In this document: positions 1 through 64,000 of the stretch, piece by piece | Numbering within the stretch: position 1 is the first letter of the stretch | Layout of the letters: each line of letters starts with the position of its first letter | IMG/VR virus record: IMGVR_UViG_3300025687_000001 | Span: 32,001-96,000 of that record | DNA length: 64,000 bases | Reading direction: 5' to 3' (one strand) | From: a virus | Notes under the pieces: model-generated | Told to the model about the DNA's origin: nothing | Database searches by the model: none | The model's input: only the letters and a program-made list of their open reading frames with translations | Program-made: the position numbers and the translations under genes

Positions 1-1
1 C

Positions 2-385
2 ACGCACCCCCGGGCTAAGGTACTATTGGCGCAGATCTCCATGGGCATCGGTGTCACGTTCAAAGCACCTGTCATGGTCTACTCGGAGGTGGACTGGCGC
101 CTTGATTTCTGGTTGCAGAGCTTGGACCGCAATTACGGCATTAGAGCCAAAGGGTTCAAGAAGCTACTAGTTCAAACAGTAGCTGCTCGAGGGTCTTTGA
201 CAGAATCTACGTTGAATCTGTTAAAAGAAAAGCGAGACGTAGCTGAACTGCTCGCACGAAAGCCCTCTTGCGTGGGCTGCGAACAGGTCTCTACTTGTTT
301 GGCGCAGGGTACTGAGCCCTTTGAAGAGGGGTGCAAGTACGACAGCAAAGTCTCCCTCGCCAAGGTTCGTCCGAAGTTTCTTTAG
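2..385 (+). CDS. C-terminal part of an SNF2-family helicase (truncated at window start)
   Basis: Frame is open from base 2. VLLAQISMGIGVTF...VYSEVDWRLDFWLQSLDRNYGI...GSLTESTLNLLKEK resembles the SNF2 HELICc motif V/VI region. Cys-rich tail. Confidence 0.6.
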   Translation, partial: THPRAKVLLAQISMGIGVTFKAPVMVYSEVDWRLDFWLQSLDRNYGIRAKGFKKLLVQTVAARGSLTESTLNLLKEKRDVAELLARKPSCVGCEQVSTCLAQGTEPFEEGCKYDSKVSLAKVRPKFL

Positions 386-386
386 C

Positions 387-830
387 TTGCTAGTAACGAT
401 CACCACAGACGGGTCAGCAGTTAAGAACCCGGGCCCAATTCGCATTGGGGCCGTTCTGCAAGACGCTGACGGAAACATTCTCGCCTTGCTGTCAGAAGAC
501 GCAGGCGTAGGTACAAACAACGTCGCAGAGTACCGAGCGATTCTTAGAGGACTTGAGGTGGCGGAGCGGCTAGGAGCCAGCCACGCTACCGTTTACTCAG
601 ACTCGCAACTCTGCATCAAACAACTCAATGGCGAGTACGTGGTAAAAAATATCCGCTTGCGCCATTGGTACGATAAAATACGGCGACTGGAAAAGCGTAT
701 TACGCGCGTACGGTACCGGTGGCAAAGCCGCGAAGAGGGCCTTCAGCCTGACGCGGATGCACTTGCTGCCGGAGGCGAAGAAGCCCAAACCGTGCTGCTG
801 AAGTACGCTCGAGTCGCTGTTCAGGAGTAA
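387..830 (+). CDS. rnhA: Ribonuclease HI
   Basis: Motifs TDGSAVKNPG, GTNNVAEYRA, YSDSQL and DADALA. TTG start at 387 chosen because it follows the upstream stop. Confidence 0.9.
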   Translation: MLVTITTDGSAVKNPGPIRIGAVLQDADGNILALLSEDAGVGTNNVAEYRAILRGLEVAERLGASHATVYSDSQLCIKQLNGEYVVKNIRLRHWYDKIRRLEKRITRVRYRWQSREEGLQPDADALAAGGEEAQTVLLKYARVAVQE

Positions 831-833
831 GTC

Positions 834-1658
834 ATGCCCATTGGGCTCGACGTCGATTTTGAAGACACGGAACGAGGACCCGCTTCCCCCGCTTTGGAAG
901 TTCCCGGCGGGTACCTCTCCAACAGCCGCATTGCCAAATACTTACGTTGCGGCGAAAACTTTAGACGTACGTACGTAGAAGGGAACCGCTGGCGCGGCAA
1001 CGCCAGCACTTCCGTAGGGAAGTCGGTCCACGCCCTGGTCGAAAACACCCTTCGAGATTTCATGGCCACTGGGTACCTCCGTCCGATTGAAGCAGGGCTC
1101 GACGAGGCCAGTGGAGTAACCACGGGGATCTTGAATGACACAGAGCTGGTCGGAGACGAGTTAGCTGTCTCTAACGACGAGTACATAGCTCGAGTGCAGC
1201 GCGCCTACAAAGTCTGGCATGAGCTGCGGGCACCTGAGATTGTGCCGGTGGTAGTTGAAAAAGAGTTCGACCAGCCGGTTAACGGCGTGAGGGTCAAAGG
1301 AATCATTGACCTTATTGACGCTGGTAGCGGAACCAATACGATCATTGACTTGAAGATCACCAAGCGTAAAAAGTCAGAACGCGAAGCTAAAAATTCCCTG
1401 CAGCTCGCGCTTTACGCAAACGTTACCAGCGTCCCTCGAGTGGGGTTTGACGCAATCGTAGACAAGGCCTCTGGAACAGAAGTTCACCCGGTGAGGGTTA
1501 CTCTCACCCCGGGCGAAATCAAGTGGGCAGGCACCCTAGTGCGAAACGTAGCAGAGAGCATCTCCAAGGGGGTGTTTCCGCTATCTTCGCCAGAAGAGTG
1601 GTGGTGCTCTGAAAGCTTCTGTCCCTTTTGGAAGGACTGTCGCGGCGGCGCCGGATAG
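834..1658 (+). CDS. Cas4-like/RecB-family PD-(D/E)XK exonuclease
   Basis: LSNSRI..YLRC, GKSVH, VVEKEF, GIIDLID, IIDLK, QLALY and a C-terminal CxxxxCxxxxxC cluster. Confidence 0.85.
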   Translation: MPIGLDVDFEDTERGPASPALEVPGGYLSNSRIAKYLRCGENFRRTYVEGNRWRGNASTSVGKSVHALVENTLRDFMATGYLRPIEAGLDEASGVTTGILNDTELVGDELAVSNDEYIARVQRAYKVWHELRAPEIVPVVVEKEFDQPVNGVRVKGIIDLIDAGSGTNTIIDLKITKRKKSEREAKNSLQLALYANVTSVPRVGFDAIVDKASGTEVHPVRVTLTPGEIKWAGTLVRNVAESISKGVFPLSSPEEWWCSESFCPFWKDCRGGAG

Positions 1659-1701
1659 CTACCGAACTCCCGGCCCTCGGTAGCGAGGGATTATTTATCC
1701 T

Positions 1702-1980
1702 ATGGATAGAGACCCTATAACAACGGCACTAGCCGAAAACCCTTCTAGAGAAAAAGCGGAAAAGATCCTAACCGCCCTTGAAGCCCTAGTAGATGTGGGC
1801 AGCGTGCTTGTAGCCCGCACGGGTAAGCCTTCCCTGAAATTGGGAATCGTAGCCCTGCGAGCGTCCATAAAAGCAGTCAAGGCATACCTGGCTACGCGCA
1901 CAGGTGCGGATCTGTATTTAGCAGTGGACAACACCAACCCCCCAACTGAGCGAAAGGAAGACGATATTGTCCTTCACTGA
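1702..1980 (+). CDS. Hypothetical protein
   Basis: 92-aa ORF filling the gap between co-oriented genes. Confidence 0.5.
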   Translation: MDRDPITTALAENPSREKAEKILTALEALVDVGSVLVARTGKPSLKLGIVALRASIKAVKAYLATRTGADLYLAVDNTNPPTERKEDDIVLH

Positions 1981-2941
1981 AGCTGACGTTTCTCTCTCTG
2001 AGCTGCATGTCGATCCCGAAAACAACACTCGGGAGGACTATGGCGACATCGACGAACTAAAGACTCGCATCAAGGCACTGGGCCTGTGGGGACGTATCCA
2101 CGTAAGCGAGGTAGTCGATGAGGGTGACGGAAAGAAGTATACCCTCGAAAACGGGTTCCGCCGTGTTCGCGCTGTCAGCGAACTAGTCAGCGAAGGCGTC
2201 ACCCACAGCAAGACGGGGCAGGACCTTCGTACCCTGAAGGCGCAAGTGCTAGACGGCAGCATGACCGACACGGAGCGTGCAGAGCTCATGCTGGCCATCA
2301 ACACTAGCCAGAAAGCCTGGACCCCGTACGAGCAGGCCAAGGAGATCGAGTACCTTCTTCAGAACGGGATTGACCTTCCGGACATTCAGGAGCGGTTGGG
2401 GCTAAAGGAGCTGGCGGTTAAGCAGCGGCTAGCCCTCCTGTCGGCGCCAGACTTTCTCCAAGACGCGCTAGCGAAGAACGAGGTCTCCGCAACCCACGCT
2501 CGAGCTATCCTTCGTGTGCCCAACGAAGACATGCAGAAGGAGCTAACCCAGAAGGCTGTGTCGGAAGATCTGGCTACTCGCGAAATCGAGACCCTGGCTG
2601 AAACCATGGTCGAGAAGGCGGTGGAGCAGGGAGCACCTGAGCCTCGCCGTAAGCGCAAGAAGAAGGATGAAGGTGCCGTCAGCGTTCCCAAGACCCCTAC
2701 GCTGCCTGTGCGTCCTGCGGAAGAGATCATCGCTGAGATGGAGGCCTACCAGGCCGCGATGCTCGACGCTGACGAGGTCACCAAGGTGGAGCTGGAGGCG
2801 TACGTAGCAGCGCTTAGCTGGACGCTGTACGACGCGGACATTTCTCCGGCCGCCGAGGACACCGCTGACGCCGACGACGTTGATGAGTCGGAAGAGGAAG
2901 CTGATCTGGACGACGACGACGCGACGGAGGCGGCTTCCTAG
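1967..2941 (+). CDS. ParB/RepB/Spo0J-family protein with acidic C-terminal tail
   Basis: NTREDY, LENGFRRVRA (GxRRxxA), an HTH region (IQERLGLK...VKQRLALL) and VSATHARAIL. Confidence 0.85.
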   Translation: MSFTEADVSLSELHVDPENNTREDYGDIDELKTRIKALGLWGRIHVSEVVDEGDGKKYTLENGFRRVRAVSELVSEGVTHSKTGQDLRTLKAQVLDGSMTDTERAELMLAINTSQKAWTPYEQAKEIEYLLQNGIDLPDIQERLGLKELAVKQRLALLSAPDFLQDALAKNEVSATHARAILRVPNEDMQKELTQKAVSEDLATREIETLAETMVEKAVEQGAPEPRRKRKKKDEGAVSVPKTPTLPVRPAEEIIAEMEAYQAAMLDADEVTKVELEAYVAALSWTLYDADISPAAEDTADADDVDESEEEADLDDDDATEAAS

Positions 2942-3010
2942 AGTCCTCGCGGGCGCTTCAGGGACGCGCCATAACGGCTCACCCCCCTACAGCCCTGAAG
3001 CTACACACGT

Positions 3011-3042
3011 CCCCGGCCGTGGCCCAAAGCCGGGGTTCTTTT
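3011..3042 (+). terminator. Intrinsic terminator
   Basis: ccccggc/gccgggg stem followed by ttctttt, between convergent genes. Confidence 0.7.
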
Positions 3043-3045
3043 AGT

Positions 3046-3834
3046 TCAAAAGACGTCGTGAAACTCGCGCACTTCGTCGTACGCCATCCAGCGCCGCAAT
3101 TTAGAAAGCGAGCCTGCCTTCAATTGCCGCACACGCTCACTGCTGAGCCCTAAATACGTGGCAATCTGCCGGAGGCGCAGTCCCTCGCCTTCATTGATGA
3201 GCCCGAAGTACGCGCGCAGGATGAACTGCTCCCGCACGGTCAAAAAGCGAAACCAGCGTCCGAAGAGCTCTCGAGCGTCCGAGACGCTTTGAAGCTCCTC
3301 CCTTGGGGAGTCTGGCTCGAAGTTACCGGTTAAGTCTGCTGAAGGGAGGTTGGGCGGGGAGTCTTCTGGAGCGGCGGAGATAGCTTGATATCGACTGTCC
3401 GCGGAGGACACGTTTTCCCCGCGGGCCCGCCTAGTAGAGGCGGACTGCATTCGGTATTTCTTCTCCTTTGAGGAGGGCGCTACGACCTCGTGCAAGGAGG
3501 TCAGTTCTGTGCGCATGTGCATCAGTATCCAGAAAGCGGCATACGATGCGAAGCGCGTCCCCCTCTCAGGATCGAATTTATCGACAGCCTCCATAAGCCC
3601 TACATTCCCTGCCGAAATAAGTGCTTTTAAGGTGTCGGGGTTCTTGTCCATCCAGTACCGACGGGCTAAGCTGAACACCAGCTTCAAGCAACTCTCGACC
3701 AGCAAGCGCCGGAGGTTAGGGCACGAAGTTTCTATGTACTCGCGGAAAAGTTCGCGTTCCTCTTCGGGGGAGTAGGTCCGCACCCTGCTTAGGGCTAGGT
3801 AATAAGCCTTGAGAACAGGGTCAGACGAATTCAT
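3046..3834 (-). CDS. Sigma-70 family RNA polymerase sigma factor (RpoD/RpoH-like)
   Basis: Region 1.2 (LKAYY...EEEREL), region 2 (GNVGLMEAVDKFDPERGTRFASYAAFWI) and region 4 (LTVREQFIL...LGLSSERVRQL). ATG at 3834 chosen. Confidence 0.9.
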   Translation of the reverse strand: MNSSDPVLKAYYLALSRVRTYSPEEERELFREYIETSCPNLRRLLVESCLKLVFSLARRYWMDKNPDTLKALISAGNVGLMEAVDKFDPERGTRFASYAAFWILMHMRTELTSLHEVVAPSSKEKKYRMQSASTRRARGENVSSADSRYQAISAAPEDSPPNLPSADLTGNFEPDSPREELQSVSDARELFGRWFRFLTVREQFILRAYFGLINEGEGLRLRQIATYLGLSSERVRQLKAGSLSKLRRWMAYDEVREFHDVF

Positions 3835-3932
3835 GGGTACCCATAAGCTTGCTGCCAGTGTAGGCAGTGTACCAGGAAAAAGAGGAGACGTCTCCTCTAA
3901 CAATGTCAACGACTTACAAGGAAATACACCTA

Positions 3933-4799
3933 GTGTCAACGACTGAATTGGCCATCAAGGCCGAAGACCTTTTTGCTCTAGAGCATCTGACCGAGGTCCA
4001 GCAGGAGATGCTGGAAACCCTGCTGAGCCGTTTCTCCGGAGGTAGCAACGCCGGAGGGCCCGTGGGGCTGGATATCACGGACGACACCCAGTCCCCGCTC
4101 CAGCTCCCCGTGGTCAAGCTGCGTCAGCGGATGACCACAGACCCGTCGTGTCCGGAGACGGCGAAGATCGGGGATCTGTACGCCACCAGCGGCGATCTGC
4201 TAGACAACCCCTTGACGGTGATCCCTGTCGCTATCTGGAACTCCAACATCAAGTGGGAGGAGGGCGGCGGCAAGAACATCGAGTGCTCCAGCCCTGACGG
4301 TAAGTGGGGCGCCATCAACATCGCTTGCGCTGACTGCCCGGACAAGCCCTGGCGGGACAACACAAAGCAGGCGTGCGACAACGTTCTCAACGCGGTGGTT
4401 CTCACGGAGAACCTCGGACTTTACCAGGTTCGCTTCTCCGGGACGTCGTACACGGCCGGGCGCACCCTGGTTCGTTTCGCGCGTACGCTTCCCAACCTGT
4501 GGTGTCGGACTTTCGCTATCTGCTCTTCTTCTCGGAAGAACAACAAGGGCGAGTACTTTGTGTTCGAGACCAAGGCCACGGGTGAGGAGCCCACTGCGGA
4601 CGTTCAGAAGGTTGCGGAGTACGTTTGCCGTAGCCTGGCCGCCGCCCGAGAAGGCTTCCTGATGGATTGGTACAAGCGCGTCAAGAGTGGCGGCTCCATG
4701 CCCGAGCAGACCGAGACGACGGGTGGGGTTACCACCATCGGGACCGAGGTGCTCTCCTCCTCGGCCGCGGATGACGACCCGGACTTCGGAGAGATGTGA
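3933..4799 (+). CDS. Putative single-stranded DNA-binding/annealing protein
   Basis: Lies in the replication cluster. LPVVKLRQ...GDLY and CSSPDG..CADC..C motifs, plus an acidic-aromatic C-terminus (DDDPDFGEM) typical of SSBs. Start could be 3903 or 3933. Confidence 0.55.
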   Translation: MSTTELAIKAEDLFALEHLTEVQQEMLETLLSRFSGGSNAGGPVGLDITDDTQSPLQLPVVKLRQRMTTDPSCPETAKIGDLYATSGDLLDNPLTVIPVAIWNSNIKWEEGGGKNIECSSPDGKWGAINIACADCPDKPWRDNTKQACDNVLNAVVLTENLGLYQVRFSGTSYTAGRTLVRFARTLPNLWCRTFAICSSSRKNNKGEYFVFETKATGEEPTADVQKVAEYVCRSLAAAREGFLMDWYKRVKSGGSMPEQTETTGGVTTIGTEVLSSSAADDDPDFGEM

Positions 4800-4803
4800 G
4801 TCT

Positions 4804-4849
4804 CAGGCGGGGGTGCTGCACAATTGCGCCCCCGCCTGGTCTCTTTTTT
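4804..4849 (+). terminator. Intrinsic terminator
   Basis: caggcgggggtgc/gcgcccccgcctg stem followed by a T-run. Confidence 0.75.
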
Positions 4850-4859
4850 AGGAGAAAGA

Positions 4860-5636
4860 ATGCACAAGTTTTCCGAAGCAGCGTTGTCGGGGGCGCCTTG
4901 GTCCGTGTCCAAGGCTGATACTGCAATCAAGTGCCCGCTTAAGTACACGTATCAGTACGTCGAGAAGTTAAAGCTCACCGGCGCGCAAGCTGCGAATCTA
5001 GACGACACGGCTCTCCGCGTTGGCAGCGCCGCCCACGAGTACGCGGAGGCCTGCGCCAAGGGTCGCCCTAAGACAATGGCGCTTAGGCAGGCCATCAAGA
5101 AGAACAAGCTTCTCTCTGAAGAGAAGGAGAAGCTCGAGTACCTCATCCCGGGCATCGAAGAGTTTCTTACGCGCGTAGAAGCGTTTAAGACTAATCAGGG
5201 AATCAGCGACGACCTGGTAGAGGGAGACTTCGGCATTACTGCGGAGGGTGCACCAACCGGGTTTTGGGACGACGACGTTTTCTTTCGATGGAAGGTTGAC
5301 CGCCAGCTAGTCTCTGCTACCGGCAAGACGGCGGCGATTATTGACCTGAAGACGGGAAAGTCTACTTCGCTTCGTTGGTCCCAGAATCAGTTGGACGCGT
5401 ACGCTTACGGCGCGTTCTGCGCGTATCCGGAGCTCGAGCGTGTACGGTGTGGGTTGTTTTCTGCTATGGACGGAGACTTCATTTGGGCTCCGGAGTACCG
5501 TAGAGACACTATGGATGACAACCCCACCCCCGCTTTCCTGGAAGAAGCGGCCGAAGCCTCTACGTCGACGGAAGCCAAGCCCGGTAAGCACTGCAACTGG
5601 TGCCCCTACCAGAACGTCTGCCCGGCAAAGCAGTGA
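4860..5636 (+). CDS. Second Cas4-like PD-(D/E)XK nuclease
   Basis: WSVSK..CP, GSAAH, LVEGDF, KVDR, IIDLKTG, QLDAY and HCNWCPYQNVC. Confidence 0.85.
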   Translation: MHKFSEAALSGAPWSVSKADTAIKCPLKYTYQYVEKLKLTGAQAANLDDTALRVGSAAHEYAEACAKGRPKTMALRQAIKKNKLLSEEKEKLEYLIPGIEEFLTRVEAFKTNQGISDDLVEGDFGITAEGAPTGFWDDDVFFRWKVDRQLVSATGKTAAIIDLKTGKSTSLRWSQNQLDAYAYGAFCAYPELERVRCGLFSAMDGDFIWAPEYRRDTMDDNPTPAFLEEAAEASTSTEAKPGKHCNWCPYQNVCPAKQ

Positions 5637-5642
5637 TCTCCC

Positions 5643-8600
5643 GTGGCGAAACTTTCCCGACGGCAGAGCTTTTCCGGCAATAAATTTCGTGGAGTCTGGG
5701 CTGAGCTAAAGCCAGAAGCGTGGTTCACCCTTCTCAAGGAGATTAGCCCGGATAGCGAATTCAGCCTTCGCGGAGAGGCGCTGCTAGGGTGTTGTCCCTA
5801 CCCGCAGCATAACGACAGTACCCCCTCGTTTTGGGTCTACCCTAAGCGGGGGTACGCAAAGTGCTTTGGCTGCAACCGCTTTGAATCCAACCCAGTCAGG
5901 TTCCTGTCTGACATTTCGGGCATGTCTTGGGCGGAGGCCGTTTCCTTCTATAGGAACAAGTTTTCGGTCACCAGCTTCCCCAAGACGGTTGGAAAAGAAC
6001 TAGACCAACGCGAAGGGCTACAGCGAGTACGCAGCGTTATAGCGAAAGTCAGTAAAGAGTGCCTGTTGCGCGCACTGCAGCCGTATGCTGACGGAGACCA
6101 AAAGTCTGAGTACGCTATTTTCTTCGCCGCGCTGAAGTACTTGGAGGGTCGAGGAATCCCACTAGACCGGAGCCTCCTGAAAGCTCTGCCCGTGGGGGTG
6201 CTCCCTCCGCTAAAGATGGTTACTAAGATCGCAGGGCCGGACGTCTCTAAGCACTGCTACGATTACCTCCAGAAGTACATGACGACCTCCTACTTGGGGG
6301 CGTTGATGTTCAGCTACAACGACACGCCAACGTCCATTGGGGGGTTCAAACTCCGCGCAGACTTCTTGCGTGCAGAGGGCACCAAGGACCACGTCTACGT
6401 CAAGAACCCTGACGATTCCCCGATAGGGATTTTTGGGCTTAAGTTCTACAGCTCCCTTATCCGTGGTAACTCAGGGCACAAAGAAGCCCTGGTCATGGAG
6501 GGGGAGTTTGACGTGCTCTCCAACCTGGTGCACCAGCTCCAGGACAAAAAGCCCTATGACATCGTCCTAGGCACCGGCGGCAGTTCGGACATCTACCTGG
6601 ATGACCTGGAAGAGTTCGGCATAGAAAAGGTCCTGCTGGTCCCTGATGGTCCCGACCACGGCGGTAACGAGATAGCCGAAAGTTGGCTCAAGCGTACCAA
6701 CATACCCGCTAACGTATTTACCTGGCCTGCAGCAGTTAAGTCCAAAGACCCAGACGAGGCTATTCTCACGTACGGGTGGGAGCAGTGGCTGACTGCGTTA
6801 ACTGAGGTTGACGAGAATAGCGAACAGCGCGTCAACTTCATTCTGCCGCACGAGTGGGCTGCGCGTCGTCTGCGGGAAAAGCTCATCGACGCTGACTTCG
6901 AGGACGTCCGGGCGCTGAAAACCCTGGCGGCCCGCGTGGGCGAATGTCTCCTAGACCCCTCGGAGCAGAAGGCGTACATCGACAGCGCGGTGCAGTTTAC
7001 CGGGCTGTCCCCCTCGGACCTCATAGCTCTCATCGTTGGGGGAGAGGACACCGAGGAGGGCTTCATGCAGCGCATCGTGTTTGCGCTGCAACAGGAGTAC
7101 ACTTTCCTGGGAACGGAGCCTAGCCAGGCCGGACTCCGCTTGACGTTCTGGCACAAGAAGAAGCGTCTGCTGCGTACGGCGTCCATCAGCCGGACGTCAG
7201 ACCTGTTCTCCACTATCAACGCAGATTTGGGCACATTCGTCGACTGGGCTAGAGAAAATGTTGGCGTACCCGACTGGGTAGCAACTAAGTCCGCTGGTAG
7301 CAGCGGCGGCGTGATGCCGGTACGGTACTCCGATCAGGAAAAGATCGTCAGGAACTACGTAGAGCTAGCCCTGACCCGTCTCCTGAAGACGCTGCCTGCC
7401 ATGCAGGACCTCATCCAGCTGAAGGCTGGGTGTCACTACATCGACGTCAAGTTCAAGAAGAAGACGGAGAAGCGCTGGGTCATCGTCAACGGAAACGACG
7501 TGTACCTGGGGGTGCCTGAAGAGTCGGGAGTATCCTGGCGTGTCTTGGACGGTCCGCAACTCGGCACGTACATCTTCAACTTAAATCGCCGTGCATGGAG
7601 TGCAGAGCTAACCGGCCTCGACGATTTAAACGAGGGTCTGGGGTCAGATTTGCCCTGGGCTTTCCGGTTCATTTGCAACGTCATCGACACCTGCTGGCGG
7701 TTTAAGCACCAGCAGGAAGACGTGCAGTACATAGCCGCAGCGCTCATGTTGAACACAGTGTGCTCGGCTCTTCCTCGCCAGCTATACACGATGATCAACG
7801 GCCCTCGTGGGTCCGGTAAATCTTCGCTGCTAGGCCTGCTGTCCGGCAACAACCCGACAACTAGGTTGCTCGAAGCTGCCTTCACTATGGACAGCTACAC
7901 TGTTGCGGGTTTCAGAAAGGAGATGAACCACTGCTCTCTCGGCGCTGTACTAGACGAGTTCGAGGACCAGGGCAACGACACTCACAGTCGCAACGTGCGC
8001 GGCATCCTGCGGGATATCCGCGGACTCACTAGTAACCCCGAAGCGCGTATCTTGCGCGGCAACATGGAAAACCCAGAAGCCACCGCCTACGTCCTCCGGT
8101 GCCAGATCTGGGCCGCTGCCATCCAGTACTTGAGGGACGAGGCGGACGTAAGCCGCTTCGTGCAGATCAAGACCGACATTGCTGAGGGGCACCCAAACCC
8201 CAAAACAACAATGGCTACGATGTTCTCAGAGACGGATTTTCGGAGAGCACGTAGGGCACTGACGCTGGGCATGTTCAAGGTCGTCCCGGATCTCCTCAAG
8301 GAAATCAAGTGGTTGCGCGGAGTCTACGCGTCACAAGGACTCATGTCGGCTCTGTCAGACCACGCGGGCGTTACCGTGCCTAGCCGGTACCTAGACGGCG
8401 TCCTCATCCCTGCTGCGATACTTAAGCTGGTGGGGCAGGACCCGCACGAGTTCATCACTAGATTCGTGACAGCCAAGGCCACTATGCTTAAGCAGGTTGT
8501 GGGCGCGTCGCACGAGAAGTCGCTTCTTGACCACATTCTCTCGGCGCAACTTCAGTACTCGAAGCCCGGGTCGGACGTACGGCACACCAACGTTCGAGGC

Positions 8601-8957
8601 CTCCTGTCTAGCCCTACAGAGCGTACGCTACTCAACGAAACTGAGTCCGGGGTTTACTACGTAGACTTCGCCTTGGACGCTAGCCAGCCCACTACAAAAA
8701 CTAGCTGGTTGATTGTGTTGTGGGCTGACGCCATCCATAGCGTACTGAAAACAGTAGGTCCTCTCCGAGGAGAAACCCCCGCGCGCCTGAAGCAGCTGGC
8801 TGAGGCAAGCGGCTCTATGGTCGTCTCTCCCAGAGAGTTCCACAAAATCCCTGGAGGGATCGCACCGCACCTCAAGGTCGGCGTGAAAATCACTGACTTC
8901 ACGGTGTTTGACATCACCGATATGCTCACTGCATGGGATGAATCCCGAATTGACTAA
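5643..8957 (+). CDS. DNA primase-helicase (CHC2 zinc finger + TOPRIM + P-loop NTPase)
   Basis: CCPYPQHNDSTPSF...KCFGC, VMEGEFD, PDGPDHGG and KDPDE; Walker A GPRGSGKS and Walker B VLDEFE. Confidence 0.85.
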   Translation: MAKLSRRQSFSGNKFRGVWAELKPEAWFTLLKEISPDSEFSLRGEALLGCCPYPQHNDSTPSFWVYPKRGYAKCFGCNRFESNPVRFLSDISGMSWAEAVSFYRNKFSVTSFPKTVGKELDQREGLQRVRSVIAKVSKECLLRALQPYADGDQKSEYAIFFAALKYLEGRGIPLDRSLLKALPVGVLPPLKMVTKIAGPDVSKHCYDYLQKYMTTSYLGALMFSYNDTPTSIGGFKLRADFLRAEGTKDHVYVKNPDDSPIGIFGLKFYSSLIRGNSGHKEALVMEGEFDVLSNLVHQLQDKKPYDIVLGTGGSSDIYLDDLEEFGIEKVLLVPDGPDHGGNEIAESWLKRTNIPANVFTWPAAVKSKDPDEAILTYGWEQWLTALTEVDENSEQRVNFILPHEWAARRLREKLIDADFEDVRALKTLAARVGECLLDPSEQKAYIDSAVQFTGLSPSDLIALIVGGEDTEEGFMQRIVFALQQEYTFLGTEPSQAGLRLTFWHKKKRLLRTASISRTSDLFSTINADLGTFVDWARENVGVPDWVATKSAGSSGGVMPVRYSDQEKIVRNYVELALTRLLKTLPAMQDLIQLKAGCHYIDVKFKKKTEKRWVIVNGNDVYLGVPEESGVSWRVLDGPQLGTYIFNLNRRAWSAELTGLDDLNEGLGSDLPWAFRFICNVIDTCWRFKHQQEDVQYIAAALMLNTVCSALPRQLYTMINGPRGSGKSSLLGLLSGNNPTTRLLEAAFTMDSYTVAGFRKEMNHCSLGAVLDEFEDQGNDTHSRNVRGILRDIRGLTSNPEARILRGNMENPEATAYVLRCQIWAAAIQYLRDEADVSRFVQIKTDIAEGHPNPKTTMATMFSETDFRRARRALTLGMFKVVPDLLKEIKWLRGVYASQGLMSALSDHAGVTVPSRYLDGVLIPAAILKLVGQDPHEFITRFVTAKATMLKQVVGASHEKSLLDHILSAQLQYSKPGSDVRHTNVRGLLSSPTERTLLNETESGVYYVDFALDASQPTTKTSWLIVLWADAIHSVLKTVGPLRGETPARLKQLAEASGSMVVSPREFHKIPGGIAPHLKVGVKITDFTVFDITDMLTAWDESRID

Positions 8958-11900
8958 GCAAGTAAAGCCCGCAGGATGCCGTGGGTGCTCCCTTTTCGAG
9001 GCACCCATGTCCTCCGGCTACGTGGGCAGTACCGAGCCCATAGGGCTCTTTTTGTTCGGTCGTCCCCCAATGTGGGGAGACCATCTATCTGGGTCCGCAT
9101 TCTCCGACAGAGCAGCGCGACTGCTGACCAAGATCCTCACGGACCTGGCCTCTGAGGAAAGCCGAGACCCCACTAGCTCCCTGCTGTCCCCCGCCAAGGA
9201 CCTCTATCGCCAAAAGGCATACATGTACGCGGTGCAGTGCGGTAAGCAGGGCCCCGCCCCTGATAAGGCCACAGTGACGCACTGTGCAGGTGCATACACG
9301 CACCACGTGATCTCACAGCTACAGCCCAAAGTCATTGTAGCTATGGGCACGCTAGCCTTTCAGTCACTGGGCCTGAAGGGTACGGTCAAGGACCTTCGGG
9401 GCAAGGTCATGCCTGTGACCATCGACGGCACACAGTACAAGGTGATCCCTACAATCAGCCCGGTGTCCCTGCTGAAGCGCGAGGATGCAGGGCTATACAG
9501 CGTAATCAAGAATGACGTTGCCCGCGCTGCCAACGAAGCGGCTGGCCTAACTGCTTCGCTAGACATGGGGGCCCTGACTGCTAGCTATGAGATTCCCAAG
9601 TCCATCCCAGAGCTCGCAGCTTTAGCCGAAGACTACGCTACGTACACAGAAGACGGCAAAACCATCGGCAACACGTTGATGGCGCTGGATACCGAAACGA
9701 ACACCCTGACTCCTTGGGAGCCGGGTGCGAAGGTAATCATGGTTTCCGCAGCCGTCGACAAAGGCAAGGCCTGCGCAATCTTCTTGGACCACCGGGAGGC
9801 GCCATACGATTGGCGTGAGGCGCTTCCGTACGTGTTGCGCATAACCATGTCCCCGCACCCGAAGACCTGGTGGAACTACAAGTTCGATCGTCAGATGTTC
9901 TGGTGCACCATACTCCCGGCACTACTAGAGCTCTGCCAAGACCCGGACTACCGCGCACACCTAGAGACCATAACGCGCCACAGTCTGGAAGACATCCTCG
10001 AGGTAGCTGGGCTAAACAATACCCGCTGGGACGGACTGCTTGGAGAGCACCTTCTAGATGAAGACAAAAAGGGCTTCTACGGGCTGAAGACCGTTGTCGC
10101 TGACTACCTGCCCGAGTACGCAGGCTACGACGACGAGCTCAGCGAGAACTTTAAGGAAGCTGGTGGACGGCAAAGCAAGTCTGAGTTAGCGGCGCGCGAG
10201 CACCCGCTAGCCCAGCTTCCGATAGGTCTATCGTACGACAACCCCAGCGTCCTCCCGGCTCCGCTGGACACTAAGTTCTCGGAGTACTACCTGGCACTAT
10301 GCCAGGTCCGAGACGACGCAGCGGAGAAGCGCGCTGACTGGAGCCGGAAGAACTACCCTGAGGTTCCTCGAGAAGAATTTGCTCGTCGCAAAGAGTACCT
10401 AACTTCGCGCGTAAAGAACCTGGACGCCGCGATTAAGCAAGAGAAAGCGGAGGATAAGGCTTACCAGCGTTTTCTGAAAACGTACATGGACGGGTACCAA
10501 CGAGCTCTGCAAGCCAAAATCGAGCTCGGAAACACACCTGACGCAACCTATGAGGACATCGACCCCGACATCCTCAGCGTCTACGCCGCAATAGACGCCG
10601 ACGTTACTAAGCAAATCACTCGGCGGCAGCGTATACGCGCGTACAGGGAGGACCCTCCTGGCCCCTCTGTGGGGCGGCCCACGCTGATTACCCTGATGCG
10701 TAGGCACTACCTGCCTCTGACCGAAGCGCTAAGTGAAATCCAAGCTGAAGGCGTGTGCGCGGACCGCGAGTATCTCCACTCCATCGGAGACAGCATTGAT
10801 GCTGAGAAAGAGGTCGTCGAGCGGGAAATACGCGACATGCTCTTCGCAGACGTTGGGCTGCCCCAGGACAAGGACATCAAGCTCAACAACCCCTCCACTC
10901 TGGGGGACATCCTCAACGGGATGTACGGCCTGCCGGTACTCAAGACAACCGACAAGGGCCAGGCTTCCATGGCTGAGGCTGTCTTAACAGAGTACGCAGA
11001 GGGCGGCTATGACATCGCTGAGCGGCTACTGACCTGGCGAAAGTTGGGCAAGGCCCGCAGCACGTACATCAAAAACCTGCTTGAGCTGTCCTCCATCGAC
11101 GGCCGCATTCGCGGGAACGTGCACATCAACGGCACGGCTACGGGGCGTACTTCCTCGAGCCAACCGAACCTGCAAAACCTTCCGCACATGCTGGGCCGGG
11201 TGAACATTAAAAAGGCGTTCATACCTACCCCAGTACACCGGGCGGAGTGGTGGGATTCTCAGAGGAACCGCGCCATGGCCGAGAGGTACGGTTGGCGCCG
11301 AGACGATCGGCTTGTGTGGGTCGACGTGGACTTCGCTGGCGCGGAAGTACGAGTGCTGTGTCGCTACGCGCAGGACCCTGCACTCCTAGAGGCGCTCAAC
11401 CGCGGCGACGACATGCACTCTTGGATGACCGCGGAGATCCACGGCCTGGATTACGAGTTCGTGAACAAGGACCGTAAGGAAAACCCCAAGGGGGAGATGG
11501 CTACCCTGCGCAGTGCAACGAAGCGCGTAGTCTTCGGAACCATTTACGGCGCGGGCGCTGCTAAAATTGGGGAACAGATCGGCGTCGATGAGACAGAGGC
11601 GCAAGCGATCATAGACAAGCTCATGCGCCGTTTCCCGTTGATCAAGCGGTACATGGACGATACCCGCCGAGAGATTGCCAAGAAGCTGCGCGTAGTTACT
11701 CCGTACGGCCGCTTCCGCCGGTTCCCGATGGCCAATGTTGGTCGGTGGATGAAGGGTAGGAACGACCGGCAGGGCATCAACTTCCTAGTGCAGAGCTACT
11801 GCTCTGACATCGTTATGTCCTGCTTGGTCAACATGCACCGTTCCCGATCGGGAATATCCGGGCGGTTACTGCTCACTGTGCATGACTCTATCTGCCTGGA

Positions 11901-12078
11901 AATGCCCGATCGGGAAATTTCTAAGCTGCTGCCTTGGCTTAACCAGACCGTAGATCAGCATATCAAAAAGCAGTTCCCCGATATGCCGGTCTCTATGCCG
12001 TACGACGTTGATGTCGGCTACTCCTACGGGGAGAAGCAAGACATCAGCAAATTTGTGTCACAAGAGAATGTTGCATGA
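8938..12078 (+). CDS. polA: Family A DNA polymerase with N-terminal UDG-like domain and 3'-5' exonuclease
   Basis: ExoI LDTET, ExoII NYKFD, ExoIII YAAIDA; TATGRTSSSQPNLQN; motif A DFAGAEVR, motif B KRVVFGTIYG, motif C VHDS. Confidence 0.95.
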   Translation: MNPELTKQVKPAGCRGCSLFEAPMSSGYVGSTEPIGLFLFGRPPMWGDHLSGSAFSDRAARLLTKILTDLASEESRDPTSSLLSPAKDLYRQKAYMYAVQCGKQGPAPDKATVTHCAGAYTHHVISQLQPKVIVAMGTLAFQSLGLKGTVKDLRGKVMPVTIDGTQYKVIPTISPVSLLKREDAGLYSVIKNDVARAANEAAGLTASLDMGALTASYEIPKSIPELAALAEDYATYTEDGKTIGNTLMALDTETNTLTPWEPGAKVIMVSAAVDKGKACAIFLDHREAPYDWREALPYVLRITMSPHPKTWWNYKFDRQMFWCTILPALLELCQDPDYRAHLETITRHSLEDILEVAGLNNTRWDGLLGEHLLDEDKKGFYGLKTVVADYLPEYAGYDDELSENFKEAGGRQSKSELAAREHPLAQLPIGLSYDNPSVLPAPLDTKFSEYYLALCQVRDDAAEKRADWSRKNYPEVPREEFARRKEYLTSRVKNLDAAIKQEKAEDKAYQRFLKTYMDGYQRALQAKIELGNTPDATYEDIDPDILSVYAAIDADVTKQITRRQRIRAYREDPPGPSVGRPTLITLMRRHYLPLTEALSEIQAEGVCADREYLHSIGDSIDAEKEVVEREIRDMLFADVGLPQDKDIKLNNPSTLGDILNGMYGLPVLKTTDKGQASMAEAVLTEYAEGGYDIAERLLTWRKLGKARSTYIKNLLELSSIDGRIRGNVHINGTATGRTSSSQPNLQNLPHMLGRVNIKKAFIPTPVHRAEWWDSQRNRAMAERYGWRRDDRLVWVDVDFAGAEVRVLCRYAQDPALLEALNRGDDMHSWMTAEIHGLDYEFVNKDRKENPKGEMATLRSATKRVVFGTIYGAGAAKIGEQIGVDETEAQAIIDKLMRRFPLIKRYMDDTRREIAKKLRVVTPYGRFRRFPMANVGRWMKGRNDRQGINFLVQSYCSDIVMSCLVNMHRSRSGISGRLLLTVHDSICLEMPDREISKLLPWLNQTVDQHIKKQFPDMPVSMPYDVDVGYSYGEKQDISKFVSQENVA

Positions 12079-12080
12079 CC

Positions 12081-12199
12081 TCTAACTAAGCGCCCCGTTG
12101 GGCCAGCAGCGCAACGCTGTTTCAGTTGGTCTCATCAGTGCTCTGCGAGCACTGATGGTCATCTCGGCGACCTGGTCGCTGCAATCTTCGTTAGTTAGA
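12081..12199 (+). ncRNA. Retron msr-msd-like ncRNA, unit 1
   Basis: Closing IR tctaactaa/ttagttaga with G12090 opposite G12190. Hairpins gccc-cgtt-gggc and cagcg-caa-cgctg, then an 11-bp hairpin catcagtgctc/gagcactgatg. Confidence 0.65.
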
Positions 12200-12200
12200 T

Positions 12201-12355
12201 TTGGGATAGCCCACTTTGTGTGGTTGGGGAAGTGACTTCCCTAGAGTAACACTAAGGGCCCGGCCCCCCTTCCAGATGTCCGCCGGCGCCCGGCGGGGCC
12301 CTCTACTTAAGTGCCCCGCGGAGCTCGGTTAGGAACTCAATAAATCGTATCCCAA
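12201..12355 (+). ncRNA. Retron msr-msd-like ncRNA, unit 2
   Basis: Closing IR ttgggata/tatcccaa with G12209 opposite G12347. Hairpins ccac-tttgt-gtgg and gggaag-tga-cttccc, then nested agggccc/gggccct and ccgccgg/ccggcgg stems. Confidence 0.65.
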
Positions 12356-12358
12356 GCT

Positions 12359-12480
12359 TTGAATCAGGCAGCCTTTCGGCTAATCCCCCGAAACGGGGGA
12401 GACGTACCTCCGGGGCTCCTACCGTCACTCCCCGTCGGCGGAGCTGCTCGAGATGAACTGGGCTCGAAATCGTGATTCAA
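12359..12480 (+). ncRNA. Retron msr-msd-like ncRNA, unit 3
   Basis: Closing IR ttgaatca/tgattcaa with G12367 opposite G12472. Hairpins agcc-tttc-ggct and tcccccg-aaa-cggggga, then gctcc/ggagc and tcgag/ctcga stems. Confidence 0.65.
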
Positions 12481-12482
12481 CG

Positions 12483-14111
12483 CTAAGCAATCAACGAAGA
12501 TCTAGCATCTGCGCTGTAGAAGGTAAGGTCCTTGCGGCGGATCTTGCCTGCAATCCACGCGAAAATCTGAGCGTGGAGTGCGTCGTCTGGGTTGGAGGGG
12601 GCGTGACGCCATACCCGCTTTCCGGCCTGCGTCACTTCCTCGTACACCGACAGCATGTCCTCAAACACCGGAGCGCTCTGCTTCACGTTGGGGTACCGGT
12701 ACAAGCCGTTCTTGGCGTTGTAGAGGAAGTTGTCGATCATCGTAGTACGGTCCGCCATGTAGCGGTCTCGCTGGTTCCAGCGAAGGTGGGCTCCTCCGCC
12801 CTCAACCCCTGCGTACTGAACCTGCCATACCCGCTGGGGCCCTAGGCGCTTAGTCAGTAGGTTGTTGCCGATGTGGCCCTCTCCTGCGTCACCAATCGCG
12901 AGACTTACCTGGTATAAGTTAAAGACGCGGGCGATTTCCTCGACGGAGTCTACTGGGTTGACCACCGGGAAAATCTTGAACCACAGAGTGTGGTGGCGCC
13001 CTCCGGCGTCGATACCCCAGATCCAGGCGACAGTCCTAGAGTTACCTTTCGAGCCCCCGCCGGACCAGTCTACCCCTCCCACTACGTGGACAACGCCCTT
13101 GGCCGACTCCGGCCTAACGGCCTTAGACGGTGAGGCGTCAAGAGTGTGCTCCTCGCAACAAGCCTGAAGCTCGTCAAGAGAGATAAGCCTCGCTCCGATA
13201 GAGTCGGAGATGCCCAGCACCTCGTTCTTAAAGTCCGAGGGTGCGTAGTCTTCGTGCTTCTGCAGAATTCTGGACCAGCGTTCAGGCCTCTCGTTGTTGA
13301 GCGGCAAGATTAGCTGCGGGATGTGGAAGCCCTTGATCCGGTCAGCGTCCGGAGATTCTGGGTCCACGTCATCGGGGACGGGGTTCATGTCTATCCACGT
13401 CCCATTACGGGGGTTTACGTACGCCTTACACTTGAGGCAAATGATCCCCTTCTTTCCGATTCCCGCGTCATTGACGTAGTAGGAATAGTCGCCGCAAGCT
13501 TCACACTTCACGCACCACTCGGACTGGGTGGAGGACCGCCACATAAACTCAATGGTGTTCTCCATCGTCTTAGGCGTGCCCGTGTAGCCAAAGTACCCGT
13601 AGTTGGAGTTAGCGGCGCACTCAGAGACCACAGGGACAACCTCGTCGTAGAGGATGTCCTGGATCTCATCGAAGTTGATGCGGTCAGCAGAGTACCCACG
13701 TGCGCGGTCAGGATCGTCCGACGCGTATGTGAATATGAGCTCACTACCGTTAGCAAGGATCTTCAGGAAGACGTTGTCCGGGGCGTGCGGGTCTAAGTAT
13801 AAGTCTCTCACCAACGGCGAATGCCGGAGCATCTTGGCTACGCGCGTATTAGAGAAGGTCGACGTCTGCTTGAGACTTGGGCTGACGTAGAGGGTTCTGA
13901 AGTACGGACGCGAGATCGCATCGACCACAGTGTGTGCTGCGGCTGACACGGACTTCCCTACCTGTCGCCCGCATTTCATCAGCGTTTTTCGCCACTGCCC
14001 CCTGTAAATAGCGTCATACATGGGGTAGTCGTATAGGGAAAATTGAGTGCCCTCTAGCCAGAGAAGCTTCTCGGCTAGTTGGCGACGCGACGCTTTGAAT
14101 TCGACAGACAT
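12483..14111 (-). CDS. terL: Terminase large subunit (GpA-like)
   Basis: Walker A CGRQVGKS, RGYSADRINFDE, GTPKT, CxxC...CxxC, nuclease GVDW and PDDALHA. ATG at 14111 chosen. Confidence 0.9.
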   Translation of the reverse strand: MSVEFKASRRQLAEKLLWLEGTQFSLYDYPMYDAIYRGQWRKTLMKCGRQVGKSVSAAAHTVVDAISRPYFRTLYVSPSLKQTSTFSNTRVAKMLRHSPLVRDLYLDPHAPDNVFLKILANGSELIFTYASDDPDRARGYSADRINFDEIQDILYDEVVPVVSECAANSNYGYFGYTGTPKTMENTIEFMWRSSTQSEWCVKCEACGDYSYYVNDAGIGKKGIICLKCKAYVNPRNGTWIDMNPVPDDVDPESPDADRIKGFHIPQLILPLNNERPERWSRILQKHEDYAPSDFKNEVLGISDSIGARLISLDELQACCEEHTLDASPSKAVRPESAKGVVHVVGGVDWSGGGSKGNSRTVAWIWGIDAGGRHHTLWFKIFPVVNPVDSVEEIARVFNLYQVSLAIGDAGEGHIGNNLLTKRLGPQRVWQVQYAGVEGGGAHLRWNQRDRYMADRTTMIDNFLYNAKNGLYRYPNVKQSAPVFEDMLSVYEEVTQAGKRVWRHAPSNPDDALHAQIFAWIAGKIRRKDLTFYSADARSSLIA

Positions 14112-15333
14112 GAGCGATACAACCGAAAAGGGCTCCGCCCAAAACCGCTTCTGGGAGGAAATGGGTGTTCCTCTCGTTACCGTACAGCAGGCCCGCCTGG
14201 CCGTAAAGATGGCATTCGACGCCGGACTCGTCCCCGCTCTCGTGGGACACGCCGGCATCGGCAAGACGCAGTCCCTCAAGGAAGAGGGCCGCGAAGACCG
14301 CGGAGGTGGCTACTACGGCTGGTACCTCCAGACCGCCATGCCCGAGGACGTGCAGGGGCTGGCTTTCCGCGCACCGAACGGAAAGTCCTACGACTACCTG
14401 CAGCAGTCGCAGATAGTGAACAACGTGGACAGCCACGAGGGCGGCGTCATCGTCCTCGAGGAGCTCAACCGCGCCTCCAAGGAGACAGCGGCCGCGGCGT
14501 TCGCGTTCATGGATCAGTTCCACGAGAACTTCCCGAAGGGGTGGCACCTGGCGCTCGCCATGAACCCCAGCGGCGGAGAGTACGCCACGGACTCTCTGAT
14601 CCACGACCCGGCGCTACGCCGCCGCGTCGTGTGGATCGCGGTACGCGAAGACCGTACAGAGTGGCTCCGCTACGCGCGTGATCGCGAGCTGCACCCGATG
14701 GTAATCGCCTACATCGAGGCGAACGCCAACATGCTCCTGGACACCAAGCGCCGCGCAGCCGGGCGGATCTACGCCACCCCCGCCTCGTGGGAAAAGGTGT
14801 CCACCATCCTCAAGACCATAGAGGAGCAGAACGGGGGCAACCTGTCTCCGATCCCCGCCGCCACCGAGAACGTTCTCTCGGGGCTGATCGGGGACACCGC
14901 GGCCGGTGAGGTCCTGCGGTTCATCGAGGACAACAACATCATCATCCACCCGCAGGAGGTGTTGGAGTCCTACAAGGGGGAGAAGAGCGAGGTTCGCTCC
15001 CGCGTGCGCAACGCCATCCGATCCGGCCGCGTGGACGTCGTCTCCGCCCTGTGCGACAACCTCAAGACGGTGCTGCTGTCCAGCATGCCCAAGGTCAACA
15101 AGAAGCTCTGCGAGAACCTCGTGACCTTCTTGAAGGACCTGCCGAACGAGCTGAGGATGGTCGTCATCACTGGTTTCCGCGAGGCCAACACGCAAGAGGC
15201 CTCTCGTTGGGTCAGCACTCTTCAGCTGGAGCTGGTGCGCACCCCCGGGTACTCGGACGTCTTCACGTCCATCCTGGGAGACGTCACCAAGGTCGAAGAG
15301 GCGCTCAGCGACGAAGAGGCCAACAAGAAGTAA
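14110..15333 (+). CDS. MoxR-like AAA+ ATPase
   Basis: GHAGIGKT, VIVLEELNRA, AMNP, DPALRRR and ATPASWE. Confidence 0.85.
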   Translation: MSDTTEKGSAQNRFWEEMGVPLVTVQQARLAVKMAFDAGLVPALVGHAGIGKTQSLKEEGREDRGGGYYGWYLQTAMPEDVQGLAFRAPNGKSYDYLQQSQIVNNVDSHEGGVIVLEELNRASKETAAAAFAFMDQFHENFPKGWHLALAMNPSGGEYATDSLIHDPALRRRVVWIAVREDRTEWLRYARDRELHPMVIAYIEANANMLLDTKRRAAGRIYATPASWEKVSTILKTIEEQNGGNLSPIPAATENVLSGLIGDTAAGEVLRFIEDNNIIIHPQEVLESYKGEKSEVRSRVRNAIRSGRVDVVSALCDNLKTVLLSSMPKVNKKLCENLVTFLKDLPNELRMVVITGFREANTQEASRWVSTLQLELVRTPGYSDVFTSILGDVTKVEEALSDEEANKK

Positions 15334-17199
15334 GTGGCCGAGAAGCGCCTCGAGGAGTTCTTCCCTTTGGCGGGGGTTCAGCCATACCCCCACCAGAGGG
15401 AAGTCTTCTCTTTAATTGAGAAAGCTCGTAGGGACAAACCTGCCGCTAAGTTCGTAATCCTCCGCGCGCCCACTGGTACAGGCAAAAGCGCCATTACTAT
15501 GACGCTCGCTCAAGCCGCAGGCACTGCGCATGTTTTAGCGTCGCACCGCTTCCTCCAGCAGCAATACGTAGACGACTACTCTCACTTGAACCTGGGGAAC
15601 CTCTGGGGGAAGAGAAACTACGTTTGCATGGCCAGCGCTACACTTATAGACGCTCCAGGGTCTAGCACCCCCTATACCTGTGGAGACTGTCTCGCGTACC
15701 GGAACGACCGAAGGGTAGACCTTGCACTCAGCCCCAGTAACTTCATCGCAAAGCACTGCTCCGTGCATAATGGCGACGGCATGAATTGCCCGTACCAGCG
15801 TGCAAAGACGGAGACACAGGCGGCTGATATAGCGCTAACGAACTTCAACAGTTTCTTCGCTCACTACAACTACAGCGGCCTCTTGAAACCTCGTCAGGCA
15901 CTCATCATCGACGAGGCGCACCTCCTGCCCGGCAGGCTGGTGGACATCTTGTCGGTAGGGGTGCAGTACCTGTCCCGCAGCAAGCACAAGGAAGTCTACC
16001 CGCTGCCGCGACCCACCGACCGCATGGAACAATGCGCGGCCTGGTTGGAAGCCAAGGTCCTCCCGTTCTTGATGAAAACCGTGTCCCGCGTGGGACCGAT
16101 CATTGTGCGGTGGAACTCAACAGCCTCTCAGTGGGAAATGCCGGACGGGTCTTGCGCCGCGGACTACATCGATGGTCTCCGGGGGGCGGTTCAACGAATC
16201 ATGGCTGACCTGTTAAAAGCGTCTCCCACCTTAGCGGGGGCCCAGGGCGGGCTGCTGAGCTCTGCTCACGCCGAAGAACGGCAGTTTCGGGCCTGCAAGC
16301 TACTGCTCACAGTACTAAGGCTAATCCCGTCGCTCAAGGCTCACCCGGACAGTTGGTGCGTGGACGTAGAGCACAACCCGGACAGAGTCGTCTTTCGGCC
16401 TATCAAACCGGGCCGCCTAGCTCACGCAACGCTATTTAGCGCAGGCAGCGAAGTAGTGCTCTTGTCGGCTACCCTGGATAAAGGACCTTTCCTAGAAGAC
16501 CTGGGTATAAGGGAAGACGAGATCCGTGCGTTCATCGACGTGCCATCTCTGTTTCCTGTGAAGTGCCGGCCAATCATCTACTGCGCTGCTGGTAACATGC
16601 GCAAAGCAGACGCTGAGGCCACTCTGCCGAAGATGGCGGAGAAGATTGCAGAGATCCTCACCGTAAACCACTCAACCCACAAGGGCATCATCCACACGCA
16701 CACGTTCAAAAACGGTGAGATGCTGCGGGCGCTGCTTCCTCCAGAGGTGGCTAATCGGATCATTTGGCACCAGCCAGGCGGACCCAACGTAGAACGCCTC
16801 ATCGAGGACTTTTACGACAGTGACCAAATGTGGCTTGCTAGCCCTTCGTGCACTGAGGGCCTAGACGGACGTGGGCCGAGGGTGCGGGCCCAGATACTGA
16901 TGAAAGCTCCGTACCCCAACTTGGGAGGGAGTGCGCGCATCAAAAAGCGCATGAAGCTACCTGACGGAAATCTCTGGTACGCCATGCAAGCCGCTAACAC
17001 GCTGATCCAGGCGTACGGGCGGGGCTGTCGGTACCAGAAGGACTACTGCGTAACCTACGTACTGGACTCCGGGATCACGGGTCTAGTCGGTAAAGCTCGA
17101 AACAACCTCCCAACCTGGTTCCTCCAGGCATGGGATATGCGCTACCCGCAAAGGTGGCAGCAAAACAGACCAGGTGTATGGACGATACGAAAAGCCTGA
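15334..17199 (+). CDS. DinG/XPD-family SF2 helicase
   Basis: PYPHQ, APTGTGKS, Fe-S cysteines, IIDEAH, LSAT, EGLD and QAYGRGCR. Confidence 0.9.
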   Translation: MAEKRLEEFFPLAGVQPYPHQREVFSLIEKARRDKPAAKFVILRAPTGTGKSAITMTLAQAAGTAHVLASHRFLQQQYVDDYSHLNLGNLWGKRNYVCMASATLIDAPGSSTPYTCGDCLAYRNDRRVDLALSPSNFIAKHCSVHNGDGMNCPYQRAKTETQAADIALTNFNSFFAHYNYSGLLKPRQALIIDEAHLLPGRLVDILSVGVQYLSRSKHKEVYPLPRPTDRMEQCAAWLEAKVLPFLMKTVSRVGPIIVRWNSTASQWEMPDGSCAADYIDGLRGAVQRIMADLLKASPTLAGAQGGLLSSAHAEERQFRACKLLLTVLRLIPSLKAHPDSWCVDVEHNPDRVVFRPIKPGRLAHATLFSAGSEVVLLSATLDKGPFLEDLGIREDEIRAFIDVPSLFPVKCRPIIYCAAGNMRKADAEATLPKMAEKIAEILTVNHSTHKGIIHTHTFKNGEMLRALLPPEVANRIIWHQPGGPNVERLIEDFYDSDQMWLASPSCTEGLDGRGPRVRAQILMKAPYPNLGGSARIKKRMKLPDGNLWYAMQAANTLIQAYGRGCRYQKDYCVTYVLDSGITGLVGKARNNLPTWFLQAWDMRYPQRWQQNRPGVWTIRKA

Positions 17200-17462
17200 G
17201 AGACTACGGTCTCCCGGATGTAGAACCCACGGGGACCCCCGAGTGGGAGCCTCTGGAAGGAGACGACGCACCGCCGTGCCCTAACTGCGGTGCCCGGCTT
17301 TGCAAGGTGAAGGTCGCAGTCAAGCTGGCGCTACTACGTGGCGGAGCAGGGACGGCCCACTACTTGGGGTGCCCTGCGTGTCCCTGGGCCAGCCCCAGCA
17401 CTGCTGTCTCGGACAGAGCTAGCCCTACAAGCGGACCCCAGCCTCCAACAACTGAGAGTTAA
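17178..17462 (+). CDS. Small zinc-ribbon protein
   Basis: CPNC...CPAC. Confidence 0.55.
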   Translation: MDDTKSLRDYGLPDVEPTGTPEWEPLEGDDAPPCPNCGARLCKVKVAVKLALLRGGAGTAHYLGCPACPWASPSTAVSDRASPTSGPQPPTTES

Positions 17463-18102
17463 GCAAACTACGCATCGTACTGACGTAGTTGCCTACCTCC
17501 ATAAGAACCCTGGCGTGCACGCACGCGGCGTCATCCTCGTCGTACGGGCACTCCTTGTGAGTGCCTAGGAGCTCCAGGGTTCTTTTCTTTAGTTCCTCTT
17601 CTCGGCCCACCTTCGGGACCATGGTGTCCAGCGCATCCTGTGCAAACGCCAGCTCAGGAGGAACAATCACCAGACCGCTTGTAGCACAAAGAGCAGCGGC
17701 GTAAACAGCGGGCTCATCCCCGTAAAACTGCGGCCCACTCCACTCTTCGTAATGCTGGGCCATGAGGCGCATCTCCACTACCGTCCAGCAGAGCTCACCA
17801 ACCTCTGTGCCCGTGATGGACTCTGGCTGCGCAACCCGCCCATTGAGCGTCTCAGAGAGGTTCTCCAGCACGCGAGCGTCCCACAGGTAGGCAGGGTTAG
17901 CCCTGACCGCTGTGACCGCTAGGAGGCGGTCCAAGGCGGCCTCGTCGGGGGGCAGGCAGCCCTGGTCCTCCAAGAAGACCAAGAGGCTATCTGTCTCCCA
18001 CGCAGCATGCGCCCCGCCCGTAAGCTCGTCACAGGCAAGGCTCTGCACTAGGGCCAGTGTGTCGCCCGAAGAGAGGAGGGATTTGGCTTTTTCTAGGAGC
18101 AC
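17425..18102 (-). CDS. Hypothetical protein
   Basis: 225-aa ORF whose start overlaps the stop of the upstream gene. Confidence 0.65.
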   Translation of the reverse strand: MLLEKAKSLLSSGDTLALVQSLACDELTGGAHAAWETDSLLVFLEDQGCLPPDEAALDRLLAVTAVRANPAYLWDARVLENLSETLNGRVAQPESITGTEVGELCWTVVEMRLMAQHYEEWSGPQFYGDEPAVYAAALCATSGLVIVPPELAFAQDALDTMVPKVGREEELKKRTLELLGTHKECPYDEDDAACVHARVLMEVGNYVSTMRSLLNSQLLEAGVRL

Positions 18103-26475: not shown

Positions 26476-27723
26476 TCACTGCAAGCTAGTTAAGTCGATG
26501 TCGGGGCAGACCACCAGCAGCTCAGCGGCAGCAGCGTTTTCAGAGCTTTGCGCGCTTGTGACGTCCGCCTGCGCAGACTCGAGCTCGCTGAGAGCAGAGT
26601 TTTCAGCGGTAATCTTAGTATTAAGATCAGTGTTGCTCGTAGCACATTGGGTCGTAGCGTAACTAAGATGCTCCGCGATCTTGGCTGCCAGGCCCGACGA
26701 GCTCTGGTACGAGTTTAGCGCTGCTTGTGCTTTGTTCGCTGCCGCCGCTGCTGCGCCGTAGTCGTTAGTGGGTAGGATGTCTGTGAAAAGCCGGATCTCG
26801 AAAGAGTCAGCCCCTGCTGCTGGCGTGAAACTGAATGCCGGAGATACCGTAGCGTTAGTAGCGCCTACTGCGATAATAGCCCGGACCTCCTTATGCCCGT
26901 CAGTAGCATCCGTGAGGGCCAGAATTCCGCCAATGTACGCACCCTCCAGGGCGACGCCCAGCTTCACCACCGTAGCAGTGCTACCCGCCTGAGCTGTGCC
27001 TGTGAGCCCATTCACCGCCCTAGTGGCCCTCTCAAATTGGTCCGCTGCAGCGTTCAACGCCGTAATAGCGTTTTGTAGCGCGATGGCTGGATTAAGGGCC
27101 GGAGCAGTATTAGCCACGTCAACCAGCCCGTTGAGCTCAGTGAGACGGGTCTTGTAGCCGCAGTGGATGTCACGCTTGTCACGACTAACGGTCGTATTGC
27201 CCTGCGCAGTATTGTACGCCGTCTGCTTAGTGGCCTGAGTGAACTCAGCGTCCACTCGGGCTTCGTACGCGTCGGAGTAAGCGGTTTTGTAGCCGTCCTT
27301 AACTGCAGCGCCCGCAGAGTTAGTCGGCAGCTGCGTAGTCTCAGCTGCCGTAATGAACTGCGTCCGCGACGTCTGCCAGGTGGTGACCAGGCTGTCCACT
27401 CGGTCAGTGACAACAGGGATGGCCGCGATAGCCGTGTCTAAATCGTCGAACGTTAGTGTGACTTTGGCTACCCGGTACTCGGTGTGCCCTAGGGCCACTG
27501 CGGTAGACCGAATGTCCTGCACCAGGTCCATGTCTGCGATAGTAGCTACGCGCGTAAAAACGTCGTCCGGCGCCGTAGCTCCTAGCGTCACCACAAATAC
27601 ATGCGGAGACATCGGAGGAGTGGATGGAGACGAGCCCGACGTGGCTACGATCTCAATGTGATACTTAGCGATGCCTCCGCTATAGGTAGCGTATCTCCGC
27701 TGCTTAACGCTTAGCTCAGACAT
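26476..27723 (-). CDS. Putative virion protein (Ala/Thr-rich, coiled coil)
   Basis: Last gene of the structural block; N-terminal domain resembles the next two genes. Confidence 0.6.
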   Translation of the reverse strand: MSELSVKQRRYATYSGGIAKYHIEIVATSGSSPSTPPMSPHVFVVTLGATAPDDVFTRVATIADMDLVQDIRSTAVALGHTEYRVAKVTLTFDDLDTAIAAIPVVTDRVDSLVTTWQTSRTQFITAAETTQLPTNSAGAAVKDGYKTAYSDAYEARVDAEFTQATKQTAYNTAQGNTTVSRDKRDIHCGYKTRLTELNGLVDVANTAPALNPAIALQNAITALNAAADQFERATRAVNGLTGTAQAGSTATVVKLGVALEGAYIGGILALTDATDGHKEVRAIIAVGATNATVSPAFSFTPAAGADSFEIRLFTDILPTNDYGAAAAAANKAQAALNSYQSSSGLAAKIAEHLSYATTQCATSNTDLNTKITAENSALSELESAQADVTSAQSSENAAAAELLVVCPDIDLTSLQ

Positions 27724-28468
27724 TCAAGACCTCAGAGGCAGTAGGCGCAGTCGGCGCCTTTACGGTAACCACAATATCTGCTGTATCGGAGACGCTATCG
27801 GTGACTCGCACGGTTACTGTCTCTACCACGTCTACCCCACCGGCAACAAACACCCCAGTACTGGTAACCAGGCTACTGTTAGTAGTGCCGTCCGACACAA
27901 GACTGTACACATACTCCCGAACACCGCCAGAGGCCTCAAAGTGTAGTTGGTCCCCAGGGTATACGGAGTACGCCACGCTGCTGTCTCTGTAAGGCACCGC
28001 GCCAATCACGCCCAAAGTAAGGGGGCCGAAGGTGCCGCTGGTACTGGACGAATCCACGCCTAGCAGTGCCTTGACGCCTCCTCTGGCGGCCTGGTACGCG
28101 TTGTTAGCCGCGTCCCACTTAGTGTAAGTCTGGCTGATGCTGTTAGTTCTGTAGGCGTGGTACCCAAAGGCGTACGTACCGTTGGTAGCTTCGTCTGGGT
28201 CGTATACGTCTGCTTCGGAGGGGTCGATTACCCCGAGCCCGGACAGATCAACGTGGTTGGCCACTCTGCGGTACTGAGGAGAGCTCCACGTCCACGCACG
28301 GTACCCTGTCTGCGGAGCTTCGTCCGGGGCGGGATCTACCGTCTTGGCCCTAACTACAACGAGTATACTGTCCGAAACCTCGGAAGGCCCGGAGGTAGCT
28401 AACGTCAGCGTCCACAGAGAAGACGGGGCATCATACGTCAGCCCGGCCGTGAGGGTTAAGCTAGGCAC
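27716..28468 (-). CDS. Putative virion protein with Ig-like C-terminal domain
   Basis: ASGG..YVYS...TVTVRVTDS is Ig-like. Confidence 0.55.
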   Translation of the reverse strand: MPSLTLTAGLTYDAPSSLWTLTLATSGPSEVSDSILVVVRAKTVDPAPDEAPQTGYRAWTWSSPQYRRVANHVDLSGLGVIDPSEADVYDPDEATNGTYAFGYHAYRTNSISQTYTKWDAANNAYQAARGGVKALLGVDSSSTSGTFGPLTLGVIGAVPYRDSSVAYSVYPGDQLHFEASGGVREYVYSLVSDGTTNSSLVTSTGVFVAGGVDVVETVTVRVTDSVSDTADIVVTVKAPTAPTASEVLNV

Positions 28469-28833
28469 TACGCGGACTCTAGCTCATTAACCGCTACACC
28501 CACAAACGCAGCTACCTCTTCGTACGCGTCCAACACAGCTTGTACGCGCGTAACGAAGTCGCCTTTGGCAGCAGCCCCCGATGCAGCGGTATCATAGACT
28601 ATTGTGGCGGTGGCCTTCCGGTAGTGGCTGTAGTTCGTATCCCGTACAGCCGGGTACGCAACAATCTCGTACGGGGAGGCTACGCCCACGTAAGCGTCTT
28701 TGTCCTCTGTCACTCCTCGGCTAAACATAAGCAATTCGTCGGGGATACCGTCTCCATCGCTGACCGTAGCTACAATTTGGGATTGACCCTCTCCCAGTAT
28801 GGTACAGTTCAGCGTCAGAGTTAATGTAGCCAC
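28468..28833 (-). CDS. Hypothetical (putative virion) protein
   Basis: Stop overlaps the downstream start; shares the VA...YR motif with its neighbours. Confidence 0.6.
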   Translation of the reverse strand: MATLTLTLNCTILGEGQSQIVATVSDGDGIPDELLMFSRGVTEDKDAYVGVASPYEIVAYPAVRDTNYSHYRKATATIVYDTAASGAAAKGDFVTRVQAVLDAYEEVAAFVGVAVNELESA

Positions 28834-28846
28834 GCGTGGTCTCCAA

Positions 28847-29368
28847 ATGCATACTTACCTGGGGATAGACCCCAGCCTAACGTCCACAGGAATAGTACTC
28901 CTATCTTCCAACACCCGGCCAACAGAAATCGCGTTATGCCCTACCACCCGGAAATACAGGCTGAGCTGGTTCTATAGCGAGGTGGAGAAGCTTTTGTGGG
29001 GTCGTCGCGTGACTTATGCCGCCATAGAAGGCCCTTCGTACGGGAGCGTCGGCAGGGGCTCTGACCTGGATCAGCTGCGGGGGGCGCTGCGCCTTCTTCT
29101 AGAGCTGCGCAACATCCCCTATGTTATCCCTGCCCCCAAGGAAGTTAAGAAATTCGGAGCAGGCCTGGGTGGCGCTACCAAGCCCCAAATGGTGCGGGCG
29201 GCCAACGCTGACGGCTGCGCCTCCGACTTAGACGACATCTGCGATGCCTGGCACCTGGCCCGACTTGCTGAAGGCGTATACTTAGGTCGAAGCCCAAAGC
29301 CTACCCGCGCCTCTGCGCAAGTAGTTCACAACCTAATCACTAGGGTGGCAGAGCATGCCTCTCTCTAA
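28847..29368 (+). CDS. ruvC: RuvC-like Holliday junction resolvase
   Basis: YLGIDPSLTSTG, AAIEG, EVKKFGAG.G.ATK and DDICDA. Confidence 0.85.
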   Translation: MHTYLGIDPSLTSTGIVLLSSNTRPTEIALCPTTRKYRLSWFYSEVEKLLWGRRVTYAAIEGPSYGSVGRGSDLDQLRGALRLLLELRNIPYVIPAPKEVKKFGAGLGGATKPQMVRAANADGCASDLDDICDAWHLARLAEGVYLGRSPKPTRASAQVVHNLITRVAEHASL

Positions 29369-29807
29369 CGCCACCCTTCTTCAAGAGCTAGTTGACTTAG
29401 GGGAACACGCTACTCAACCCGGAGCGGCCCGAGCTTGGGGCGCTGCTTACGCTGCTTACGCCCAGCAATCTACCGCGCTCTCTCCTACACCGGGAATAGC
29501 CTTAGCTACTGCGACAAGTGTGATTGTCCCGGCCTTAGCTGGGCTCCCCTCCGCCGGTAGCAGTTTCTACTCAACACTAGCTGCCGCATTGATGGCTTTC
29601 TGGACGACAGCAATCCCTTCAGGTACTCCGGGTGCGGGGGCAGTGCTTGTGCCCCCCGGGCTAGCTGAGCTTCTCGAGCCGCCGTCGCGGTCTGCATTAG
29701 CAGCTCGAGACCGCGTCTCTGCCCTGACTCCTATTGCTAATACGCTGCACACCTGGGCACTGACGATATCCTACACCGTAGGGCAGAGCAGCGTGCCTCT
29801 TACCTAG
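29355..29807 (+). CDS. Hypothetical Ala-rich protein
   Basis: 150-aa ORF overlapping the ruvC stop. Confidence 0.55.
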   Translation: MPLSNATLLQELVDLGEHATQPGAARAWGAAYAAYAQQSTALSPTPGIALATATSVIVPALAGLPSAGSSFYSTLAAALMAFWTTAIPSGTPGAGAVLVPPGLAELLEPPSRSALAARDRVSALTPIANTLHTWALTISYTVGQSSVPLT

Positions 29808-30270
29808 CCCCAAGTTCGTACCCTGCGTAGCCGCCCGCAAGAAACAATACTGCCCCCGCCGCAATGACCCAGTAAAGCGCACCTCCACGCACAGACCACT
29901 CGTACTCCTCTGCGACTTCGGCTTCTAGCGCGCGGAGCATTTTAGCGTCCTCCTCGCCCACTTCCATGTACTCAGCAATCGCGTTCTCATAGGACGCCAC
30001 CGCTAACGTGTATAGCCTAGCCTGTCTCTCTAGCAGAGTAATCTTAAGCTCGTAGCTGCCTAGGAGATCTTCGTTCTCCCGGCAACCCACTTCGTAAAGC
30101 TTGAGTAGCTTGGCCTGCTCGAAGTCGTAGCAAGCTAGATCCCCGACTACGGACCACCGAGGTAATTCCGCGCTAAGGCTGTAAGTCGGAAAAGCTAGTT
30201 GCAGCACGCACGTTAGCGCGAGCAGTCTCGGCCCTAGTCCTGATGTCCCCGATGGTTTGATCGATAACAT
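29800..30270 (-). CDS. Putative membrane/periplasmic coiled-coil protein (start uncertain)
   Basis: Hydrophobic signal-like segment, coiled coil and C-terminal TM helix; overlaps the upstream TM protein. Confidence 0.5.
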   Translation of the reverse strand: MLSIKPSGTSGLGPRLLALTCVLQLAFPTYSLSAELPRWSVVGDLACYDFEQAKLLKLYEVGCRENEDLLGSYELKITLLERQARLYTLAVASYENAIAEYMEVGEEDAKMLRALEAEVAEEYEWSVRGGALYWVIAAGAVLFLAGGYAGYELGAR

Positions 30271-30511
30271 CGATGTCCTCCTGAAGCGCTTCGGCCTTGA
30301 GACGAGCATCGCGAGCAGCGTTAGCCGATGTGGCCGCCTCCTCCAACTTTTTCGCTCGCTCAAGCATGTAGAGCTTCATGCGTCTATGAACCGAGTGCGC
30401 CCCACTTTTTAGCTTCAAGAGCCCTATAGCGGCAATCACTGCCAACGCTACCAAATATACCCACCAGGGAGCCTCGGCTTTTTCTAGCGCCCGCAGCAGT
30501 TCCTTTTCCAT
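30173..30511 (-). CDS. N-terminal TM + coiled-coil protein (possible i-spanin-like)
   Basis: WWVYLVALAVIAAIGLL followed by a heptad-rich region. Confidence 0.5.
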   Translation of the reverse strand: MEKELLRALEKAEAPWWVYLVALAVIAAIGLLKLKSGAHSVHRRMKLYMLERAKKLEEAATSANAARDARLKAEALQEDIDVIDQTIGDIRTRAETARANVRAATSFSDLQP

Positions 30512-32175
30512 TACGGGTTCTCGTTGGTAACAACGTACGCCACCAGACGCCCCGCGGTGGTGTTGCCTAGTTCTGCGGCTCCACCGACCGCCGTGAACTG
30601 GAGCTGGAGCCGCTTGTTCGCCTGCACGTCTACTGCGTAATCAAAGAAGTCCTGATCCCCCACTACCTCAAATCGACCAGTGGGCATCTCCAGCAAATCT
30701 ACCTCAGCGAACGGAGTATACACAGCGTCCGCCGTATCAATCTTAAAGTTCAGCGCCGTCTGGCTACCGTCGGAAGTGGTGAACACCTCGGTGATGTCCA
30801 CGTAGATGCGGGTAAGCTTCGCGTCCTTCGTGGCGTAGTTGGAGCCGAAACGCTGAAACGCATCTACTGCAAGCCCGGCAACGGCCCCCGCAGCCGCCAC
30901 CGTAGTATCGGTAACTTCTGTCACGTGCGTGAGGTCATGCCGAGCAATGGCAGTAGCCAGATAGTCTAGCTGCGCGCTGAGAGTGCCCGCAGCCGTGTAG
31001 ACGTTGTACGTGTCCGCTGCAGCAGAGGACCCAGTCCTGGCCTTGCTGCCGATGCTTGCTGCGCCCTCATGCGCGTCTTCATCAGAAGCTAGGTCGAGGA
31101 AGTTAGCGGGAACTTTGAAGCTAGCCCTACGGATCGCGGAGTTTTCCACGTACCCGCCGTTAGGCGTGAAGACAAACCCCGACCCGTCGAAAGTACAGAT
31201 CGGTACGAGATGGTGGTTGGGGTAGTCGTACTGAGTGGTAGTAGCTCCGGTAAAGCTGTCCCCGCTGGTGACTAGCTCCTTGCCTCCAACGCCGTCAAAT
31301 TTGTACAGGGACCAGGCAATCCCAGGGTCGTCGTTGTCCCACAGAATCCGAAAGGGCGTGGTTTCCGGGACCACCACGGTAGTCTCGGTCACCCAAAGAA
31401 CCGTTAGGTAGTCTATGTTACCACTGCCATCAACACCCCCGCGGCCTCCATTGTCGTACCAGTACGTGGCCCCTTGGTTGTTGCAGTTCGTAATGGTGAC
31501 CCACATGTCTACCTGCGGGATGCCCCCCGCACTAACCAGGCCGGCTTCCTCCGTGCCATCCGGCCCATACTTGGTAATCAGATTAGCCCCGGGACTTGTG
31601 AGCACTACGCGCGTAGGGAGCGCTACGAGCTCCGCTTCGGTAATGTTGCCCGCAGCAAGACCGGGGTAGTCCAGGTCTGTGCCCCAGGATTTGTCCTTCC
31701 AGCTCCCGGAACCTGTGCGCTCGAACTTGAGCGCCAGGGAATCTCCTCGCCGCATCATCGTCAGGTCGTTGTCACTGGCCTGCGCGTAGAATGCTGTGAG
31801 ATCCCCTTTTACAATAACCGCCTTTCCGCCATCTACACCGGCGTAATTCGGCGCGTGCACGATCAGCTTCTGGTCGTCGGCTGGAGTTATTTTGTACCCT
31901 GTAGACGCCGGGATGCCGGTAGTAGCTAGCGGGGTGTGGTCAACCTGCTCAATCCCAATGAACCCCCCGTCCGAAGAGATAAACGCCCCAGATGCAGCAA
32001 TGGCGTGCTCCTCGAGCGTGTGAGACTCTGTCTTGAGCTTCTCAGTACGCTTACGCAGGTTCTCCGTGGGCCGGTTGGTAACCGTGTCTACGACGGGCTC
32101 AGTGTTGGACACCGGCTGGATGGAAGCTGAGGTGTTCTCGCCGGTGTCGCCACCCTGGGTAAAATCAATCGGCAT
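30511..32175 (-). CDS. Putative tail/baseplate structural protein
   Basis: Located in the tail module; TNRPTENLRKRTEKL resembles tail-fibre N-terminal anchors. Confidence 0.6.
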   Translation of the reverse strand: MPIDFTQGGDTGENTSASIQPVSNTEPVVDTVTNRPTENLRKRTEKLKTESHTLEEHAIAASGAFISSDGGFIGIEQVDHTPLATTGIPASTGYKITPADDQKLIVHAPNYAGVDGGKAVIVKGDLTAFYAQASDNDLTMMRRGDSLALKFERTGSGSWKDKSWGTDLDYPGLAAGNITEAELVALPTRVVLTSPGANLITKYGPDGTEEAGLVSAGGIPQVDMWVTITNCNNQGATYWYDNGGRGGVDGSGNIDYLTVLWVTETTVVVPETTPFRILWDNDDPGIAWSLYKFDGVGGKELVTSGDSFTGATTTQYDYPNHHLVPICTFDGSGFVFTPNGGYVENSAIRRASFKVPANFLDLASDEDAHEGAASIGSKARTGSSAAADTYNVYTAAGTLSAQLDYLATAIARHDLTHVTEVTDTTVAAAGAVAGLAVDAFQRFGSNYATKDAKLTRIYVDITEVFTTSDGSQTALNFKIDTADAVYTPFAEVDLLEMPTGRFEVVGDQDFFDYAVDVQANKRLQLQFTAVGGAAELGNTTAGRLVAYVVTNENP

Positions 32176-32183
32176 CGTTAGGC

Positions 32184-32813
32184 CTACGCAAAGCTAAGAG
32201 TCCAAGCGTACTCGAACTGAACTGTATCGTCTTTAGGGCTGGGGGTAGTCACCCTGCGCGCAAAGACCCGAGAATTTGTGGAAGCGCTAGGATCCGTGAC
32301 AGGCTTGCTGGTGTTGCCTCGAGTGAGCAGGGCCACCTCTCGCAGAGTGTTGCCGTTAGCTTGCTCAGCCCCCAGCGTACCTACAAAGCGCACGGAGTTG
32401 TTCGTAGGAAAATCTATGTTGGAGATGCGTACGAAGCTCTCAGCTCCCGCAACGGGAGAAACCAAAGCCGTATCAGTTCTGGCCGCTGCAGTGGCGTCAG
32501 TCCCTACCCTCATGTACCGGATAGCGTTGTGTATGGGGCTAGGTACCAAGGTTTCCGCTAACGCAAACCCCCGCGACGCGTCCGCAGGGTGCTCTGCTGC
32601 TGTAGCAAGACTGTAGTCCACCGTCTCGGGGGACACCGCCGAGCTATCAAAGTTCGACTGGACCAGAAGGTCAATCAGGATTACCGGCGACATGTAAGAG
32701 ATGGCGTTAGGGCCCTCGTGTACCCGTAAAACTGCTCCTGTAGCTGCGTCCAGCACGCGCAGAGTTACTTGCCCTCGTATAGCTAGCAGCGAATCTCGCA
32801 CACTAAACCTCAC
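32184..32813 (-). CDS. Tail-collar/fibre attachment-like protein
   Basis: VGTD..A..TDTAL, EQANGNTLREVAL and FARRV..K......YAWTLSF. Confidence 0.65.
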   Translation of the reverse strand: MRFSVRDSLLAIRGQVTLRVLDAATGAVLRVHEGPNAISYMSPVILIDLLVQSNFDSSAVSPETVDYSLATAAEHPADASRGFALAETLVPSPIHNAIRYMRVGTDATAAARTDTALVSPVAGAESFVRISNIDFPTNNSVRFVGTLGAEQANGNTLREVALLTRGNTSKPVTDPSASTNSRVFARRVTTPSPKDDTVQFEYAWTLSFA

Positions 32814-34318
32814 CCATAGAAACTAGGCGCCTTTTCCTTGGTAGCCAAATTAGTGGACTGGTAGTGCAGATCCACATAGAACAAAAACGGATTCTGATTA
32901 AGAGTATCCGCTGCGTCACCGCTGTCTCGGTAGCACCGAACCAAAAAAAGCCCGTCAGGCTCTAGGTCGTCCGTGTCCAGCAGCCCCCCCGCCCCCGACG
33001 CCGCTGTCAGCTGGGTTTCCGCCACCATGTGGTAGTATTGCGTGCCGCTAGCCGTCTGCACCACGCTTACTGTAACAGGCGCTACGTACGCTGCCTGTTG
33101 GTGCCCCTTTGCGTAAGTACACTCAAAATACCACTTAACGTCTCCCGGACTTCCTCCGGCACCTCCGGTGTCTACTACATTCTGCGCCCAGTGTGTGTGG
33201 ATGTGTACGTCCGTACCCGGGACATAATCGTGGGGCATGTGGTACTCGTGAAAAGTCTCTGTTAAGCCCGGAGTGAACTCAAACTGGCGAATACTCCCCA
33301 GAAATATGCTCAGCGTAGGCGAGTTAGGCCCGGTGGGCCGAACATTTCCGCCGCTAGTAATGTCCCGCCACCCAAAGACAGGAGCGGCTTCGATTAGTTT
33401 GATGCCGGTGCCTTGCGTACCTGCTGCCACCCAATCTTTACCGTCCACCACAACACGGTCCGGTGCTCCGTCGATCCAAACAGAGCCTCCTTCTACGGTG
33501 GCCATGGTAGTGGCTGCTTTGTGAATAACAGTGCCCAGCCTGCGCGTGTTAGTACCCGCAGATGCGGATAGCACAGATGTGTTGCTTACAAACACCGGGG
33601 ACCCTACCGAGAGGAACCCGGATGTGTCCATAGGCAGGGGGCCCTCTAGTATGAGGGTCCCGTGTGCGCCGACGGCAATGTTCTCGGAGCACACGCCTAT
33701 GTGCGTCGACACTACGTTAGCGTTTGTAGCGGCCACCTTCTCGGCGGTTAAAACAATATCCGAGAGGTGCTCCTCCATGTCGTCGCCGTCTTGTCCCGCG
33801 GAGGCGTGCCGCGCGAAGAAAGAAAGGCTAGCTGTCTCCCCCAGAAACAGATCCTGTGTGCCCCCATTAATTACTCGAACGCACTTACGTCCGCCCCGCA
33901 TAAGCAAATTTGCATGGAGTTGCTCCTCGACCGCCCGGGCCCACCCGGTGTCTGCGTCATATTCAAACTGTTCTCGCGGAGCAGGTAACGCCTCTGCGCC
34001 GTACGCGCTAGAAACTTCGTACAGAGCCGTCAGCACCTCCTGCGCAGACGTACCTGTGTTAGTGGCCACCAACCGCACTAAGTACCGGCCTGCTACTTCT
34101 GGGGTGAATGTCTTGTTCTCTAGCGTAGTTGGATTGGCGATAGTCAGCGCCGACGGGTGGTGGGCGGGGCCGTAGATAGCAAACCCCTCCCCGTCCCCCG
34201 TCGCAGTGTAATTCGACCAGGCTCCTTCGGACAGTGTGACGGTAACCAACTGGTTAGCGTCCCGCCCGGCCTTAACTTGTGCTGCGCCGCTACCGTCATT
34301 AACCAGGAGAGTCGCCAT
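32810..34318 (-). CDS. Putative virion structural protein
   Basis: TFTP..AGRYLVRL is Ig/PKD-like; lies in the tail module. Confidence 0.6.
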   Translation of the reverse strand: MATLLVNDGSGAAQVKAGRDANQLVTVTLSEGAWSNYTATGDGEGFAIYGPAHHPSALTIANPTTLENKTFTPEVAGRYLVRLVATNTGTSAQEVLTALYEVSSAYGAEALPAPREQFEYDADTGWARAVEEQLHANLLMRGGRKCVRVINGGTQDLFLGETASLSFFARHASAGQDGDDMEEHLSDIVLTAEKVAATNANVVSTHIGVCSENIAVGAHGTLILEGPLPMDTSGFLSVGSPVFVSNTSVLSASAGTNTRRLGTVIHKAATTMATVEGGSVWIDGAPDRVVVDGKDWVAAGTQGTGIKLIEAAPVFGWRDITSGGNVRPTGPNSPTLSIFLGSIRQFEFTPGLTETFHEYHMPHDYVPGTDVHIHTHWAQNVVDTGGAGGSPGDVKWYFECTYAKGHQQAAYVAPVTVSVVQTASGTQYYHMVAETQLTAASGAGGLLDTDDLEPDGLFLVRCYRDSGDAADTLNQNPFLFYVDLHYQSTNLATKEKAPSFYG

Positions 34319-34328
34319 CAGCTAATCC

Positions 34329-36620
34329 TTATCCACCGAATTCACCCCCGCCGAAGGGAGCACCACCAACCCCGCCGCCTCCGCCGACAGGGACAACCTC
34401 CACCTCAAGAAGGTCATCTACGACCTCCCCAACGAGGTCCCACAGCGAAGCCTCGTGAGCAACGAAAGGATATGTGTGCGCGGGACGCGCCTCAATCAAA
34501 GTTCCTACTATAGTCGCCAGATCCTGCGGATACGGGGAAGTGCTGTTGTTGATCAGCACCTCAAACGAGTTCCACTTCAGGAACTTGTCCAGCAGCAGAT
34601 ACGCCACCGCGTGGTGTGTCTGTTCCCCGAACCGCAGAGAGCAAGTCGACGTGACCTTACCGACAATATCATAGTCTACGTCATCTAACTCTTCATAGCG
34701 GCCGTCCACCAGAAAGCTGGCTTCCCCCGTAAACGCGTTAGGTGACAGGAGCCAAATGCTGTGTCGGCTGATGACTGCGTCATCAGTACCCAGGTTCCAA
34801 AACGTGGTCCCGATCAGAAGGTTGTCAGTTTGCGGGTCTATGATCGACAGGAAGTCAACGTTGTTGTCATAGAGCACTGCGCAGGGGGTCCCCGGATCCG
34901 CAACCAAACTCTCCGCGGTCACACCATCGGAGTTGGCTCCGTAGTACATCCCAAGATCGCCGTAATACGCCTGGTACCCGTAGTACCCGTACCGTACGGG
35001 GAATAGCGAAGTCTGAACCCGCCGCCTCTCTGCGCCCAAACCCTCCACCAAGGTGGGCGGAATAGTAGTGTTGTGCCACCACGTAGGGGACTCTAGGTAG
35101 TCCGTGACCTGGTGCGCGTCCGCTATGGTCTGGAAAGCACTGAGTGGCGTGTCCACCGCTGCATTGAGCGTAAACTGCCCGGCAGTACCTTCCGCCAGGA
35201 CAACCGTGGCCGCGCCCTCGGTGTGCTCAATCCGCCACGAAAGACCGCTAGACGCAGCTCCCGGGTCGTCCGCCAGCTTGATCTGCAGCGCACTGTCGTA
35301 CAAGAACTCAATCTCGTACTCATCTAGCCCTACGACCACCTTAGCGGTGTTGTTGCACCCTAGCTCCGCAAAGCTAGCGGGAGTGCCTGTGTCCGTAAGC
35401 CACACTGTGTCTGTAAAGATGGTGTACGCCGTCCCGTCTCTCGGGACCTCGTAGTACTCACGAGCACCAAAGATGATTTCCGCAGTTAGCTCGGTGCCAG
35501 CAGGCAAAGTGTACGTTTCCGTGGTGCCCGGGATGACCGTGAGTACACCTTCGAGCAGTTCGTAGTTGTTTGTGACGACCACGACGCCTCTGCTGGTCGT
35601 ATCTACCGAGGTAACCAGCTCTCCGGTAGCACGAACCAGCGGGAACCCGCTCATAGCCCCCAGAGCTGCCTCGATGTACGGCAGCACCGGCCCACGCACG
35701 TAGAGGTTCCACAAGCCGCGTAGTAGCGCTCGGTACGAGTCTGTAGACACCGTTTTCTCTAAGGAGAACGGGTGCCCGTACATCTCGTAGAGGCTGTAGT
35801 AGTCTTTTTCCGGTTTCGGCGCCCACCCAGATAAGGCTCGTACGCGCGTAGATACGGTCTCTACATCAACAGCCAGCGGATCGGAGACGACGTCGTCGTA
35901 CTGCGGCGACACCACTCCGGCAGTCAGCTGTCCCGACGCGGTAGACCCCAGCTCTGTTCTAAGGGACACTTGAGCATACGAAGCAGCGACCGCTGACACC
36001 TTGCCGTAAGAGGTCGTACCGTCGTCGTGGCTAACCTTGAGCCAATCATCCACACTGACTACAGCAGTCCAGTCTTCTACGTGTGCAGAAGTCACCCGCA
36101 GAGCTAAGTCATAAACCTGTGTACTAAGCCCAAAGCCCGGTACTGGGTTCCCTGCCGTGGTCCAGGAAAACGGGTCCTTATAGAAGAGTAGAAACCAGCC
36201 ATCTGTGGGAACGGTTGGTTCGTAAAATCGAAGCTCTACTAGGCGGGCAGTGTCGTTGGCAATGAGCTCGAAGTCGACGTCGCGCTCCAAGATTGCCTTA
36301 GGGTCTAAGGCTACGTTCTGTATGTACGCTAAGTCCCTAATATCGTTAGGAAGTTCCCACAGCCAGTACGTAGTGTCCTCGTCCGTTGTTGGCACTACTC
36401 GGAACTGGTCCTCAAAGAGGATCATCAGCTGCCAAGGAGCCACTTCCGTCAGCGGGCAATCTTGTAGGGAGAGCCGCATTACCGATAGCAGCATCCGCTC
36501 GTAAGACGCCCCTGCCGCCTCGAGCACAGCCTCGTGGCCTCGCTCGATAAGCTTTACGTCCGCGAAATGCCGCAGCCAGAAGTCAGAGACCCCCCGCAGC
36601 AGCGTAGTGCCGACAGACAT
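34329..36620 (-). CDS. Baseplate wedge protein
   Basis: Follows the baseplate J-like gene; YRALLRGL and ARPAHT motifs. Confidence 0.6.
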   Translation of the reverse strand: MSVGTTLLRGVSDFWLRHFADVKLIERGHEAVLEAAGASYERMLLSVMRLSLQDCPLTEVAPWQLMILFEDQFRVVPTTDEDTTYWLWELPNDIRDLAYIQNVALDPKAILERDVDFELIANDTARLVELRFYEPTVPTDGWFLLFYKDPFSWTTAGNPVPGFGLSTQVYDLALRVTSAHVEDWTAVVSVDDWLKVSHDDGTTSYGKVSAVAASYAQVSLRTELGSTASGQLTAGVVSPQYDDVVSDPLAVDVETVSTRVRALSGWAPKPEKDYYSLYEMYGHPFSLEKTVSTDSYRALLRGLWNLYVRGPVLPYIEAALGAMSGFPLVRATGELVTSVDTTSRGVVVVTNNYELLEGVLTVIPGTTETYTLPAGTELTAEIIFGAREYYEVPRDGTAYTIFTDTVWLTDTGTPASFAELGCNNTAKVVVGLDEYEIEFLYDSALQIKLADDPGAASSGLSWRIEHTEGAATVVLAEGTAGQFTLNAAVDTPLSAFQTIADAHQVTDYLESPTWWHNTTIPPTLVEGLGAERRRVQTSLFPVRYGYYGYQAYYGDLGMYYGANSDGVTAESLVADPGTPCAVLYDNNVDFLSIIDPQTDNLLIGTTFWNLGTDDAVISRHSIWLLSPNAFTGEASFLVDGRYEELDDVDYDIVGKVTSTCSLRFGEQTHHAVAYLLLDKFLKWNSFEVLINNSTSPYPQDLATIVGTLIEARPAHTYPFVAHEASLWDLVGEVVDDLLEVEVVPVGGGGGVGGAPFGGGEFGG

Positions 36621-38257
36621 CAGGTCACCGCAGTGAGTGTGATTAGGTCCTCGAAGGTGACCACTTTCACTGTGCGGTCAGATACCTGGTGCGCCACCCG
36701 GTCGGTGTCTGAGTAGGTGCTGCCGTTCAGTAGAGACGAGTCCTCCACAGTGACCTTGTCCGTGGTTTGGTAGTGAATCTGGTCCCCGTTGGGAGCCTCA
36801 AGGCTGTAATTGACCGTAACCGGGTACCCAACACCGCGCACGTAAGTAGAGTACTGCCCTAAGAAGTAAGTCACTATATCTGTGACCCGCAGGTTTCCAG
36901 AGAACTGCGTGGTGTTGATGTACGTGGCGATAGAGGCCTTGGCGTCCGCTACCGGCAAGGCACCTGGGGCGTCTGCGCTAAGGTAGTAGTTGATGCTAAT
37001 CGACGTAACGACCGGGATGTGCGCGTAGGCCAGGGTATTGGCGTTAGCCACGCGCCGATTGCGGTCACTGAGAATGACATCTACGTTGTAGAGGTCTCGG
37101 AAGCCGTCAAACTCTACGAGCACCTCTCGCTCGGCCGCCACGGTAAGATTAGGCAGCAGTACCCTCACCTCCTGATCTAGCGACCCAAACAGCTTCGGAT
37201 CCGTTACAGAGATAGCGTATGTACTCGAGTCCTGTGCGGGAGTGCCGTTAACTCGCGTGTAATTAGTGCCATCTACAATCACACGCTTGATGCGTGCGTA
37301 GGGAAGCCCGGTAACAGCGTTAGTAGTGAGCGTGAGCTCGTTGACCAATTCATCAACTGTCGCTGGAGAGCCGCCTAAGGGGTACAGGACGGCCTTGCGG
37401 ATGGGCAGGAGACAGTAAACGTTGACGTGCCCCAGCACTCTAATCTGGGTTGCCGGGGGGTCCCCTACAGAGATCTCAACAATGTCTCTCCGCATTTCCA
37501 CGTCACCCGCCCCTACCACAGTAACTTCGTAGACGCTGGCTACCTCGTCTTTCAGGACCGTATCTATAGACCGAGCGGTAACCAGGTTCCGGGTGGCCAC
37601 CGCTGTCTTAGAGCGCTCCAGCAGTGCCGTGTTGGACTCTCCGTCTACCGCGGTGTCGAAGTTGGTCTCAGCCTCGATGTAGGTGATGTACGGAGAGAAC
37701 GCGTCGTACGACGCAAACCGACCTGCTGCGATGTTCCCTGCGGCACCGGGAATCTGACAAATCACGGGGACGTAGAGCAGGTACTCCGCCACAGACCCAG
37801 TAGAGTCCAACACCGCGGTCATGTGCGAGTCTCGTCCAAAGACTAACGCAGTGCTAGAGTCTACGCTGAACACCACTCCCGTGTCGTACACCAGCTCCGC
37901 CGTCAGTGGCACAGTCACGTCTTCCCCCACCTCGGGAGACAGGTGTACTGTGACTGTGCCTGTCGCCGCCGACCCGGTCTTTCTAGTGAGGAACCAGTTG
38001 GACGCCAGATCTTCCAGCGCTGCTGTGGCTTCTGTGACGTCCAGGTCCCCAATGCGCAGCAGGCTCTGGCGGTTGCGAATTGTGTCTGCTTCTCGCTCCA
38101 TGAGCGCGGGTAAGTAGGCTAGCGCTCTAATCACTACGTCGTTTAGAAACGAGCCTGGGCGGAAGTTACCAGCCGGAGCGTACTGCTCCATAGCGCTGCG
38201 AATCAGCCGCTCTGCGACGACTAGATCTTCCGCGTTGATGGTAACGTTCCCAGCCAC
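36620..38257 (-). CDS. Baseplate J-like protein
   Basis: LASNWFLTRKTGSAATG, GAAGNIAAG and DGESNTALLER. Confidence 0.85.
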   Translation of the reverse strand: MAGNVTINAEDLVVAERLIRSAMEQYAPAGNFRPGSFLNDVVIRALAYLPALMEREADTIRNRQSLLRIGDLDVTEATAALEDLASNWFLTRKTGSAATGTVTVHLSPEVGEDVTVPLTAELVYDTGVVFSVDSSTALVFGRDSHMTAVLDSTGSVAEYLLYVPVICQIPGAAGNIAAGRFASYDAFSPYITYIEAETNFDTAVDGESNTALLERSKTAVATRNLVTARSIDTVLKDEVASVYEVTVVGAGDVEMRRDIVEISVGDPPATQIRVLGHVNVYCLLPIRKAVLYPLGGSPATVDELVNELTLTTNAVTGLPYARIKRVIVDGTNYTRVNGTPAQDSSTYAISVTDPKLFGSLDQEVRVLLPNLTVAAEREVLVEFDGFRDLYNVDVILSDRNRRVANANTLAYAHIPVVTSISINYYLSADAPGALPVADAKASIATYINTTQFSGNLRVTDIVTYFLGQYSTYVRGVGYPVTVNYSLEAPNGDQIHYQTTDKVTVEDSSLLNGSTYSDTDRVAHQVSDRTVKVVTFEDLITLTAVT

Positions 38258-38259
38258 GC

Positions 38260-38679
38260 CTAGCCTCCGAGCAATGCAGTGGTGCTAAAGACAGCACCCG
38301 CCTGGTTCTCAATAAGAATACGCAGACGCAGCGTATCCCCATTCTCTAATTCCGCGGACTGCAACGTCAGAGCTTTCAACGACTCGTTCTTTGGGTAAGC
38401 ATACCGCGACTGTAAGTTCTTAATGTACTGAGTAGCGTGCTGTAGAGAAGCTACAGCTACCGAAACGACCTGGCCTTGGTCCACCGAACTGTTGACTAGC
38501 GAGGGCAAGTGCGTCCCCTCCCCTCGAGCGGTCGGTATAGACCCGTGTTCGGTAAGGAGCACGCGCATTACTAGCCCTGCTAGCACTGCGGGCCCCGACG
38601 CGCCTAGCAGAGACCCGTCCTCCGACGCTACCCACGCAGGCACGCCATCCGCAGAGAAAACGTACATGTCGTGAGTCAC
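38260..38679 (-). CDS. gp25-like baseplate wedge subunit
   Basis: LLTEHGS.P...EGT motif; size and position upstream of baseplate J fit. Confidence 0.65.
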   Translation of the reverse strand: MTHDMYVFSADGVPAWVASEDGSLLGASGPAVLAGLVMRVLLTEHGSIPTARGEGTHLPSLVNSSVDQGQVVSVAVASLQHATQYIKNLQSRYAYPKNESLKALTLQSAELENGDTLRLRILIENQAGAVFSTTALLGG

Positions 38680-38680
38680 T

Positions 38681-39136
38681 CTAGACCTCCGCGCTGCCCG
38701 TTACTTCGCCCGTCTCCAGATCAACCGCCTGTGTGTCCCGGATAGCCGGAGCCCCTTCTGGCTCTGTCTGCTGCCGGGTAAACAGATCCACTAGAAGGGT
38801 AGTAACTAGCTCTAGGTGTAGCTCGTCTTTTTGCGCAGTAGACAGCGCAGTACTCCAGTAGTCCAACCGGCTTTGTTTGCGCAAGGTGAGCGCTCGGGAC
38901 AAAGCTCGGATACGCGCGTAGAACTTGGCCTGCACACTCATCTGAGACGCGGACTCCGCAGCCGCCACCAGGTCGTGCAAGAACGTGCTATTCTCGAGCA
39001 CCGCCTCCAGCAGAAGAAGGTCGTCATTAGACAGCGCATACGCTTCGTTCTGCATGTGCAGAGTTTGCTTTAGCGCCTGAGCTCGCAAACCGTGAACGAG
39101 GTTGGTTAGCTCTTCCTGGAAGGACTGCGCTGGCAT
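38681..39136 (-). CDS. Hypothetical protein
   Basis: 151-aa ORF within the operon. Confidence 0.6.
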   Translation of the reverse strand: MPAQSFQEELTNLVHGLRAQALKQTLHMQNEAYALSNDDLLLLEAVLENSTFLHDLVAAAESASQMSVQAKFYARIRALSRALTLRKQSRLDYWSTALSTAQKDELHLELVTTLLVDLFTRQQTEPEGAPAIRDTQAVDLETGEVTGSAEV

Positions 39137-39137
39137 C

Positions 39138-39830
39138 TCACCCCATCTGCGAAGAAATCAGCTTCTTCAGTCTACGCTTCGTGTGCGAGATCTGCCCCGG
39201 CGTGAGCCCCGTCTTGCTCACTAGGTCTTTGGTGGAAAGCACTGGCGCGCCGCCGTACCCAGTAGTGTGCTCAAACACCGTTTGGTCACTGGGGTTTAGG
39301 TCGTAGTACACGAAGTCCAGCAGCCCAGAATCTTCGTCGGTGCCAAACCCATAGGGGATGGGCTGCGACGTGGAAAACTCGTTTCGTTGCTCCGACCTAA
39401 ATCGCGCCACCTCAGCCGGGCTCCACACTAGTTCCCCAGCAAGCTCCTCGTTGGTAGGCTCGCGCCCACTGGATTCTCGCAGACGCTCTTCAGCGTCTAG
39501 AAAGGTCTGGGCCTTAATAGTGCGGTGCTCGGGCATCCGCGCAGGCGAGGAGTGCGTGTAGACGATGCGGCTCAAGCCCTTGAGCTGGTTTGTCACGTGC
39601 GTGTTTAGCGCGGACTTAGAAGGGTTAAAGGTATTGAAAGCGTTAATAGCCAGAAGCTTAGCCTCGGCTCGCACAGCTTCGGGGGCCACCGCCCCGCCAG
39701 ACCACCGGTTCACTTCTTTCTCGATTACCGGAGTCATCTGCTTGAGCAGAGGGGACAGCGTCGTCTTCCCGGGCGCTGCCTGCCATTGTTGCCAGAGCTC
39801 AACGTCCTTTTCTTTTCTAGACATCGCCAT
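39138..39830 (-). CDS. Second sigma-70 family factor (FliA/SigF-like, divergent)
   Basis: AFNTFNPSK..LNTHV, ARMPE, GREPTNEELAGEL and a C-terminal HTH. Confidence 0.7.
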   Translation of the reverse strand: MAMSRKEKDVELWQQWQAAPGKTTLSPLLKQMTPVIEKEVNRWSGGAVAPEAVRAEAKLLAINAFNTFNPSKSALNTHVTNQLKGLSRIVYTHSSPARMPEHRTIKAQTFLDAEERLRESSGREPTNEELAGELVWSPAEVARFRSEQRNEFSTSQPIPYGFGTDEDSGLLDFVYYDLNPSDQTVFEHTTGYGGAPVLSTKDLVSKTGLTPGQISHTKRRLKKLISSQMG

Positions 39831-42711
39831 CGTCGTCTCCAGTCAGCGCTGTCGGTCTAAGAACCGCTTGCACATACTCAAGTAATAGCCGCTGCCAGTC
39901 CCTTCGGCTATCGGGCAAATCAGCGTAATTAGCGATGTACCCAACATTGAGCTTCGAGAAGACGGCGTCCGTAGCGCCTCCGTCCTCGTCCGCGTCTATT
40001 ACCGACAGCGTTAGCGGAGAGGCGAGCTCCGACCCCGGCTCTACCCCAGGTCCTCCGACGAACTGACGGATAACCGAGTAGTACGTGGGCACTCCAGCCT
40101 CTTCGATAGCACCGATGCGAACCCCCCGACCCCGACCTAGAGGGTCTAGGTTAGACTTGCCGCGCCCCGCTACTCGGTAGAAGTCTATGTAGTGTTCCAA
40201 CGGGCAGACTGGTCTAGCCACGTATCGCATCGCAGCGTCATGGTCGCTAAACAACTCCTTGGCCTCTGTCTTAGGCACTAGCGGTTTGTGTTCTTCTACG
40301 GGGGCAATCTGGTCTGCCGCGTAGTCAGAGAAGGCCGGGAGCTGCTCTTCTCTAGGGGTTAGCTTCCTCGTTAGAGCAAGCCGCCGCCCGTAATGATTGT
40401 AAAACCCGCCCCACTGCAACACCAGGCGGTGGTCGAACACCCCCGGGCTCGGGCACAACTCCTCGAACTTAGAGTCAATCGGGATGGAGCGTATAGTCTC
40501 CGTCCCGTTCTCCGCTCGCTCGGAGATTTCGTTTCTACGGAAAAGGATGCTGTACACTAAGTTCGCTGTGGGGATGTACTGTAAAGAATCTTGGATCTCC
40601 GCCACAGGATCCTGAGGGAAAGTGTCCAGGCCCCCGCCGTCTGCTACTGCTCCGACCAACACCTGGTTCAGCGTTCGGCCGAAGCTAAACTGAACGGACG
40701 TTGTAGCGTCTCGAGCACCGAAATTGTGCGTAACCGATAGGACGTGCCCCTGCACATGCATCCCCACCGCTTCCGAATCCAGGATCGTCATCGGGAACCC
40801 GGGCACCACGTACGGGTTGAAGCTGGAGCTAAGCCCGCCCTGCGCAGAGCCAAACTTGGCCGTGTAGTACTCCTGCTCCGCTAGCATGAAGTACAGCGCG
40901 TGCGTGGTATGCTTCTTGGCTAGCCGTTTCTCAGATGCTCGGATGTTCTGGCTAAGAGTGGCCGCATAAATGGGGTTGGTAGCCTGGACCTCCGATTCCT
41001 CCCTACGTAGCTCTAGAGCGTCCTTGTCCGCGGTAAACCTAGCGCTATTAGCTACTTCCTGCACTTTGTTGAATAGGGCAGGTACGTCCTTCTGCAGGAC
41101 CTGTGGGCCTAGGTAGTACTCCTCCGGGAAGATCAGAAATTCCGTGTCTGCCGTGGCTGCATTGCTGGCCCTAAAGGCGTGCCCGTCCACCACCGCAGGG
41201 AATCCTACGCGCGTAGCTGACGCTGCGTACCCCGCGCTAGACCCACTGACCTTCAGGTCCCGCAAAGCACCCTGCCGCTTGTAGTACACCCGAGTAGGGT
41301 GCGCCTGGTAGTTCTCCGACCACTGCCAGTTAGTCCACATAGACGGAAAGAACGTGTTGCACAGCGGCGGAAGCGCGAATCGCGCGTTGGGTTTAGTGAG
41401 GTACGAGGCAATGCTGAGCCGCCGCTTGTGTTGGGCTAAGTCGGCAGCCCAGGCAGCGGGGTCACTATCCTGGTGGTGTTCGAACGGTGCTACCGGCAGC
41501 CCGTACTTGTCCAACGTGGCAGACGGCGGAGCCATAACCTCGACGATGTCGTAGTACAGTGCGTTGAACACCCCGTGGAGCAGAGCCCACGCCGAACCAT
41601 GTTCTCCGAACTTCGTCCCCGAGTACCTAGCCAGGCTGCGGAACAGCTTCTTGGCCTTAACCGAGCGCAGCATCGGGAACACACCGCCGCCCAGCTTCCC
41701 GTCGATGGGGTCTTCTTCCCCCGGACGCCCTTCTAGATAGGGGAATGCCATCCAGTGCTCGAGGAAGCGCGTCAGCCGCATCCGCCGCGCGAAGTACCCC
41801 GTATGCGTGATGCTGCGGCTCTTGGCAGAGCGGTACTTGAGCTGCTGCTTAGCTTGCTCTGTAAACACGCGCGTCTGCAGCTCTACGTCCGACACTGACG
41901 AAAGGTTCGGGCTAGCTCTATCCGCCTTACCCGCGTAAGCCGCGTACCCCTCAACTAGCTGCGTGCGCTGAGCCTTATCGATATCCGCAGAGACAGAACT
42001 GCGCGCCTCCGCCAGACGTTGCTGGTACTGGGCCGCAGTTTCGCCAACAGGCGCGGTAGCTCTAGCCTTAGCCTCTGCGGCGGAGTTGACCAGGAGCTCC
42101 CTCTGAGTTTCCCACGCCGCCTTTAAGCGCTTTACCTCTGCAGTGATGTCTGTTGCAGACGTAGGAGTAGTCTTAGCGACCTCTCTGTGCTCCCCAAGCA
42201 CGGCGTAGAGAACGTTTTCGATGATGTCAAAAGGCCGCGTAATGGGCCGCCCTGTTCCTAGGTGTTGCTTGAACAGCGCGTCTGGGAATTTCCCCTTTAC
42301 ATTCAGTTGGTTAGGGAAATCTCTGTGTGGCTTGACGGACGTGCTGGACTGATTGTCGTCGCCCGACATGAAGTACAGGTAGAGCTGCGATAGCACGGTC
42401 ATGACGCTGCCTACCTTAAGCTTCATGGCTCGGTAGTTAGCGCTATTTACGTACTCCCACCCCGTGACCTCTCCCTCAAAAAGGAGGCACCACTGCGGGT
42501 GGTCCGCTTCGTACCAAAGGTCTAGGTAGAAGACCGCGACCTGTACGCGATCCTCCGCTCCTAATCGCGCGATGTACCGGTGCGGAGCTACCTCAATCGT
42601 CGCGGAGACCGGAGAGAAGACGCCGGACGTTACCGACATGGCGGACGAAGGAACGAGCACCCCGTTCAGGTAAACCAAGTACCTGCCGGGCTTGATGGAC
42701 GCGGAAGCCAT
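39817..42711 (-). CDS. Large tail/baseplate hub-like protein
   Basis: FEGEV and FNPYVVPGFP..I......G.V.SVTH; lies downstream of the tape-measure gene. Confidence 0.55.
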   Translation of the reverse strand: MASASIKPGRYLVYLNGVLVPSSAMSVTSGVFSPVSATIEVAPHRYIARLGAEDRVQVAVFYLDLWYEADHPQWCLLFEGEVTGWEYVNSANYRAMKLKVGSVMTVLSQLYLYFMSGDDNQSSTSVKPHRDFPNQLNVKGKFPDALFKQHLGTGRPITRPFDIIENVLYAVLGEHREVAKTTPTSATDITAEVKRLKAAWETQRELLVNSAAEAKARATAPVGETAAQYQQRLAEARSSVSADIDKAQRTQLVEGYAAYAGKADRASPNLSSVSDVELQTRVFTEQAKQQLKYRSAKSRSITHTGYFARRMRLTRFLEHWMAFPYLEGRPGEEDPIDGKLGGGVFPMLRSVKAKKLFRSLARYSGTKFGEHGSAWALLHGVFNALYYDIVEVMAPPSATLDKYGLPVAPFEHHQDSDPAAWAADLAQHKRRLSIASYLTKPNARFALPPLCNTFFPSMWTNWQWSENYQAHPTRVYYKRQGALRDLKVSGSSAGYAASATRVGFPAVVDGHAFRASNAATADTEFLIFPEEYYLGPQVLQKDVPALFNKVQEVANSARFTADKDALELRREESEVQATNPIYAATLSQNIRASEKRLAKKHTTHALYFMLAEQEYYTAKFGSAQGGLSSSFNPYVVPGFPMTILDSEAVGMHVQGHVLSVTHNFGARDATTSVQFSFGRTLNQVLVGAVADGGGLDTFPQDPVAEIQDSLQYIPTANLVYSILFRRNEISERAENGTETIRSIPIDSKFEELCPSPGVFDHRLVLQWGGFYNHYGRRLALTRKLTPREEQLPAFSDYAADQIAPVEEHKPLVPKTEAKELFSDHDAAMRYVARPVCPLEHYIDFYRVAGRGKSNLDPLGRGRGVRIGAIEEAGVPTYYSVIRQFVGGPGVEPGSELASPLTLSVIDADEDGGATDAVFSKLNVGYIANYADLPDSRRDWQRLLLEYVQAVLRPTALTGDDDGDV

Positions 42712-43541
42712 TAGTTGAAGCGTCCTACCTCACGCAGAGCACAAAAGATGCCTAGCAGCGTAACTGCCGCCGCGTGGGCTAGCAAGGGGCGCGTGCTGCG
42801 GTCCAGCGAGTCTTCGATTAATTGCACATAGACCTCAGGAACAATGTGCGCCGTAGACCGCAGAGCCGTGCGAGTGAGCTGCACCACCCGTGCTCTCTCA
42901 GCAAGCATGGTTTGAGCAGGCACCGAAGACTTGATGGGACCGGCGTAGACCGATGTCTCGTCAGGCCACGCTAGAGTCATGCAGCCCTCGAAGCGCTCCC
43001 GGTAGACTATCTGCCGTCCTCGACGAGCAGCTAAGGCCTCGTACGCGCCATCAGCAGGATCACTACAAAGACGAGCCAGCAGCGCAACCCTGAAGGTCTC
43101 CACAGCAGCGTTGCTGAACGCCTCTCCCATTGCAGTCTCTAGCGGCGTGGGCGTCGACCCATCGTACTCAGGGTTGGCTCGGGTGGTGTAGCTAAGGGTC
43201 TTGGAGGCAGAGTTGCCGCCAATGTCATCCACGCTGACTTCAACCTCGTACAACGTGTTGTGGGCCAGCAACGCAGTGTTCTGGATGCTGAGCTCGACTA
43301 CTTTGCTATCTCCGTCGTCCCAACTGTCGTAGAAACTGTCGTTCCAAGCACCGGCTTGGAGCGCGCCGTTGATGTACACATCGGTGCCGTTGACCGCTAC
43401 GTTGAGCGTAGCCAGGTCTAGACCCAGATCCCCCACGTCTCCGCGGTCGACTAGCTGGATGCGAAACACGGCTGCGCGGCTGACTCCGCTTGCGCTGTCT
43501 GCTGGGGTGACTGCGGCGATGTAGGGGGCTACGGCGGCCAT
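42711..43541 (-). CDS. Ig-like domain virion protein
   Basis: APYI...TPADSASGV and YEVEVSVDD..GN. Confidence 0.55.
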   Translation of the reverse strand: MAAVAPYIAAVTPADSASGVSRAAVFRIQLVDRGDVGDLGLDLATLNVAVNGTDVYINGALQAGAWNDSFYDSWDDGDSKVVELSIQNTALLAHNTLYEVEVSVDDIGGNSASKTLSYTTRANPEYDGSTPTPLETAMGEAFSNAAVETFRVALLARLCSDPADGAYEALAARRGRQIVYRERFEGCMTLAWPDETSVYAGPIKSSVPAQTMLAERARVVQLTRTALRSTAHIVPEVYVQLIEDSLDRSTRPLLAHAAAVTLLGIFCALREVGRFN

Positions 43542-43544
43542 GGG

Positions 43545-44678
43545 TTACTTAGAGCCTTTTCCAAACCGAAAAGAAGCTTCTAGCTTCCGTTTAACAGCAG
43601 CCGCACCCTCTACGAGCGTAGCCGCACCCTCTACGAGCGCTGCGGCAGACTCTTCTGTGCGCACAAGCGCTTGAATACTCCGCTTCCGGTTTACCAGGCG
43701 AAGTTGTTCCGCCGTTTCATCCGGAGACAGCCCGCCCTTCTTGTCCTTCTTCTTCTCCAGCTCGCTAAGTCGAGTAGAAATCGCGTTGTTTTCCTGCCTA
43801 AACGAGCAGCCGTCCAACCTCTTTGCTAGCGCTGCCATGTCCATGACCCGCCCCGCGTTTATATCTCTGGTAGCGGCAGGGGAGCCTTTAGTGCAGTCTA
43901 CCTTGCCACGGCCTTTGCGGTTGGGGCGCGGAGGCGGAGCAACGAACGCGGTGCGCGTAAACTGGTCCAAGGTGACGTAATCAACCGAAGGCACTGGAGC
44001 TGCTGCAAATAGGCTGGTGTCCCCGATAAACGCACGCTCCATGCGCTCCAGGTCTGCCTCGCGGCTGGCCCACATGTCATATTCGCTGGAGACAAGGAAC
44101 TCGAAGCTAAACTTCGCCCAATCGTCACTCTGGGCGCTGAGCACGTTGGTCATGCTCAGGATAGCCCCGGTGACCACCTTCCCATTGTAGGCTACCTGTG
44201 CTAAACGCTGCTGGTAGGAAAGCTGAGACCCCCGGAGAACCTGGTGGTACAGAGTATTTAGGGTACTCCGCCAGTTGTCTGTGTAGGTGTTCTCCAGCAC
44301 CCCCGAGAACGAGTAGACGCGAGGCTCCTCTCCAAAGAAGAGGGCGGCGTAGCTATCCCCGTTTAGAGGGATCAGCTGCGTTTTCTCAGTAGCCTTCTCT
44401 ACAACTTCTTGTAGGTAAAAACCTACGTAGGCTCCGCGTTGGAAGCTGGTCGCCGGCGCAGGGAGGGTAGTTAAGTCCCCAGTTAGGTAGAGACGAGCAA
44501 CGCGAAGATCGTTGTGGTTGTCTCGAGCTTCTGTGTAGTCGTACTTACGCGCGGTCAGGGGTCGCTCCGCGTAGACCCCCCTAGCTTCTGTACCCGGACG
44601 GCCGAGCGTGCCTCCGTAGTCGGTGTCCACGTCCCCGGCGATCTCAACGTCCAAACGCCTAGTGAACCAATCAGCCAT
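43545..44678 (-). CDS. Putative tail protein
   Basis: Lies in the tail module; FFGEEPRVYSFSG. Confidence 0.55.
   Translation of the reverse strand: MADWFTRRLDVEIAGDVDTDYGGTLGRPGTEARGVYAERPLTARKYDYTEARDNHNDLRVARLYLTGDLTTLPAPATSFQRGAYVGFYLQEVVEKATEKTQLIPLNGDSYAALFFGEEPRVYSFSGVLENTYTDNWRSTLNTLYHQVLRGSQLSYQQRLAQVAYNGKVVTGAILSMTNVLSAQSDDWAKFSFEFLVSSEYDMWASREADLERMERAFIGDTSLFAAAPVPSVDYVTLDQFTRTAFVAPPPRPNRKGRGKVDCTKGSPAATRDINAGRVMDMAALAKRLDGCSFRQENNAISTRLSELEKKKDKKGGLSPDETAEQLRLVNRKRSIQALVRTEESAAALVEGAATLVEGAAAVKRKLEASFRFGKGSK
43599..43640. repeat. 21-bp tandem duplication (in-frame, 7 aa)
   Basis: agccgcaccctctacgagcg(t/c) occurs twice. Confidence 0.9.
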
Positions 44679-44868
44679 CTGCACCCTGCTTCTGGAAGAT
44701 CACCGCGCTCTCTCGGTACAACACCGCAGCACTCAAAAGGTAGGGGTCCGGGCTTTGTAGGCTCACAACATTCAGCGTCTTGAACCCCTCAACGAGATCC
44801 TCGCACTTCGCTGCCAACACTGCTGCGCCGTCTGGATTGACTAGTCGTAGTCTAGCTCGTTCAGCCAT
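44671..44868 (-). CDS. Small hypothetical protein
   Basis: Overlaps both neighbouring genes. Confidence 0.5.
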   Translation of the reverse strand: MAERARLRLVNPDGAAVLAAKCEDLVEGFKTLNVVSLQSPDPYLLSAAVLYRESAVIFQKQGADG

Positions 44869-47800
44869 CAGGATATCTTCGCGTTCACGTAGTCAGTCAA
44901 AGCATATACAGACCCGACCAATTCACGGATCGAAAGATTGAGCGCGTCCGTCTCTTTGTTCAGCGCCTGATACTTGTTAGCCAGTTTCAGCGCTTCGGAC
45001 TGGTTTTCCTTGAGGGCTTTGTTGAAGAGCTCAATCTGGTCACCCGCTTCTTTGGTGCCGGCATCGCTCTTAGCGTCGGTGGAGCGCTTGCGTGTGGGGT
45101 CGACACTAGCTACGGCACTCCCGAGCACCCCTGCTTCTAAGAGCTCCATAGCCTGCGCAAAGCGCCCTTCTTTAGTGGTGTTGCCCTTACGCGCAAAGTG
45201 CTCCTCCCCAGCAGCCAAGCTTCGGATGCGTGTGAGCATGTCCCCAGCTTCGCTACCGGCCGCGCCCATGACTTGAACAGCGGCTTCCTTGCTTCCCAGG
45301 AACTTAGTGAGAAAATCTTCGTTGGATCCCCCCTCCCCAGCCAGCTCCTTAAGCTTTCGACTCCTAAACCCGGAACTAGTCAAGACGCGTTCGTCGTTGA
45401 TATGTAGTGCACCCAGGGCCGCGCTGAGGTGTCTGCTCTTCTCTAGCCCCTTTAGCTTCTCTTGGAACTCGGCGGTTTTGGCGCCCCAGTTGGTATTAGT
45501 GTCTTTTTTGGTGGATTCTCTAGCGTCCCTTAGCGCGGCTTTCAGCCCAGACGAGCCTTCTCCCTCGAGGACGCTTATAAGTCTGCGCGCGGCAGAGGAC
45601 TGTTCTCCTCCTTTGTCCGAGAGCGCCTGTAACTCCGAAATGTCCCCGCCGGTCTGGTAGAGAAGCTCCATGTCCTTGCCCGTGATGCCCGCTTTGGTGC
45701 CTTCTTGGGCTAGGAGCTGGAGAGTTTTTTGGTGCTCCCGGTGCTCAAAGGTAGTCTCCTCAAGGAAGGCGCTGCTCAAGTCCTGGGCGTAGGCGCGGCC
45801 GGTAGCGGATCTGGCGGAGTCCAACTTCACCTCTGTAATGGACCCAAAAACCTCCTTAGCAAGCTCCCCTTCGCTTCTAGCTCCGCTTAAGTTAACTCCG
45901 GAGAACCTCCCTACCTGGCGAGACAGAGCTCCTGCAGCGAGAGCGTTGTCTTCCGACTCTGCACTGAGGCGCTGGAACTCCGCGCCCATCTGGCTCTGAG
46001 ACGCCGTGCTGAGTACAGCAATCTTCTTCTGAAGTTCGGGATCTGCTTCCATCTCCCGAACAGTGCGGGGCTTCCTGCCGGCAGCAATGTCCTCCTTCTG
46101 TAGAACGCGGTAGATGGAAGTCTTAGCTCCCTGCTCTGCCAGCTTGGAGCTAAGAAACTTCGCACCCTTGGAAGAGCCGCCCTCTTTGTAGGTGTCAAAG
46201 GCGCGGCCTACGTTCTCTCGGTAGTGGGAGAACGCGGCAGCTACCACGTCTTTGCTTAGCTTACTAGCCTCAGCCATCTCGGCAGCGGAACGGTCCAGGT
46301 AAGCTCTGCGCCCCGAGCCAGTTCTAAACCTGCTCGACTCGCGGATAACAGAAGCGGCGCTGTCAACGTGCGCGGCGTGCCGCTGGAACATGGCCAGGTT
46401 TTCACCCGCCACCACGCTGTCACTCTTTAAGAACCGCGTAAAATCCGACCCCATGTGCCCGAAGCCCATATCCTCTAGCTGGTCAATGTTGGCTTCAGTA
46501 ACCGCGTAGTCCTTCTTGACCGACGCCGGAGAGATCCCCGAGAAATCCCCCGCCCTGAACTCGTCAAGAATGCTCTTGGACGGGCCTCCGCGACTGGACA
46601 GCAGGTACTGGTCCTCACTGACCCCTAGAGCCTTAGCTTCAGCAGAGACCTCTAACCCCGCCGTCGCTAGCGCTGCCCTACGCACTCCGAAGACGTCGCG
46701 AGCTGCGGACTTCTTGCGCTCAAACCACCGTACGGCACGGCCCCCAATGCCAAAGCGATCCTCTGCGTCCTGGTAGGAACGCTCTAACCGGTCTCGCTCA
46801 ATCAAGTCCTCTTGCTGCCGGGCTGCGCGAAGAGCTCCGGGGTTCTTGGCGAGCTCCATGTAACTCATGGCCCGCTCACGGCTGCCAGTTACGCGCGTAA
46901 GAGCCTGCAAGCCCGTCATGCCTCGATTCTCGCGCTTGGCCTGCTCCATCATCTGCCGCGCACGCGCGAAAACCATTGCTTGCTGCGTTTCAGGAGTCAT
47001 GTCCTCCTGGTACTCAGCAAACTGGTCCATAGCACCTTCTTCAAACATGGCTGCGCGCAACTCTTGCTGCCGCCGCGTAAGGCCCTTGCCTTTAATGAGC
47101 GCGCGCCCGCGCTTTTGTACGTCCTTGGCCGAGTAGCTTCCGAACGCCATCTCCTGGAACTTCATGGGGTCGAACGTCATGTCCGCGTTCAACGCCCCGA
47201 GCATCATGGTCCCTGCTTGAGTCGCCTGCATGTGCGCAGCGCCCCGCGTCAGGTGGGTGGCCATACCCTGCATACCGCCCAGCGCAGACAGTCGTCTATC
47301 GGAGATGAGGCCCCCGTCCACCATAGCCGTGGCGGACGCCAGTGCCGACCCACCCATAGCCAGCCCGGATCCAGCATTGAGTCCCATTTGGGCGTAGGTG
47401 CCCGCTGCTTCCCCACCAAACCCGGACATATAGGTCTGTAGCGTCATCCCCGCAGCTCGCGCAGCGGCGGTGAGTTTCTTGCCAAAATCCTGCTGCTGGA
47501 ACCTCGTAGAAGAGATGCCGAGAGATCGAGAGATAGACTGGAGCTCAATGGCATCCGCCTGAGTCAGCCCTTCTCCGAGATCCATGATGGTCTTGCTGAC
47601 CTTGGCCAGCTCTTTCACTCGGGCCACGATCTGCTCTGTGGATCCTGTGTGTCCGCGCATCAGGCCAGCCTCTTGGCCCAGCGCCATGGTGGACATCATG
47701 TCCTGCGTGCTGAAGCTGAAGCTCTCTACGGCGGCGCGGTCTAGCCCCTGGTAAATCTGCGCAGCAGAACGCGCGTTGATACCTCGCCCGGTCGGGCTGA

Positions 47801-48641
47801 CCAGGTTACCTAGCCGCATCCCGGAAAACACACTCTCGACGCCCCGCGTACCTTCTCGCTCACGCATGTACGCGTCGCCCCACATGGAAGCAGCCATGAG
47901 AGGCATGCCGATGGCCGACGCCCCGGCTAGGAGCCCGCCGCCGAGCCCAAAAGCCCCCAGCCCCCCGGCCACGGCCGACCCAAACCCGGCTACCTCGAGC
48001 CCCGTCATAGCCAGGTTTTCTACGCGACCAACTGTTCGCCTCGCCGCTGCAGCCCGTTGCTGCAACACCGACATCCCGGTCGGTGCTGGGGGCATCATCA
48101 GGTTACCCAGAGCTCCCGTGGCCGACAGGTCTCCCCAGAACGTTCCTGAAGACAAGCCTGCAGGACTATTCACCGGGCCTTGAATGGGGTGAGTAAACGC
48201 CTGTGTCCACACCGGCGGCGCGTGGGGCATACCCCAGGCAGGGCGAGCACCGATGTTGCCGTACCCATGCCAGCCGCCACCGCCGCCACCGTAGGAGGGC
48301 TCGGGCGGGGTAGGCCCAGTGTACCCAACACCCGCGCTGATGTGCGGGGCGCCAGCGATGGCGGAAGGCTGGCTCAGCCGGATGTTTGTCCCAATGGGAC
48401 TCAGCGTCTGCGGAGGGGGCGGAGCTGCCGCGCCCATAAGCATCGGCGTCTGTGCCGGGAAGGGCGCAGTGTGGCTAAGCTGAGTGGTGAATATGGGCGG
48501 CGGAGGGGTGGGTAGCTGTACCGCTGTGCTGCCACCGCTGTCTACCGGAGCAAAACTTCCTGGCAGCAGCCCTAACCTAACGAGCGCAGACTGAGCACCG
48601 CCGTACCCGGCTGCAATGCTCGAAAAGGTATCTTCTGCCAA
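44868..48641 (-). CDS. Tail tape-measure protein
   Basis: 1257 aa, Ala/Gly-rich helical, with TM-like segments; directly follows the frameshifting chaperone pair. Confidence 0.75.
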   Translation of the reverse strand: MAEDTFSSIAAGYGGAQSALVRLGLLPGSFAPVDSGGSTAVQLPTPPPPIFTTQLSHTAPFPAQTPMLMGAAAPPPPQTLSPIGTNIRLSQPSAIAGAPHISAGVGYTGPTPPEPSYGGGGGGWHGYGNIGARPAWGMPHAPPVWTQAFTHPIQGPVNSPAGLSSGTFWGDLSATGALGNLMMPPAPTGMSVLQQRAAAARRTVGRVENLAMTGLEVAGFGSAVAGGLGAFGLGGGLLAGASAIGMPLMAASMWGDAYMREREGTRGVESVFSGMRLGNLVSPTGRGINARSAAQIYQGLDRAAVESFSFSTQDMMSTMALGQEAGLMRGHTGSTEQIVARVKELAKVSKTIMDLGEGLTQADAIELQSISRSLGISSTRFQQQDFGKKLTAAARAAGMTLQTYMSGFGGEAAGTYAQMGLNAGSGLAMGGSALASATAMVDGGLISDRRLSALGGMQGMATHLTRGAAHMQATQAGTMMLGALNADMTFDPMKFQEMAFGSYSAKDVQKRGRALIKGKGLTRRQQELRAAMFEEGAMDQFAEYQEDMTPETQQAMVFARARQMMEQAKRENRGMTGLQALTRVTGSRERAMSYMELAKNPGALRAARQQEDLIERDRLERSYQDAEDRFGIGGRAVRWFERKKSAARDVFGVRRAALATAGLEVSAEAKALGVSEDQYLLSSRGGPSKSILDEFRAGDFSGISPASVKKDYAVTEANIDQLEDMGFGHMGSDFTRFLKSDSVVAGENLAMFQRHAAHVDSAASVIRESSRFRTGSGRRAYLDRSAAEMAEASKLSKDVVAAAFSHYRENVGRAFDTYKEGGSSKGAKFLSSKLAEQGAKTSIYRVLQKEDIAAGRKPRTVREMEADPELQKKIAVLSTASQSQMGAEFQRLSAESEDNALAAGALSRQVGRFSGVNLSGARSEGELAKEVFGSITEVKLDSARSATGRAYAQDLSSAFLEETTFEHREHQKTLQLLAQEGTKAGITGKDMELLYQTGGDISELQALSDKGGEQSSAARRLISVLEGEGSSGLKAALRDARESTKKDTNTNWGAKTAEFQEKLKGLEKSRHLSAALGALHINDERVLTSSGFRSRKLKELAGEGGSNEDFLTKFLGSKEAAVQVMGAAGSEAGDMLTRIRSLAAGEEHFARKGNTTKEGRFAQAMELLEAGVLGSAVASVDPTRKRSTDAKSDAGTKEAGDQIELFNKALKENQSEALKLANKYQALNKETDALNLSIRELVGSVYALTDYVNAKIS

Positions 48642-48643
48642 GG

Positions 48644-48949
48644 TTAGAACTCCGGCATGTCATCCAACGAGTCAAGCAGCGATAGCAGCTCCCGGTCTGT
48701 CTTTCGCTCCTCGGCTTTGTCCGCTACCAACCGCTCTCTAATGGTATAAGCCCCCTCGAGGTGGAGGCTCATACGCATTATATCTGTGACGATCTGGCTT
48801 AGGTTTTCAAAGTCTTTTTCGTTGCCTGACCGCCGCCATACTTCGGTCACCAGGGACCGTTCGTACTCTTTCCAAAGCCGGACCCGCTCACGGTAAACCA
48901 TCTCTTGCAGGATGGCGCTCTGAACTGACCCTCGCGGCGGGAGGGGCAC
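48644..48949 (-). CDS. Tail assembly chaperone, frameshift extension (T-like)
   Basis: Reachable in the -1 frame from the upstream slippery site with no intervening stop. Confidence 0.75.
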   Translation of the reverse strand: MPLPPRGSVQSAILQEMVYRERVRLWKEYERSLVTEVWRRSGNEKDFENLSQIVTDIMRMSLHLEGAYTIRERLVADKAEERKTDRELLSLLDSLDDMPEF

Positions 48950-49003
48950 CCCTCGTAGGACTAACTCCGCGCGAGCGCTGCCCCACGAGGTTGTCAGAAA
49001 TTT
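48949..49003 (-). promoter_or_regulatory. Programmed -1 frameshift signal
   Basis: A_AAT_TTC (49003-48997), a 6-nt spacer, then the stem cctcgtggg/cctacgagg. Confidence 0.8.
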
Positions 49004-49611
49004 TCGATGGCCCTGGGGTCCCCGGCGAGCTGCACCTTCCGGTCAAACCGAACCAAAACCTGCCCTAACGTAAAGAAAACCTGCTCCGGGAGATTCGTAC
49101 AGAAGTTATATCGAGCTCGCCAGGCAGACTCGACGTCCTCCGCGTTCTCAGGGCTGGGGAAGATGAACTTCTCATTACCGTAGCGGGCCAAACTAGCCGC
49201 CACGTTATGGCGCGTAACGATGTGGTTGAAGTGGTTGGTGGTGCGCGGCTCGGTGTCGTACAAAATGTCCGCGAGCCTATCCGCGTCCCGAGTCGTACGC
49301 GTCCGGAACGTAAACACAGTGCCGCGCAGCTGATAGCTCTCCTCGTAATGCCCCTTGGACAGGAGAGAGTCGAGCACCGTCATGACGCTGTTTTCGCTGA
49401 TCTTCGCTTCCGCCAGCTCCTCCAGCCACAGGTCTTTGGCCGTCTTGGCTTGAAGAGGCTTAGCAGCAATCTCCTCCGCCGCCGCCTCCTCCTCCTCCTC
49501 CTCAGGAGCCTCGACCACCTCCGGGTCCTCTGCGGGCTCCGGGGAGGCCGCTAGGTTGGAGAGCCTGCGGGCTGCGCTGGCGTTGCCTAGCTCGGATAGC
49601 TTGATGGACAC
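48994..49611 (-). CDS. Tail assembly chaperone (G-like)
   Basis: Lies upstream of the tape-measure gene and ends ENF* on a slippery heptamer. Confidence 0.75.
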   Translation of the reverse strand: MSIKLSELGNASAARRLSNLAASPEPAEDPEVVEAPEEEEEEAAAEEIAAKPLQAKTAKDLWLEELAEAKISENSVMTVLDSLLSKGHYEESYQLRGTVFTFRTRTTRDADRLADILYDTEPRTTNHFNHIVTRHNVAASLARYGNEKFIFPSPENAEDVESAWRARYNFCTNLPEQVFFTLGQVLVRFDRKVQLAGDPRAIENF

Positions 49612-49639
49612 TACTTACTCCGCAAAAAAAGAAGGTTAG

Positions 49640-49650
49640 CTGGCATAAGT
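49640..49650 (+). promoter_or_regulatory. Putative phage promoter motif CTGGCATAAGT
   Basis: Recurs near 57562 and 62423, with a variant near 50343, each at the start of a + strand unit. Confidence 0.55.
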
Positions 49651-49780
49651 CCCTGAGATCTCTAGGTGTAGTGCACAGCACTTGGAGTTCTCAGGGTCAC
49701 AGTGCTCCCAACATACGGGAGTCAGGCCCTTACCGCCAGCCTTAGTTTTTGACGTAGCTGTTGAAAGCCTGGGTTGGTAG

Positions 49781-49947
49781 GCTACTCCTAGTTAAGCCTA
49801 GTAGGCTAGCTCTTGTAACAAGAGCGCAGTTGTCTACCGGTGCAAACCGGTAGAGGCGATGAGCCAGCCGGAGACGCGTATTTTATCGGTACCCGAACTA
49901 GCCCAGAAAAACATCCGGCCTGCAGATGTCGACCTCGTAGGAGTAGC
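49781..49947 (+). ncRNA. Retron msr-msd-like ncRNA, unit 4 (solo)
   Basis: 10-bp IR gctactccta/taggagtagc with G49791 opposite G49937. Hairpins agcct-agt-aggct and gctcttg-taa-caagagc, then tctaccggt-gcaa-accggtaga and gccgga/tccggc. Confidence 0.65.
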
Positions 49948-49950
49948 GAA

Positions 49951-50154
49951 GTGACTGTCATAAAAGAAGACGTGTTTGGTGGGGCGACGACTTGTGACCA
50001 CACCAACATCGAATACGAGCCCGCGGAGAACTGCGCTACCTGCGCGGACTGCGGCACTGTGTTTGTGCACACAGACCAAACCGCCCCTGAGGGCGAGCCC
50101 GAGGAGCTCCCTGATGTGGAAGTTGCTCTAGAGGAGCAAGATGGCAATGGATGA
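49951..50154 (+). CDS. Small zinc-ribbon protein
   Basis: GTG after an AGGAG SD; CDH...CATCADC. Confidence 0.5.
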   Translation: MTVIKEDVFGGATTCDHTNIEYEPAENCATCADCGTVFVHTDQTAPEGEPEELPDVEVALEEQDGNG

Positions 50155-50356
50155 GTTTTTAGCCGAAGTGTTTGAGCGCGCGTCCCACGGAAACGTAGGG
50201 CTAGCTAATGTCATGAGTAGCGCCTCTCGGTACGGCATCCCTGCTTCGGACGCTCGTAGCCTGCTCAGGCTGGCTGTGCAGGAGCAGCGCCTGCCGGAGG
50301 CGGCTCTAAAAGAGGGGCTTGGTCGCTTCTTGGGGCTAAAATCTGGCAAAAGCTAA
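50141..50356 (+). CDS. Hypothetical protein
   Basis: SD gaggag upstream; 71 aa. Confidence 0.5.
   Translation: MAMDEFLAEVFERASHGNVGLANVMSSASRYGIPASDARSLLRLAVQEQRLPEAALKEGLGRFLGLKSGKS
50336..50352 (+). promoter_or_regulatory. Promoter motif variant CTAAAATCTGGCAAAAG
   Basis: One mismatch to the copy at 57555; 7 nt before the ATG. Confidence 0.45.
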
Positions 50357-50359
50357 CGA

Positions 50360-51565
50360 ATGTACCCCACCCTGCCCTGGGTGACATCCGCGCTAAACAC
50401 ACTGTACGGCGTGGAAAAGCCCGCAGCGGCAATTAGCCTCTCCTTGGTTTCTGGTGAAGGCTGTATCCTTTTCGGCCCTCCAGGAAACGGTAAAACGCGC
50501 ATGCTAGAACTCGTTCTCGAGGCTCTGGCCCGCGCCGCTGACCCACTCAAGCCGTGGTCAGCCACTATGACTTCCGAGTCGACAATCGACGACCTGATCG
50601 GCCCCCTCGACCTCACACCTATCATCGAACAAAGTGGGGGGCCGTACAACCACCGACGCACAGTCGAAGGGTTGCTCCACGCTGACGTGGTGTGGCTTCG
50701 CGAGGGGCTGAGTGCCCCGCCGCGAACGCTGGCCTCCGTGCGCGACATCATGGAAAGCAAGGTCTTCGCGAATGGGGACCAGCAAGTTCCGTCGTCTGTC
50801 AAAGCCTGGCTTCTCGACACCAACATCGAGCCGCGTGAGCTGATGGAGATGGGTGACGAGTTCCGAGCACTCACCGAACGGTTCCCTCTGCAGGTCTCGG
50901 TAAACCTGTCTCCCTCCGTGCAGAACCTGAAGAGCGCATACTACTCCGCGCAGTTCGAGCGGCAACTCCCCCACGGACCTTCCATGGAGGAGTTCCGTAC
51001 TATGCAAGCGGCCTGCAAGGTCGTGTCTGTGGGCGAGGACAGCCTCTCCCACGCTGCTACGCTGATGGCCAATGCGGCCAAGGCGCACGGGTTCGTGCTC
51101 AACCCGCGCATCTTCCAGAAGGGCGTGCGGTTGATGCAAGCCAGCGCTACCATACACGGCCGAGGGCACACGACCTCAGAGGACCTGGCTGCGCTGGTGT
51201 TTGTGCCTGGTGGCGAAGTCCTCGAAGAGGAGCTGGGCACCAACATCCAGCGAGCTCAGATCCACAGTGCCGCCAACAAACGTCTAAGCGACGCTGCCTC
51301 GCTGTACGATGAGTGGCGCCGCCTTCACCGAGAGGCGAAGTCTGGGAACTTCATTGCCCAGAGCATGCTCCAGACTACCTTGGAGCACCTAAAGGTCAAG
51401 GTGGCCGGGCTGCCTCGTCTACCCGACGAAGCAGTAGCCGACCGAGATCGGCTACTGGACAGGCTCAGAGAGCAGATGAAGCTGCAGAGCCACACAACTC
51501 AGCGGCTTCTCCAGCTCAAACCGGAGTACGCAGACTTCGTAGCGAAAGTGGATGCCCTCTACTAG
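50360..51565 (+). CDS. RavA-like MoxR AAA+ ATPase
   Basis: FGPPGNGKT, DDLIGPLDL, VFANG and ALTERF; Walker B reads VWLRE. Confidence 0.8.
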   Translation: MYPTLPWVTSALNTLYGVEKPAAAISLSLVSGEGCILFGPPGNGKTRMLELVLEALARAADPLKPWSATMTSESTIDDLIGPLDLTPIIEQSGGPYNHRRTVEGLLHADVVWLREGLSAPPRTLASVRDIMESKVFANGDQQVPSSVKAWLLDTNIEPRELMEMGDEFRALTERFPLQVSVNLSPSVQNLKSAYYSAQFERQLPHGPSMEEFRTMQAACKVVSVGEDSLSHAATLMANAAKAHGFVLNPRIFQKGVRLMQASATIHGRGHTTSEDLAALVFVPGGEVLEEELGTNIQRAQIHSAANKRLSDAASLYDEWRRLHREAKSGNFIAQSMLQTTLEHLKVKVAGLPRLPDEAVADRDRLLDRLREQMKLQSHTTQRLLQLKPEYADFVAKVDALY

Positions 51566-52919
51566 GGCCGGAGCGGGCTTCGCGCATGTGCAGACGAAGC
51601 CCCCTCTTCTTTACTATCCACCTAGCACGCAGGAAGTCTACGAAGCTATGCAAGCTAGGAACCTGGGGGACTACGATCCCTCGTTTGTGGCGGACATAGC
51701 AAACGTCGCTGCGGGAGGTACGGTGCTCCCGCAAACGCAGTGGGAAAACCACTACCGTAACCTGGCGCACCTACGAACTGCAGAAGCAGTTAAGGGGGAG
51801 ACCCCAGACATGCAAGCGGCGCGTAGAGCAAGCGTAGAAAAGCTACTTCTGGAGGACGCAGACAGAACCGCTCGGTTCTTAGCCGAGACCGACCTCAGCC
51901 GGTCTCCGGGGGTATCGCCTCTGACAAAGGCTCTGCTGGTCTGCCACATGCTCAAAAACATGCGGCGCAACGAGACGTCCACAGAACAGCTCCTGCGGGC
52001 TCAGAGCAGTAACAACAAAACCGGTCCGGAGTCAGGCAACGTGCCTATCTCGGGCACGGGAAAAGGCCCGCAAAACCGCTACATCAAGGAAGTCAGCGAG
52101 GCTCTGGAGCACCTGGAACAACTGCCCGAGGAGTTTCTAGAGACTTTCGGAGAGCAAGAAGACCGCGACTCGCAGGTTGAGGACCTCATGGACGCCACAG
52201 ACGGTATGGATCTGTCCACGTTCCTTAGGGTAGCCAAGACCCTGGAGAACAGTTGCCTGCTGACCACAACTAAGCAGCGTACGAAGCAGTCCACTCCAGA
52301 AGGGTCTCACGAGGAGCGCAAGGCTCTGCGAGACTTCCGGCACCTTAGCAAGATGACTCGCCGCTCTCGAGCTCAGCTAGCATTAGGTGTGGTGGGTCGC
52401 GCTCACCTGGCAACCGGAGGGCTGTTCTACAAGAACGTCTTTGCCTGGAAAGAGCAAAAGACGCTTTTGTACGTCTTGGTGGATGTCAGTGGATCCATGA
52501 ACAGCCCCTGGCGTATCGGCGCTGCCCTAGGCTCGGTCCAGGCTCTAGCCACTGCAGTTAAGGCGGGCGCGGCCGAGCTCTACTTGCGCTTCTTTGATGG
52601 GACCGTCGGTGACCTTCACCACGTCAAGTCCCCACTAGAGGTGCCGGAGTGGGTGGCTAATATCCGCCGTCGCGCTAACTTCCGGGGCGGGAGCACCGAC
52701 ATCCACCGAGCGATCACCACCGCGCTACGCGACATCCACGAATGGAAAGACGCGTACCGCCCAGAACTTCTGGTCGTCAGTGACGGCCAAGACCAAGTCT
52801 CCACCACTCTGTCTGACCTAGGTCGAGTTAAGCTCCACTCAGTTCAGATCGGAGAGGATGGGTGCGCGCGCCTGGCAAAGCTCGTCTCGGATTCCCGAGG
52901 CCTGCAAATCCAGGTGTGA
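51552..52919 (+). CDS. ViaA-like VWA domain protein
   Basis: VDVSGSM, GGSTDI and VVSDG; overlaps the ATPase stop. Confidence 0.8.
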   Translation: MPSTRAGAGFAHVQTKPPLLYYPPSTQEVYEAMQARNLGDYDPSFVADIANVAAGGTVLPQTQWENHYRNLAHLRTAEAVKGETPDMQAARRASVEKLLLEDADRTARFLAETDLSRSPGVSPLTKALLVCHMLKNMRRNETSTEQLLRAQSSNNKTGPESGNVPISGTGKGPQNRYIKEVSEALEHLEQLPEEFLETFGEQEDRDSQVEDLMDATDGMDLSTFLRVAKTLENSCLLTTTKQRTKQSTPEGSHEERKALRDFRHLSKMTRRSRAQLALGVVGRAHLATGGLFYKNVFAWKEQKTLLYVLVDVSGSMNSPWRIGAALGSVQALATAVKAGAAELYLRFFDGTVGDLHHVKSPLEVPEWVANIRRRANFRGGSTDIHRAITTALRDIHEWKDAYRPELLVVSDGQDQVSTTLSDLGRVKLHSVQIGEDGCARLAKLVSDSRGLQIQV

Positions 52920-53166
52920 ACGCGCAGGCTGCCCTGCGCGCTCCCTACAACTGGGAAAACCTAAAGCACTAATAGCTTGTACGGGACACAACGGCAGCTA
53001 TGTGCCCCAAACACGAGCAGACCCGCTCGAAAAACTACCGCCCCATAAGTTTTGCAATTCGATCGAGGCGTTAAAAGATGAAAGGCTGCTTGGTGATAAG
53101 GAACCCCCCTGGGCAGTCGGGTAGAGCCCTGTAGCTAGTGGATAAAAGCTAAAGAAACACCACACT

Positions 53167-53292
53167 GAGGGGTACTGGGTCGTCGGTGCGTAAGAACAAA
53201 ACTGGGTACCAATAGCCGCATCATAATTTACGCATGTGGGTATCAGCTTACCGTTACAGCGTAGTACCGCACCTAAGGCGACCCGGCCCCTC
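53167..53292 (+). ncRNA. Candidate rod-shaped ncRNA with central bubble
   Basis: Nested IRs gagggg/cccctc, ctgggtcgtc/ggcgacccgg and ggtgcg/cgcacc, an internal bubble and an apical stem, followed by a T-run. Confidence 0.4.
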
Positions 53293-53300
53293 GCCTTCTT

Positions 53301-54092
53301 TTAGCTTCCGAAGTCTAGGAGGTCGTCCCAGCCCTTGGGATCCCACGCCAACTCTTGTACCTTACCCGACTTCTTCACCGTCATGCGGCGCATGGGGTCC
53401 AGATAGCTGTGCGGCAGTACGGTTACCGCCGTACGCTCAACGTTCATGCGGTCGCAGAGCTCGAGCGTGAGCGAGTTTAGCGTGTCTTTCTGCGCCTCAG
53501 TCCAAGGACCGCCCGCGGGCACAGCCAACAGGTCCACGCTGATGGACCCGGTATTGGGAGACGGAGCGCCTTCTGGCAAAAGCTGCGCCGGGGAATCGAG
53601 GCCCGGGAAAGCTTCTTTCCACGCAGCGTACCCCCCAGCGGGGGGCTGCGCAGCCAGGCTGCCACCTAGGGGGTGCGACCAGCGCTGCCAATCTGTACCC
53701 GCGTACAACTGCCGCACATTGGTCTTCCACCCAGCATGCCAGCCTTGTACTCCTAGCGGGAGGATCTGCCAGACGTAGCCGTCCCAGTCGATCAGGAAAT
53801 GCGTGCTTACGCCGTTGCCACTACGCGCGTAGTACCTGCAGGCGTAGCGCGCTACTTCGCGGCAGTCCTTTATGCCCTTGTCAAAGGCCTTCTGGACAAT
53901 CCCCGCTCCAGTCGTGTGCACCACTACAAAGCTAGCCGGGATGGTACGCTTGGAGAAGTCCCGCTCGTCTGGGATGCGCCGGTCGTGGGGAACTGAGGGA
54001 AGCCAGTCAACCATTTGGAGGTCGGGTTTTGGCTCCGGGGGGTTTTGCGGCGTTAGAAGGTCCCGCCAGACTTGGAAGAGTTCGTTGAGCAT
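53301..54092 (-). CDS. N-acetylmuramoyl-L-alanine amidase (Amidase_2; putative endolysin)
   Basis: VVVHTT, STHFLID..G, WHAG and HS..DP...WDP. Confidence 0.8.
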   Translation of the reverse strand: MLNELFQVWRDLLTPQNPPEPKPDLQMVDWLPSVPHDRRIPDERDFSKRTIPASFVVVHTTGAGIVQKAFDKGIKDCREVARYACRYYARSGNGVSTHFLIDWDGYVWQILPLGVQGWHAGWKTNVRQLYAGTDWQRWSHPLGGSLAAQPPAGGYAAWKEAFPGLDSPAQLLPEGAPSPNTGSISVDLLAVPAGGPWTEAQKDTLNSLTLELCDRMNVERTAVTVLPHSYLDPMRRMTVKKSGKVQELAWDPKGWDDLLDFGS

Positions 54093-55786
54093 TACTCTTC
54101 AAACGCCTCCATCGTAACGTACCAAGCTACGTTGCCTCCTCCAATGCTTCGGGAGTAGCAGGTAGCAATAGAGTTGTCGGCTATGGTCAGCAGCAGATCG
54201 CCGGATCCTGTGCCGAACTGATCTGAGCCGCCGCACCTCAATTGCTGCTGGAATCCTGAGTGGTTGATAACGCGCAGCAGCAGGTTCGCTACTGAAGGTA
54301 GCGTAAGCATGTAGTCAGCCGCATTACCGCCAGTCAAGAAGTGCACGGGCTTAGAGTCGCTGATATCGTAGAGCGTTGTCATCGTATAAGTCTGCGAGGT
54401 GTACTGCACCGCAGTCTCTATACATAGAGCGTCCGCTCCCGTTACGCGGAGCTCCCCCCCGGAGGGTCCGTCTAGCCACAGCTTATCGACGCCACCGACG
54501 TTTGATAGGAACATAGTCGCCGTGTCGGAGCACGCATCAGACTCCAGCGACAACGTGGCAATGGCGCTTGCGTGGATATCCACGGTTTGCGTGTGTACGT
54601 TACTCCACCGTGCACCCCCTGCCCCCAAAGAGTGCGTGACGTCAGCGGCGGGTGCCACGTCCATATCGAAATACGCGGTGGCAAAATCATCAAACAAGAT
54701 TTCGCCGTTAGACCCTTCCCCGATCTGGAAGGGCTTGTTGAAGATCAGCTTCCCGTCACCGCTGTTAGACTCGTAAGTCATGCCTACGTCAGTATTAGCG
54801 CCCTCAACGTCTATGAAGACACCGATGCCCGCACTGACGTCATTGTACTCTGCTAACGCCACCTGCCCGTCATCTGTCACCACTGCTATCTGCGAGTTGC
54901 CTGCGTTCTCCACTACAAGACCATCGTAGTTGTATGGGTCTCGAGCTGGGTCGGCTGACACGATATGGACAGCGTGCTGTGGCAGCTCAATGCCGAGCCC
55001 CAGCTTCCCATCATCCTTCAGAGTAGCCCGCACAGACAGCGAGCTACCATCGTGAGTCAAAAACTTGAGCTCAGTGGCTGCATCGCCGGCGTGCCAGTTG
55101 CTCGCTGCTACAGCATCAATCCGCGCACCTTCTTCCCAGGTATCGATGTCCTCGAAGCCTCCAGCGGTATCATCGTGACCGGTGAATGCGATGGAGCCAA
55201 GGGTTTGTGCGTTAGAGACCGACTGGTCTGCCTGCGCTAGCACAAGCTTTGGCGCTGCGGTGTCGCTCTGCGCTATGCCCGAAACGTAGAAATTGCGGGT
55301 AGCGCAGAGGGTGTAATACTCCTCGTTCAGTTCGTTGGACGCAGCAAACGCCTTGATGCCCTCCCACAAAAGAGCCGGGAGCTTGTTGCACATCAACAGC
55401 AAGCGGTCAGGCGCTAGCGCGTAGCCTACTAGGGGGCCGTAGCGGATGAGCATGTCGAGCTCAGAGTCCCCGTACTGAAAATCACCCGCAGTGGAATCGC
55501 AAAACACCCAGTTGTTGATGCTGTAGGGCACTCCGCTCGCGTGGTACACCCCGGAGGTTTGTACGCGGCAAACACCGTGCGCAATACTGTAGCAGATACC
55601 TAGGACGTGGGAGTGCGTGCGGTCGGCTAGGTCCAGCTGCTCCGCGCCGCTGTCCCACATGACGGGTTTCCCGACCGCCACGGTAACGTCGTACGACGTG
55701 TAGTCCTGAAAAGACCCGCTAGGCGCGTCGATAGGCCCAACGACCCCCGCTACGACTTCACCTTGAACCTTGCGTTCGATTGCCAC
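54092..55786 (-). CDS. Putative tail fibre/virion protein
   Basis: LGSIAFTG, DGKLGLG..P...VHI and SLG....RWSNV are fibre-type motifs. Confidence 0.6.
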   Translation of the reverse strand: MAIERKVQGEVVAGVVGPIDAPSGSFQDYTSYDVTVAVGKPVMWDSGAEQLDLADRTHSHVLGICYSIAHGVCRVQTSGVYHASGVPYSINNWVFCDSTAGDFQYGDSELDMLIRYGPLVGYALAPDRLLLMCNKLPALLWEGIKAFAASNELNEEYYTLCATRNFYVSGIAQSDTAAPKLVLAQADQSVSNAQTLGSIAFTGHDDTAGGFEDIDTWEEGARIDAVAASNWHAGDAATELKFLTHDGSSLSVRATLKDDGKLGLGIELPQHAVHIVSADPARDPYNYDGLVVENAGNSQIAVVTDDGQVALAEYNDVSAGIGVFIDVEGANTDVGMTYESNSGDGKLIFNKPFQIGEGSNGEILFDDFATAYFDMDVAPAADVTHSLGAGGARWSNVHTQTVDIHASAIATLSLESDACSDTATMFLSNVGGVDKLWLDGPSGGELRVTGADALCIETAVQYTSQTYTMTTLYDISDSKPVHFLTGGNAADYMLTLPSVANLLLRVINHSGFQQQLRCGGSDQFGTGSGDLLLTIADNSIATCYSRSIGGGNVAWYVTMEAFEE

Positions 55787-56614
55787 TTAGCCACCTACGA
55801 ACTGCTGGAGCATCTGGTAAGCCTGCTGCGGGTCAACTCCCTGCTGCAGGAGGTACTGGTAAGCCTGCTGCACCTGCTGCATCTGGTCCTGGCCGCCGCC
55901 TTGCTGTTGGGGCTGCTGAGGCTGCGCTTGCTGCTGCTGCCCCTGCATTTGCTGCTGGTACTGCTGGTAAGCCGGAGACTGCGTGTACTGCATCCACTGC
56001 TGCTGTACCATCTGCTCAGCTTGCTGAGGCGGAACCCCCTGCTGCACGAAACTCTGAAATAGCTGCTGCAGCTGCTGCATCTGCTGCGGGTCCGCCGAGG
56101 GTCCCGCCTGCTGCTGGGCCTGCTGCTGGGCCTGCTGCTGGGCCTGCTGCTGCTGGCCCCCGCCGCCCATTTGCTGCTGTGTATACGCCACCCACTGTCT
56201 CTGCAGCTGATCCTGGGCAGCCATGGGGTTCATGCCCTGTTGCACCATTTGCTGGTACATAGCCTGCAGCTGCTGCTTTTCCTGATCATTAGGACCGCTA
56301 GAGGGAACGTCCTGCGGACCGGCCTGCTGCATGTGCTGGGCGTAACCCATGACTTCTTGTTGGGCCTGCTGAGGCATCTGTTGCTGCTGGGCCTGCTGGG
56401 GCATCTGTTGCTGCTGGGCCTGCTGGGGCATCTGTTGCTGCTGGGGTCCCATCACTCCCTGGAGGTACTGCTGCGCCTCCTGGGGCTGTAGCCCCTGCGA
56501 GGTCAGGTACTGCATGGCCTGGCCGTAGTCGTCCATCATGCCGAGCTTAACCAGAGCCTCAAACCCTCCAAGGACGCCAGCCAGCTTAATGATCTCAGTT
56601 TCAGTAGTACGCAT
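55787..56614 (-). CDS. Glutamine-rich repeat protein
   Basis: Very high Gln content with four QG.xP..A.Q.L modules. Confidence 0.75.
   Translation of the reverse strand: MRTTETEIIKLAGVLGGFEALVKLGMMDDYGQAMQYLTSQGLQPQEAQQYLQGVMGPQQQQMPQQAQQQQMPQQAQQQQMPQQAQQEVMGYAQHMQQAGPQDVPSSGPNDQEKQQLQAMYQQMVQQGMNPMAAQDQLQRQWVAYTQQQMGGGGQQQQAQQQAQQQAQQQAGPSADPQQMQQLQQLFQSFVQQGVPPQQAEQMVQQQWMQYTQSPAYQQYQQQMQGQQQQAQPQQPQQQGGGQDQMQQVQQAYQYLLQQGVDPQQAYQMLQQFVGG
56362..56443. repeat. 27-bp tandem repeat x3 (QQQQMPQQA)
   Basis: Unit ggcatctgttgctgctgggcctgctgg; additional 12-bp ctgctgctgggc repeats near 56108-56156. Confidence 0.85.
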
Positions 56615-57494
56615 TCATAGCCTCTTCCTCGCCTGGCTGGTTTAGCATGTGGTTGACCCCTAGCGCCATACCACCGGCACCCAAGAGACCAAGAGGGATC
56701 TTTCTAGACGCCGAGAGATTCTTGCCTAGCTGCTTGACCAGGTCTTCTCCGATAGCCTCAGGAGCCTTGCCCGCTAGGAACCTCATCTTCTGGAACGGAA
56801 TGTCGTGCTTCGCTGCTTCGGTGCTAAGCTCGACCAGCCTCTTGCGCCGGTCCCAGAAGCCATCGCCTCCTGTAGCCTTAAGCTTGTTCAGCAGCTCTCG
56901 CATGCGGAAGCGAGCCTCCAACTCAGAGCCAAAGTCCGCCATCTGGCTGCCCAGCTCGTAGCCCCCGTACCCCGACAGCCCAAGAACTAGGCCCTTGCCG
57001 AGGGCTTCATTCTTCGCCGGAGGCTGCTCATACTCTTGGTAGGCCAGTTTAGTAGTCATAAACGCATCAAAGCCCGCAGCGGCAGTCTTGGGCTTAGGCT
57101 CCGGCTGAAGTTTGGTAGCGTCAGTGCCCTGCGGTAACTTGCTGCTCACCGCGCTGGGCTGCGCACCCACACCCTGATTGACCGGAGCGTTAAGCAGACT
57201 ACCTGGAGCCTGCAGCGGCGCGTTGGGGTTAGCGCCCACAGACGGACCCGCCATGAGCGCCGTGAGAGCAGGGTTAGAAGCGAGAGCAGCGTTAGCTGGG
57301 GAAGTAGCTCCAGGCGCTACGGACCCCATTTGCGCTGCCTTCGCTGCTCTGTGCTCCTCAATGTCTTCCAGGAGAGCCTTGCTGCGCCGGTACTTCTTAG
57401 AAAGAAAACTTAAGAGCCCGTCTACACGAGCCAGGGTCTCCTCTTTAAGCGCCGGAGCTTCTTCTGGTAGTTTCTCAGGCTCAAGCTCAGCCAT
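56601..57494 (-). CDS. Hypothetical protein (K-x-A motifs, Gly-rich hydrophobic segments)
   Basis: PKTAAA and TKLAY; overlaps the downstream start. Confidence 0.65.
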   Translation of the reverse strand: MAELEPEKLPEEAPALKEETLARVDGLLSFLSKKYRRSKALLEDIEEHRAAKAAQMGSVAPGATSPANAALASNPALTALMAGPSVGANPNAPLQAPGSLLNAPVNQGVGAQPSAVSSKLPQGTDATKLQPEPKPKTAAAGFDAFMTTKLAYQEYEQPPAKNEALGKGLVLGLSGYGGYELGSQMADFGSELEARFRMRELLNKLKATGGDGFWDRRKRLVELSTEAAKHDIPFQKMRFLAGKAPEAIGEDLVKQLGKNLSASRKIPLGLLGAGGMALGVNHMLNQPGEEEAMNAYY

Positions 57495-57554
57495 TACGCC
57501 AACCCAGGTAGAAAGTCATCTCAATTCTAGCTGCAAAGCGGAAGCTTACCCAGC

Positions 57555-57572
57555 CTAAAATCTGGCATAAGT
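57555..57572 (+). promoter_or_regulatory. Promoter motif CTAAAATCTGGCATAAGT
   Basis: In a divergent intergenic region, 9 nt before the ATG. Confidence 0.55.
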
Positions 57573-57581
57573 TAGCAGCCT

Positions 57582-58454
57582 ATGAAGAACATCTTCTTGT
57601 CTCTCGGAAGAGAGACAATCACCTTTCTCAAGGGCCTGCGTAACGAGCAGGCCGAACTTACTCGTGAGCTGCGCGTCACCACACGCGACATTGCGCGGCT
57701 GCAAGAGTCCTTGCGCGAACAAACAGCAAACCGCGCTCGGCTCCAGACGCTGCTCGCGTCTCGCGCCCAAGAAGTCGCCCAGAGCCTGGAAGAGGCCCAG
57801 AGCGTCGTCAACCAGGTTGGCTCGTACGACGAGGGCCTGCCCATCGGGGTCGAAATCGATGACCTCGTCAAGGAGCTCAAGGCGCTGTTCGCTGGAGACG
57901 CGGTTGCGCTGGCTTCGACAGACCTCGCTACCGCTGAGACCACGGTGAGGGCGCCAGAGCCCGCTACGCGCGTAGAGCCTCAGGCGCCCTGCGGCGGAGT
58001 CACGGCTCAGGCGCACTTGATCGACCTGCTGGTACGTTCGCAGAACGGGCACAGCTACCACGGGTACCCGTCCACGGTTTGGGCGTGGACCTTCCTGCTG
58101 AATCTGAAGACCCAGCAGGGAACGCTGACAGGCGATGACCGCTACGTCAGCATCGCGGAGCTCTCCGACTTCATGTTGGAGGTTCTGCCGAAGCAGAGTG
58201 ACCCCGCCGCGCGAGCACTGGATACGCGGTGGTACGACTCCCGGAAGCGCGCCAAGACGCTATACGGGATTCTCGATCGTATGCGTCACAAGAAGGCGCA
58301 GCCCCTTCGGATCGAGTACTTCGCCGGGCACAAGAAAGTGAAGAGCAAGATCCCCGTGCCCGAGAAGTACCTCGGGCACGGCAATTACATGGCCTTGTGG
58401 TTCGACCCCTCGGCAAAGGACGCCCAGACGGCAGGCATGGTCATCCAGGCCTAG
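57582..58454 (+). CDS. Hypothetical protein (N-terminal coiled coil)
   Basis: 290 aa with strong C/G third-position bias. Confidence 0.7.
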   Translation: MKNIFLSLGRETITFLKGLRNEQAELTRELRVTTRDIARLQESLREQTANRARLQTLLASRAQEVAQSLEEAQSVVNQVGSYDEGLPIGVEIDDLVKELKALFAGDAVALASTDLATAETTVRAPEPATRVEPQAPCGGVTAQAHLIDLLVRSQNGHSYHGYPSTVWAWTFLLNLKTQQGTLTGDDRYVSIAELSDFMLEVLPKQSDPAARALDTRWYDSRKRAKTLYGILDRMRHKKAQPLRIEYFAGHKKVKSKIPVPEKYLGHGNYMALWFDPSAKDAQTAGMVIQA

Positions 58455-58459
58455 GAGTC

Positions 58460-58822
58460 CGGTGCCTCCTGAGGCCGCCGCAATGTACCGACGACAGGTG
58501 CCCCTTACGAACTACTTGTCGTCGGTACACCGCTTTTCCTAGCCCAGGAGCCAGCGTGTTTCTAGACACTCCCCGAGAGGGGGTGGTGTGCACCTCTTAC
58601 GTGGAAGACGAGCTGTGCGCCCCCACAATCGAGGCAACCAGCATTGCTGGGTTCATTCTCCTGCACGACAAGACGTGCTCTTTTGGAGAGTGGATACTCC
58701 TGGTAAAAAGCCCGGACGGCGCCTTGTCGTACAACAACTGTACGTACAGCGTCCGCGGGCGGGGACCAAAGAAGTACCTTACGCAGGTGCTGCTCCCCAT
58801 CCTTAATCTGACGGAGGGCTAG
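58460..58822 (+). CDS. Hypothetical Cys-motif protein (start uncertain)
   Basis: CTDDRCPLRTTCRRY; no clear canonical start codon. Confidence 0.35.
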   Translation, partial: RCLLRPPQCTDDRCPLRTTCRRYTAFPSPGASVFLDTPREGVVCTSYVEDELCAPTIEATSIAGFILLHDKTCSFGEWILLVKSPDGALSYNNCTYSVRGRGPKKYLTQVLLPILNLTEG

Positions 58823-58825
58823 CTC

Positions 58826-59092
58826 ATGAACGAGATCAGCGTCCCCAAGGCTGCTGTGCCTAACCTCACCGCGTATCTACAGGCAGGTGCGGTGGTGTCT
58901 ACTATCAAGAACCAGAAGACTGGAAGGGTAGTAGCGCTGCTGGCCAACCCCGCCGCTGATGGCGCTGATCTCGCTGAGATCCTGGCGGACTCGGGGGAGC
59001 ACTCCACGCTCCCCGCCGCCATCCTCGCTCTGGAGGAAATCCTGGAACAACTGGAAATGGAGGACCTTGAGCTCGATCAGCCGGAAGCGTAA
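58826..59092 (+). CDS. Hypothetical protein
   Basis: SD ggaggg upstream; 88 aa. Confidence 0.6.
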   Translation: MNEISVPKAAVPNLTAYLQAGAVVSTIKNQKTGRVVALLANPAADGADLAEILADSGEHSTLPAAILALEEILEQLEMEDLELDQPEA

Positions 59093-59154
59093 AGCTCCGT
59101 CCTGGAGAAAGTTCGTTGAAAGCGGAGAGATGGACGGCAGCGTGAAGCTGTTGT

Positions 59155-59430
59155 TTGGGGGGGCACGCCCGAATTCTCTACGGGAGTGCGAGGTACCCCA
59201 ACTCTATCGGACTGCTCCGAGAGTACCTATGTGTGGACGCTCGAGGACGCCACGACGGGACCCTCACCCTTCAACGAATGTTCCGCCCCAGCAAACTCCT
59301 CGTTACCTACACCGGCAGTGATCGGTACCTGCCTTTCTCCGCGCAGTATAGCCCTCAGGATGTTTTGTGGGTTCACAAGGCCTACGCGACTATGTTAGGA
59401 GGGTTAAGGACTGACTTGAGAAGGTGCTAG
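59155..59430 (+). CDS. Hypothetical protein
   Basis: Fills the gap before the tRNAs; start uncertain. Confidence 0.35.
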   Translation: MGGHARILYGSARYPNSIGLLREYLCVDARGRHDGTLTLQRMFRPSKLLVTYTGSDRYLPFSAQYSPQDVLWVHKAYATMLGGLRTDLRRC

Positions 59431-59437
59431 GAGATTA

Positions 59438-59519
59438 GCGAGGGTGGCGGAACTGGTAGACGCACTGGATTTAGGTTCCAGCGACTTTAGTCATGGGGGT
59501 TCGATTCCCCCCTCTCGCA
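59438..59519 (+). tRNA. tRNA-Leu(TAG)
   Basis: Cloverleaf; ctgga-tttaggt-tccag anticodon arm; long variable arm. Confidence 0.92.
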
Positions 59520-59525
59520 TACTTA

Positions 59526-59607
59526 GCCCGGGTGGTGGAACTGGTAGACACCGCTGACTTAAACTCAGCCGCAGAAATGCGTGTGGGTTCGATCCCCGCC
59601 CCGGGCA
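59526..59607 (+). tRNA. tRNA-Leu(TAA)
   Basis: gctga-cttaaac-tcagc anticodon arm; long variable arm. Confidence 0.92.
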
Positions 59608-59611
59608 CTAA

Positions 59612-59881
59612 ATGACCTTCATTCTCCTAGCACCTGACAATAAAAGAGAACTCGGCGCAGTCCAGGTCCTTAGGGACAGCGACACTCACCACGTCCTGGC
59701 GCTGCGCTTTCATTTAAACCACCCGCCCAGGGTGGTCACCTACTCGCAGCAAAACCTCAAAGACCTACTAGCTGCTCAAGACATTGCTGCTATAATCGCA
59801 GCTGACGCTCTCAGCCTGGGGGGCTACGAGCACGCTCCAAGGATTCTAACCTTGTCTGATACGCGCGTAGAAACGCTATGA
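59612..59881 (+). CDS. Hypothetical protein
   Basis: ORF between tRNAs with ATGA coupling to the next gene. Confidence 0.5.
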   Translation: MTFILLAPDNKRELGAVQVLRDSDTHHVLALRFHLNHPPRVVTYSQQNLKDLLAAQDIAAIIAADALSLGGYEHAPRILTLSDTRVETL

Positions 59882-60105
59882 TGACGCACTGGGAGCTGGC
59901 GAGGCTAGCGGGGCTGTGGCTGGAAAAGCTGGCCACCGAGCACCCGGAAAAACTCGACGAGTGCGTTGCTATCACCATCCACGACGACTACACTGCTGAC
60001 ATTGCTTTCAAGGTACGTTGGTCAGGGCCCAAGAAGGTCGCCCCGACCCCGGAGCCGAAAGAAACAGAAGAAGCGAGTTCTGTGACAACTGATGAAGGCG
60101 AGTAG
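59878..60105 (+). CDS. Hypothetical protein
   Basis: 75 aa; last codons overlap tRNA-Val. Confidence 0.5.
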   Translation: MMTHWELARLAGLWLEKLATEHPEKLDECVAITIHDDYTADIAFKVRWSGPKKVAPTPEPKETEEASSVTTDEGE

Positions 60106-60167
60106 CTCAGCGGTAGAGCAGCTCTTTTACGTGGAGCTGGTCGCAGGTTCGACCCCTGTCTCGCCTA
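60096..60167 (+). tRNA. tRNA-Val(TAC)
   Basis: aggcgag/ctcgcct acceptor stem; gctct-tttacgt-ggagc anticodon arm. Confidence 0.85.
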
Positions 60168-60246
60168 CAACTATGCCAGTCGAACAGCAGGTAAAACCCA
60201 GTGAGGAAGAGAGCTGTCTAGCACTGCTGGGTGCTGGCTTCTTTTA

Positions 60247-60319
60247 GGGGGATTAGCTCAGTTGGGAGAGCAGGAGCTTTGCAAGCTTCAGGTCGTCAGT
60301 TCGATTCTGACATCCTCCA
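60247..60319 (+). tRNA. tRNA-Ala(TGC)
   Basis: G3:U70 pair; ggagc-tttgcaa-gcttc anticodon arm. Confidence 0.92.
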
Positions 60320-60329
60320 CATCTTCTAT

Positions 60330-60402
60330 TGCGGGTTAGAAAAATCAGGTACTTCACCTGGTTCATACCCCGGAGATCTGGGTTCAAATCCCAGGCCCGC
60401 AA
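60330..60402 (+). tRNA. tRNA-Met(CAT), initiator-like, divergent
   Basis: tgcgggt/gcccgca acceptor stem, ttcatac loop and ggttcaaatcc T-arm. Confidence 0.75.
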
Positions 60403-60409
60403 CAACAAT

Positions 60410-60730
60410 TCTTTTCCTGGTAAAAGAAACTGCCAGCAAAGCACTGCTGGCACTAGGGCCGCGCAATGAGCGCTCGCGTTGGACAGAATCCGGTGACGTC
60501 CGCGACCCCGCTGTTTACTCTTGGCTTTCTGCCCACCAAGAACCTGGCAGCCGTGAGGCCCAGGCGGTGAACGATGCGAAATTCCGAGTGGGTGAGAGGC
60601 CCACATCTTCTTCTAAGAAATAGCTGGCCGTTGTGGAGACAATCTCCAGGGAGGAGTAGCGTCAGTTCCCGGATTAAGCTCCCGGGGGCGGGACCTTGAC
60701 CCTTCGGCTGGCGGCGCCTTCTTTAGGCTT
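60410..60730 (+). ncRNA. Candidate structured ncRNA within the tRNA cluster
   Basis: Many hairpins (tgccagca/tgctggca, cttgg/ccaag, gcc-gtga-ggc, gtggg/cccac, tggaga-caa-tctcca) and no credible ORF. Confidence 0.4.
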
Positions 60731-60765
60731 GCCCGTCTCATTTTAGATAGGTTAATTTCCACCGC

Positions 60766-61110
60766 ATGACTTTCGACGAATACCAGGAGGTAGCCAGCAC
60801 CACCGCTCGCTACCCAGGCCGCCTTCAGCACAACCCCACCTACCCTGTTCTCGGTCTAAACGGCGAAGCTGGGGAAGTGGCGGAGAAGTTGAAGAAGTTG
60901 TTCCGTGACACGAACTGGACTCCGGGCACCCCGATACCTCACGACGTAAGGGACCTGCTCATCAAAGAGCTGGGAGACGTACTGTGGTACCTCTCCGCCT
61001 GCTGCGACGAGATCGCTGTTACTTTAGATGAAGTGGCGCACGTCAACATCCAGAAGCTCCTCTCCAGGAAGCAACGCGGCGTCATCGGAGGCAGCGGCGA
61101 CAACCGCTAA
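60766..61110 (+). CDS. MazG-like nucleotide pyrophosphohydrolase
   Basis: LGLNGEAGEVAEKLKK, KELGDVLWY and NIQKL..R..RG..GSGDNR. Confidence 0.92.
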   Translation: MTFDEYQEVASTTARYPGRLQHNPTYPVLGLNGEAGEVAEKLKKLFRDTNWTPGTPIPHDVRDLLIKELGDVLWYLSACCDEIAVTLDEVAHVNIQKLLSRKQRGVIGGSGDNR

Positions 61111-61114
61111 CCCT

Positions 61115-61185
61115 AGGGGCGTCGTCTAACGGTAGGACGCAAGGTTTTGGTCCTTGTTACGTGGGTTCGAATCCTACCGCCCCTG
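61115..61185 (+). tRNA. tRNA-Gln(TTG)
   Basis: caagg-ttttggt-ccttg anticodon arm. Confidence 0.9.
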
Positions 61186-61186
61186 C

Positions 61187-61260
61187 CCTCACGTAGCTCA
61201 GCTGGATAGAGCGACGGCCTTCTAAGCCGTGGGTCCCAAGTTCGAATCTTGGCGTGAGGA
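61187..61260 (+). tRNA. tRNA-Arg(TCT)
   Basis: acggc-cttctaa-gccgt anticodon arm. Confidence 0.92.
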
Positions 61261-61268
61261 CTAGCCAA

Positions 61269-61341
61269 TCCGCCTTAGCTCAGTTGGTAGAGCAATCGGC
61301 TGTTAACCGATTTGTCGCTGGTTCGAGCCCAGCAGGCGGAG
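61269..61341 (+). tRNA. tRNA-Asn(GTT)
   Basis: atcgg-ctgttaa-ccgat anticodon arm. Confidence 0.92.
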
Positions 61342-61350
61342 CATTCTTTA

Positions 61351-61423
61351 GGGCCTATAGCTCAGTGGTGAGAGCGGCCGGCTCATAACCGGTTGGTCCC
61401 AGGTTCAAGTCCTGGTGGGCCCA
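61351..61423 (+). tRNA. tRNA-Ile2(CAT, lysidine type) or elongator Met
   Basis: GGGCCTATAGCTCAG start is typical of Ile tRNAs; ccgg-ctcataa-ccgg anticodon arm. Confidence 0.8.
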
Positions 61424-61435
61424 AGTAAAAACACC

Positions 61436-62209
61436 ATGGGATACGACATGAGCTTGGTAAACCCGAGCGAAGAACTTCTTCGACTCGAGCAGGACAGCAA
61501 GCGCGAATTCCAAGCGCTGGTAGCCGCCCGAGATATCCTAAAGACCCCAGAAACTAAAGCCATTTTCCAGGACGCTATGGACTACTGGAACAACTGCTAC
61601 TGGGGCACTAAGCGCGGCAACCCCGCGCCTGTAAAGCCGGACTACGCTGACACTGCTAGCACTGAACTCTTTGAAAAGGTCTTAGCTGCGCAAGAAGCGG
61701 TCATCGCGCACAGTAACAAGGGCACGCGCGATCCTACCTACTTCCGCCTGAACGTCTGGGGGATGGGTAAGTACCGCGATGTGATGGAAAAGCTAGGGAT
61801 GATGTACTTAGGCCGGTACACGACACCCAGCTTCGCCGCGTACCCCGGTGACGAGCACTTCGCTGGAGACTACACTGAACCCATCACCGACGAAGGCCGT
61901 AAGTGGCGCGAACACCAGGACATGTGTCTGCACTACAGTCCCCCGGAAGCTGAGGGCCTATTGCCCGGCCACAAGTTTGGCTCCAATGACGGATGGCACG
62001 TCACTACCGACGAGTGCGCTGCTGCGCTGAGGGTTGCCGCGGCACACGGGTGGGACGCAGACAATCCTCCCAGCGAAGAGATGAAAAAGGTGTCTGGCCC
62101 CTTCAACGAGATGGGCGTTCCCGACGCTGATGAGAACACCTACTGGTGGGCGTGGTTGGGCTTCCTGAAGAACGCGCGTGACAACGCGGAAGGGTTTCAG
62201 GTTTACTGA
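61436..62209 (+). CDS. Hypothetical protein
   Basis: MGYDM start; YFRLNVWGM, NDGW.VT and a C-terminal GFQVY. Confidence 0.75.
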   Translation: MGYDMSLVNPSEELLRLEQDSKREFQALVAARDILKTPETKAIFQDAMDYWNNCYWGTKRGNPAPVKPDYADTASTELFEKVLAAQEAVIAHSNKGTRDPTYFRLNVWGMGKYRDVMEKLGMMYLGRYTTPSFAAYPGDEHFAGDYTEPITDEGRKWREHQDMCLHYSPPEAEGLLPGHKFGSNDGWHVTTDECAAALRVAAAHGWDADNPPSEEMKKVSGPFNEMGVPDADENTYWWAWLGFLKNARDNAEGFQVY

Positions 62210-62307
62210 GCCCTGAACGGTTCGCATCCTACGGGGGACCTGGCGGTGATACCTCGTAGTTGGTCGGGGTAACCCAGCATCGTCTGGGCTATAACCGCCA
62301 TCCCTTT

Positions 62308-62383
62308 GGGGCATTAGCTCAGTTGGTAGAGCAATTGACTTTTAATCTCTTGGTCCAGGGTTCGAGTCCCTGATGCCCCACCA
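62308..62383 (+). tRNA. tRNA-Lys(TTT) with mismatched anticodon stem
   Basis: Intact acceptor, D and T arms and encoded CCA; anticodon arm attga-cttttaa-tctct. Confidence 0.8.
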
Positions 62384-62414
62384 AGAAAACGCGTTACAAG
62401 CGCAACAAGTTCGT

Positions 62415-62433
62415 CTAAGATTCTGGCATAAGT
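62415..62433 (+). promoter_or_regulatory. Promoter motif CTAAGATTCTGGCATAAGT
   Basis: Lies upstream of tRNA-Thr. Confidence 0.5.
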
Positions 62434-62457
62434 AGGTGTCCTAGGACTCTTGCTTAT

Positions 62458-62530
62458 GCTGGGATAGCTCAGTTGGTAGAGCAGCTGATTTGTAATCAGC
62501 CGGTCGTCAGTTCAAGTCTGACTCTCAGCT
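62458..62530 (+). tRNA. tRNA-Thr(TGT)
   Basis: gctga-tttgtaa-tcagc anticodon arm. Confidence 0.92.
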
Positions 62531-62645
62531 CTCAACCCCACAACTACGTCCCCTCCCCCGAAGAGCACGGCCAGCCACCGGGGGGCGTAATAGGGTTAAG
62601 GTGGCTTACGAAACCCACAGCTAGGGTAGTCGTGCAGGCTGACTG

Positions 62646-62686
62646 GGGGCGGTTAACTGTGGTGGGTTAACCGCCCCCTTCTTTTT
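62646..62686 (+). terminator. Intrinsic terminator
   Basis: ggggcggttaac/gttaaccgcccc stem followed by tttcttttt. Confidence 0.85.
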
Positions 62687-63080
62687 AGCCCGTAAAGAGG
62701 CCCTTGAGGTGGTCCATGCGGGACATCTCCGGCTGGCCGCCCATGGCAGCGCCCGCGCCCATAAGGCCCGCACCACCCAGCGCAGCAGCGCCGCCTAGCG
62801 CTCCAGCCTGCCAGGGGTTGGCCCTGGCCGCCTGCCACATGTCCTTACCAACACCCGCCAGGTAATCACCATGCCCCATGTTCTGCATGGCCTCCGCGCC
62901 CCCAGCCAGGTGCTGCGTCAGCTTCCGCTGATCCCGGAAAGTCGACATGGGCTTCCCCGCCCAATCTTTGATCGACTTACCCATCCCCGCCCAGTTGATG
63001 GCGATCTTCTCCTGCCCCTCAGCAAGGCCAAAATCAATCAGAGCCTGGGCGCACCCAGCGTCATACGCTTCCTTGAACAT
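62685..63080 (-). CDS. KEAY-leader protein with Gly/Ala-rich hydrophobic segment
   Basis: MFKEAYDAGCAQALIDFG...EKIA. Confidence 0.7.
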   Translation of the reverse strand: MFKEAYDAGCAQALIDFGLAEGQEKIAINWAGMGKSIKDWAGKPMSTFRDQRKLTQHLAGGAEAMQNMGHGDYLAGVGKDMWQAARANPWQAGALGGAAALGGAGLMGAGAAMGGQPEMSRMDHLKGLFTG

Positions 63081-63312
63081 CCTCTACACCTTTCCAAGAG
63101 CTGCACTTGTAAATACCGCTAGCAGCGAAATCATAGCGCACGCAGTAGCCCTGGACACCTGCTCTTACGTCAAAATGTTTGCAGGACATGCAACTCTGCG
63201 CCGGGTCGGGAGCGGGTCCGTAGTTAGGAGCGTCCACCATGGAGCTGGTTTTCTCGATGTACTCGAGTAGAGCTCTGGCTGCTCCGCGGCCGTAGGCTTC
63301 TTTGATGCTCAT
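63061..63312 (-). CDS. KEAY-leader protein with HiPIP-like 4-Cys domain
   Basis: APNY...CMSCKHF...C...CSSW. Confidence 0.6.
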   Translation of the reverse strand: MSIKEAYGRGAARALLEYIEKTSSMVDAPNYGPAPDPAQSCMSCKHFDVRAGVQGYCVRYDFAASGIYKCSSWKGVEDVQGSV

Positions 63313-63995
63313 GATAACAGCTCCTTGAGCTCGTCTACTGCAGTGAGTTCTTTGTCTGCGGTGAGGCCATGCCCTGCAAGCCCGATACCCCCAGCGGTGA
63401 GTAGGGTCCCGAGGCCCTTTGGCATTCTACCAAGGTAGTCAACTAGCGCAGACAGCTGCCGCGGAGTCACATTTCGTGTCTGCTTCAGAGCCTCCAGTAG
63501 ACCCTCGGTCTTACGAACCTTATTCAGAGCACTCATACCTTCACGAGTCTCTCGACCTAGCACCCTCCGCGCATAGTCAGCGTTAGGAACCACATCTTTA
63601 GGCTGTGCAAGGTACTCTCGGATGACCTCCGGCAGATCTCTGCGGAGAGCCTTACCCTGCTCATTGTTTAAAATGAGGTTGGCTCCGCCTTGCGTAAACG
63701 GAAGAGACGCCATCCCCGCTAGCCCCAGCCCGCCAGCAACTTCGGGCAGAGAGACGTCCTCCGGGTTAATCTTGCTCGCACCATACACAGCACCGGCGCC
63801 CCCTGCCGCAGCTGCCCCTCGCAGTAGGTTGGGTGCGTGCTTTAGCCACTTTTGGCGACGAGCCTGCCTAGCTAGTAGCTTATCCGCCGACGCCTCAGCG
63901 GCTTCCTGGCTTAAGCCTTTCTCCAGTTCTCGGTCAATAGCGATCTCTCGCAAAGCCTCTTGGCTGGGACGGTACTCAGTAATGGTCTCGTACAT
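63309..63995 (-). CDS. Hypothetical protein with Gly-rich hydrophobic segments (may be 5'-truncated)
   Basis: ORF reaches the window edge. Confidence 0.6.
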   Translation of the reverse strand: MYETITEYRPSQEALREIAIDRELEKGLSQEAAEASADKLLARQARRQKWLKHAPNLLRGAAAAGGAGAVYGASKINPEDVSLPEVAGGLGLAGMASLPFTQGGANLILNNEQGKALRRDLPEVIREYLAQPKDVVPNADYARRVLGRETREGMSALNKVRKTEGLLEALKQTRNVTPRQLSALVDYLGRMPKGLGTLLTAGGIGLAGHGLTADKELTAVDELKELLS

Positions 63996-64000
63996 ATCGT

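Follow-up and report, generated by a model that had tools for sequence, protein, structure and literature searches.

The element at 49781-49947 of the window (the whole 64,000-nt stretch of phage DNA analysed here) is a genuine structured RNA domain, as it is conserved in other phages, and this conservation together with covariance-model matches excludes a chance fold. On the folding models we favour, on balance, the reading that the element forms the 3′ domain of a ~295-nt structured 5′ leader that would bury the Shine-Dalgarno sequence (SD) of a rightward operon. The leader is a new structured RNA that is narrowly distributed and has a riboswitch-like layout.

The window corresponds to bases 28657-92656 of a 95.5-kb IMG/VR record (estimated completeness ~60 %). 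Its source is a tailed phage, contigs of which extend to ~160 kb and originate from freshwater and estuary metagenomes. It encodes a family-A DNA polymerase, a primase-like protein, a helicase, a large terminase and 11 tRNA genes. The element sits in a 339-nt gap between divergent genes (49612-49950), with a gene for a 205-aa protein on one side and the rightward operon on the other (Table 1). The first ORF of this operon, which starts with GTG at 49951, returned no Pfam or PHROG family match; it is a real gene, since its product aligns from residue 1 with that of a 71-aa ORF at the same place in a second phage lineage (56 % identity). The order of the operon genes is common to the window, to this second lineage (L003-L010, hereafter the L004 type) and to contig P0002, the lineage of which has a MoxR protein 55 % identical to that of the window.

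Table 1. Coordinates of the leader, its neighbours and the other features discussed (window positions unless a contig or the record is named)
Feature	Position	Strand	Remarks
205-aa gene	48994-49611	-	Divergent; heads a long leftward operon
Promoter-like motif: CGCAAA, 14 nt, TGG, CATAAG (extended -10-like)	49621-49649	+	Spacing conserved
TGGCATAAGT sites	49641, 57563, 62424; record position 21435	+	Pattern count
Hairpin H1 (CCCUGAG ... CUCAGGG)	49651-49696	+	Predicted 5′ end; apical part holds invariant UGUAGUGCAC
Hairpin H2	~49704-49722	+	Leader fold
Hairpin H3	~49735-49778	+	Leader fold
P1 5′ arm, GCUACUCCUA	49781-49790	+	Anti-SD strand
P2 (hairpin a, AGCCU/AGGCU)	49795-49807	+	MFE/centroid fold, covariance model
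P3 (hairpin b, GCUCUUG-UAA-CAAGAGC)	49809-49825	+	7 bp, 3-nt loop
P4 (GCAA-capped hairpin, CCGGUGC(A/U)AACCGG)	49835-49852	+	Most conserved piece; extendable to 9 bp
P5 (long imperfect variable hairpin; the 'msd-like' region of the earlier note)	49853-49936	+	Fold
P1 3′ arm, UAGGAGUAGC	49938-49947	+	Contains the SD AGGAG, 49939-49943
First ORF of operon	49951-50154	+	67 aa, GTG start, four Cys (C-x14-C-x2-C-x2-C)
Remaining operon	50141-52919	+	71-aa ORF, MoxR-type AAA+ ATPase, CoxE-like VWA protein
MoxR-type AAA+ ATPase	50360-51565	+	Pfam bpMoxR/AAA_5
CoxE-like VWA protein	51552-52919	+	Pfam VWA_CoxE
ECF-type sigma factor (Sigma70_r2, r4_2)	L024:3713-4369	-	Occupies the place of the window's MoxR/VWA genes
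Retron-clade reverse transcriptase (RT)	21875-23008		No other RT in the 95.5-kb record; element ~27 kb away
RT relatives	L020:10001-11101; L034:14627-15772	(-) for L034	Conserved syntenic core gene
Kept hairpins, GGGAAGUGACUUCCC and the following GGGCCC-rich hairpin	12226-12310; L020:1220-1290		Gap between convergent genes

The individual parts that the earlier note had read in the element are all present. A perfect 10-bp inverted repeat (GCTACTCCTA, 49781-49790; TAGGAGTAGC, 49938-49947) is bordered on its inner side by a G-opposite-G junction (G 49791 after the 5′ arm and G 49937 before the 3′ arm), the motif TGGCATAAG lies upstream at 49641-49649, and the AGGAG of the GTG-49951 ORF is contained within the 3′ arm, 7 nt ahead of the GTG. 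Hairpins a and b and the GCAA-capped hairpin were recovered in both the MFE and the centroid fold of 49775-49955, and both folds are closed by the 10-bp helix (P1). The base of the long hairpin P5 is formed by GAGG/CCUC plus CGAUG/UGUCG, and a conserved GCCCAGA remains unpaired. The fold energy of 49775-49955 was -67.8 kcal/mol vs -53.2 +/- 4.1 kcal/mol in dinucleotide shuffles (z -3.55), and z reached -5.9 for the fold of the whole leader (gap).

The architecture in itself is less telling than had been supposed. Perfect 10-bp inverted repeats spaced 80-220 nt apart occur at ~17 places in the window (24 overlapping counts) vs 10.2 +/- 3.9 expected from Markov simulations, and chance could thus account for the repeat taken by itself. 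When the closing stem was fixed and the interior shuffled, at least three branches formed in 66/200 cases and at least four in 33/200. The argument that the joint recurrence of all these elements makes chance unlikely is thus weak, as one shuffled interior in three yields a stem enclosing at least three hairpins.

That argument had been drawn from three units at 12081-12481, of which the element was taken to be a fourth copy. A covariance model built from the window copy only (R1, 46 pairs) matched the element itself and nothing else in the window and the 95.5-kb record at E<=10, and returned no match to the three units at the same threshold. The units are also mutually unalignable (47 % column identity, mostly gaps) and have no common structure, which leaves no meaningful basis for the covariance model of the units that the earlier note had proposed. 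The four places are alike in that a closing stem encloses hairpins, a frequent folding outcome. The window does not contain a dispersed family of four retron RNAs. The view of the element as one of several dispersed substrates recognised in trans is likewise unsupported, as none of the links tested ties the element either to the phage RT or to the three units 37 kb away. The units lie between the genes for DNA polymerase and terminase, in a gap that measures 404 nt here vs 183 nt in a third phage lineage, where it does not contain three closed units (this gap was compared in one relative only). Two G+C-rich hairpins of unit 2 are kept in the gap of the third lineage, the remainder of the units being absent from it, and the region looks like a terminator region between convergent genes. 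The 14-mer of P4 occurs once in the window. A second occurrence of the 9-mer GGAGTAGCG, at 60653, was considered and is probably due to chance (two matches vs 0.96 expected, with 27 % of shuffles reaching two); the region around it folds no better than shuffles (z -0.98).

Conservation of the element in two other lineages is what carries the case. In the second lineage, the MoxR protein is 53 % identical to that of the window, the gene order is the same and a 370-nt gap lies at the same place. The L004 type, whose proteins are ~53-56 % identical to those of the window, keeps the whole domain, and R1 matched this copy over its full length (45 bits, E 1.6e-11). Nucleotide identity to the L004 type is 68 % across the domain and 63-67 % in flanking coding DNA, and P5 is the least conserved part (54 %). 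Within the gap, several blocks are invariant between the window and the second lineage, namely the promoter-like GGTTAGnTGGCATAAGTnCCTGAG, TGTAGTGCAC, GGTAGGCTA(C)TCCTAGTT, GCCTAGT, CAGT, CCGGTGCnAACCGG, GAG, GCCCAGA and CGACCTCGTAGGAGTAGC. The last of these belongs to the P1 3′ arm and is unchanged in L004, while the 5′ arm is invariant there except for the loss of 1 nt, as a result of which one G of the helix is bulged. As the arms are invariant in both lineages that have P1, this helix has no covariation support of its own, and an SD would be conserved in any case.

The third lineage (L024/L025/L029) was reached from its RT gene along a 138-kb contig. Here R1 matched the P2-P3-P4 core (25.5 bits, E 1.2e-5) in the gap that corresponds to that of the window, next to the 205-aa gene homologue. 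Around the core are a sub-stem and a long-range closing stem, the sequence of which is unlike that of P1, suggesting that closure itself is selected. It lies ~300 nt upstream of the next ORF, and its closing stem does not include an SD; downstream of it are a doubtful 48-aa frame and then a gene for an ECF-type sigma factor, no homologue of which was found in the window's record. MoxR is absent from the 117-kb record of the third-lineage phage. Homologues of the 205-aa protein measure 214 aa in L004 and 208 aa in L024, and L019, which has a 30 % identical homologue, shows a short gap unrelated to the element. A separate idea, a Y-RNA/Ro-type role for the VWA protein, was dropped: its match to phrog_850 ('RNA-binding protein') is weak (E 8e-4) and covers the VWA part only, Pfam assigns the protein as CoxE-like, and it is absent from the third lineage.

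Because the third-lineage core lies away from any SD, SD occlusion is not the only or the ancestral role of the domain, and for the same reason we retain the reading that the element is a stand-alone non-coding RNA domain, such as a protein-binding or protein-sequestering platform, with the SD overlap being secondary. The P2-P3-P4 core is kept in three lineages and the SD overlap is not, the downstream genes vary (MoxR/VWA in two lineages, the sigma factor in the third), and the divergent 205-aa gene is the sole neighbour of the RNA that is constant across all three. However, neither the window nor the L004 type has a terminator or a gap between the RNA and the ORF, the SD-containing 3′ arm is as invariant as the core, and the partner that such a platform would bind is hypothetical. 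We regard a stand-alone RNA as unlikely.

Covariation across the three lineages supports the internal stems. Twelve pairs are altered on both sides and still paired: five of the seven pairs of P3, two each in P2, P4 and P5 and one in inner P5. Paired cells amounted to 99 % vs 34-45 % when the partners were slid, counted on three independent sequences in a structure-fitted alignment, which flatters the figure; the changes are plain in the raw sequences. In P3, no pair is broken and the loops read UAA, UAA and AUA across the three lineages. The P4 14-mer is the same in all three except for one loop base, and its outer pairs covary. The pairs at the base of P5 covary between the window and L004. 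P2, P3 and P5 include G-U pairs, for which the opposite strand would have C-A; the rightward-read RNA is therefore the functional molecule.

These changes also bear on the reading that the region acts as DNA, with operators or a replication or packaging site in a divergent control region, or that the fold arose by chance. The location between divergent operons would suit such a feature, an 8-bp palindrome (GAGATCTC) is present both in H1 of the window (49655-49662) and in the L024 leader (~5112-5119, minus strand), and 10-bp inverted repeats are common in the window. Against this, the compensatory changes include G-U pairs that are specific to one strand, no turn of GC skew is seen at the element, and the conservation and covariance-model matches rule out chance. 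A DNA-level or chance origin is thus very improbable. The palindrome, which is absent from the second lineage, may itself be an operator.

Further searches did not extend the family beyond these three lineages. The MoxR protein and a MoxR alignment returned no further relatives from viral contigs, and MoxR returned only generic AAA matches from metagenome contigs. An exact pattern of the 3′ arm had no match in viral contigs, and a P4-based pattern gave one true match (the third lineage) and four chance matches. DNA contigs of the phage contained no variants, joints, loose ends or extra forms; they added no covariation and were neutral as to msDNA. Comparison with Rfam 15 returned no family at E<=10 in the element, with three chance miRNA matches upstream only, and nothing in the 12-kb gap or the L024 leader.

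Upstream of the domain, a promoter-like motif is conserved in its spacing, with 17 nt between CGCAAA and (C/T)ATAAG in the window, L004 and L024. The 95.5-kb record contains four copies of TGGCATAAGT, all of them intergenic and on the plus strand. Together with CGCAAA, it likely represents a class of phage promoters whose -10 element ends in G; a scan with a simple sigma-70 consensus did not call the motif. We infer that CGCAAA-N14-TGGCATAAG acts as a promoter, with a predicted start at ~49656-49658. One of the TGGCATAAGT copies lies 25 nt ahead of tRNA-Thr. The leader fold contains three hairpins ahead of the domain (H1-H3, Table 1), and the CCTGAG and TGTAGTGCAC blocks show no change between the window and the L004 type. 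In place of the H2/H3 region (49704-49778), the L004 type has another hairpin module. This module is a 52-nt tandem duplication (L004:5325-5376 and 5377-5428, one base differing), the second copy of which provides the beginning of the P1 5′ arm. The full-length L004 transcript showed no significantly better fold than its shuffles (z -0.76).

In the SD-burying leader that we favour, transcription would start near 49657, at the foot of H1, giving the ~295-nt leader; the promoter-like motif lies ~300 nt upstream of the ORF and the domain ends 4 nt before the ORF start. P1 would close a multi-way junction composed of the short conserved hairpins P2, P3 and P4 and the long variable P5. As the 3′ strand of P1 is the SD, the first ORF would not be initiated in the ground-state fold, and P1 would have to open for translation to occur. 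The suggestion of the earlier note that folding could gate translation is supported, because the SD of the following ORF is part of the 3′ arm. For the predicted 334-nt transcript of the window, the ensemble gives the SD bases an unpaired probability of ~0, and the arm, the SD and the GTG are conserved in a relative at ~55 % protein identity. The corresponding unpaired probability in L004 is 0.07-0.48.

A candidate switch can be read from the sequence. A 6-bp hairpin between the invariant blocks UAGGCU (49778-49783) and AGCCUA (49795-49800) would exclude both P1 and P2, and L004 retains it, a single U-A pair having become U-G. In one state, P1 and P2 would form and the SD would be buried; in the other, this alternative hairpin would occupy some of the P1 5′ arm, thereby freeing the SD. 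Use of GCCUAG in the alternative hairpin would explain why this block is invariant although its P2 partner shifts register from lineage to lineage. Some factor would then read the invariant P4 and the junction bases and shift the balance between the two states.

A different role for the same helices is that of a processing or stability element, in which ~19 bp of coaxial P1-P5 and the 5′ hairpin would act as RNase III or RNase E determinants of mRNA half-life. The 3′ strand at 49926-49947 is paired almost throughout, H1 lies at the predicted 5′ end, and long-range stems flank other RNAs of this phage, as with the 13-bp repeat around a pair of tRNA-Leu genes. Such a role, however, leaves the invariant loops and junction bases unexplained, and for an RNase III substrate the helices are short and contain interruptions. 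We consider it improbable. The repeat around the tRNA-Leu pair is a perfect 13-bp inverted repeat (59422-59434 and 59623-59635) enclosing two adjacent genes (59438-59608), and may be a processing stem.

The window also encodes an RT, and the earlier note had read the element as a retron-like ncRNA used by it in trans. The best matches of the RT are to retron-type models (PADLOC RT_other, RT_XIII and RT_outgroup, E ~1e-49), and its ORF overlaps both neighbours, so that no non-coding DNA adjoins it. All three element-bearing lineages have the RT in a syntenic position, following a DUF2201 gene; the co-occurrence of RT and element is of little weight, as both belong to the syntenic core genome. 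The gene order at the RT locus is a DUF2201 metallopeptidase/VWA-like gene, a 226-260-aa ORF, the RT and a 440-580-aa ORF. In all RTs of the phage clade (11/11), YxDD is replaced by YSDN, the NAxxH motif of region X is without its His and the VTG triplet of region Y reads VLG; their bacterial homologues have YVDD or YADD and retain the NAxxH His. Some active viral RNA polymerases carry Asn at the equivalent place, and for this reason the motif marks the phage RT as apparently atypical rather than dead. The YSDN clade is a separate puzzle, and perhaps a more interesting one.

In the retron reading, P1 would correspond to the a1/a2 repeats, P2-P4 to the msr and P5 to the msd template of a retron-like or hybrid RNA substrate; the RT would use the G that follows the 5′ arm for priming, copy P5, open P1 and so derepress the small ORF. 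The layout fits: the element is ~170 nt long and is flanked by an inverted repeat, with a G at both junctions, two or three short conserved hairpins and then a long variable hairpin by the 3′ arm. G 49791, which follows the arm in both the window and L004, would stand at the position of the branching G, from the 2′-OH of which retron RTs prime. A retron-clade RT without adjoining non-coding space is present in the genome, and RT and element occur together in all three lineages. There is also a precedent in Retron-Vpa2, a type VI system, in which the template is fused to a translationally repressed small ORF (bioRxiv 10.1101/2025.10.22.683967). By definition, however, a retron comprises an RT with a contiguous ncRNA in an (msr-msd)-RT cassette (PMC7736814), whereas the RT and the RNA are 27 kb apart here. 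The perfect 10-bp repeat can stand for a1/a2, but its sequence is not kept in the third lineage, which has the RT, a different closing stem and no robust G/G junction in the MFE fold. The RT departs from retron RTs at all three motifs, its bacterial cousins having both YxDD and the NAxxH His; no described retron RNA model in Rfam 15 matched the element at E<=10; nothing resembling the element was found at 80 bacterial loci with related RTs; the supposed 12-kb sister units are unrelated to it; and its 3′ arm, unlike that of an msr-msd RNA, is an SD. The claim of the earlier note is not supported, and we judge the retron reading distinctly improbable.

In a more specific version, which we hold to be more doubtful still, the leader and the 67-aa ORF would form a phage hybrid RNA, with the distant RT binding P2-P4 in trans and switching the operon on. 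The RT would open P1 either by copying P5 or by merely binding it. If true, this would be the first retron-type RT/RNA pair split across a genome and used for the virus's own gene control. A hairpin in the 5′ coding region of the RT itself (21896-22031; nested, with inverted-repeat arms of 8, 9 and 11 nt; z -3.5) is enclosed by an 11-bp repeat (21862-21872 and 22075-22085) and lies within the first ~70 RT codons. The homologous stretches of two relatives fold no better than shuffles; as the hairpin is not kept in them, it does not represent a concealed ncRNA acting in cis with the RT.

Among known systems, the SD-burying leader that we favour most resembles translational riboswitches and protein-controlled leaders. 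In the thiM TPP riboswitch and the leaders of ribosomal-protein operons, the SD is sequestered by the P1 helix that closes the structure, or by the 3′ strand of that helix. The element shares with these a multi-way junction in the 5′ UTR, a long-range P1 whose 3′ strand is the SD, conserved junction and loop bases, covarying stems and a possible mutually exclusive hairpin. Unlike them, it belongs to no Rfam family and is confined to three uncultivated phage lineages, in one of which it is not adjacent to an SD. Large or medium structured RNAs such as GOLLD and ROOL are known from phages, and the element is likewise a phage-borne, conserved, multi-branched RNA; it is much smaller, lies away from the tRNA cluster and is fused to the ribosome-binding site of an ORF. 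Its likeness to the hybrid RNA (hyRNA) of Retron-Vpa2 consists in a folded RNA domain placed directly before a small ORF that would be translationally repressed. The Retron-Vpa2 hyRNA, however, lies in the operon of its RT and has been shown to be reverse transcribed (bioRxiv 10.1101/2025.10.22.683967), whereas the RT here is distant and atypical and the setting is a phage genome, not a defence island.

If the leader reading holds, the element would be a new structured regulatory RNA of uncultivated large freshwater and estuarine phages. With its clear fold, its invariant hairpin (CCGGUGCNAACCGG) and the simple output of ribosome-binding-site occlusion, it would be a tractable candidate for riboswitch or protein-RNA control, and that control would sit before the phage's MoxR/VWA chaperone-like module.
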